Shown here: positions 1-64,000 of the stretch, one piece after another
Position numbering within the stretch: the stretch's first letter is position 1
Layout of the letters: every line of letters begins with the position of its first letter
Assembly (NCBI GenBank): GCA_002104945.1
Contig: MCFH01000007.1
Location: 992,001-1,056,000, forward strand
Reading direction: 5' to 3'
DNA: 64,000 nt
Source of the DNA: Piromyces finnis finn
Lineage: Eukaryota; Fungi; Neocallimastigomycota
Made by a program: the position numbers and the translations under genes
Notes under the pieces: generated by a model
The model's database searches: none
The model's input: the letters and a program-made list of their open reading frames with translations, nothing else
What the model was told of the DNA's origin: nothing

Positions 1-697
1 GCAATACCACAATTATTACAAGTGACATTTCTATGAATATATGAATCTATGTTAAAAGTAAAATTAAGATAAAAGAATATTTGTTTATATACAACAAAAA
101 GGAAAAGTACGTTAATATATAATAATAATAATATAAAATAATCATTATGTATAATATCAACTAATAAACATAACAAACAATGCTTAAAAAAAAAAAAAAG
201 TATTTTATAATCTATCTATAGATCTATAGAGAGAGAGAGAAAAAAAAAAAGAAAGAAAATATTTATAATTTTGATAATAAATGATATTTTAAAATAACTT
301 TTCTTTTTATCATCTTATTCGTTTAATATTTATTTTATCGTTTACCTGTTTTTGATTGTTCCTCTGATACCTCCCATAATAAATTTAATAAAGTTTCTGT
401 TTCAGGATTTTTAAATTTTACTTTTGATTTTGACTTAGATGGAAAGATAAGTGTAGTAGTGGTATCTTTTCCTTTTTTATTTTTACATAATTTTGAATTA
501 TTGGTGTCATTATTTGTTGAAGAATTATTTAATAGAGAATTTTTTATTGATTCTTTATTAGCAGCAAGAAATTCCTTACTCGTTGATCTACTCTTATTTA
601 AACTAGAATTTGAATTTGCTTTATCATTATTGGTATCTCTTCTATCAGTTTTTTTTGAATCTTTGGACAAATAAGAATTGGATATATGGCTTGACAT
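1..697 (-). CDS. 5' part of a gene running off the left edge; low-complexity N/S/K-rich N-terminus, product unknown
   Basis: ORF 335..697 from ATG. Likely GT donor (ACAG|GTAAAC) at 345. Coding-like sequence resumes at about 30..1 after a TAG acceptor (a CNNCG motif in one frame). Exon linkage not resolved. Confidence 0.5.
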
Positions 698-716
698 ATT
701 TTTAATATAAATATTG

Positions 717-763
<47 letters not shown>

Positions 764-1010
764 ACGTTTATAAGGATTAATTAAATAAAATATATATTTA
801 TTATATTTATTTATTAATTTTTCTTTTATTTATTTGGATATCTATAAAGTTTAAAAATAAGTTCTTTATTGTATTGATATTGTTTAAAATGTGATTTTGT
901 AAAATTAAAAAAGAAATAAAAATAAAAGTGATATATGTATAAATGTTTTAACACTTCTTATCTTTTTATCCTGTTATTATTACTATTATTTATTGTTGTT
1001 ATTAATATTG

Positions 1011-1045
<35 letters not shown>

Positions 1046-1244
1046 GTACTACTACTTTTCTTTGATAAATTGGAATATTATTATATTGATTTTTCTTAAA
1101 GTAATACTGATTTTAATTATTATATCTATTATCAATGGCATTCAATTATAATAACTATATAAAAATATATTCCTATTATGAATAAAAATATATATAAAAT
1201 GTATTTTATAAAAACAAAATGGTTAATAAATGTATTTATACTAA

Positions 1245-1283
<39 letters not shown>

Positions 1284-2499
1284 TCTATATATTCTTCGAA
1301 TTAAAATTTCAAGATTTTTAAAGCAAATAAGTATTATTAACAAACGATTTAATTTTAAATTGCATTAAAAAATTGTATTTGTACTATTGTTATGTTTACA
1401 TAAATAGGTATATGGCAATTTTTATTAAAACTATAATACACATAGGCAATAATAATTTATTGGATTTTATAAAAAATTTTTCTTTTTTTTTATTTTAACA
1501 ATTACATTGATACAAATGCTTTTCTTTTTTCTCTTTTATCAATAAAATAATGAATTATTATCAAACAGAATATAAGGAATAAAAAATCATTATAAATATA
1601 TATATGATGATAATTAGTAACAGTAACAATTATTCAATTATTATTAAATTTATATATCTTAATAATAATAAAAAAATATATAAATGTATATATATGTCAA
1701 AAGGTGACAAAATATAAAAGAGATTTCCATGTACATATGTATGTAGTGAAGTGTAGTGTATTATGGACCAAAAAAAAAGAAAAGAAAAAATAAAAAATAA
1801 TTCCAAATAAAGTATTACAGTAAAAATTTCATAAATTTGAGCCTTTATTTACCTAATAATATTTAAATATATAAATTGCTGTTGCTAAACTTTGATATAT
1901 TGTGAAAATTATTTACTTTTTTTTTTTTAGTTGTTGTTGTTTTTGGCGTTATTGTTTGAAATTACAAAATCTTATATTAGATTCTTATATTTTTGTGTTA
2001 TAAGTAATATTTGAATAGTAAAAAGAAAAAAAGAAAAGAAATATCCCTTTAATACTGATACAATAATGTATTTTTATTGAATTATATGTAATTTCTTATT
2101 TAAAAATAATTGTTTTATTTTAAAAATATTTTCCAATAACAACTATTTTTATTTTTTTAATAAAAGTAGAAAAAAAATATATTAATATTGATTATTTTTA
2201 TTATTTAAAGTTTTAATTATTATTATTTTAATAATATAAAGAATTTAAAATTAAAAATAAAATCTTTGAAATTTTTAAACCATTAATTTATAAATAATGA
2301 AAACTATATAAATAATTAAAAAAGAAATAAAGAAAGTCATATTTAAACAATTCTTACTATACAAATAATATAAAATTAATTATTGGTTGATAGAGTTACT
2401 GAAAGATATATACTCTAGTTTTAAGTATATAGATATTATAATAATTATAATAAAATAAACTATATATAAAGAGAAATGTTAAAAAAACTATTTTTTTTA

Positions 2500-2544
2500 T
2501 TCAACATCATTATTATAATTATTATTATTATTATCATTATTATA

Positions 2545-2615
<71 letters not shown>

Positions 2616-2643
2616 GTTTATTATTATTATTATTATTATTATG

Positions 2644-2708
<65 letters not shown>

Positions 2709-2806
2709 GTTTATTATTATTATGTTTATTATTATTATTATTATTATGTTTATTATTATTATTATGTTTATTATTATTATTATTATTATGTTTATTATTA
2801 TTATTT
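2500..2806. repeat. (ATT)n microsatellite with periodic ATGTTT interruptions
   Basis: Read directly; it produces the spurious poly-Ile ORF 2476..2838. Confidence 0.95.
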
Positions 2807-3175
2807 CATTATATTTCTATAGTGTAAAAATTATATAATAAAAAAAGAGTTATATATGTATTCATTGTTATTAACATGGCAATAGATACATTTTATATAA
2901 TGGATTACATAGATTATTAACAAAATATTAATAATATATAATAATGAAATTTTAATTAGCTTGATAAAGAAAAATAAAATAATATCTTTATTATTAGTAT
3001 ATTTGAAAAAATAGATTTTTAAATTTAATGATAATAAATTTTTTGATAATGATAATGAAGTACATAAATATAAACTAAAAAAAAAAAAGGAAAAAAAAAC
3101 CAATATTTAAAAAAATACATTATAAAAAATAACTTTTCAATAAAAATTATATATATAAATATTTTCTTTTAAATT

Positions 3176-3344
<169 letters not shown>

Positions 3345-5322
3345 AAGGAATTCTTGATTTTCTTAATTATCTAAAATTATTAGATTTTTTCAAACTTTAT
3401 ATATTATTTGTTATTGATATAAATGGTGTATTAGTATCTATCTTTTAGTTTTATGTATAAAATATATAACGAGCTTTTAAAAATTCAATATTATTTCCTA
3501 TTAATTGCTAGTTTTAAATTCATTTTTTATGGAGTTACTATTTCTAATATAACACTAATTAAAATAAAGTTATTTCTTTAACATTATTTTTTCAATATTA
3601 TTTGAATTTAAATCTTTAACAAAACAAATGGTATATTAAATAGTTTTTTTGTCGTTGTAGTCTTAAGCACCTACCAAATTTTTCAAGAAAAAATACTAGG
3701 AATTCAATTCTATAAAATTTAATAAGTATATCTGTAATTCTTTCTTTTATTAACTTGATTATATATTACTATAAAATATATAATTTTCTTCATGATGTAT
3801 CAATATTCAAAATTAATGTTAAAAACAGTACACTTTCATTAATATTCTTAAATTCTTTTAGAATATGTAGTAGAAGGTATAGAATTAATACATATATATT
3901 TAAAGAAATGGCATTACTAAAGTATATAATTAATATACATTTTAAATATAATTAATATGAATTATTTGCAAAAAAAGTTTTCAAATTGCTTATTTATAAA
4001 AATAGTATTAGTGTATAACAAATTAAGATCAACTAGAAAATAGATTCACAATTTATTAATTTAATATATATTATATGATAATCATGGTAATATATAAATA
4101 TATACATTATCTATAATATATATTCTTTTTATTTTAACTAAGCTATAAAAAAAAATAATTAAAATAATAATTATAAAAAAAAATATTTATAAATTGTATA
4201 TAGTATTTTCAGAGATACACTAAACAAATAAGTTCTTTCTTTCTTAGAAACACACCTATAATAAATAGTTAAAAAATAAAAATAAAATATATTATTATTT
4301 AATATTCTCTATATTATATGAGTATTTTTTTTGTTTTAAATCACATTAAAAAATAAGTATATTGCTTTTTAATTATAATTTTGATATTAATAAAAAAAAA
4401 TTAAAATTAATGAACCAAAGTCAAAATAAAATACTTAATAAAAAAAAGGTTTGTTAATTCTTTTAATTTTACATTATAACATAATTAAGTAGTAATCAAA
4501 AAAAAAAAAAAAGAAAGAAAGAAAGAAAAAAAGAAAGAAAAAAAAGAAAAAAAAAAAGTTTTACTCATTTTTAAAAATTTTAATTAAAAAGAAAATTTTT
4601 TAATATATTATTAAACCTTCCATACAAATGGCTAAGTCACTAACTGATTTTACTGATTTTAAATACATTAACTTTTTTTTTTTTCTGGTCACAAAAAAAT
4701 TTCATTCAATAATAATATATTAAACACCTAAACTTTAAAAACACACACTTTTAGAATAAAATTTCTTATATTTTAATATGTTTATTTTATTATCTTATTA
4801 TTTATATTCATTAATGATTTTTTGTTTCTTTTTATAAATTATCATATACTTTTTTATGTATTTGAATAAATTAAAATTAAAAAAAAATAAATAATGTTTA
4901 TTTATAAACTAAACTGCTAATTAGATTAAAATATATTTTTAATTTTTATATAATTTATTTTTTTTTTTAATATTCCCATGTCTCTTTTTTGCTTTATTTT
5001 TTTTCTTTTAAAAGATGATTATTTATTATTGCATTTTAAAAGATGATTATATTAAACTCAATAAAAAAAAAAATTGGTATAATTATTCGATAATAATATA
5101 AACATCCAATAAATGTTCAAAATATAAAGAAGTATTCTCTATTGAATAACTTTTATTTTTTGTTTTGTTTTTTTTTTATACTTTCAAAATTGTGGTATAT
5201 TTAAATTAAAAAAAAAAAAAACATATTTACAAAATAAGATAGTAATGGAATTATATTTATTCCTTGTATAGGTATCATCTTAATATTAATATGTAATTAA
5301 TAGCATTTTTGCATAACTATAT

Positions 5323-6672
5323 TTATAATTTATTGGTATTAGACTTATTATTTACTCTTAATTGATATAAATCAAAAATAGTAACAAGAGAACAGTGGTC
5401 ACTTGGGAAATTTCTATTAGGAAGATTGTAAGGATAACTACTATTAAGTGGTTCCAGACATTTCACCGGTACTACTTTCAATTCCTTATGATTAATATCA
5501 TTATCAAGAGAAGCTGACTTAACTTCTAATCCATCAGAATAATAAATATAATCCACTAATGATTTGTTATAATTAATATATGATGTAACATATTTTCTTT
5601 CTTTTTCATGAGAGGAGGATTCATGTGTATGATATACAGATTTTAATTTAAATGGGGAATGAAGTTCATTTTTTGTTTTATTAATTTTTTCATAATCACA
5701 GCTATCATGTAATTCCATCATTTCTTTAATGCAATTCATAGAATCGCTGAAACTTTCCTGGCAAGCACTCTTATATTCTTTATTATATTCAAAACGCGAA
5801 AGCTTGTTGAAATTATTTCCTTGTTGACCACTTAAGGTTTTTGTTTCATTAATAATTGTTTTGATCTTTTCATGACCGGAAACTATATAATTATAAAGTA
5901 TACTATCAGCACGAGTATTGAAATCACCAGTAACAATAATTGGAATATTTGCATTATAATCCTTATTATTTCTAAGGATTTCACGAATAGTTAAGGTTAA
6001 GGTTTGATATTGTGCAAATTTAATAATACCTTGATTTGGATTAAATAAAAGGTGAGTCGTAGCAACGCAAACTCTAATTTTTGATTTTTTATGTTCAAGA
6101 ACTGTTATTAAAGCTACATTATCACGATCCAATGATGGAGATAGATCTGTCATTTTATATTCTATTGTTTGGTGTAAAAGTACATTATATTCATTATTTT
6201 TTATGAATATTGCTAAACCATCTTCTTCAATACCTGTTCTTTGTTTATAAAAACCAGTGTATCCACCTTGTTCCATAATACCTTTAAAAAAAGTTCTATA
6301 TTCAGTACAATCAACTTCTTGAAGGCATATAATATCAGCATTATATGTTAGCATTTCTAAAGCTAGATTATCTCTTCTATATTTCCAATTAACATAAACA
6401 GAATTACAATGTTTGTATAAATATGTATGTCTGTCAGCTAATTTATGAGAAAGAATATTATAAGTCATAACAGAAAATGTAAATTTTGGATCAACCCCAT
6501 AATTTGGACGATCTAAAGTCATCCATTTTCTATTTAAATTAGTCACTCTAGACTGAATTTCGATATTCTTTTTTTTATAATAAGATGCTGATCTTGGATT
6601 CATATACTTTCTTTTTCTATTTGAGGAAAAAGGTCTAATTTCTTCACACATTGTACTCATTGTTAAATACAT
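5323..6672 (-). CDS. Angel/Ngl-like member of the CCR4-nocturnin EEP family (RNA 2',3'-cyclic phosphatase/deadenylase-like)
   Basis: 449-aa single-exon ORF with the EEP motifs FSVMTYNIL, ICLQEVD, DRDNVAL, THLLFNP, TGDFN, VDYIYYS and PSDH. The LYKHC..W and DRDNV segments are Angel-like. Confidence 0.88.
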   Translation of the reverse strand: MYLTMSTMCEEIRPFSSNRKRKYMNPRSASYYKKKNIEIQSRVTNLNRKWMTLDRPNYGVDPKFTFSVMTYNILSHKLADRHTYLYKHCNSVYVNWKYRRDNLALEMLTYNADIICLQEVDCTEYRTFFKGIMEQGGYTGFYKQRTGIEEDGLAIFIKNNEYNVLLHQTIEYKMTDLSPSLDRDNVALITVLEHKKSKIRVCVATTHLLFNPNQGIIKFAQYQTLTLTIREILRNNKDYNANIPIIVTGDFNTRADSILYNYIVSGHEKIKTIINETKTLSGQQGNNFNKLSRFEYNKEYKSACQESFSDSMNCIKEMMELHDSCDYEKINKTKNELHSPFKLKSVYHTHESSSHEKERKYVTSYINYNKSLVDYIYYSDGLEVKSASLDNDINHKELKVVPVKCLEPLNSSYPYNLPNRNFPSDHCSLVTIFDLYQLRVNNKSNTNKL

Positions 6673-8640
6673 AACTTTAAAAAAAATAAATTAATAGAGT
6701 AAATTTTTTAACTATTTCTTTTTTTTTTCTTAGTTTTAAACTATTATTGTTTAAATTGATGTATTTTTAATATGTTGTATTTCAATAGTAATTCAATTAT
6801 AAAATAAAAAGCATAATATTTATTTATTATTTTATTATTTGTATATTTTTCATATATAAATAGCCTTTATTTAGTAAATAAAAAAAATTGATCTTCCTTC
6901 GACTTTGCTTATATTTTTATAAATTATTCATTTCTAATTTAAAATATTTAAAATAAACAATTTACTTTTTTCTTATTCTCTTTTTTAAAAATAATAATAG
7001 TAAGATAATTTATAGAATAATTTTTTTTTTTTTTTTTTTTTTTTTTTTGGTTAAAAGAAAAATCTCTCCTTTTATAGTCACTAAATCCATTAAACTCAAA
7101 ATCCAAATTTTCATAGTCCATGTTTAAGCTTTATTTAAATTATTTAAATTAGATTTATTTAGAAATATATTAATTGAATAATATAATATATTGTTATGTA
7201 CATTGATTATATTAAAACAATTTTTTTTAATTCTTTATTTCATAAAAAGTTTTTTTTTTTTTTTTTTGATAATTAAAATAATTTATATATGAACATATTA
7301 TATTTTATTATATATGTATATATTTATTATATGAATATAATATATATTGTAATATATTATTTTTGAAGATTAACTTTTATCTTAATAAAAAAAAAGCTAA
7401 TATATTATCATCATAAAAATGTCTTATATATTATTTTAATATACACTACTTATAATATATTTAATCAATTGATGATTTTGACAAATATAATTTCAATAAT
7501 TAATTTTTAATAATTGCCCATCTCATCTATATTTTTTTACCATCAAAATAAATAGTAACATCTAAAAATGTATGGAGTATATATTTGAATTTATTGTAAA
7601 ATATATTTATAATATATGTTATAATATATTAATTAATATAAAGACTTTCAATAGTGTATATATTAATTGAGACATATTAATAATATATTGAAGGTAATTA
7701 AATTAAAATATTATTCTATTTTTCCATATTACTTTTTAAAAAAGATAAGCTTATTTAATTATCATTAAAATATATTACAATTTATTAATAATATACTATT
7801 GCAATTTATTCTCTTTATCAAAAAACCTAAAAACCTTTTTTTTATTATCAATAAAAGATAAATTAATTATCAAAATAACTTTATATAATATAATAAAAAA
7901 GATTGATGAAAGTAAAATCGAACTGACTATTTACTAGATAAGCTTGTTAGTCTGGTGAAACTTATAATGAATCACATTTTCCTTTCATGAGCATTGTCTT
8001 TTTTATTTATATTACTAATGACCTGTTTTTTAATTTTGTTTTTACAAGTACTAAATACATTTGATGTATTAATAACATCATTATAAAATTAATAATGAAT
8101 GACTTTTTACCAATAAAAATAGATCATTTCTATGAAATGTACACGTGATATGTTGTATGCATAAATTTATGGGAAATATCAATTTATTTAAGAATGCCAA
8201 TAATTTTATAATTGATAATAAAAATAATATATAAATATTTAAATATATTTTAATATATTATTTTTCAATATTTAGATAAGAAATTTTTCAATTATCCTTA
8301 AATTTAAAAGGTGTCTTGTCTTTTTTTGTATTATTATTATTGTTATTAGTATTATCGTTAGCCTAAAATATTTCTTTTTTTTGCTATTACATTCCTCTTT
8401 AGTTTCACTGAATGTAAAATTTTAAAAAACAAAGAAAAGTAAATATAAAAAATAAAAGCAGATAAATATATTTTTAAGTTGTATTTCTGATAAAACTGTC
8501 AGTAAAAAACAATATTATTTGACTAAGAAATTTAGATTCTACCTTTGGTTAACAAGTGCCACTTTTTATTTTCTTAAGATCCTTTACTAAAGAGGAGTAT
8601 TAGTAATAAACTAAATTGTCAATTCTCTTTCTATTTCTAC

Positions 8641-8641
<1 letters not shown>

Positions 8642-8713
<72 letters not shown>
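8642..8713. repeat. (ATT)n microsatellite
   Basis: Read directly. Confidence 0.9.
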
Positions 8714-10852
8714 GTATTTTAATATTAATTTATCTCATATTAGAATATTAAAAGTCGGTAAGCCTTTTTGATTATTAAAAAAAATTGAATGGTAGAGGTT
8801 GATCCTTAAAAAGAAAAACCTAAAAGTAAACAATATATAAATATGTAAATAAATAAATAAATTTATAAATAAATGATTATATAAATATTTAATATATTCA
8901 TTCATTTAATTATAAATAAATAATTAAATAAATAGCTAGTTAAATAAATAATAATAATTAAAATTAATAATATCAAAGCTACTTTATTTACAAATAGATC
9001 AACATATAAACAAAAGTAATATATGGATAATTTACTGTTTTTTTATTACATTAATTATTTATTCATATAATAATATTATATTAACAATTAATACTTTGAC
9101 AGGTTAATTAAATATATTATTTGTTAAGGTTTAGATGATAAAAAAAAAAGAAAAGATAACAATTTAATGGATATATCTAATATTATATAGATAAATATAA
9201 TAAATAATATAAATGAATGTTATAAATAAATTAAAAAATAGGTTAGAGATTTTTGTTTTTTTAATTAAAAAAAGATGTATAATTAAAATTGAATTGTAAT
9301 TAAAAAGTTATGTGATAAATTTACATATAAAATAAATGAATAAATATAAATAAATGCAAATAAATCATAAAATGAAAAACTGTATAATCCATTCAAAATA
9401 AAAACAAATATTCCTTAAATATAGTAATATTATTGTATAATTTTCTCACTGATTTAATATTTAAAAAAGTATAATAAATTCAACATCTTAATGATATATA
9501 TGAAATACATTAATAGAACTTTTTCATTCTAATAGAAGTCTACGAAAATAAAAATTAATTTGAAAAACTATAAATTTTTTATCTCTTCCGTAAGTCATTG
9601 TCTTTTAACTTTAAAAGAATAGAAGAATATTAATTAAAATAATAATTTTTACATTGTAATATATCTATTTCTATTTCTTTATATTAAGTATAAAAATGCA
9701 TTAATTGAAAATGATTTAATTAAAAAATGAAATAAAATTAAATTTTAATTACTTTTTATTTCATAATGAGTTGTATTTTTTATTTTTGACTGTTGACTAT
9801 ATATCATTTGACATTTGAAATGACCTAAATATATAATAATAAATAAATAATATATTATAAATAAGTATTAAAATGAAAAATTAAAGAAACAAATGAATAA
9901 ACAATAATAAATATAATTTGAACTATAATAATAAATGTAATGTACAAAAATAATATATAGAAATTGATAACACAATAATTTATTGATAACAACGACTATA
10001 TTTATAATTATTTATTATTTGATATTTGGGTGTTGATAAAGCATGATCGAAAGAAATAGATTATGAGAAGAAGGAATAATTATTTATAAATGTTTAAAAT
10101 AAAGGAACAATTACTTATAAATATATAAAAAGGAACAATTATATAGAAATTAAAGAAAGAATAAATAGAATTAAGTCATTTGCTTAGAAAAAATAAAAGC
10201 AATTATGATATAAGGAGAGGAGTGTAATTACTATCTTCAATAAGAATAAGAAATTAATAAATTAAATTATTAAATAATATAAATAAATGTATTAATAAAA
10301 TAAATAATAATGAATTGTAATAATGAAAACTATTAAATATTGAGAAAATAAAAATCATTCAATTATCAATAAAGAAAAAGTTCAATATTTACATATTACT
10401 ACTGTCAAATGGTCAATTGAATAACTGGACGACGATGATAGATAATTCAATGGATTATTGTCATGTCTTTTTAAGAATTTATATAAATTAAAATGACATT
10501 TTTGTTTAAATTTATTTTGAATTGATAACATCACCACCACTACCATCATCCAGCATAACAAAAAAAATAAAATAACAATTTCATAAAGATTACAAATTTA
10601 AATTAAAATACCGTCATCTGATTTATGTCAACATCATGTCATTACTAAAACTTATATAACATTCAAATAATTAAATTAAAAAATGCTCATGAGTCAAGGT
10701 TTAATAGTATCACTTGTTCAATATAAAAAAGAAAAAAAAAACGATAACACTAAATTAATTTTTTAAAATGATTAATAATAAATAAATAAAATCATAATGA
10801 AAATTGATTAATTGATTAAATATCAAAAAAATAGATTTATAAATTTAGTTAT

Positions 10853-10975
<123 letters not shown>

Positions 10976-13900
10976 TCTATCTATTCAGTTATTTTTTATA
11001 ACTATAACTCGTTAATTATTAAGCAATATAAACAATAATATTATTATTATTATGATTATTTTATTATATAATATTATTAATTATGACATTCAATTCAAAT
11101 AAATATATAAAAAAAACTAATTAAAATAATTATCAATACAATAATGTATCCATAAAATATTAATCAATATTGTGTATTTGTCTATCAATATTAACTGTCA
11201 ATGTAGTAAAGAAGAGAAAGAAAAGATACTATACCAAAAATGAATCCGAAATGGAGAATAAAGTTATTAAAGACAATTTTCATGTATGAATTATATGAAA
11301 ATGTTTTTTTCTATCAATACTATTAAAAACAACATTTATTTTTCACAGATAAAATTTTAGATAAATTCAAGAGAAAAATAATGAAATAAAATTATAATAT
11401 TAGTCACTATTAAAAATTTGAAGTTCTTTTTTTTTCTAATAATTCTTAATAATAGAAAATTTACATTTCTTAATTGACTTTTTTTTTTTTTTAATATTAA
11501 TGAATGCAAACAGTATGATTTTTTGAAATACCTAGTATAAATGCAATTAGGAAGAAATTTATTAGTAAACTTTTAAAATTTAAATTTGATTTTATATATA
11601 TTTAAGTTATAATAGAAATTATAGTAGTAATAGTTATTGCCATTATTTTATTGTTTTAGCGTTTTAGTAATTATCAAATAATTTTTAGAGTTATGATATT
11701 ATCAAATATCACCATAAGCTTTATGTTATTTATAATTTAAAAGGTTTGATAATGTACACCATCTTAATAGACTTAATAGACGATAAATGTTAATTTAATT
11801 TGTTATGATGTAGTTAAATTGTTAATTAAAAAATTAACTTTTTCTATAAACGACTTTTAATATTGAGCCATTGATGATAATTTTTTATCATTAATAAGCA
11901 TAAATATTTATTTAAAAAAAGAAACTTTTATTATAAATCATCTATCATCTATATTTAAAAAAGAAATGCATTTATTCATTTTAACTTTTTTTCCCATGTT
12001 ATGTTACTATATTAAGAATAATCAAAAATTTAATCTCATCTTTTTTTAAAAAAAAGGAACAAAAACTTTTATAAAAATTAAAATGTGTAGTGGAATTTTA
12101 AAATTTTAATAATTTATATATATATAACAATATATTGTAATATAATTTCTATTTTAAGAAAATGTATAAATCAAATCTTAAGAAAAAAAAGGAAAATTTA
12201 AATATAAATAAAAATAAATTTTGTATTTGAAAGAATTAAAATGAATAATAAAAAAAAATTAATAAATAGAGATGCTTTATACTCTTTTTTTTTTTTTTTT
12301 TGAAAATTGAATAAACACATTCAATTTAATTTTATTGTTATATAAGTAGTATAGATAATATTACTCAATAATATATAATTGAATTTTTCATAAGAACCAA
12401 ATACTATCTTAAAATTATTACATGAGTAATAAAAAATATTAATAAATATAGATGCTTTATTCTCTTTTTTTTTTTTTTTTTTGAAAATCATAAATTAATA
12501 AAAATATTGATCTATAAAGATATTTTTAATTTTATAAAATGATAAAATAGTAAATCGGTATAATGAGCCAATTATAAAAAAAGAAAAAAGAAAAAAAGAA
12601 AATAAAAGAAAAAAAACCTTATAACGGAAAATAATACATATATATATAATTTAATCACATCTAAAATCTTTTAATCATAGAAATTATAGATTACGGGCTA
12701 ATAAAAATTTTTTGTTTTTATAGTAAAATTACAACTAGGAAGTGTATATATATTATAATTAAGAAAATATAAAATAAATTAAAAGAAATTTCAATTTTCA
12801 TATATTCAAAATTGAGACATTGCCAATACAATTTATGAAATAAACTATTTTTTATATAATATTACAAGAATATTGTGTCTATTCTGTATATTTTTTAAAA
12901 AAAAAATATGGAATACATTCATCACTCATTATATATTAAATGAAAATATACATATAATTAATATAAACAATTTTAGATATAAGAAATTAATTTTATATTT
13001 TTTTTAAAAAAAAAAAACTATATAAAAACAAAAAAAAAATAAAAATAAAAAATTCTTCCTTTTAATATTTCATGTGAAAATAAACTATTTTTAGAGCATA
13101 ATTTAAATAATAATAAAATATTAGAATGTTTATTACATGAATATTACAATTAATGAATAATAAATTATCACATAATTATGATTAAAATGATTAGTGCTAT
13201 TATTGGATTATAATTTTATTTTATATAATATATTATTTTGTTGCATTTTATACAAATAGAATATTATGATTTAAAACAGTTTTTTTTTTTTTTTTTAGTT
13301 ACAAAAATATCAATAATTACTAAAATCCATGTATGTAAATAACTGATGTGGGTAATCATTGTATCATAAAATATATGGTTTATGAATTATGAAAATATAA
13401 AGTGAGTAATTAACTACTAATTACTCACACTTTTAAGAATTAAAATAATAAAAATATTAATTAATAATTATAATATTAATAAATAAAAATAAGAATCGTA
13501 AATATTATTTTTTAAAAAAAATAAAAATAAAATATAAATATACAATGAAAATTATAAATGACTTTCATTAATTATAGTACTGTTATTATCAATATTAATA
13601 TGTTCAACCTTTATAATTTAAATTTTTGTTTCCAAAAAAGGAAAAATCTATAATAAAAAATATGATATATTAATTATTTTTTGTTGTATTTATTTTTAAA
13701 TAAAATTATAAATATAAAATTCATTCAGTATTTCTAAATTTATTTAGAAATATTTTAGATATTAATGAACTAATAGTTGTTCATTGTTCAAAGTAAAGTG
13801 CTTTTTTAAAATACTTAAAGATTATATTTTGAATATCTGTAAATTTAAAAATACTATTCATTATTGGTTCTAGTTATATTTACATTAATACTATCATATT

Positions 13901-14014
13901 TATTTCTTTATTATTATTATTATTAAAAGAGTAATTATTAGAAAATAAGGATTATTAATATTAATAAATAAATTCTTAATGTAATTTATAATAAATTTAA
14001 TCAATTTTAAATTT

Positions 14015-14198
14015 AACTTTACAATTATCCTTAATTTCAATCAGTACATTCAACTAATTCAAATATATGTTATTTGTAATAGATAATAGAAAAAATAAAT
14101 ATAACTTACAATTATCCTTAATTTCAATCAGTACATTCAACTAATTCAAATATATCAAATATATGTTATTTGTAATAGATAATAGAAAAAATAAATAT
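14015..14198. repeat. Tandem duplication of an about 87-bp unit
   Basis: TACAATTATCCTTAATTTCAATCAGTACATTCAACTAATTCAAATATAT...AGAAAAAATAAAT occurs twice; copy 2 has an extra CAAATATAT. Confidence 0.9.
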
Positions 14199-16315
14199 GA
14201 TGATTTTATATTTAGAAATATCAGTAATTTTACATTTTTTAATATGTCATCTATTCTCTAAATTTGGCTATCAATGAAAATAGTTATATTAAAACTTATG
14301 ATTTTTACTAACAATTCATTAAAGGTCTATAAAAAGTAATGTTTAGAGGATTATTATGGTTGCTTCAATATGATTTCAGTAAATATTACTAATATAATAA
14401 TAAATGATATTTATACGACGATAAACTTATTAATAGTAATAATAAAATAATAATTACAATAATAATGTTGTTGTTGTTGTTGTTAAAATATGTTTATAAT
14501 GGAAATCACCTTATCAAAATTATAATCTTTACATAAATAAAAAATAATGTAATATCTTATTTTATATTTACTCAATACTTCTTATTTAAATTTTATCTAA
14601 ATAATACATTTTGTTCATTCAGCAGCATTATAAATTTTCTATTATGTAGAAAAAATGTTTCATAATAATTCATTCATTATACCACTTATCCAAAATGTTA
14701 AATTATAGTTGAATTTAAGTTTGTAGGGATATAAAAAAAATTCTTTTTTTTTTTTTTCTCTCTCTTCTCATTTCTATCTATAGCCAATGAATAAATTCAA
14801 AGCATATGAAAAAAAAAAAAGGACTAAAATTCAATTATAATGATAAATAATAAATCTATTGATACAGATAGTAAAATCAAAAAAGAAATATAAACTAGAT
14901 TTTTACTCATATTTAAAAACTTCAACTTTTATAATTATTCTTTTTTAATAAAAGAATAATTATAAAAGTAAGAAAAAGGTATTACGACAATAAATTACAT
15001 TAAAAAAAATAGAAACACATATATGTAATTGACAAAAGATTTCCATTCCGCAAAGCTATTTTTCCTAAAATATTTATTATTTTGATATTTAAATAGTTAA
15101 AATATTTTCATTTGATATTAGAAAGAAAATTAATATTATTTAATTTTATAATTATTATATCTTTTATCTTGTTTATTGTTTCATGTCTTTACAACTTTTT
15201 TAGATTTCAAGAATAATGAGGTTTTAAGATTTACATGCCTATATATAAATTTTATTTTGATATTTATATTAAATGCACTTACGTTTGTTTCATTATAAAA
15301 AAATAATAAATAGTTATATAATTTAGTTTTATTTAATTTTTTTTTATTATTATTATTATTTTTATTTTTATTTTTATTTTTATTGAAAAGTAATTAATAA
15401 AGTTATTAATAAAACATATATTATTTAAAGTTCAATTCTTTCTACATAAAAATTGCCTATATCATAAAATTAATGTATTAACGTAATAATGAATGTAATG
15501 TATTTCTTTAAAGATAAAAAATATACTACTATATATCAATATTTAATACTTGGACAAACAAATATATAAAATGAAACACTGCACTGAAAATGAAAAAAAT
15601 TTAAAATTTGAAATTAAATAAATACTATTGGTTTTCAATTTTAAATTATATATTTTTAATAAATTATAATTTTATTTTATTTTAGTATAAATTTGATTAA
15701 AAGTTCTTTCCTTTTTTTTTTTTTTAACTTTATTGCTTTATAAAAGAAAAGAAAAAATAAAAATAAATAATTAAATTTCTCTCTCTCTTTTTTAAGGGTA
15801 TATAAAAAATTTGGTAATTTCTTTAGGATCAACCAAGAAATAAACTTTTTCTAAAAACTCTCAAGATTGAAGTTTTAAAGAAAGAAATAAAGAAAATAAA
15901 AAAAAGGAAAGAAAGAAACTGAATCCACCTACATTTCAATTAATTTTATCATTGAAATGCATACTTTTTTAAAGGTAACCATTATAATTAAGTATAAACA
16001 TAATTATTTTATTCAATAATATAGAACGTCACCTAACTTTTTCTTTATATAACCATTTCAGTTAATCTAAAAATTAGAGAAATAAAAAAAAAAAAAGATT
16101 AAGAAAAAACTGGAACTATCTTTATTTAAATAGATATCATCTCAAAAAGTATTTTTTCTTCGATCCATTATAAGAATTATTATTACATTCTATAGCTCGT
16201 AATATAGCAAATTTATTTTAACTATCTTTATTCTCTGTAATAAGGATAAATAAAAAAAAATTGAAATCAAGTATTTCATTATTATTATTATCACTTAGAA
16301 AATAGAAAAAACATC

Positions 16316-16528
16316 TTTTTTTCTATCTTTTAGGGGATAGTATGTAATTAATATGATTAATTGTCACTATTATATTATATTAATGACAAATAATGATAGT
16401 AATTATATATGTTTAATAATTGAAATCTTTTTTTCTATTTTTTAGGGGACAATATGTAATTAATATGATTAATTGTCACTATTATATTATATTAATGACA
16501 AATAATGATAGTAATTATATATGTTTAA
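16316..16528. repeat. Tandem duplication of an about 115-bp unit
   Basis: TTTAGGGGA..ATGTAATTAATATGATTAATTGTCACTATTATATTATATTAATGACAAATAATGATAGTAATTATATATGTTTAA occurs twice. Confidence 0.9.
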
Positions 16529-16694
16529 AAATTAAAAATTTTAACTTCATAAATAAAATGTTTAGAATATTAATTTATATATTAACATAAACAATTATAA
16601 AAACAAACATATAAAATGTAAAAAAATGAAATGTGATAAATTCATTGACTATAATAATAACTATTACATTACAACTAATTTTCAAAAAAAAAAA

Positions 16695-16725
<31 letters not shown>

Positions 16726-17228
16726 TTTTTATTAAATTAATATTTATTATCCAGTATTAATAGGTTAGGTTTTTTATTTTATTATTAAAAGGGTTACGCT
16801 TAAACCATAAATAGAATTTTTTTAAAGGGAATTATTATTTTATAATATAATAATTACCTTATAAAAAATTAAATATTCTTTCTTCTTTTAATTCTACATT
16901 TTTTAATAATTATAATATATATATATATCATTCTTTTATCTTAAATTATAAATATATAAATAAATTACATCACATCAATAATAAAGTAATATAAAGAAAA
17001 TATTAAGATTGCTTGAATCAAAAAATAAAATTTGTATTTATTTAAATAAATCAAGTTAAATATTTCATATTTCTTTTTTTCAAAAAATTAACAAACTTAC
17101 TACAATTCTTTTTCTTCTTCTTCTTCTTATTATTTAAATTTAATTAAAATAAACATTAAAAATATGAATTTTTTAATAAAAAAACATATATTTTATATTG
17201 TGATAGTATTACACTATTAAAAGCTCTA

Positions 17229-17611
17229 GTCGTTCCAGTTTCTACCTTAATTGTTAAGGCATTTCCTTAACATACATAAGGCTTCTGGCTTGACACCGTA
17301 TATACTCTTACATATCCATAGTAGAGACTTTATCCACTAGTTTCCATTGATTAGAGTATATACACAATTAAGTATTGTTTATTTTACCCAATTGAGAGGG
17401 TTGATATTGTTTCCAATATCTGCGGAAGGATGAGGATGATAAATAGTATACGGTCTGGTTCTCAAAGGAACTGTTAAGGACTCGTCCCTACTAGGTTACC
17501 TCGTCTTAGGGTATTGTGAGCGCCAACGCCGAAACCGGTATGGCAAAAGAACACAAAGTTGTGTTCTGTACACTATCATGTGAAAACACATGACAAAGTC
17601 TAAAAAAATTA
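17229..17611 (+). mobile_element. SINE-like retroposon A (tRNA-like head, LINE-derived tail)
   Basis: GC-richer non-coding island. 10-bp TSD AAAAGCTCTA at 17219-17228 and 17612-17621. A-rich tail after AAAGTCT. First 70 nt are 60/70 identical to the head of the element at 34325-34256 (-). Tail matches the LINE at 25886-25939. Confidence 0.85.
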
Positions 17612-20600
17612 AAAAGCTCTATCAAATCCTTAATTGAAGTTTTAGTAAATGAATGAAACTTTTTTTAGAATGTTCTATTTTCTAAAATTTTCTTAACAAT
17701 TAATATCACATGATCATTTGATTGATATATATATTATTTAACATTTTATACCATTTAAATTTACTAAAACAAGAAGCTTTCTAATTACCTAATATTCTTT
17801 AGATTGTTTATAATGATGAGGGTTATTAAGTGATTAATAGTCCATCTATTATATTAGAATTATATATACCCTTCATTTACATAATTTTTATAATTTTTTA
17901 TTTATAATACACACTTAAAAGTAATTAATATTATAGTAAAAACTGTAGATCATATATATACTAATTTTTTTTAGTATATTTTTTTAGATAAATATTTGGC
18001 CATTAAATTTTCATCCATAAAAATATAAACCCTTTTGAATATTAATATATTTTATTTATTATTTTTAAAAGTATAATTGTTTTATATATTTGTTATGTTT
18101 TGTATATTACTTTAAATCATCGATTACAAAAATGAAAACTAAAATTTATTACTATTTAAATTATAATTAATTATATATTATGTTCCATTATTGATATATT
18201 AACATCTAATTTGTTCATTCCATTTAATTTAATGGTAATATTATAATTAATAGTTTCCATTTATTACAATATATTGTAATATATAAAATTAAATTTAAGT
18301 GTTTTACTAAGTATTATAATATTTAAAGTTGTTTATAGTTTTAAGTTTAATTTTATATAAAAAAATTTTGAAAGAAGGCAATTATTCAATTATTTCATGT
18401 TTAAAGAAAAAAAAATATTATAATAAATATAAATCAGAAAAAATGTTATTTATTATTATTAAAAAACAATGAAATTTAAAAGTTTTGTGTTATTTTATAT
18501 TTGTTTTTTGTTATATTATTATCAACAATATTTCATTATTTTTAGTTGCAGTATTCTTTCGATATATCTTTTTTTCTGAATGAAATTAAAAGAAATCATG
18601 TTCTATAAAAATAAATCATAAATTTTAAAATGGAACTTTTTAAAATAAATAAATAATAAAAGTATAATTCATAATTATAATTTTTTAGTTTAAATAAAAA
18701 TGAAAATGTTATAAATTATTTATTTTATTCTTTAGTAAGAACTATGAAATATTTTAAGATATATAGTGCTTTTTTTGTCTTTAATTTTATGATTTCTTTT
18801 AATTAATATTAATAAGTTTAAATTATTATTATTATGTATTTAATAAACCATTTATTATTAATTAAAATTCATTATTTATTAAAATTCAATATATTAAATT
18901 ATTAAATTTTTTTAATTATATTAGAGAACTAACGAATGAATAATATTAATCCTAATTAAAAGCAAACTTTAACCATTGAAACGAACGAATTACTGGCCAT
19001 TCAAATATTTAAATCATAAATTCATAGAATAAATAAATGGTAATTTCATTATTAATTTATTTCAAAAAAAAAAAAAAAAAAGAGATGAAGAATAATTTAT
19101 ATTATTATTAGATTTTGTAAGTTATATAAGTAATTAAAATATATTCTTTTTTTTTTTTATAATATATTAATATAGAAAATTAGAAATATATATTTGATAT
19201 AAATATGAATATATATTAATTAATAATGATTTGTTTTATTGATTTATTATTATTATCATCATTATTAAATTTTAATTAATAATGTAATATAAAACCACCT
19301 TCAACTTTATTAATTAATAAAATTTATAATATCAAAAAATTTAGAAAAACAAAACAAAAATAAAATATGTTAATTCTTTTTTTTTATTTATTTATTTATT
19401 AGAATACTTTTTATTTGTTTTGTTTTTGGTTATTTTTTTTAAAGAAAAAAAAAAAAATAATAATACAATATTTTTTTTTATTTATATTATATTAACTAAA
19501 TAATAAATAAATAATTATATAAATTTATTACTAACATTTAATAGTTATTATAGAGTTCTTTAATATAATATAAAAAGAAATGTTTATATACCAAAAATAA
19601 GAATAAATCATTATTATTGATTAACTTTTTAAAATCATTGCAAAACAAATTTTTAATATAATAATAATAATAATAATAAAACAAAAAACAAACAAACAAA
19701 TAAACAAATATTTATTATTAAAATATTTATTTTATTTTTTTTTCAATGTTTATGTTAATAATTTAAGCGAAAAATTTTGAAATAGAATTTCAAAGAAATA
19801 AAGAAATACAATTGTTTTCGATTTATTTAATACACACACCCACACACAAAAAAGTTTATATGTTAAATTGAAAATAATTAAGAAATTCAATAAATATTAT
19901 TTATACATTGAATATAAATATCTTTATAAATTTATTAATAATTATTTTTTCGTATATATAGAATAAAAAAAGGAAATTAAAATATAATATTTATTTTATA
20001 TAATATCATTTAAATATATATTAAAAAAACAAAAAAATAATTATAATAGAAGTAGAAAGATAAAAGTATTAGATATCAATAAAAATATAGAGAAGTTTAT
20101 AAAAATATAAACAATAATATATATATAACGAAAGAAAACAAAATATATCAACAAAAGTATTATCTATTAATTATGAATATTTTTACAAAACATCTTTAAA
20201 TACCTAAATTATTTATATACCATACTATTGATTTTAATAGAAAACGAAGAAGAAATAAACATTTAGTTTCTTCATTATAATAGAATTATAAATAATTAAA
20301 AAAACAAACAAATCATTTTTTCATAATCTTCAATTATTTAATAATAACCAATATTTATTTATTATTCTTATTTATCAATTTATATGTGATTAAAAGAAAA
20401 TATTATAAAATCTTTAATATTGAAATTTTGAATCAAATTATTAAAATATCGAATACTTAGATATTTTTAATATATATAATATATATAATATATAAGAAAC
20501 TTCAAAAAAAAAAAAAAAGAGGTATTTATAAAATAAAAATCAAATAATTATTTATTTATACAATAATAAAACTTTTTTTTCTAAAAAAAATAATATTGAG

Positions 20601-20715
20601 AAACTATTTTAATTTTAATTAAATATTTATTTTATTGTTTTTTATTTTAAAATAATAACATATATCTTCAAATCAAAAAGATAATTAATTTTAAATTGAA
20701 TAAAAATAAAATGAT

Positions 20716-23700
20716 ATGTCTCAATTAACAAACTCGTCCAATCAATTTAAAATAGATAAAGAAACTGGTAATGATAATGTATTTATAAATATTTATAATA
20801 CTAATAAAGAAAGTGAAATCATATCCCCTTCAACGACGGTAAATGTAAAATCCAATAATGTAACTTCACATTCTTCTATAGATATAAGTACATCATCTGA
20901 AGTACTATCAACGCCCAACAACAACAACAACAACAATAATAATAATAGTAACAACATAAATATCATAGAAAATCCTTTTGAATCACCACCAACAAGCAGT
21001 GATTCTTCACCTGTACTACTTAGAAATAATATAAATACATCTATTCCTAATATCAATAATTCATTTATTAATAATCATCAAAATCAAGATAAAACAATAA
21101 ATATTGATATATTTAATTCAAATGAAAACCCAATAAATAATAATTTAGATATTAATCATAATACTTCCATAAATGAAGCTACTAATCCTCAGGAATCAAA
21201 ACAATTTAATGTTAATAAGGAAGAAAGTAAAGAAAATCTTAATACCAATAATAGTATTAGTGTAAATACAAGTATTTTAGAAAATAATATAAAAAATGAA
21301 AAATCATTTTCATCTAAAAAGACGGTTAAAACAGCAATAACGTTTGACTTAAATAAAAAGAAAAGAGTAGAAAAAAATTATATTGAAAATGAAAGAAGCG
21401 AAAAAAAGAAAGATAAGGAAAAGGTATCAGAATATTGCCCGGTGTGTAAAGCAAAAGCTTCATATATGTGTTCCTCTTGTGGTCCAGTTATATTTTATTG
21501 TTCACAATCATGTCAAATTGCTCATTGGCCAGAACATCGTTTAGTATGTAAAGGTGTAAAGAAACACAGATCTTATGTAGAACGAAAAAAAACAGAATCA
21601 ATTTTTGGTGAAATTATTGACCCTACTATCGGAAGTGATGGTATTGTAGGAACAAGAAATGTAGCACAATTAATTAATTTAAAACGTAGTAGAACGGACA
21701 ATGTGAAATCAAAAACAAATTCTGTGTTATCTGGTCGTAAAAATTCAACAGCTCGTCTTATAGATAATGCCATTGAGGAAGAGGATGAAAGTGAAGAAGA
21801 AAATAATTATACAGATAATGAAATAGAAGTAAATGATTCTAATGCCAGTATTCCTAATACTTCAAATAATAATGATAAAAGTAAAGATGAAAATCATGAC
21901 AATTCTCTTACTGGAATAAAAACAGAAAATGATTTTATTAATAAAAATAAACTAAAAAATAGTGATGAAAATATAGTTAATTCATTTTCTATACCCACAA
22001 GTCCAATTTCATCTGATATTGTCGAGAATAATAACATAGTAGAAAATCCGGTGAAACAGGATGTTTCTAATAATTCAAAAAAAAATAATAAGAAAAGAGG
22101 AAGTTATCGTAAGAGAACTTCAATGATAATTTCTAAAGCTCAAGAGGATGAAGAATTAATAGAAGATTTAAAATTTTATATTAAGCAAATATTTTTAATT
22201 ATTAAACCAGTACTTCTTTGTATTTTATTAACTATTATTTGGGTTAAGTTGTCAAATACAAAAAATATGAGGGTTGAAATAAAACCAGGATATGTTGCTG
22301 TAAGAGGTGACTATTTTAAAGACGATAGTGTTGCTGTTGATGGAAATAGTTTTGTTACTACTATTTTTTTAAATTTTAAAGACGCTATTTCATTTATTTT
22401 GTAAGTATATATATAATATTTATTTTACATTTATATAAATAATTTAAAATTAAAGCTGGCTAGTTATTAATAAAACATTTATATATAATTTTATTTCTGC
22501 ATTTATTATATATTAATATATTAAATCTATTTTCAATATATAATATAATAATATATACATATATAATTTTTGAATATTTTCAATATATATATATAATTAT
22601 TCATAAAAATGTACAATTGTTATTTATTTATTAATAGTCAAATGATTGCAGTTACTGTGGTAGTAGCAATATTATTCATTTTCAGTTGTGTTAAAACATT
22701 AACAAGTCTATATATTGTATTGATGTTAGGTCTCCTTTCTATATTTTCCTATATTACACTGCAAAGAATTGTTATGATATACAATATACCAATTGATATA
22801 TTTTCCACTGCTCTAATTATTTGGAATGTTGTAGTTGTAGGGTTGGTAGTTATATTTTGGAAAGGTCCACTTTCAATTCAACAATATTACTTAGTGTTTG
22901 TTAGTTCTTTGATGGCTTTAAGCTTATCTCAATTTAGTGAATGGACAACATGGATAATATTAACTTTATTAGCTGTTTGGGATTTAATTGCTGTCCTTTG
23001 TCCGTTTGGACCTCTACGACTTCTATTGAAACATTCTGAAGAAAATCAACAAGAAATTCCAGCATTACTATACACATTGATGGTATGGATAATGGCTACC
23101 CCAGCCTCACCTAAAATCAAAAATAAAGAAGATTCAGCTTCACAAAATGTAAATAATACTACTCTAGCAATTGAATCTTCCAATAAAGAAGAATTAGTTA
23201 AAGAAAATCCTTCCAAACAAAAATCGATTGAAACCTCTTTTACTACTGAAGTACTAAGCGTTTTTAATATAAAAAATGTGACTTCTCCACCAATATCTCC
23301 AGTGCAACAAAGTTCAAACTCACTCTCCGTTAGTAATAGAAACAGTAATATTTCAAATAACGGTGGTAATAATCTTACTATTACCACAAAACATCAAAGT
23401 TCACGACCTCTTTCAGTATCATCAGTATCATCTGGATCATTTACTCTCACTAGAAAAAAGAATCCTACCCTTAAAAGATATCCTTCTAATGGAAGTAGTG
23501 TTAGTGGTGTTCGTAATCGGCCTTCTTCTCCAAATGGATCATCTGTTGTTCTCACTAATAGACCTCCAAGTGTAAATCATTCTAATATTAGATCTTTTTT
23601 TTCAGGATCTATTTCAGACGAAAATGCCTCAACAGCAATACTTTTCCAAGATAATAGTAATAGTTATAGTTATGATAGTTTGAAACGTGGTCTCAGTCGT

Positions 23701-24729
23701 AATAGTTCTATAGATTCTCAATTTTACAAAAAACGTATTGATAAAAAATATAAATATCCAAATTCTAATTCTGAAAGTTCTCGTAAATATGGACATTCTG
23801 AACGTCGTCTTAATCGTAATCTTTCTCACGGTAGTCAGCATTATTATCCTCATTATTATAATCATCGAAGCCCTTATGCTTCTCATCATAGTACGGACAA
23901 TGAATCCTCTGTTCTTTCTGATGACACTAGCTCTGACTTATATACAAGAGAAGCATCCTTTAGTTCAATAGCACTTCTTGTAAATAATAGAAGTCAAACA
24001 GGTAGTTTTAATGATAATTCAGGTCATCATAATCATCAGCATAGTCATAGTCACCATCATCGTAGTCATCATCATCATAGTCATCATCATCATAATGATC
24101 ATGGATCTCTTTCAGTAAATAGCCAAACTAGCAGTATAACGAGTGTTGTAGATCGTTCACATTCTCATCGTCATAGTTCTCGTTATTCATCTATAGGGCA
24201 TACTTCAGATTTCTTTGGTCGTTTTTCTGATGATGATTATCGGAAGAAGAAACGGAAAAGAGAAAAACGTCTTCGTAAAGAAAAAGAAAGAAGAGAACGT
24301 CAAAGAAGAGAAGATGAAGAAGAAGAAGCAGAACGTAATGGTATTAAATTAGGTCTTGGAGATTTTGTCTTTTATTCTGTTCTGGTAGCTAAAGCAGCGA
24401 GCCAAGATTGGATGACTACTATTAATTGTACTATAGCTGTCATTACTGGACTCACTATTACTATTTTCTTATTAGCTGTATTAAAGAAGGCTTTGCCTGC
24501 CTTACCTATTAGTATTGCGTTTGGTTTAATCTTTTATTTTACTTCAAAACATTTAATTGGTGTTTTGATGGATAATGCTATGTATGTGTCCTATTTTAGT
24601 ATGGATAGAACACAACTTTATCATTTGTATAAAGAATGTATTGATGAATTAAGATTATTATTCCAAGATCAAATGATTGCTTCACGACTTGATATTGGTA
24701 AAAAGTATATGGGCTATTTTCATTTTTAA
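20716..24729 (+). CDS. PSEN: Presenilin-family (A22A) intramembrane aspartyl protease with N-terminal zf-MYND; join(20716..22400,22638..24729), 1258 aa
   Basis: A phase-2 GT-AG intron (GTAAGT at 22401, TAG at 22637) joins the two ORFs in frame. LAVWDLIAVLCPFGPL (Asp at 22981), KLGLGDFVFYSVL (Asp at 24361), PALP and nine hydrophobic segments are present. MYND motif CPVC..CSSC..YCSQSCQIAHWPEHRLVC at 21436-21549. Confidence 0.93.
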
Positions 24730-25032
24730 TTTTTTCATATATATAAAAGATAAATAAACTAGTAATAAATAAATAAAAATAAATAAAAATAAATAAATAA
24801 AAAAAAAAAATAAAAAAATCTATTTTTAGATTTTCCGTCATTACTACATCATTCTTTCTTTATTATTTTATTTGTATTAGCATTAGTATTATTTAAAGAA
24901 AGAAAGATATAATAAATAATTACCGCAAATTCAAACTCCAAAAAAAAAAAAAAATAAAATAAAAAATAAAATAAATACATATATATAAAATATATATATA
25001 ATAAAAATTAATATTATATAAAGTTGTTGTTT

Positions 25033-26255
25033 AAAACATTGGGTTGATCATTATGAAAATTTTGTATCTGATGTTCTAAATCATAGCTTAAATTATAGTT
25101 ATTGGGAAAGAGTCTTCCATTTTAATTATATTAATCAAATAGCATGGAAGATTAATGGTTCCATTTCTATTGAAAAAATTAGAAATACTGTTCTGTCAAT
25201 GAAGAATAATAGGGCTCCAGGTCCCGATGGTATCTCAATTGAATTCTTCAAAGCTTTCTTTTTGTAACGAAGAACTAGAAAAAGAACATAGGTCTGCTGG
25301 AAATTGTATTAAATTAATTTTCAATGAAATCTGGAATGGTTATTAGAGAACATGATTAAAATAATAGTAGACTAAATAATGAAAGTAAAGGTCACCGATA
25401 TACTAACCTAACAACAAATTCTATAATTCAAATCGCCTAATGCATATTGATCTCAACAAACCTCACTTAAATTTAGGAATTACTTGGATTATTTGTATTC
25501 GATGCGATTATGAAAACATTACCAGAATCGCCATTGCCAGTAATAGAGTTACACCTGACTGTCTTTGTATCTGTCCATGTTGCGAATAAGATAAACCATC
25601 TTTTTATCATTGGATTTTAGAATGTTCTGCATTCTCTGAATACAGAACTTCTTTACTTATCCTTCTTGACGATCTTTTTACCTTTTTTCATCACTTACTC
25701 CCTGAAATGGAAGTAAAAAAAACTATTTATAACTATATTTTTACGTTCCTTCTTGGTGAAACTTTAGCGTCTCATGTTTCACATGTAGAGGGTCTCGCAG
25801 CTTTTCTTACTAAAACAATCCCTATCATTAGTACCTCAATGAAGCTACTTTTTGATAGGTTTAGTAAGACATCTAACGTAATCAAGAGTGTCGATGTCAC
25901 ACCGATATGGCAAAGGAACATTCCTAATGTTCCGTACACAGGGTTCAATGTTAATATTTCTTTGAATGAATGTGAAAGTTTATTAGACACCACACTATCA
26001 TACCTGATCTTCTCTTTTTTTTTTTCATTTAATTTATTAGGTAGGGATCAATTCCACACAGTACGAATTGCAGAGTTCATTAAACTTTTATGCAACTTTA
26101 ATAATTATTTTATTTTATAGTTATATATATATGATGATGATGATGATGATGATATTTATTTATTATTTATTATATCAATATGTATTATCATGTAAAATCA
26201 CAAATTAAATAAATAAATACAAGAAGTGTATTCTCTTCCTAGTCTAAAAAAAAAA
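25033..26255 (+). mobile_element. Decayed, 5'-truncated, internally deleted non-LTR retrotransposon (LINE) fragment
   Basis: 15-bp TSD ATAAAGTTGTTGTTT at 25018-25032 and 26256-26270; ends in AGTCT(A)n. Encodes KNNRAPGPDGISIEFFKAF (start of the RT region, about 25200-25260), then with stops a C-terminal CPCC-x8-H-x4-C knuckle (about 25575-25630) and ORF 25707..26120. Confidence 0.9.
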
Positions 26256-26425
26256 ATAAAGTTGTTGTTTTTCAAAGAGAAAAAGAAAAAAAGATTAGCA
26301 TTAAAAATTATGAGTGGATATATCTCTTATTTAATAAATTAAATGAAATAAACATCAAGTATGGAAATAATTTCATTTATAAAATTATTGAGTTAAAATT
26401 ATAATGAAATGAAAAGCAAAAACAA

Positions 26426-26457
<32 letters not shown>

Positions 26458-27087
26458 AGAAACAATACTATAATAAAGTTAATTTTTAAATAAAATATAT
26501 AAATTTATGGACTGTAAAAATAAAAATATATAAAAATAATATAAAGAAACAAAATGACAAAATAAAGACTTTTTTTTTTTTTTTTTTCTATTATTGTTAT
26601 ATTTTTATTTTTATTTTTTAAAGAAAAAAAAAAAATTAATAAATTAAAATGAATACAAAAATATTTAATAGATTGATGGTAGTTTTATTAATTATTAAAT
26701 ACTAATTTTATTTTTTTTTTTTTTTCTACTTTGTTTTTTTGTTTGTTTATTTGTTTTTTTTATTTGTTTATTTATTTGTTTGTTTGCTTGTTTTGTTTCT
26801 GTTTTTGTTCTATTTTTTTCTTTTGTTAATTTATTTGTTTTTATCAGTTTTGTTATCATTTAATCATTTAAAAAAATACAATGATGAGTGTGTATTATGC
26901 ATCAATAATTGAATGTAAAAATTTTATTTTTTGATTGATTAAAATCAAAATGTTATGAGAGAATATTGCTTCGGATTGTAAGTATAATAATTAATTTATA
27001 AATAATAAGAAAATAAAATAAAAAAAAAAAAAGAAAAAGAAAGAAAGAGAAAAGAGAAAAGAAATATAAAAGTATAAATAGATCAAA

Positions 27088-29142
27088 TTACAAATCTATG
27101 ATTTCTCTTTTTTTTGTAGTTTGAGCATTATCTTTTTTTTCAATAAATGAATTTTTCATAGATTCTACGGGTTCAGAACGCTTAGGTATAATACCCAAAA
27201 AACGGAAATGCTCTTCATCAGCTATTGCTCTAGCCCAAACACTCTTAATATTATTCCTACGTTTATCTGGAATAAGAATCTTTTCATGATCTTGGATAAT
27301 ACCTGTTTTTTCATCATAAATAACTCTTACACCACTCTTGTTTTCAATTTTACTATGCTCACGAATATCATGAATAAACTTCAATACTTCATACTCATAA
27401 ACATCACGGTGAACAGCAAAATGCATAACATGATCACTACCTTCAAAATAAGCACGACGAATTAAAAAACCATTCTTTTGTAAATTGTAAATGTAAGGTT
27501 CAATTAAGTCTGGACAAATGACACGGTCTCCATTACCATACATAAACATGTAAGCCATATGTTTTGGTACATTATAAAAAGCAGGATAGTAGATATTTAA
27601 AAGATACTTAGCGATAGAAGGTTGACGTACAAAGATATAATAGAAATAACAAATCATTTTACTGAGAGTTGGAGAATAATGTGTATGCTTTATACCAAAA
27701 TATTTCATACATTTCATTGAAGTAATACCAGCAGTGATACCACGAGTAATAACGTCTTGTGTTAAAAGTGAAGGTCCAGAATCCATAATTGCTGCTTCCA
27801 TACAATAATAGAATTTTTCATAATCTTCAAATTCTTTTCTAGCCTGACGATATTCATTATTTAATTTGATCATTTGTTCATCATTTTTCCATTCACCTTT
27901 CTTTTCCTTATCATTTAAGAAGTCTAAAAATTCATTTTCAGTCATGGTAGTACAATTTTGATTCGCCTTTTCTACAACATGTCTTTCAGAAATAATTGCC
28001 TTACTATTAGATTTTTGTTTAACGAAAAATTCAGAGGAAGTTACTGTAGAAGAAGAAGAAATCACAGTAATTGAATCAGAAAGATTTAGTTTCTTTAAAA
28101 TATTTTGCTCCCTGATCTTTACTCTCCTTTTAAATTTTCTAAGATTCACTTGCAAAACATAGGTAAAGTGAGCAAAAATATAAGAACCATTATCACTAAA
28201 GGTATGAAAAATAATTTTACATTCTTCACCTTTTGCTTGACGTTCACACCATAATTTAAATAATTGCTTCATAAGATGTTCATTTTTAATATTTAAAATT
28301 TTTGGAACTAATAAAAGTGGAGTAGGAGAAATATAAGCTAACACTGGATGACCAATGTTAGAATAAAGCTTTATATATTTCTTAAGATGTTTTGGATGAC
28401 AATTCCACCATCCCAATAATACCATTAATTCTCTTGGTGAACGATCCATGGAACAATCACAAAGGGTAGTAGTATCCTTAGCATCTTTTTCTGGTTTTAT
28501 AAAAACAAATCCACGACTTAAATTTCTTCTATTATATTTTTGTTGAATACAACGATGACTAAAGAATCTATGTATAATACGATCAAGAAGAGATAATTTT
28601 TTATCATCTTCATCAATTTCTAATGAATCATAATAAGAAGTTTTTGAAATGCTTCTAAAATAATTATAATGTTCAAATTTACGAATTTTTTGATAAATTT
28701 CTTTTTCTTTTTCATATTTAGCAATTTGTTCATCAGTAAGAGGTGTAGATAATACTTCATTTTTTGGTTGATAATTAATTTTTTCATTTGATTTTGATTC
28801 TTTTGAAAAAAGACTTGAAATTCTAAAATATTCTTTTCTATAATAGGGGGTATAATTAAAGAATGGAGTAGAAATAAAAGTCTGATCTAGTGGATTTGAT
28901 AAATGAGAATTTGGAAAAAAAGATAACGAATTCTTCTTTGTTAATTCAATATTACTATGAGAAGAACGTAATGTATGGATGTAATGAATTGATAATTTAT
29001 TGTTATTATTATTAGAAACTGTAGATATAATTTTAGGTGTAGAATATCTTAATGAATGAATCAACTGATGATATAAACTAGTTTGTTGGCCTATCTTCTT
29101 TACTAGAAAATAGTTACTATTTATTATTTTATTGAATTCCAT
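27088..29142 (-). CDS. DUF829/TMEM53-like alpha/beta-hydrolase-fold protein with a long N-terminal extension
   Basis: 684-aa ORF. Motifs VLLGWWNC..HLKKYIKLY, IFHTFSDNG, IMDSGP, FMYGNGDRVI and FEGSDHVMH follow the DUF829 pattern. Confidence 0.75.
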   Translation of the reverse strand: MEFNKIINSNYFLVKKIGQQTSLYHQLIHSLRYSTPKIISTVSNNNNNKLSIHYIHTLRSSHSNIELTKKNSLSFFPNSHLSNPLDQTFISTPFFNYTPYYRKEYFRISSLFSKESKSNEKINYQPKNEVLSTPLTDEQIAKYEKEKEIYQKIRKFEHYNYFRSISKTSYYDSLEIDEDDKKLSLLDRIIHRFFSHRCIQQKYNRRNLSRGFVFIKPEKDAKDTTTLCDCSMDRSPRELMVLLGWWNCHPKHLKKYIKLYSNIGHPVLAYISPTPLLLVPKILNIKNEHLMKQLFKLWCERQAKGEECKIIFHTFSDNGSYIFAHFTYVLQVNLRKFKRRVKIREQNILKKLNLSDSITVISSSSTVTSSEFFVKQKSNSKAIISERHVVEKANQNCTTMTENEFLDFLNDKEKKGEWKNDEQMIKLNNEYRQARKEFEDYEKFYYCMEAAIMDSGPSLLTQDVITRGITAGITSMKCMKYFGIKHTHYSPTLSKMICYFYYIFVRQPSIAKYLLNIYYPAFYNVPKHMAYMFMYGNGDRVICPDLIEPYIYNLQKNGFLIRRAYFEGSDHVMHFAVHRDVYEYEVLKFIHDIREHSKIENKSGVRVIYDEKTGIIQDHEKILIPDKRRNNIKSVWARAIADEEHFRFLGIIPKRSEPVESMKNSFIEKKDNAQTTKKREIIDL

Positions 29143-30163
29143 TTTTATTGTTTTTTTTTTTTTTTTTAATTTGCAAGTATATTATGATAAAAAAACTAAT
29201 TTTTGATTTTTACTCTATTAAACTTTTATTTGTTTTATATATTAAATTATTTTTAAACTTTCAAATATCAATTCTTTGGTGTTTCAATATATATATTCGA
29301 CTATAATATTTCAAACTTTTTTTTAAAATTATAAATACTTTTTATTGGTTTTTTTTTTATGTTAATTTAATTATTTTTCTCAAACATTAATTTTTAATTG
29401 CTATTATTAATTTAATTTAAAATTGAATTTAATTTTAAAATTTCAATATATAAAAAGGAATATGTTAGAAAAAAAAAAAAATTCTTAAATTTTATATTAT
29501 AAAATAATACAATTTCTCGGTTAAAATGAACAAATATATATAAAAAATATACTGCTTATTATACAAATTAATCAATACATACCATAAAAGTTTACTATTT
29601 ATATATTTCATTTATAAATATATTGTTATCTATTATTATACTCTTCTACACAGATGTAAATGTCCAAGGCAAAAAAAGTAAATGAAAAAAAAGTATTTCT
29701 CGAAAAATAAATAAGTATTATGATAAAAGAAATAATAATAGAAATACTTCTTTTCTCTATTTATCAGAAAATAATAATGAGAAAGGAGATATTTTATATT
29801 TTAAATTGCTGTTGCTATTTTAAAATAAAAATAATAATAAAATAAAATCTTTTATATATATATAGTTGAAAATTGATTTAATTTATTAAATGAGGTTGTT
29901 TTTTTTTTTTTCTTAAACTAAAAAAGGCATAATTTTTTAAATATAACACTTTAAATAGCTTTAAAATTAACAATAGTGATAATAAAAACTTAATTCCCTT
30001 TTTCTTTATTTTTGTTATTAATTCTATTATTGAAATGATTATTTATCAACTTTATCTTTTTTCATTGAAAAATTTTGTTCAAAAAAAAAAAAGAAAGAAA
30101 TAAAATTATTTTATTGTATATTATAAATAGCAATAACTATTTCTCTTTAAAAAATAACAATAA

Positions 30164-30196
<33 letters not shown>

Positions 30197-30958
30197 TTTA
30201 TGAACTTTTTCTATATCAATTTTCTATCCTTAATCAATATGTTTAAAACCTGCATAATACTTTCTAAAACAAAGATTAAATAAAATTTAAATTTTTTTTT
30301 TTTTTTTTTGATTTTATTAGTTATTTAGGTTCAATTATTTTTGATAATTTAAAAGAATTATCCAGTAATTTAATGTATTGATGAATAATATGTTTTAAAT
30401 TAAGTTATTTTAAATTACAATAATCTGAATTTTTATTATTTATCTAAAGGATTAATTCTATAAAGAAAAGTGTAAAAGAAAATATAAAATTGTTTTAAAA
30501 CAAAATGGTTTTATAAACTATAATTCTACTATTATTATTTTAAAAAAGGGCAATTGGATTAGAAGAAATAGTGATTCTATATAATTGGTATTATGAATAC
30601 AAAAAAAAAAAAAAAAACATTTATTTATTTTAATATCAATATCATTTTGAAATAAAAAATTTTAATCCACAAAAGTATTAAATAAATAGATTAACATTCA
30701 AAAAAAAAGAAAGTATCTTTATTAAAAAATTTTGAGCTTAGTCAAAAAAGGTTTTTATAAAATAATAGATAACTAATAGAAAAAATATAAGAAAGAATAC
30801 TTATTTTAGTGAAATTTTTTGGAATCGAATTAACGATATAAGAACAAATAAAAGTTAATTAGAATAATAAAAATAAAAATAAAAAACAATATTATATAAA
30901 AGTATAATAAACAACTATTACTTATTTATTAAATATTTATATTTATATATTCATTTAC

Positions 30959-31025
<67 letters not shown>

Positions 31026-32100
31026 TTGTTCATATTTTTATTATTGAATTCATTGGCTCCTCTTTTTATAATAACGGGATTTTAAAAATTATCCAAATTA
31101 ATAAATATTATTATTATTATTATTACTTTTGATAAATTGAAATATTATTGTATTGATATTGATTTATTTAAAAACAATATTAATTTTATGTAGGAATTAT
31201 ATAATCATGTTTTACTTTTTTCTTCATTAATATTTTTTATTCAACTATTCTATTGATCCACATTTTCCATAGCTATAATTTACTATAAATATAATATTAT
31301 TTGCTTGCATAAATCTGCTTTAACATCCAATTTATCCACCAAATAAAACTATTTCCAAAACAAAAAAGAATTATTAATTACCAAGAAATAGATTTTATTA
31401 TTAAATAAAGTTTTATTTCTGATAAAGATAACATCATACATTATAATAATAATTTTAATATATTATATTATATAAAATAATATTAAAGATATAATCAATT
31501 AATTTCAATAATTATAATAATAAAGTTTGCAAACAATAATAAATTCAAAGTTTCTCCACATTATAAATTATTTAATATTGAAAATATATTACCAATATAA
31601 TTTAATATCTCCCACTATTAATTACTATGTTTATCTTAATGTATACAAAGGAACGTATGTTTACATTCATACATTTACATTAGAATATTTATATTTTAAA
31701 ATTTATCAATATTAATTGTTTAATTATCATTTTTTATATTATTCAAATTTATAAAATTTAAACAAATATTACGGTTTTTACTTTTTCATGTATTAAATTT
31801 AAATTCGTTTTTAAAAAAAATGGAATTTGAAAATTAAAAAGATTTAATAAATATGCATTTTTTTATCCAATTACTTTTCTATTAATTTTATTGATGTTGG
31901 TGTTGGTGTTGGTGTTGTTGTTGATGTTATATGTATAATCAGAATAAGTTCCAAAATATGGTATATAAAATTTTAATATAATATATACTTTTTTTTTTCA
32001 ATAAGCTGTAAAAAATGAAGTATTTATTGTTATAAAATTATACAATTAACGATTTTTTAATTTATAAAATCAAATAAAATATTTTATTAATTACATTTTT

Positions 32101-32787
32101 TTATTTCTTTTCTTTTTCTTCCTGTTCTCTTTGTTCTTCTTTTAAAAATTCAATAACATCATTTTGTTCAGTCTGAGTTAATTGTTGGAGATCTTTTTTA
32201 ATAATGGTTTTATTACCAGAAGAATTACATTGTTGTCTCTTGAAATAATCTTCAATAGTACCAAATTTATTCAGAGAATCATACCAACCAAGATGATCAG
32301 CAATTAAATGTAAATTTTTACATTTATCACAACGAATAATGACAACACCTTCATAATAAGATTTTTTTGATATTAGTTTATAGGAACGATTATTACATTT
32401 TTTACATGTAAAGCCAATTAAAAATTTTTCTGTATCGATTTTTACTTTATTTTGTTCAATATTAGATTTATTATCTAAAGAATAATTAGTTTTCGAAAAA
32501 CATTGGACAGATTGATAATTCCAATTTTTATGTTGATTAAATAAAGTATTGCTTAATGAATTAACAATATTTAGTTCTTGATGAGTAAAATTTGATAATT
32601 TAAAAGTATAATTGTTCGGGTATAAATTAGTATTTAAAGATAAATTTCTTGAAATTGGTTTTAATCCAGAAATGCAATGGAAATTTAAATTTTGAAATGA
32701 ATTTCTAACATCTTTTACAAAATGTTTATTTAATGAAGAATTATTCAAAAATCCCTTTTTAATTGAATTACAAGTTATGGTTTGCAT
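32101..32787 (-). CDS. ZIM17: Zim17/Tim15/Hep1 zf-DNL chaperone of organellar Hsp70
   Basis: FTCKKCNNRSYKLISKKSYYEGVVIIRCDKCKNLHLIADHLGW is a DNL zinc finger. The long basic, hydroxylated N-terminus resembles a presequence. Confidence 0.92.
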   Translation of the reverse strand: MQTITCNSIKKGFLNNSSLNKHFVKDVRNSFQNLNFHCISGLKPISRNLSLNTNLYPNNYTFKLSNFTHQELNIVNSLSNTLFNQHKNWNYQSVQCFSKTNYSLDNKSNIEQNKVKIDTEKFLIGFTCKKCNNRSYKLISKKSYYEGVVIIRCDKCKNLHLIADHLGWYDSLNKFGTIEDYFKRQQCNSSGNKTIIKKDLQQLTQTEQNDVIEFLKEEQREQEEKEKK

Positions 32788-33740
32788 TTTATTAAATTAT
32801 TTGTATACTATATATATTGAAAATACTTAATATTATAAAGATTTCTATATATTTTTTTATTTTTTATTTTTTTATTCTTATTATTCTTCTTATTATTATT
32901 ATGCTTCTTTAAAAAGGAAAAAATATTTATGTTTGTTTTTTCACCTTTTTTTAAAATCGAAAATCTAATCCTTTATCATATAGTGTTAGAAGGGTTAGGA
33001 TTTATTATAAAAAATTAAATTGTTTTTTTTTTCTTATTATTATTATTCTTATTATTAATTAATAATAATGATATCTTTAAAACTTTAGTGGTTTGATTAA
33101 AAAAATGGTTTTATTTATTTTTGCTTACATAGCAAAATTTTATAAAGAAACATTAAGTAAATATTTCAATATTATCTTTCTCTTATAACTTTTATAAAAT
33201 AATTCTTAAATTGTCAATTTACAAATTTATTTATAATTTTTAATTAAAATTTTACACTTTATTACAATTTGCTTAAATAGATGAAAACATATAAAAATAA
33301 ACAATAGAATATTATTTATTGTCATAATAAAATTATGAAATATCAACTCTTATTTTTATGACAATCGATAAAGAAGATAATTTACAGAAATATAAATATA
33401 ATAAATAAAATGCACTCTAAAATGGATAATATTTTATATTTATGATTTATTTAGAAAACGTATAAACCAAGAAAAATTTTTAAATTTTATGAAATAATAA
33501 TATAGAAAAATCAAAGATTAATTTTAATAATATTTAATTCTAGTTATAAATAAATTTTATTTCTTTTAATTATTATTATTAAATCTGTATTATTTTGCTT
33601 ATAATTCTTTTTATGTTGTAATAAACTACCTAAAAACATTGCCTTATTTTTTTTTTTTGATTATTGAATTTTTTTTTTTTGAATAATCGGACAAAATCGG
33701 AATCTTCTATATATACATATAAATATTTAAACCAACTGCG

Positions 33741-33741
<1 letters not shown>

Positions 33742-33793
<52 letters not shown>

Positions 33794-34325
33794 TTCCGAG
33801 TGCATTTCTCCCATCGATCAGAGTTAGCTCCAATGGTGGTTCTTAGAGAAACGTTGGCTCATTCCTATTGCTAGGTGGTTGTGACCCTCCTGGTCTGTCA
33901 TACTGTTTCTTCAGCTTCGACGCTCACTTAATCCATGTACATTAGATGCATGTCGTTGTACGATATTTCACAACTACAATGCTAAGCCTCTTATAGTCAA
34001 TTTGATCACGTGTCAACCGCCCCCTAATGTTTACACTTAAATTGATTAAGGAATATTATGTGTTTTTGGCATAGCCTAAGTCACCACTTATTAAGTTCTA
34101 ATTTGGAATGTACCATGTACACTAGACCCTCTCAGGCCGGCTAGACGAGTGTTATTATCATAGTAGTAAATTAGAAAGTTCATTTATACTTACCTGAATA
34201 TCATAACCCAACCCATGGCAAACCCAGTGGGAAAATCCACAGGCACTGACATCTGCGGGGTCGAACCAGAAGCCTTATGTATGCTAAGGAAACGCCTTAA
34301 CAACCAGGATAAAAACTGGAACGAC
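33742..34325 (-). mobile_element. SINE-like retroposon B (tRNA-like head, LINE-derived tail, 49-nt poly(A))
   Basis: TSD ACCAACTGCGC(TT) at 33731-33741 and 34326-34338. 49-T run at 33742-33790. B-box-like GGTTCGACCCC at 34267-34257. Head shared with element A. 33885-33925 is 36/41 identical to LINE 40221-40261. No ORF. Confidence 0.92.
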
Positions 34326-34755
34326 ACCAACTGCGCTTATTCTTAAAAAAGATGGCAATATTTCATTTAAAGTAAAAATATTTATTAAAAATTTCTTAAA
34401 AAATAGAATATTTAATAAATATTGCTACAAGTTATATACATATGTATAAAATATTTCTTTATTAATGTTTTTTTATTTTTTTTTATAAATTATTTTCTAA
34501 CCCTCACAACTATTAAAATAAGTATTATAAATTTCTTATTTATAGTAAATGAATGTATTACCAAATGAATGTATTACCACACCACTTTAAATCTATATTT
34601 TTTGAAAAATTCTTTAATATTTAATTGATTTTAATATATTATAAATAATAATGGTATTGATAAATTATGAAATATAACAAAATATAATATATATCGATAT
34701 TTTATTTTATAAATGCTAATAGTTATATTTACTTTTTTCAATAAAATAGAAACAT

Positions 34756-34812
<57 letters not shown>

Positions 34813-35751
34813 GAAGAAGAAGAAGTAGCTTTTATTTTAAGAATTTGATTTTACATAATAAGTTATGTATATTAAATTTTTAGTGAATTAATTTTTATCC
34901 TCATTTATTATATATGAAATTATTATATATAATTTTTTTATCTTTTTTTTTTAACGAAATGTTTATATATAATATATATATAATATATTACAGTACAATT
35001 AATTTAATTCTTATTATATATAATTAAATTTCGCATTTCGTTTTTTCGTTTATATTGCCTTATAATCTGAAGATGAGGGGTATTTATAAAAAAAATTAAT
35101 GTACAATACTACAACATAAAAGCATAATTTTTTTTTATAAATTCTGTATAAAAGAATAATTTTTTTTCTTTTATACTTTTTTTTTTTTTTTAAAAAAATT
35201 ACTTTTTTTTTTTTATTATAGAATAATAAAATTAAAAATTTATTTTGTAATAATTTATTTAATAATAGTAATAAGAATAAAAAAAAGTAACTTAGTTATA
35301 TTTGCTTTAATTAAAAATAAATTAAAAATAAAAATAAAAAATAGGAAATAAAATAATCCATTTTTTTTAATATAATATCCTTATATATTATCATTCTCTA
35401 ATATAAAAAATAATTAATACTTAGAATATTTAAAATAAAAACAACATATAGGTATTTATAGTTTTTATATTATAAGTTGTTTTATAAGTTATATATATAT
35501 AATATTTGGCAGTATTTTTTAAGAAAAAATTTAATATTTCTTGTATAAAAGAAATAAAAGCAATTTATTTAATTAAATATTTTTAGCATTTATGATATTA
35601 ATCTAATTTATATTATTTTATTTTATTACATCATTATAACAATTATAAATAAAACAAATTTTATATAACTGTACGATGTGCAAATATATATATTTATAAA
35701 AATAATAATTTAATCAAATTTGATTAAACAACAAAAAAAAAAAAAAAAGAA

Positions 35752-37701
35752 ATGTTGCCTGTTGTTAAGAATTTAGTTTCTGGTGCTATTAGAGCACCTC
35801 AAACTAAGAATTTACTTAGTAATTCTATAAATTTATTATCCAAGAGATTTTATGTTTGGAGTATCGAAAGAGAACGTAACTATTATATTTATATTTTATT
35901 ATTATTATTATTATTAAAAAAAAAAGATATTAGAATAAGGAATTATTTTTATTTTTGCATATATAAAATTAAGTAGAATATAGAAGATTGATTTTTTATA
36001 GTGTTTATATTAAGTGTTTATATAATTGATTTATGTAGTATTAATATATATAAAATAAGAATTAAGCGATTACATAATTGCAATAATAACAATTATTATT
36101 ATAATAATAAATTATTTCGATTAAATAAAATTAAATAAGATGAAATAAAATTTTATTATAAATAAAATATTTATTTATTTTTTTATGTATTTTTTTATTC
36201 AGCAAATCATAAATTCAAAAAAGCTAGTGAAATTATTCGTGAAAAAGAAATTTTTGAAGCTTTAGAAAAAACTAAAGAAGACTCTAAGAATCCAGAGGTT
36301 ATTAAGAGCATTTTAAAAAAAGCAAAGGATAAGGCTTTATTAAAGAATGTTGTTGGTGGTTCAGAATATGTTCAAGGTTTAACTATTGAAGAAACAGCCA
36401 CTTTATTAAATATGGACTCCACAAATAAAGAATTAACTAGTTTATTATTTAAGACAGCTTTCGATATTAAGGAACGTATCTATGGTAATAGAATTGTTCT
36501 ATTTGCTCCACTCTATATTTCTAATTATTGTGTTAATTCATGCACTTATTGTTCTTTCAGAGTTCAAAATACTCACGGTACTCGTGCTTTACTTGAAAAG
36601 GAAGACATTGAAAGAGAAGTAGTCACTTTACAAAGACAAGGTCACAAGAGATTATTAGTTTTAACTGGTGAACATCCAAAATACCCATTTGAAAAATTCC
36701 TTGATGCTCTTAAAGTAATTAGTGAAGTTAGAACTCCACCATGTGGTGAAATTCGCCGTATTAATGTTGAAATTCCAATGCTTTCTGTTTCCGATTTCCG
36801 TAGATTAAAGAATACTAATGTTATTGGTACCTATACTCTTTTCCAAGAAACATATCACAGAGAAACTTTCAAAAGAGTTCATCCACAAGGTCCAAAATCT
36901 AACTATGAACGTCGTGTTTTAACTTTTGATCGTGCTCAAACAGCTGGTATTGATGATGTTGGTCTCGGTGTTTTATTCGGTTTATATGATTATAAGTTTG
37001 AAGTTTTAGCTCTTCTTCAACATGCTCAACATCTTGATCAAACTTATCATGCTGGACCACACACTATTTCTATTCCAAGAATTCAACCAGCTGCTAATGC
37101 CCCAGATGCCATTAAAACTCCATTCCCAGTTAATGATGATGATTTCAGAAAGTTAGTTGCTATTTTACGTTGTGCTGTCCCATATACTGGTATGATTTTA
37201 TCTACTAGGGAAACTACTGAAATGAGAAACCAACTCTTAAATATGGGTATTAGTCAAATGAGTGCTGGTTCTAGAACTGATGTTGGTGCTTACCATCGTG
37301 ATACCTCCAAAAAGGCTGATGAATTACTTCACCAAAACACCGAATATAATTCCAGTAGTCAATTTACCTTAAACGATCCAAGAAATACTGATCAAGTTAT
37401 TAGTGATTTGATTAAGAGTGGTTACGTTCCATCATTCTGTACTGCTTGTTACCGTGAAGGTAGAACTGGTGAAGCTTTCATGAACATTGCTAAGAAGGGT
37501 GATATTCATAACTTCTGTCATCCAAATTCTTTACTTACTCTTCAAGAATACCTTACTGATTATGCCTCTGAAGAAACAAGAAAAATTGGTGAAGAATTAA
37601 TTAAGAAGGAAGAAAAGCGTATCCCATCCAAGATTCGTCTTGCTGCTTTAAAGAAAAAGCAAAAGAGACTTGCTGCTGGTGAAAGAGATTTATATTTCTA
37701 A
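35752..37701 (+). CDS. hydG: [FeFe]-hydrogenase maturation radical-SAM protein HydG with organellar presequence; join(35752..35875,36203..37701), 540 aa
   Basis: CVNSCTYC (CX3CX2C), YTLFQETYH, DDVGLGVLFGLY, GPHTISIPRIQPA, C-terminal CTAC-x22-C. A phase-1 GT-AG intron joins exon 1 in frame. The N-terminus MLPVVKNL...LLSKRF-Y is presequence-like. Confidence 0.97.
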
Positions 37702-38656
37702 GCTCAAAAATGGCATACATCATCCTTCCCTTTATTATCTTATATATATAATTTTTTTAAAAAAATTAAGTTATTTATATAGTTAAAAACAATAACAATA
37801 ACAACAAAACGAAACAATATTTTACAATATATTGTATTATACCTAATAATAAAAAATATATTTCTGTATATTTTTATATTTTATAGTAGAAGAATTCTTA
37901 ATATTTTAAATAATGTTTGAATAAAAATTTATAGATGATTAAAAAATTATAATAAAATTAAATTAAATAAAAATAAATAACAATAACAATAATAATAACA
38001 ACAACAACAACAACAATAGTAATAATGATAATAATAATGATGAAAATGAACAAAATAGCTTTTCTTTTTCTTTTTTTTTTTTTTTTCTTTTCATATGAGA
38101 AAATGATTTAAATTAATTCTAGATATTTTTTTTTTTAAAAAAGTTTTATAGAAAACAATCTAGTTAAAAAAAAAAAAAAAAATCACAAGATCATCAATAT
38201 AAAGTAAATTAATTAAAAAAAATTTAAGAATTGTGAAATGATTTATATTTTAAAATATAAATATATATAAATTTTCTTTTATGCCTATAAAAAAGCAAAT
38301 AAAATATATATTTCAACATTTTTTAAATTAAAGTATATAAATATATTTTATAAAAATTTCGAAAAGTCATTATTAAATATATACATTTTATTAGTTACAT
38401 TGTATTCAAAAGATAATAAATATTAATTATATGATTATTTGAAATCTATTAAAGTAAAAATAGCTACAAGTAAAAGTGACATCACTTTTTATCTTCATTA
38501 ATCATTTTAACCAAAATATGGAATAACGCATCAATCATACTTTTACCTATAATTATTTATAATATAAAAATTAGTGTTAGTATCTTTTATAAAAATACAT
38601 TGGGTTATTTTTTATAATCATAATATATATATTAATATATTTATTTCTCCACTTCT

Positions 38657-39740
38657 TTATTTTTTAATATTTATAAGCAAATTACCTTGAATTGATGATT
38701 TATAGGTAGAACCATTTAAAAATTTTGAATCTGGTTGAATTAAATCACTATCAATTAAATGATCACATTCATAGGATACGATTGAATGAATAACACTTTG
38801 ATTATCTTGATTTTCACATATTGTTTTTAAGCTACGTAATTCTTCGATAGTTGAATTGAACCAATTAATGGTACTTTCAAAATTTGGATTTTCAACATTG
38901 AATTTCTTTAGAATTTGTGGGTCATAAAGATTAGCTTCACTTTTGAATTTAGTATATTCTTTAATTAAATAGTCTGGCATAGTAATTTCACTTAAACCTA
39001 AAATAAGAAGATCGTATGACTTATCTTTGATAATATCGAAATTAGTACATCTTTTCTTTTCTTTATCATATTCACATTTCCAATCAAGTTTTTTAATTTG
39101 GGAAAAATCAATGGCTCTTTCATCAAGAGCCTTTTGGAAATCGGATTCAGAATAAGTAATACTATCTTGATGATTCTTAACACCCCAAAGGTAGGATTGT
39201 GAACTCCATTCGACAGTAGAGCTAATGGCACTTTGATTTAGATTCCAACGGAATGGACCAACTTCATAGTTAGAACTTGTATTAAATTTGAGGGATTCCA
39301 TAGGATAAGCACCATATTCAAATATATCATAGTTGATTAAAAATGCGGGATGATTAATACCAATAATTTCAACAACATCAATTTTATTAATAATATTATC
39401 ATTATTAATTAAATAATCTTTAATTTGGTCCATAATTCTGTTATTGTAGAGTGAGTTGGTTAATACTCTTCTTCCTAGGATTTCCCCATTTTTATTATAT
39501 AAACTTAAGTAACTTATTGTTCTTTGACCAATTGTATAGTAATAATCTTCTTCATCTTCTTCATATCTTTTATGAATGTTAGGCTTGGTTTTAACTAATG
39601 AAGATAAAAAGAGTGTAAGACCAAGACCTTTGAAACTATGACAATATTTTTAATAATAATAAATATATATTTAAAAAAGTTTTTTTATATTAAAATTACT
39701 ATAATAAATTTATATACCTAAACAATTTTTTAAGCAACAT
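38657..39740 (-). CDS. Predicted secreted protein of unknown function; join(complement(39718..39740),complement(38657..39635)), 333 aa
   Basis: The ORF-track frame stays open upstream to an AG acceptor at 39636. A phase-2 intron to a 23-nt ATG exon gives MLLKKLFSFKGLGLTLFLSSLVKTKPNIHKR (signal-like stretch plus KR site). No family recognised. Confidence 0.7.
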
Positions 39741-39930
39741 TTTATTATACTTCTTTATCTTTATTATTTTCTTATTCACAACTTAATTGAAAAACATGTT
39801 ATTAGTTTTATGCCTATAAAAAATATTATATTTTAAATGTTTTTAACTCATTTTCAATCCTCTTTAAAAAACTTTAATAAAAAATAAAAATTTTTAAAAA
39901 ATATTTTTTCTTCTCTATAATATATTTAAA

Positions 39931-40615
39931 TTTTTTTTTTTTTTTTTTTAACGGCATCAAATATTTTAAACTTTATTATTAATTTAATTAAAATTATAAT
40001 ACATGTAATTAAAAATTAAATATAAAAAAAAAAAAAATATGTTTAAATAAACACAAATGAATAAAAATTGGGTATAATGTATTCTAGTAATTTTAATTAA
40101 AGTAAGAAAGCCACTATCATACTAAAGTATAATAATTGTATTTGACTTCCAATGAGACACCGAGCCAAAAATCAAAATTTTGTCATGGAACAAAATTATG
40201 ATCTCCATTGGTTACGCTGGCCCTCCTGGCCTGTCTTACTGTTTCTTCAGTATTGACGCTCTTGGATGTTGCTTCAAACCTTTTGAACATTGACCATTGC
40301 TGGCCAATAGCAAAAGGCATGATTTTGGTTAGAAGTTCCGCGGTTACCGTCAAGAATGGTGTTCCTTCGTTAGTACCAGATTGAATCTGACGCTTACAAA
40401 GTTCTTTCCATTCCCTTGAATTGTAATTAATATTGTTAAAACTTCTTCCCCCGAGAAGGAATTTAAATATTTTACTGCACACACTAGAATAATCATACAC
40501 ATTAATATTCACCGGATTATTAGAACTATTACTATCATCAACTAAATTACTATCTAAATTAGAATTATTATCATCACTATTGCTATCATTACTAATATTA
40601 TTATTTCTATTACTA
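39931..40615 (-). mobile_element. 5'-truncated LINE 3' fragment (ORF2 C-terminus plus 3' region)
   Basis: 16-bp TSD CTATAATATATTTAAA at 39915-39930 and 40616-40631; 19-nt poly(A) at 39931-39949. The ORF ending at 40183 (KIFKFLLGG...AELLTKIMP...MFKRF..KSVN) aligns by eye with the LINE ORF at 25707 (YIFTFLLGE...AAFLTKTIP...LFDRF..KSVD). Confidence 0.82.
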
Positions 40616-41256
40616 CTATAATATATTTAAAATCTATTTCACTAATAATAGCATTATTTTAAAAAATATTAATAAAAATAAAAGTAATGATAATATATTT
40701 TATAATAAATACTATAAGTATCATTTAATAACCTTTAAAATATATAAATCTTTAAATATTTCCGTCCTTTTTAAAACTACTATTTTAAATAATTATCACA
40801 TCTAATTCTAAATTCTAAAACATATTTTCTTAATAAATTCTTTTTATTGTAACTTCCCATTCTAATTTCTAAAACATATTTTTCTCAATAAATTCTTTTT
40901 TATTACAATTTCTCAAATTCTATTTTATTTTTTATTATTCCATATTTTCTAAATACTACACACATATATTACCAACAACTTCTCTATTTACTTTTTAACA
41001 TCCTTAATTTTTAAAAACTTATATACATCTATATTATACTTTCCAAGTTACCTATATTTATTCATTATTTCCAAAATTTAATAAAATATAACCCGTATTT
41101 TTATTTAATACCAATTTATTGTACTTAATTTAACTTCTTGATGTTAAGAATTATTGAACACTTTAATAAATCAACGAAAGATAAATAACAATTATTTTAT
41201 GTGTTTTTTATTAGATTTATATATTCTGATAAATACAATATATCTGATCACATAAC

Positions 41257-42115
41257 TTAAACGACGGTACCTATTAATATATAAATAATTAAATAATTAG
41301 AAATTTTAATTTTATAATTTAAATTAATTAAAATAGTATCAAATAATTACCAGAGTTAGAAGCAATCTTTGGCCATAAATCGGTACATTCCTTACCGACT
41401 GGACCAGTAATGGCAGAACCCTTCATTTCACCCTTTGGGTTAACAATAACACCAGCGTTATCTTCGAAGTAGATGTAGACACCATCTCTTCTTCTCCAGG
41501 CCTTTCTTTGACGGACAACGACGGCTGGCATAACCTTCTTTCTTAATTCTGGCTTACCCTTCTTAACTGTAGCAACAACCATATCACCAACACCAGCGGC
41601 TGGGAGTCTGTTAAGACGAGCGTGGATACCGTTAACGGCAACAATGTATAAGTTCTTAGCACCAGAGTTATCGGCACAGTTTAAAACGGCACCGGTTGGA
41701 AGACCAAGAGTCATACGGTACTTGTTTCCAGAAGCTGCGGCTCTTCCTATATAATTATATTTAATAAATTATATTTATTATTATTTATAATTTATTAATT
41801 AGTTTATCTATGAAGTAATTATACTTTAAGTTTTGCTTTCGCTTAATGATACAAAATATTTGCACTTTATATACTAATCATTTATATAATTATTAAAATG
41901 CTTATTTTATTACAAACAAAATTATGCGATAAAATAACTCATTAACATAAAACTCTTATATAAACATTATATAATCAAATAAATTTTTTATATTTTTATT
42001 TGATATATAAATATCATTAATACATTTCATTTTATATTTAAAAATTAAATTCATATTCATTAAAAAATATAAAAACATCAATTCATTCATCCATTTTCTA
42101 ACCTCTTTTAGACAT
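41257..42115 (-). CDS. RPL23: 60S ribosomal protein L23 (uL14); exons 42115-42103, 41746-41351, 41270-41257; 140 aa
   Basis: [37 protein letters not shown]...[23 protein letters not shown]...SNSGTVV. Both phase-1 GT-AG introns restore the frame. Confidence 0.98.
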
Positions 42116-42206
42116 GTCTACAGTATTATATTATCGAGAAATACAACAAAAAGAGAGAAAAAAAAGTATAACACATGTGTGTTTTCTTGTTATTGAGAAA
42201 TAGCTA

Positions 42207-42237
42207 ATTGATTGGTCTGGTAATTTGATTGGCCAAT
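42207..42237 (-). promoter_or_regulatory. Paired CCAAT boxes upstream of RPL23
   Basis: GCCAATCA and ACCAATCA on the minus strand 17 bp apart, plus an opposite-strand CCAAT, about 100 bp upstream of the ATG in very GC-poor DNA. Confidence 0.55.
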
Positions 42238-43331
42238 AACCATTATATATATATTATATCTATTATTTTTCATATTAAAATTTTCATTTTTTAATACATA
42301 CATATAAGTTAAATACGTTTTTCTACGTATTACATTTTTTTTTAAAATTTGATTTTTAATAAATAAATAATGGCGAAGTACTTTTTATTATATTGAGATG
42401 GTTAGGTTATTTAAAGATTAATTATTAGAATATTTATGTATGGTTTTATATAAAGAAAATAATGATCTTGCTCATGTACATTATTGTTTATAAAAATAAT
42501 AGTGTATTATATTATGACACTAATTATTATTATAAAAGTTGATATTTAATAAAAATATATTTATATATATTATATTATATTATATTAAATTCTAGTGTTT
42601 AAAATAATAATATGTTATTATAATAAAAAAAAGACTTAAATATGAATGTAAGGATTATCTAAATTAGAAATCAAAATAATTATTTAAAAAAAAAATTATA
42701 ATTAATAAATTAAGAAGATATTTTTTAAATTTAAATTAATAAAACATTTTTTTTTAAAATGATAGATAATAAAATAAAAAGGAATAATTAAATTTTATAT
42801 TAAAATTTTTGATAATAATTTTTTATAGATAAAAAATTGTTTTTTTTTCCACTTTGAAAATTAAATATTAAATGGTATATTAAAATTTCTTTAAATAAAA
42901 AATAATATTTAAAAATAGTTTATTTTTATTTCTTCTTCTTCTTCTTCTTTTTTTTTTTTTTTCTAAAATAAATTTTACTTTTTTAACTTTTTTCTTGGGT
43001 AAAAAAGAAAATAAAAAGAAAAAATATTGAAGAGTTACTCACAGAATAATAATAAGAATTATTAATGAAGTCAACATAAAGCAATATTTGTATATGTAAA
43101 TAGTAATTCTGATTAATTTTAAACTTTTTATTAATTTTAATTAGTAATGTAATGCATTATTTATTAATAAACAATTAATTATATTATATACCATATACGC
43201 TATACTTCTTATATATTAATAATAATAATTATAAATAATATTTAAAAAAAATCAAATAATTATACATAATAATGTTAAATTATATATTACAAAATTTTAA
43301 CAGTAAAAAAAAATATAAATACTATTTAGTT

Positions 43332-43364
<33 letters not shown>

Positions 43365-43386
43365 GGAAAACAAATAACATAAATAA

Positions 43387-43425
<39 letters not shown>

Positions 43426-43480
43426 ATATATGAATGAATAAACAATAAACTAAGTCATAAAATAAAAATATAAAATAAAA

Positions 43481-45674
43481 ATGGAAAGTCCAATTAATTC
43501 CAATAATGAAGTGGAAGGAGCATTAAATGCACCTATCACAGAAACAACTCCTTTAATTAATGAGAGAAGACCATCATATTGTATGAATTAAAAATCATTA
43601 ATCTTTTTGTGAAATAATATTTTAAGATAAAATTGAATATCTAAAATCTTTATTTTTATTTTTTTTTTGAATTATATTAATAACAGTATTTTAACTGAAT
43701 AATTATTATATTTATTTATTAAAACTTCTTATAATTATTTTTAAAATTAAAGATAGATATGAACGTAAAAAGAGATGGAATATAATAAAGTATTATGTTC
43801 CTGTATTAAGTTGGTTACCTAAATATTCATTTAGAGATTTACAATTTGATATTTTATCCGGTTTAACTATAGGTTCTGTTTTAATTCCACAGGGTTTATC
43901 TTATGCATCAAATTTAGTGAAAATTAATCCAATATATGGTCTTTATTCTTGTATTGTTCCAGTTTTAATATATGCTTTACTTGGTACCTCACGGTATTGT
44001 ATTTTATTTATATTGGATTGGAATTATATATTCCATTTATAAACTTATTATATATATATATATTTATACATTATTATATTTTATTACTATTTTTTTTTAT
44101 TAATATTTATTATTTATTATAATAAAAGTCAAATATCAATTGGACCAGAAGCAGTTATTTCTATTATGACAGGATCAACTATATCGGAATACATTAGAAG
44201 AAATTCTGCAGAATTTGCAAATTCAGATGATATGAATGAACATCGTGCTGAGTTAGCATTTTTGATTACAGCAATTGTTGGCATTTTAACTTTAATTTTT
44301 GGTCTTTTTCGACTTGGATTTTTAGATTCAGTATTGTCAAGAGCACTTCTTACTGGATTTACATCTGCAGTTGCTACTGTTATTTTTTTTGAACAAACAC
44401 CACTTCTTTTAGGTATTTCTTCTTCATATGAAACTACTTCTCCTATTGAAAAATTTATTTATATAATGAAGCATTATTTGGGAGAGTGTGACAAACGGAC
44501 AATTATTATATCAGTAGTGTGTATTCTCTTTTTACTTATATTTGATATTTTAAAAGGTTTATTTAGAAAAAGTACAGCCATACAACGCTTCCCTCACATT
44601 TTAGTAATTGTTCTAACAACTATATACTTGTCAGCTTATTATGATTGGAATGGAAAAGGTATTAGCATTTTAGGAAAAGTTAATACCGATGTCTCTATTA
44701 AACATCCAGTATTTAGTATAAAAAGAATTAATGGTCTTTTTGTACCATCCATATTAATTGCTGTCATTGGTTTTGTGGAAGCGTTAATTATAACCAAAAA
44801 ATATTCTTCAAAATACAAATATTCTGTGTCTCCTAATCGTGAATTAGTTGCTTTTGGTTCTTTAAATATAGTTGGATCATTTTTTGGTGCTATGCCAACA
44901 TATGCTTCTCTTTCACGTTCGAGAATTAATGATACCTCCGGTGGTAAATCACAGGTTAGTGGAATTGTTGCTTCTGGTGTCATCTATTGTACTATTAAGT
45001 ATTTATTGAAATATTTTGAGTACTTACCTGTACCTGTGATGGCTTCCATAATTTCTGTTGCTGCTTTAGGGTTAATTGAAGTGAAAGATATCATTTATTT
45101 CTTTAAGGTTAGATCTGTTAGTGATATTTTATTAATGCTTCTCATTTACTTTACTACTATCTTTTTTTCAATTTCGGATGGTATCCTTATCAGTGTTTCT
45201 CTTTCTCTTTTATTAGTAGTAAGAAAAACAACAACACCAAGATTAAAAGTCCTTGGTAAATATAAAGTAATTGATGAAAAAACTGGTTTAGAAAAATTTA
45301 AATTTAAAAGTGTTAAAAAGGACAAGTCACTCAGAAATAATTCTGAATCAATAGATGATGGTGATAAATATAAAGTAGAACAAATTGAAGGTGTTTTAAT
45401 TATTAGTTTTGGTGATAATTTATTTTTTGGTAATACTGGTCAATTAAAGGAAAGGTTTAGACGTATTGAAGTTTATCGTCAAATTGGTATTCATCCTGGA
45501 GAAGATCCACATATGCTTGATCCAGATTATGAAAATCATCCAATCCAAGAAATTATTCTTGATTTCAAGAATGTTGGTTCTATTGATGCCTGGTAAATTA
45601 TTATTATATATTTTTATTTAATAATAGTAATATTTACACTATTTACTATATAATATAGTATAAATTTAAATTAA

Positions 45675-45709
<35 letters not shown>

Positions 45710-46479
45710 CAACACAAATTCTTTCAGAGATAATTCAAGATTATCATGAAAGAAATATTGGTGTATCCATTATTAAATTGAATGAGTGTTGTAAGAAACA
45801 ATTTAAAAACTCTGGACTTTATGATAAAATTGAAAGTAATCGTTACTTTAATAAAATCAGTGATTGCTTAGATGCTCTTTCTGTTTATGAACCTGGTTTA
45901 CCTCATGGCGTGAATTGGAAAGTAAGTAAAGGTATTATTTATCCTAGAGATGGTACTAATCATGCTATTCATGATGGTACTTCCATACAATGGGATTCTT
46001 CTGGTAATATATTAGGAAGTTCTTTTTCATCGTTGGAATCTTCTCAAAGTCATGAGAATTTTGAAAACAATTTTATTCGTTATCGTTTAAGTCGAAAACC
46101 ATCAAATTTTGTTAATCCTTCAAGTCAAAATAAAAACCATAGTATTTATATCAATGAACAATATGATGAACCATTACCGATTACTGATTCTAATTTTAGT
46201 ACCAACACTAATATTAATACTAATCACCATCAACGTTTCACAAGCAATAATAGTAATATTACCAATTTACGATCTGGAGCTCATCAAAACCAAAACGATA
46301 GTTTTAATTTAATGAATAATACTAATATTTGGGGAAATGGTTCAGAATCTGATGCTAATAACATAAGTTTAAATTTTGATATTACTAATCAAATATTTAA
46401 TCCTAACAACGATGATGTTTTTAATCAAACGAGTGTATGGGATTCTAAATCAGTAAAATCAAATTTTAATAATTCATAG
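43481..46479 (+). CDS. SLC26/SulP anion (sulfate) transporter with STAS domain; join(43481..43580,43753..43993,44129..45592,45708..46479), 858 aa
   Basis: YYVPVLSWLPKY, DILSGLTIGSVLIPQGLSYA, YGLYS, GTSRQISIGPEA, PNRELVAFG, SLSRSRIN and a STAS domain (LFFGN..., ILDFKNVGSIDA). Intron phases are consistent. Confidence 0.93.
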
Positions 46480-46721
46480 TTCGTGATTTATATATATAAA
46501 TAAAAAATGCAACTACAATTTTACACTTATCTATAATTATTCATAATAATAATAATAATAATAGTATTTATAATATGTTTTTTTGCCAATCTCTTTTTTT
46601 TTTATTTATTTATTTCATCAATCTTTTTTTATTAATTTCATATAATATTTATATATAGAGCCTTTTAATAATATATATAATATTTTAAGTATTTTAATTA
46701 AAAAGGAGATAAAATAAAATA

Positions 46722-46833
<112 letters not shown>

Positions 46834-46934
46834 ATCAATAAATATTTTGTAAAAAAAAAAAAAAAAAAAAAGATAATAGGAAAGAGTATATATTAAATAT
46901 GTCGATATATAAATTATATAACAATGAATAATTA

Positions 46935-47150
46935 TCTTTGAGGGTTGTTCTCATCATTAAGCATCCTTCGTTAATAAAGGCTCAAGGAGATCATTGGTGT
47001 AGGTAGTTCAGTCTTGTATTAAAGAATATCGTTAGTTAAAAGCAATATCCATATATGATATGGCAATGTACAATAATGTACAATCATATACCTACCATAT
47101 ATAATTCAGGGGGTTAGATGAGGATATATGGAAATCTAAAAAAAAAAAAA
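46935..47150 (+). mobile_element. Possible old retroposon remnant
   Basis: GC-richer island ending in GGAAATCT(A)13. Contains ATATC-loop-GATATGGCAA followed by a second hairpin, resembling the tails of element A and LINE 25033-26255. No TSD found. Confidence 0.35.
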
Positions 47151-47625
47151 TTATTAATAATAAAATCAATATAATAAGTTAAAAAAAGAAATTAAAATTT
47201 TTTTACATATTGTGGTGTGGATGAATAGAGGGTTACACAAAAATATATAGTTTTTTATTTATAACTTTTATTATGTTTATTTATTCTGTTAAAATTTATC
47301 AAAATGTTAAATATTTTTTTTTTTTTTTTTATTTTAGTTTTTCATTTATTGTCAGGAATCATTAAAGAAAAATAGCCATTTTATTTATTAAGTTAAATAG
47401 TGATTTTAAAATATAGAACATAAAAAAATTACTTTAAAAAAATATGAGAAAAATATAATAAATAAGGTTTATTATATTAACAAGAAATAAATGAAAGGTT
47501 TTGTTTTAAGGTTTAAAAATAAAATATTTTTTGTTGAAAAATTAGTTTGAATGCTTATGCTCATAACCATCTTTATAATTAATAGATAACATATATATAT
47601 AATGAGATAAAATATAGAAAAGTGT

Positions 47626-47790
47626 TGATTATTTTCATAATAAAATAAAATTGAAGTAACAATTTTTTATTTCTTATAAACCTTATAATATAAAGTTTAT
47701 AAGTATTATGGATTATTTTCATAATAAAATAAAATTGAAGTAACAATTTTTTATTTCTTATAAACCTTATAATATAAAGTTTATAAGTAT
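47626..47790. repeat. Tandem duplication of an about 84-bp unit
   Basis: GATTATTTTCATAATAAAATAAAATTGAAGTAACAATTTTTTATTTCTTATAAACCTTATAATATAAAGTTTATAAGTATTA occurs twice. Confidence 0.9.
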
Positions 47791-48990
47791 TAAACTAAAT
47801 TTATATTTCATTTTCATTATTAATAATAATATTTTTATAATGGAATAAAAATTTTGATTGAGTATTTTTAAAAAGAAAGTTAAATAATATTCTTTTTTTA
47901 ATTAAATGAAATTTATAAATGTGCTACTTTGTGAATTATATTTTAAATTCATGAAATTTAAGAGGTTCATCAAATAAATTAATTCAAATATGTTATTTTT
48001 ATGAGTATAATTGAAATAACAAGAAATTTAAGTTTATTTTATACTAAATGATAAAAATAAGATTTATTAATATTATTTAATTACAATTCAAAAATCTACT
48101 AACAAATTATAATAATATAATAATAATAATAATAATAATAATTATTATTATTTGTATAATTATTACTGTATCATTATATAGTAATAATATACACTACATT
48201 AATTATTGCTGTATATATTATTTCATAATTAATAGTTAATATATATTTTGAATATTATTGTTATAATACACTTAACATTTAAATTTTGGTTTATAATTTT
48301 TTAAGTATTATATTGTGAAAAACCTATTTTTATTTTATTGTGACATATTTTTATTTTTATAAGTCTTAAATCAATTAATGTAATTTTTAACAATCAAATA
48401 TTTTTTTGTCTTTTTTTATTTTTTTTATTTTTATTTTATTACTATAATTTTTTTTAATAAATAAAAATATGAATTAAAAGCAAATACTATCAGTATTTTT
48501 CAAATAAAATATAAGAAACTACATCTTTATTTTAGATAAGCATTAAATAAAATATTAAACTTTATATATATATAATTACAATATCCAAAAACCTGAAAAA
48601 CGAAACGACATCATCAGAATTTTAAGCAATTTTTATTTAATATTATTTTGCATCTACTTTAGAAAATTTCTTTGAAAAAAAGTGATATATGTATACTAGA
48701 GGAAAATAAATATTTTAAATAATAATTATTATTATTATTATTTTTTCATAAAAGAAAAAGAAAAAAAAAACATTTTACAAATATAGAATAGAATTATAAT
48801 AATATAATCTTTATTAAAATAAAAAATATATATACAAATAAATAATAAATAATAAAAAAGAAACTGTAGAAGTAATTATTTATTTAGTTATAAAAAAATA
48901 TAGAAGAAACAATAATATCTATTTAATAATTATCGAAAGAAAGTAACAAAAATCACAATAGCATATAAAGTTTTATTTATAAAACAAATT

Positions 48991-51900
48991 ATGGAGACAT
49001 CAAAAATTGGAACGCTGAATACACAAAATAATGAAGAAAATGACCTTTTTGCTGTAATTATTTCAAGCCTTTTTCATTTATACATAATTTGAAAATTCTT
49101 ATAAATATTTTCATATTAGTGAAAATTTCTATTAATTCAAATAATATTTTATTTTATTATATTGTATTATAATTATATTTATTTGAAATATAAAACCAAT
49201 ATATTTATTATATTTTCATCGAAAAAATAAAAATAAAAGAAAAAAAATGTTTTTATTACCACAACAAAATATTCGACAGATATAGCCCAATATGAATTAA
49301 TTAGTCCAATTGGTGGAGTAGATGATATATCTTATTTATATTTAGCTTTATATATACCAACAAATGAATTTGTTGCTCTAAAATATACTGATTTAACTAT
49401 TTCGGTAGATTTTGCATTAATACAAGAACTAGAAGTATGTTAATAATTATTCATTTCTTATATTCAGTATTCAGTAGAAATTATAGATATTATAAATAAA
49501 AATAGGTTTTATTAAATTAATAAAAGTTTAGAGGATTTTAAGAGAATTATATATGAAAATCTTTATTTTTTTTTTTTTTTGCTTATGTATAATATTAAAA
49601 TATTAAAATCATATATTTTTTTAATTATTAACTTAAATAGAATACTATAGTAAATACTCATTTATTAAAGCATCCCAATATTTTACCATATTATACTGAT
49701 TTTATCGAAAATGATCGATTATGGACAGTAACATATCCTATGAAAGCTGGTAAATAAAATTATTTTTGAAAAACTATATTAATGTATTAATATTTATAAA
49801 AAATTGAACCAATTTATTTCTAATATATTGAAATAAATTATATATTTTACATTTTTTTATAGGAGCTTGTTCTACTATATTAAAAGATTACTTTCCAGAT
49901 GGTTTTTCAGAAATGATGGCTTCATCCATTTTAAAAGAAGTATTAAAAGCTGTATATTATCTTCATAGCAATAACTTAGTTCATAAGTAAATAATAAAAT
50001 AGTATAATAATATATATTAATAATATATATTTAAATAAATAATTATTATTTTTATATAATAAAATCTATTTTGAAATTATTTTATCATTATTATTTAATT
50101 ACATCAATTCATATTTCATATGTATATAAAATATTAATTAGTGATATAAGAGCATCCAATATACTTTTAGATTTTAATGGTGATGTAAAGTTAACAGGAT
50201 ATCACCAATTATCATCATTAGTTGTTGGTGGAAAATTAAAAAAATCAATATTTACACCTATTGGCGATAATCATGAATGGGTTGCTCCCGAAATCATAGC
50301 ACAAAATACAAGTCATAATCATAAATCAGATATATATAGTATTGGTATTACTGCATTAGAGTTAGTATATAATAAAACACCTTTTGATGAGTGGCCATCA
50401 GCAAAGGTATTTAAAGCATTTTTTTATATCATAAAAACAATTTGAAATCTAGAAATATTAATTTTTTTCTTTCAAGATTTTATTAAGTAAAATCATGTAT
50501 GCCATTCCGATGATAAAATCCGAAAAGAGATTATCTAAAAATTTTTGGAGTTTTGTTAGTGCTTGTATAAGAAAAGACCCAAAAGAAAGGTATACAATAT
50601 AAAATAAAAATTATACATAATAAATTTGTTTACAGAAATTAAAATGTGATATCTATACAATTTTGATTATTTTTAAATATATATATTTAATTAGACCAGA
50701 TGTTATAGAATTATTAGAAATGCCATTTATTAAAAAAGCAAAAAGTATTCATTATATTGAATCAATATTGAAGAAGAGTGGAATAATTAATAAACATAGT
50801 ATGTATTATCTATAATTGATTAAATTTTAATTATATTTAAATTTTTTTTCTTTATTTTTGAAAAGTTATCGATATAAAATAAGTATTAATATAGTGAATA
50901 CTTTTTTTTTTATTTTTAATAATTTTATTAGCTGCTGCAATTGAATCAATGATGCAAAATATGGCTGAAATAACTGAGAAAGCACGTCAAGCCCAATGCT
51001 TAAATAATGAACGAACTAAAGCTTATAACGAAGAATTGAAACGACAGCAAATTATGGCAATCTTTTCATCTAATTACTCTTTTAATATTGATGGTTTAGA
51101 AACTACAGAAGGCAATGAAATGATAGAAGATAAAATGGATGCTGAACATAGTAACTCAATTGGAGTAATGGTTGATTTAGAAGGTGATAGTTCTATAGAT
51201 GTAGATTCTCGTCTTCAAAATCAATCATATCAAACATCAAAAACAGATCGAATTAGTATGCATACCTCAAATTCAATTATTTCTCAAAATCAACAACAAT
51301 CCCTATTTCAATCAAATAATCAACAATTAGTATATACAAATCCAAACTCTAGAACTATACCAAATTCCAAGTCTCAAACATCTTCTTTGAAATATATTTC
51401 TTCTCATTCATTAATTAAACCAGGATTGCAAGGACAAAATCAATCTGGCTCACATAGTTCTCAACAAATTAAACAAAGTAGACTTGTCGGTAGTAAATCT
51501 AATTCTATGATTATGAGTAAAAGTGAAGATTCCCGAAGTCGAATATTAAATAGTAAGTCCAATTCTATTTTAATGAATAATAAAAATGAAAATGAATCTA
51601 GAAGTAGGATGACAAGAATGAATTCAAAGCAAAGTTCTATATCAGTCATTAGTAATTCTCAAATAGCTTTTAGTAAACAAGGTTCTCAAAAAATTGTTGG
51701 TTCTGAAGTATTTGAGTTAGTAAGGGATGTAAGTGTGACTAGAGAAAAAAATAGTTCATATAATATTATTAAGGATAATTCAGGTCAACATTTAATAAAA
51801 GAGGAAGATGAAGAAGAAGTAAAAGCGTTAAATAATTTCATTAATAATTCCCCAGTTTATGTTAACTATCAAATATCGCAACCAAATATAATAAGTAAGA

Positions 51901-52343
51901 TAATAATATGATTATATTTTCATATATAAAAATTATAAATATAATATATATAAATTTTAATTTAATATGGAAGGATTATCTTATTTATTTTAATCTTAAT
52001 ATTTTTTTTTTCATTTTATTTAATATAATTGAAAGGTAAAGTACCACCATTAGAACCCGAAAGTAAAATTAATAATCATTCTACTCCATTATTAAAAGAA
52101 GAAAATGGAAAACCTACTAATAAGAAAAAAATGAATAAGAATACTGAAGGTAATAGAAGTTCAATTCTTGCTATTGGTAATCGTCTTAGTGGCATCATGG
52201 TGAATAGTAATTCTGATATAGATAATACCAGAATGAAAAAATCAGTATCTTTTACAGTATCCAAAAATGAATCAGTAAAAGAAGTAAATAATGATTCTAT
52301 TAATTATGATAGTATGATTTTAAAGACATCTGTTTTAAAATAA
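48991..52343 (+). CDS. STE20-family kinase-like protein, probably a STRAD-like pseudokinase with an S/Q/N-rich tail; about 10 exons
   Basis: Exons 48991-49053, 49240-49434, 49641-49749, 49863-49986, 50142-50406, 50477-50589, 50695-50798, 50932-51894 and 52036-52343 join in frame. Motifs: YELISPIGG, VALK, KHPNILPY, HNDIRASNILL, VKLTGYH (no DFG), WVAPE, KSDIYSIGITALEL. Confidence 0.85.
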
Positions 52344-52727
52344 TTTAAGAATTATCAACCATATTTTATTTTTATTTAATATAGTTATGTTTTAATAGAA
52401 TTTTTATTTTCTATTATTTTTAAATTTTAATTATAAAATATCATTCTTTCATTTTATATTTTATATTTAGTATTTAGTATTTATGTGATTTTTAAAAACT
52501 GAATTTAAATTTATGATTATATAGATCTATATATAAATGTATAAAAAAATCTATTAGTTTCTATAAATAATATAAATAAAAAAGAAGATAAATATATAAT
52601 TTAGAATATAAAACATTAATATTAAAACAATTATTGTTGGTTATATTTTACTATTTTATTTTATTAATTATTTATATTTTATTTATAATTATTGTTGTTA
52701 TGTATATATTTATTTTTAATAATAATA

Positions 52728-52770
<43 letters not shown>

Positions 52771-54528
52771 AATACTATTAAAAGAATAATATAATAGTAT
52801 CATTAAAAAATAATAATATTATTTGGTGATATTTAATCTAACATTTACTATATTTCCATAGAATTTATTATTAATGCTTTTTCTTTCTAATAATTTATAA
52901 ATGACTTTATAAAATCATTTATTTTTTAAAACAAAAAAAAAAAACATACAACAAAAAAAAAATATGAATCTATAAATATAAAAATTCTATGGCTAGATTC
53001 TTATTATTGTAAGTAAACTTTCTTTCTTTTTTTTTCACATTATAATTTTTGTTGTTTTAATAATAAAGGATTATATATTTGATTTTTTAATAATTGTTAG
53101 TACAGAAAAAAAGAAAAAAAATAATATCAAATTATTTTCCTCATTTATTATTTATTTGTTTAATAACAATATCTATTTTTCCCTTTTTTTTTTTTTTTTT
53201 TCCATTTTATACTTTTTAACAAAACATTATATTTGTTATTTGTTATTTATAATTTTTTTTTTTCTTTTTCTTCGTAAATTAAATAATAATAAGATGGAAT
53301 AAGAAACAGAATAAAATTTAATTTTTTTTATTTAATTTTAAAATGTTCCTATTTAACAAAAATAGATAAAGCAAAATGGTATATATAAACATAACAATAA
53401 CAAAAACAATAAAAAACTTATCGATAATGTTGATAATGTTAATATTCTATATTACTTATCTATTTTTTTTTTTGGTTGAATTTCTTAAAATAAATTATTA
53501 TAATTTATTATCATAAAAATATTAATACAATATATTCTATCCATAGAGAAAATACTTCTTTATGAGGGTTGAAAAACTCTACTAAATATTTTATATTTTT
53601 AGTAAAATTTTATTAAAAAGACGTAAAATTATAATTGTAAATAAATGCATTAATAAATATTTTATTATTATTATTATATTATTTACTAATTATTTATTAA
53701 AAAATTATATAATGTTGATAATATTATAATACTACTATCAATTCTATTAATGAATTGTTGCAGTTGTTGAAACATAAGTATATTATTGTTAAAAAACTGC
53801 TATTTATATTGAAATTATTTCCAAAATTAAATTGATATTAACTAAAAATTAAAAGTATTTTTTTATTTTTTATGCTTATATTTCTAACTTTTATTTTATC
53901 TATTCTTATTTACTATTATTATTATTATATTTAATTTGTTGGAATTATTACTTTTAAAATATATTATTTTTTGAAATAAAAACATTTTTTGAAGTTTTTA
54001 TAATTTTTTTTTTTTTTTGATAGGAACTTTATTATTTTGAAGTTTTCCCTTTAGTTCTTTAGTTTTTATTGTGTATTAATTTTCTTTTTATAATTTTTAA
54101 AATAATGCTTGTTGATTTCTATTAATTGATTTATTAGTTTGTTCTATTAATCAATTATAATATTATTACTACTTATTACTTATTCTTATAATTTCTTAAT
54201 TCATATATATATATATTTTTTTTGCCGCTAATTTCTGAAGAAAATGCTTTAAATAGGTAAATTAAATAATAATAAGAATGATTGAAAAAAATAATACTTA
54301 AAACCCTTATTTTCTATTTTTACTATCCATCTATTATTTTTATATATTAAAATAATTTATGATAATAAGTACTATTTTATTGTTGTAGTTGATTTTAAGG
54401 GTTTTACTTTTTTTATCAATTTTTTTTTTATTTCTTTTTACTATAAATATTATATTTTCTAAATTGATTATATTGATTAAAAGGCGTTCCAAATATTTAA
54501 TATATTAAAATATAAATATATAAATTAA

Positions 54529-56646
54529 TTATATTAAGACAGTTTCGTCATCAAAAGATATATCATCTAAATTGAAATCTTCATCTTCATCTTCATCTAA
54601 ATCTAAATCTGATAAATTTAATTCATTTAAAATATCATCCAGGTTTTCACTGTTAACATTACTCGATTCACTTAATGAATCTAATTCACTTAAATCGAGA
54701 ATATCATTAAGAGTATCATCTAATAATGAAATTTGCTCCAAAGTGGTAGAAACTTCAGTACTAGGATTAACCTCACTTAACATTGTTCTTTCCTTTACAT
54801 CATTTTTTAATAATTTTGTGTTGCTTAATTCTTCTTTATCAACTTCTTTTTGTGACATTTCAAAATTAGATTTTTTATCATTTCCATTTATTGATACAGT
54901 TGAAATTTCTAAATTACTTTTAACATCGGCTATTTCTTCTTCATCAACTTCTAGAATACTAGAATAACGCCTATGTATTTTTTTTAATGCTTTATCTTGC
55001 CGTTGAGTTAAAACATTCAACTTATAGCGAAGTTTATTTAATTCGATTTCATTTGCAGAAGCTACATCTACGAGTTTTGTATGTCTATTTTCTATTTCTT
55101 CTCTTGCTTGCCTGTGATTTTCAACTTTCCTATTTAATAAATCGATTTCACGCTTAGAAAGATCATTTAATTTAGTTGATTTATCTAATTTTTTCTTTAA
55201 TTCTATAATTTCCTCATTTTTTTTTTTCAACTCTTTTTCTAACATAGCTAATCTTTGTAATTCATCAGATGAATTTTTAGGCATCTGTTGTTCATTAATT
55301 GAATCTGACGTTGATATATCTTTACTTTTTATTTCATTCATTATTATTAATGGCGATTCAACTTTTGTTTTTTCTTCTTCGCTGTCTTCATCATCATTTC
55401 TATCGAAAGTGAAGCTTTGTTCATTCATTTTTAAGGTGATTAATTCATTTCTTAGCATATCTGAGTAAGCTTTTGAATGTTCAAGTTCACGGGTAGTCTC
55501 AGAAAGTTTATTTTGAAGAGATTCAATTTCCAATTTTAGATTCTTAATTACAGTAAGTTCTAATTCCTCGATAGCTTGCTTTTTTGCTTGTTCAATTTCA
55601 TTTTCTCTTACTTTTTCTAATTTATATTGATATTGCTCTAAATCCTGTTTTATTTGATTAATTTGTTGTAATTTTTGCTTATAAATTCGTTGACTATTTT
55701 CAAGTTCAGCTTGCATAATATGGGTTCGACTTTCTTTTAAAGGGGAAATTGAGCCAGAATTATATAATCTTGAACTTCTATTTGGATGTCTTACTTCTAA
55801 TGAACTTTTACTTCTTGGGGGTATATAAGAATTAGTATTTGGATGAAAGTTTGAAGACCTCATAGAAAAAATACTATCATGATCATCATCTATAAAACTA
55901 TCATATTTTTCATCAAAAATACTGTTTGGGAGAGAATTAATTGAATATAAAGATCTTGCGTAAGAAACATCAATATTATTATCTATGTCAAAAGTACTAC
56001 TAAATGATGCATGTCTACTACCACGTCCTCTTTTATAAGCTGGATTTGGGCTTGAATTTGGAGAATAACCTACTACACTTGAAGAAGAACTTACAGCAGA
56101 AGAGGCTGACATTAATTCTAATTTTTCTTTCCATTGACTCATTCGCAATTGAATACGTTGAGTTCTTTGTTCCGGAGAATTATAAGAAAGTTCTTGCGCA
56201 CCTTTATGATATGAATGTGTGTATTTAGATTTATTTACAGAATTGTCATCAGAAGAATGGATGTCCCAATTATCGATATGTGGAATGGTTTCTAATTGTG
56301 AAATCGATATCATATCATTACCATTATCAAAAGATGGAGTTGGAGTGGATGAAGGTGATGATACAGAATCATTTTGTTTTTGATATTGTTGTTGTTGTTT
56401 TTGCCATATTATGACATTGTGATGAAGGGATGGTATAGCTGTATCTTTTGGACTTATAATGGTTGTAGCTTGGTTTGATGATTCGCTAAAATATGCAGAA
56501 TCTGTTGCTGTTATTTGTGACATTCTTTTATTTTTATCATAATTAACGATTTCATCTTCATCATCAGATAGGAATGATAATTCATCTGGTTTACGTTGAT
56601 GATATTTCATTTGATTTTGTGGATTACTTTCATAAAAAGTTATCAT
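54529..56646 (-). CDS. Hypothetical protein with Ser-rich N-half, long coiled-coil C-half and acidic tail
   Basis: 705-aa single ORF; heptad-rich E/K/Q/L segment; no family recognised. Confidence 0.8.
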   Translation of the reverse strand: MITFYESNPQNQMKYHQRKPDELSFLSDDEDEIVNYDKNKRMSQITATDSAYFSESSNQATTIISPKDTAIPSLHHNVIIWQKQQQQYQKQNDSVSSPSSTPTPSFDNGNDMISISQLETIPHIDNWDIHSSDDNSVNKSKYTHSYHKGAQELSYNSPEQRTQRIQLRMSQWKEKLELMSASSAVSSSSSVVGYSPNSSPNPAYKRGRGSRHASFSSTFDIDNNIDVSYARSLYSINSLPNSIFDEKYDSFIDDDHDSIFSMRSSNFHPNTNSYIPPRSKSSLEVRHPNRSSRLYNSGSISPLKESRTHIMQAELENSQRIYKQKLQQINQIKQDLEQYQYKLEKVRENEIEQAKKQAIEELELTVIKNLKLEIESLQNKLSETTRELEHSKAYSDMLRNELITLKMNEQSFTFDRNDDEDSEEEKTKVESPLIIMNEIKSKDISTSDSINEQQMPKNSSDELQRLAMLEKELKKKNEEIIELKKKLDKSTKLNDLSKREIDLLNRKVENHRQAREEIENRHTKLVDVASANEIELNKLRYKLNVLTQRQDKALKKIHRRYSSILEVDEEEIADVKSNLEISTVSINGNDKKSNFEMSQKEVDKEELSNTKLLKNDVKERTMLSEVNPSTEVSTTLEQISLLDDTLNDILDLSELDSLSESSNVNSENLDDILNELNLSDLDLDEDEDEDFNLDDISFDDETVLI

Positions 56647-57455
56647 TTTTAATATTTAATTTACACTTTATATATATTTTAATATATTTCTAATTTCATA
56701 GATTCACACTTTTAAAAATTTAAAAATATTTGATCTTTTGTTACTACTAGTATTATTTTAAATATACATATCTTTGCATTATTAATAAGACAATATATTT
56801 TTATACTAATAATGAGTGATTTATATAAATTTCAAATGATAATTAAATGATATATATTTATGAAAAAAAAAAAAAAACGTGAATGAATTCGAAAAGTATT
56901 TACGTTAGAAACAATTAATTATAAAAAATAATAACTTTTGAAGGTTATAATTAAAACAATAGTCTAATTAGTTGATAATAATCAAAACTTATTTTTAAAA
57001 ATTATTAATGAAAATTAAAATTATTGATAATATTATTATTAATTAAATATTATTTTTAATTGTAAGATTATTTTATTAAATTATAATTTAATCGTGTTAG
57101 ATAGTAATACTGATTGTTGATATTTATTAAATAAACATATTATTCTTCTTTATCTTTTATCGATTAATATAAGAAATTACTATTTTTTAATATTTATATA
57201 TTTAATGGTATCTATCAATTTTTTTGCTTTTTTCACTAAGAACTATCTATCACATAAAATCAATTAATCAATTTCCTTTTTTATTCTTAAGATCTAAAAG
57301 ATATAAAATTTCTTCATTAGTAATTTTTTTTCTACTAACATTATACTTCCAGATTTTAAAATTATTGATATATTTAATATTTAATAGAATAATTTTATAT
57401 ACATAAAACGAATAATATATGATAAATATTTTTATTATTATACTATTATTTACTA

Positions 57456-57496
57456 ATAAATATTGTAATATATTAATAATATATTACAATATTTAT
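57456..57496. repeat. Perfect AT-rich inverted repeat, 19-bp arms and 3-nt loop
   Basis: ATAAATATTGTAATATATT-AAT-AATATATTACAATATTTAT. Confidence 0.8.
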
Positions 57497-59256
57497 ATAT
57501 TGGTTTTAATCCACTTTTTTTAACTATAATTTTATAAACACTAATAGATTTAAAATTAAATACTATGAACAAATAAAAATGGAAATATTTTTCATATATT
57601 TATATTATAAGTATATAATATAAATATAATAAGTATATTAATTTAACTTTTTGTTTAATTTATGAATATTACATTAAAAATGTATAAATTAAATAATTCT
57701 GTGTTACGCAAAGTAATTGTTAGAAATAAAGTTCATATTAAAATCAATATATTAGAAATTAAATATATGCTATTTATGTGTGGCTTATAACAATATAATG
57801 TTTACGTAATAGACAATGTACTTATATAAATGTACTAAAATATAGTGTAATTAATTAATATAATTAATTAATATATTTATATTATATATTAACAAAGTTA
57901 AATAATAATTAATTAACAATTATTAACAATATTTATAAAAATATAGTAAATTGTGAAGCACAATTTTTGAAGTTGTGTCAAATAATATATTTAACAATAA
58001 TCTTTTGATATAATATCTAAATATATATTACCAATTTAATCGAACATTGTACAACAATATATATCAAATAAAATCCATTTAAAAATTTAGTTTAAAAATG
58101 TCAATAAGAGTTTATTTTATTTTCATTTACTTGAAAAATTGCTAATTGAGCCAATAAATACTCACTAAATATTATGAAGATTAAACTTTAATGATAATTA
58201 AAATAAATAGAAAAAGCTTCAAAAAAAATAAAAAAAAAAAGGCAGAAAATGAAGAAAAAGTATTGAAAGACCAAAATTAAAATAAAGGTTTTAATTAGTT
58301 TGATAAATTAATATAATATTATTTATTAATATAGTGGAAAAGAAAGTAATCAATTAATTAATAAGGGCATTAATATTCAATTCAGTAAGATAGTAGCAAA
58401 TTAGTATATTTTTAATTAAATATATATTATATATTTAATAATAATCTATTATCATTTTTATATAGTTTATTAACCCTTGCATTATTCATATTTTTATATA
58501 TTAATTTTAGTAAAAAAATAGGAACAAGGATTAATGGATTATTACAAAGCAAAAAAAAAAAAGGCATGGAAAAAATTTTTAATATATTTATATTTTTATG
58601 ACACAAAATTAAAAAATTTTTTTTAAATAATAAAAAACATAATTTTACATAACTTGTCTCCCGTTTAATGATATTGAATTAAAATATATATCTTTTGAAA
58701 TAAAGCTTCTTTTATTCAAAAATATAAAAATAAATTTACTATCTTTTATAGGAAGAATAAAATAATACATTGTTAATAATTTTCATGTAAGGTTTATAAA
58801 AAAAAATACTAAAAAAAATATTTTAACAAAGGATGAAATTCCTTATTAATTATTTCAAACAAAAAATAAAAATAATATATTTTGATTTTTAATTAATCCT
58901 ATAAAAGGAAATTTAGAATATTAAAGATAATTATTGTCTAATAAAAACAAGTAAGAATTTTTAATGAATAAAATATATTAAATGGTATATTTAATAAATT
59001 ATTTAGACAATATAATTGATATATTTTTAAATAGGTTTATATAATAGTTAAGGTTAAATTTAAAATATAATAATAAATACATATAATTTATTAATAAAAT
59101 TTTAGTAGTGATCATTAAAAAATATCAACATATATTATATGGTTTATATATATATATTATGAAGTAGTTAATTAAAACTTTTGTATTATAAAAATATAAA
59201 AGCAATGTCAAATTAAAAATAATAAAAACCATATACTTTTAAAAGAAAAAGATGCT

Positions 59257-64000
<4,744 letters not shown>

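Follow-up and report, generated by a model that had tools for sequence, protein, structure and literature searches.

How two short retroposons of an anaerobic fungus can begin with the same sequence and end with sequences of two different LINE lineages is the question raised by elements A and B of Piromyces finnis. Both lie in the stretch analysed here (the window), which comprises 64,000 nucleotides of contig MCFH01000007.1 of assembly GCA_002104945.1, with window position w corresponding to position 992,000 + w of the record. A preliminary description of this DNA had proposed that one head recruited two LINE partners by tail swapping.

Anatomy of elements A and B

17217 to 17228, forward strand: 5' TSD of element A, TTAAAAGCTCTA, which recurs on the 3' side as TTAAAAAGCTCTA
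17229 to 17608, forward strand: element A, a 380-nt non-coding retroposon made of the head, a unique body, a LINE1-lineage tail and A7
17609 to 17621, forward strand: 3' TSD of element A, TTAAAAAGCTCTA
33742 to 34325, reverse strand: element B, a 584-nt non-coding retroposon made of the head, a body, a LINE2-lineage tail and A49
34338 to 34326 and 33743 to 33731, reverse strand: TSD of element B, AAGCGCAGTTGGT, perfect over 13 bp

The character of A and B as non-coding, A-tailed and TSD-flanked elements, as first described, is confirmed: the longest open reading frame encodes 39 aa in A and 46 aa in B, the 3' ends consist of A7 (preceded by AGTCT) and A49, respectively, and the TSDs are of 12-13 bp. 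The start of A had been placed correctly, but its end, previously set at 17611, is at 17608, because the 3' TSD begins at 17609 and the longer interval overran by 3 nt into it. With these lengths and no coding sequence, both elements fall within the size range of SINEs (less than about 700 bp), and both show the TSDs and the A-rich 3' end by which SINE retroposition is recognized. Among the genome's own contigs, one is identical to the window, with no differences, over positions 16736-17560. A splice-donor-like attcag/gtaagt is present in B at 34199-34188.

A common head

17229 to 17298, forward strand: head, A copy, with the degenerate B-box GGCTTGACACC
34256 to 34325, reverse strand: head, B copy, with the canonical B-box-like GGTTCGACCCC at 34267 to 34257 and a T5 run at 34315 to 34311

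A and B begin at the same base, and their heads are identical at 60 of 70 positions in an ungapped alignment (blastn within the window, E 3.5e-18). The similarity stops abruptly at about nt 70: over the 70 nt following the head, 23/70 positions are identical, which is the chance level. The common start, the ungapped head and the ensuing divergence had therefore been recognized correctly. The further claim of a B-box-like motif in both heads holds for B, where GGTTCGACCCC is the sole match to GGTTCGANNCC in 64 kb (0.00 expected), whereas the motif of A is degenerate.

The same head, starting at the same first base, also opens a third family, C, found in two JGI metagenome contigs (L005 and L013). 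These were the relevant 2 of the 13 contigs matching in a scan of the JGI metagenome contigs with an 18-mer of the head, the others corresponding to a bacterial gene; head scans returned no copies in IMG/VR and none, or 17 chance matches, in GTDB genomes. The B-box-like GGTTCGANNCC is present in the heads of B and C. With respect to A and B, the inner hairpin of C shows three two-sided changes, with pairing kept, and its loop is cUUCGg. Nucleotides 4-10 of C pair with nucleotides 71-77, which are followed by CA, an arrangement resembling an acceptor stem.

A long hairpin is predicted in the head (z −3.97 for the A copy), and the T5 run of B, which corresponds to nt 11-15, could, from its sequence, act as a Pol III terminator. 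No convincing A box was found in the heads. ARAGORN detected no tRNA in the window or in L005 and L013 at the default, 90% and 80% thresholds, what it returned at 70% was noise, and Rfam gave no tRNA match for the heads of A, B or C at the gathering score or at E<=10. These searches gave no support to an origin of the head from tRNA, 5S or 7SL RNA, none being recognized by ARAGORN or Rfam in the three heads; in particular, they do not fold or score as tRNA, as the heads of tRNA-derived SINEs should. The structured, B-box-bearing head of approximately 70 nt probably supplies the transcription start and promoter functions, and the A and B families would be transcribed by Pol III.

The boundaries of the head bear on the possibility that it is a copy of a cellular small RNA, the product of a Pol III gene, which template switching joined separately to different LINE-tailed RNAs; the families would then have a source gene rather than a SINE ancestor in common, and no tail would have been exchanged. 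A, B and C all lose similarity at about nt 70, a length close to that of a small RNA, C keeps about 7 extra nt base-paired to its 5' end, and template switching onto small RNAs, yielding chimeric retrocopies, is an established by-product of LINE activity. However, no head-only locus that could be the source was found in the window or in the fungal loci compared, no known RNA family matches the head, and both A and B are without the approximately 7 nt found at the 3' side in C, so that the same truncated capture would be needed twice. Taken together, these observations make independent births quite improbable.

Abundance and expression of the families

The head is not limited to its copies in A and B, a point on which the tail-swapping proposal had been made to depend: besides opening family C, it reaches a depth of 20,478-52,629 as compared with about 134 for a single-copy contig, namely 150-390 times, these abundances being summed contig depths in the genome's own contigs and not a genome-wide count. 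On the same scale, the A-type body has a depth of 193-904, which is about 4-7 times that of a single-copy contig, and A-type bodies are found in about 4-6 paralogous single-copy contigs that are roughly 90% alike; at least three other contigs join the head to an A-type tail. The contigs that extend beyond the head continue as B-type, in DNA as well as in RNA. The B-type RNA contig has a depth of 5239, with an RNA depth over the head of about 4000, and the depth of the A body was 0 in the one RNA run considered. The B family is abundant and expressed, and the A family is small and old. As judged from contig depths, the elements are dispersed and multi-copy, as SINEs are.

Tail modules of two LINE lineages

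25033 to 26255, forward strand: LINE1, a member of the LINE1 lineage truncated at its 5' end and internally deleted, between 15-bp TSDs (25018 to 25032 and 26256 to 26270)
25880 to 25945, forward strand: two-hairpin module of LINE1
39931 to 40615, reverse strand: LINE2, a member of the LINE2 lineage truncated at its 5' end, between 16-bp TSDs (39915 to 39930 and 40616 to 40631)
40266 to 40200, reverse strand: two-hairpin module of LINE2, at the end of ORF2
17512 to 17577, forward strand: LINE1-lineage two-hairpin module in the A tail
17577 to 17601, forward strand: terminal hairpin CATGTG-AAAA-CACATG followed by ACAAAGTCT, directly before the A tail of element A
33864 to 33930, reverse strand: LINE2-lineage two-hairpin module in the B tail

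The two stretches previously taken to be LINE copies are indeed such, both being TSD-flanked and 5'-truncated. The two lineages share 29% amino-acid identity over their C-termini, and their 3' ends are not alignable as DNA. The 4.7 kb upstream of the window contain the 3' part of another LINE1-lineage copy (window −4677 to −2940) without its 5' end, a 16-kb contig matching an RT fragment contains LINE pieces only, and an exhaustive protein search returned no long ORF2 with a matching C-terminus. Two gene models, P0013 and P0022, have absorbed LINE tails.

The A tail matches LINE1 at 18/20 and 11/12 positions, exactly as first reported, a similarity that is insignificant by blastn alone (E 0.067). 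It becomes significant with the structure-aware R1, a covariance model built from 4 LINE1-lineage LINE copies only, with the SINEs left out, which matches the A tail with 30.5 bits (E about 7e-6), all pairs being standard in A. The A tail is the only other significant R1 match in 64 kb, and B is not matched. Conversely R2, built from 5 LINE2-lineage LINE copies only, again with the SINEs left out, matches B (47.3 bits, E 1e-14), C and, in a further contig (L033), a truncated tail resembling that of C, and neither A nor LINE1. The nhmmer results agree with those of R1 and R2, the E value of M1 against the A tail being 1e-4 when three SINEs are searched and 0.021 with all the DNA compared. The match of the B tail to LINE2, for which 36/41 had been claimed, was found to be slightly longer (38/44, blastn E 2.5e-9). 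The modules of the A and B tails belong to different LINE lineages, each being matched by the model of its own lineage and not by that of the other, in agreement with the earlier assignment of each tail to its own LINE, and both elements have the LINE-derived 3' part that is typical of SINEs.

In the module hairpins 89.9% of the cells are paired and 4 pairs are changed on both sides; 1 of 500 shuffles attained the covariation score, and pairing in slid controls is 36-49%. There is a specific 3' RNA structure common to the SINE tail and the LINE, as in stringent partnerships. A and LINE1 also have in common, as had been noted, the AGTCT(A)n end: three of the four LINE1-lineage 3' ends read (LINE1w, L026 and L032) close with a hairpin and then GTCT(A)n, the other (LINE1b) having GTAT(A)n. 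A common 3' terminus of B and LINE2 was sought and rejected, only GTT(A)n being alike, which is too short to count. A LINE origin was likewise rejected for the bodies of A and B, which show no blastn similarity to the LINE DNA compared.

The poor blastn score of the A tail, along with the lack of A-type RNA in the one RNA run, might suggest that A arose as a single chimeric retrocopy, or through misassembly, and resembles LINE1 by chance. This explanation is contradicted by the several independent single-copy contigs, about 90% alike, that bear the A-type body and tail, in some cases with the head, and by the finding that the LINE-only R1 picks the A tail within the 64 kb. The zero-difference contig over 16736-17560 and the terminal hairpin and GTCT end common to A and the LINE1 lineage also speak against it, and render such an accident hardly credible.

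Origin of the head-tail combinations

A different derivation of the head needs to be considered at this point, namely that it represents the conserved 5' terminus of the LINEs (the internal promoter or the start of the 5'UTR), with A and B being internally deleted elements of the LINE1 and LINE2 lineages, respectively, both of which would have retained the two ends of their parent. If so, the presence of one head with two tails would require no swapping. The fact that each element couples the head to the module of a single LINE lineage and the fact that the heads are unrecognisable as tRNA are both consistent with this proposal. However, 86% identity of the heads over 70 nt would be surprising for lineages that are only 29% identical as proteins and whose 3' DNA is unalignable, and the canonical B-box is at the position expected of a tRNA-type promoter, to which the acceptor-stem-like pairing of C, with its following CA, should be added. 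Furthermore, the A and B bodies match no LINE sequence compared. The fungal loci compared, about 130 kb in all, do not contain a head adjoining a LINE fragment either, an argument that is weak because the LINE copies in those loci are nearly all 5'-truncated. By taking these observations into account, a LINE 5' terminus appears to be an unlikely source of the head.

On balance, it is probable that A and B are two SINE-like families with a common head and lineage-matched LINE modules that were combined by module exchange. Both families open with the same structured module bearing a B-box-like motif, which is followed by unrelated bodies and then, near the 3' end, by a copy of the two-hairpin module that one LINE lineage has at the end of its ORF2 coding region: the LINE1-lineage module with the terminal hairpin and GTCT end in A, and the LINE2-lineage module in B. 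According to the proposed scheme, the reverse transcriptase of the matching LINE would recognise the module on the SINE RNA, mobilising it in trans, and would use target-primed reverse transcription to insert a copy, which would account for the 3' A runs and for the duplications of 12-16 bp. Module exchange, and not gradual divergence, would most likely have produced the head-tail combinations, for example if the LINE enzyme switched templates from one RNA to another. Of the initial proposal, the common head and the two lineage-specific tails stand as observed; exchange is the most likely origin that we infer for their combination.

A bolder version of module exchange, possible although somewhat doubtful, is that the head is a distinct and constrained RNA module, made of the long hairpin and the B-box and not a decayed tRNA, which is portable among at least three families, each surviving on the coding-region handle of an active LINE lineage. 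If this were true, LINEs with poly(A) tails in anaerobic fungi would recognise their templates in a lineage-specific and stringent manner. If the pairing is functional, the poly(A)-tailed LINEs of this group would discriminate among templates via a structure inside their own coding sequence, and non-autonomous elements would follow LINE turnover by exchanging modules. The same head on the handles of two LINE lineages, with covarying stems, represents a compact natural experiment on LINE template choice. In practical terms, elements of the A and B type also belong in the repeat libraries used for anaerobic-fungal genomes, where LINE tails have already been absorbed into gene models.

Comparison with known systems

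SINEs of animals and plants are well known to be modular in this head/tail manner, and CORE- and V-SINEs are mosaic SINEs with several LINE partners. The bivalve HCD-tRNA SINEs are also mosaic, with several LINE partners (PMC11481361), and SINE bodies and tails derived from LINEs have been described (PMC5786205). As in such mosaic SINEs, a head-body-tail organization is found in A and B, with one 5' module joined to tails of different LINE clades, and, when C is included, homologous tails are common to different SINE families. The differences are that the head of A and B is unrecognisable as tRNA, 5S or 7SL RNA, that their LINE part is a two-hairpin module from the ORF2-coding end rather than from the 3'UTR, that the module of A is accompanied by the terminal hairpin of the LINE, and that they come from an anaerobic fungus of an early-diverging lineage.

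The eel UnaSINE1/UnaL2 couple reportedly is a stringent SINE-LINE pair with a common 3' stem-loop (Kajikawa and Okada, 2002). The similarity with A and B lies in the conserved 3' RNA stem-loop found in both SINE and LINE, with covariation that preserves the stem. In contrast to the eel pair, A, B and their LINEs end in poly(A), like the 'relaxed' LINEs of the L1 type, and the module precedes the poly(A) by 200-330 nt in the LINE and by 25-75 nt in the SINE.

To our knowledge, not many SINEs have been described from fungi. Those of Magnaporthe (Mg-SINE/MGSR1), Fusarium (Foxy) and Blumeria (EGH24/Eg-R1) are all from Ascomycota. A and B resemble them in being short, non-coding, A-tailed and TSD-flanked, and differ in their host, which belongs to the Neocallimastigomycota, for which a literature search returned no published description of SINEs or of a head/tail modular build.

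Elements A and B and their setting

The two retroposons that share the 70-nt head were delimited in the window (adding 992,000 to a window position gives the position on MCFH01000007.1) as follows.

17229-17608, plus strand: element A, with the 3' end AGTCT plus A7, flanked by TTAAAAGCTCTA on the 5' side and TTAAAAAGCTCTA on the 3' side
34325-33742, minus strand: element B, with a 49-nt A run and a perfect 13-bp duplication on both flanks

The preliminary description of A and B as non-coding, A-tailed elements with target-site duplications is borne out by both duplications, by the A7 and A49 tails, and by finding no open reading frame longer than 46 aa in either. Also confirmed were the common starting base and the ungapped head (60/70 identical, E 3.5e-18) followed by divergence, the next 70 nt being identical at 23/70 positions, the chance level. 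The two LINE fragments then named, LINE1 (25033-26255, plus strand) and LINE2 (40615-39931, minus strand), are genuine 5'-truncated insertions flanked by target-site duplications. The G+C content of A and B is approximately 39-42% versus 19% for the window, which is extremely AT-rich (11-29% in 2-kb steps) and contains ordinary eukaryotic genes, namely presenilin, biotin synthase, sulfate permease and an 'angel'-type nuclease, whose closest named homologues are from Anaeromyces and Neocallimastix; the anaerobic fungal host initially suggested is thereby confirmed. A MYND zinc-finger ORF lies immediately upstream of the presenilin ORF, which has a long insert (20716-24729), and the body of B includes a perfect-looking 5' splice donor, attcag/gtaagt (34199-34188, minus strand).

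Family C and the properties of the head

An 18-mer present in both A and B was searched for in JGI metagenome contigs, and two relevant contigs were obtained, L005 and L013 (JGI sample 3300010976), both AT-rich, with copies of a third head-bearing family, C, of approximately 415 nt.

L005:107-521 and L013:573-976 (minus strand): copies of C, that of L013 without an A tail

C has the same start base and the same first 26 nt as A and B, and is 83% identical to B across the head and unrelated beyond it. Both copies may have short flanking duplications (TATTTGA-like and TATTA-A-like); if these are real, C would end in ...ACCAG without poly(A).

The heads of A, B and C are predicted to form the same long hairpin (GUCG..CCAG...inner hairpin...CUGG..CGAC), with z-scores of about -4 for A and B and only -1.0 for C. 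With respect to A and B, the inner hairpin of C shows three two-sided, pairing-preserving changes (U-A to C-G, A-U to U-A and G-C to C-G) and a cUUCGg cap, and C retains approximately 7 extra nucleotides that pair with nt 4-10 and are followed by CA. From the common fold, the pairing-preserving changes and the end pairing of C, the head has the appearance of an RNA module under constraint, approximately 70-77 nt long.

The B-box-like motif initially noticed in both heads holds for B, where GGTTCGACCCC is the sole match to the consensus GGTTCGANNCC in 64 kb (expected, 0.00), and is less secure in A, whose version has two mismatches. No convincing A box was seen in the heads, and the T5 run at nt 11-15 of B calls for caution over transcription by Pol III. 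The main alternative treats A and B as internally deleted LINEs, with the head as the conserved LINE 5' terminus. It would require LINE lineages that are otherwise unalignable to be 86% identical at their 5' ends; the canonical B-box and the acceptor-like end pairing in C also argue against it.

A second alternative is that a single cellular small RNA was captured repeatedly and so gave rise to the families. ARAGORN found no tRNA in the window, in the metagenome copies or at relaxed thresholds (at 70%, noise only), and Rfam gave no match at the gathering score and none to tRNA, 5S, 7SL or U6 at E<=10 on A, B and C. These searches lend no support to a tRNA, 5S or 7SL identity of the head.

Copy number and transcription

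Genome contigs and one RNA run were aligned to 16700-18100 at a likeness of at least 80%, with the depth of 134 of the contig that does not differ from the window as the single-copy baseline. Summed depths in the head bins were 20,478 and 52,629 (150-390 times the baseline), and contigs extending beyond head nt 70 go on as B-type sequence. The depth of 193-904 over the body and tail of A comes from five further contigs (each at 134-145, about 90% alike), one of which has head, body and tail together; in two others of the five the head is joined directly to A-type tail sequence. In the RNA run, the head reached a depth of approximately 4000 (5239 in one contig), going on as B, and the A body had a depth of 0. 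Thus, A and B do represent families: judged from depth ratios and not from a census, there are hundreds of head copies, the majority of B type. B is transcribed; the A-type family is small and older, and did not appear in the single RNA run examined.

Tails and LINE lineages

LINE1 and LINE2, only 29% identical in protein sequence at the end of ORF2, both carry there, within the coding region, a module of approximately 60 nt in which a spacer separates a 3-4 bp tetraloop hairpin from a second hairpin. The 3' ends of further copies were fetched for the LINE1 lineage (L025, L026-30, L031, L032, L033 and LINE1b in L034) and for the LINE2 lineage (L015, L016-24 and L033), and covariance models of the module were trained on LINE copies only (R1, four of the LINE1 lineage; R2, five of the LINE2 lineage).

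Matches of the LINE-only covariance models
R1: LINE1 in the window, 86.8 bits
R1: A tail, 17512-17577, 30.5 bits, E about 7e-6, all pairs standard
R2: LINE2 in the window, 83.9 bits
R2: B tail, 33930-33864, 47.3 bits, E 1e-14
R2: C tail, 42.1 bits
R2: 5'-truncated C-like tail in L033, 44.2 bits

R1 did not match B even at E<=10, R2 matched neither A nor LINE1, and profile HMMs gave the same assignment. Among R1 matches, 89.9% of cells are paired versus 36-49% with the partners slid, and four pairs are altered on both sides; 1 of 500 shuffles reached the covariation score. Because this alignment had been fitted to the model, it is biased towards the structure. For the second stem, the sequences are GAACAC/GTGTTC (A), GGAACAT/ATGTTCC (LINE1) and GGAATT/AATTCC (L025 and L026). 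LINE1, L026 and L032, like A, have a terminal hairpin and then GTCT(A)n, with GTAT(A)n instead in LINE1b; the module, approximately 270-300 nt from the terminus in the LINE, directly adjoins it in A. With the reciprocal model results and this common terminal architecture, the proposed derivation of the A tail from the LINE1 lineage and of the B tail from the LINE2 lineage holds, including the weak-looking A-LINE1 match.

LINE1b (L034:19600-21338, window -2940 to -4677), approximately 3 kb upstream of the window, is 82-90% identical to LINE1; its frames are broken and its 5' side continues past the end of the fetched DNA. At 25033-25400 of LINE1, a piece from the N-terminal side of RT (...APGPDG...) is continued by the C-terminal part, the middle of ORF2 being missing through either internal deletion before insertion or later rearrangement. 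At L033:10300-14400 (GCA_016946835.1, JACVTC010000170.1), both lineages are represented among at least six 5'-truncated LINE tails, interspersed with several A runs of 26-39 nt, within approximately 4 kb annotated as a single 610-aa gene (P0022). The gene model seems to have taken in a nest of retroposons or an insertion hotspot. At L031:219-6677 (GCA_002157105.1, KZ151248.1), an 890-aa LRR gene model (P0013) terminates in a LINE1-lineage ORF2 C-terminus, either an exonised LINE tail or an annotation chimera.

Interpretation and comparison with known systems

The best reading is that A and B stand for two SINE-like families (three if C is counted) whose bodies differ and whose head module is the same. 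Each would bear a template-recognition module from a different LINE lineage, and the matching lineage would copy it by target-primed reverse transcription. The tail swapping initially proposed may be what produced this pattern. No description of SINEs in Neocallimastigomycota was found among the papers searched. What this analysis adds is the A-type family and the reciprocal test with LINE-only models that places the A and B tails in different LINE lineages. The kind of element is already known, since modular or 'mosaic' SINEs with several LINE partners are established in animals (PMC11481361; also PMC5786205), and their modular build is also that of the fungal A and B.
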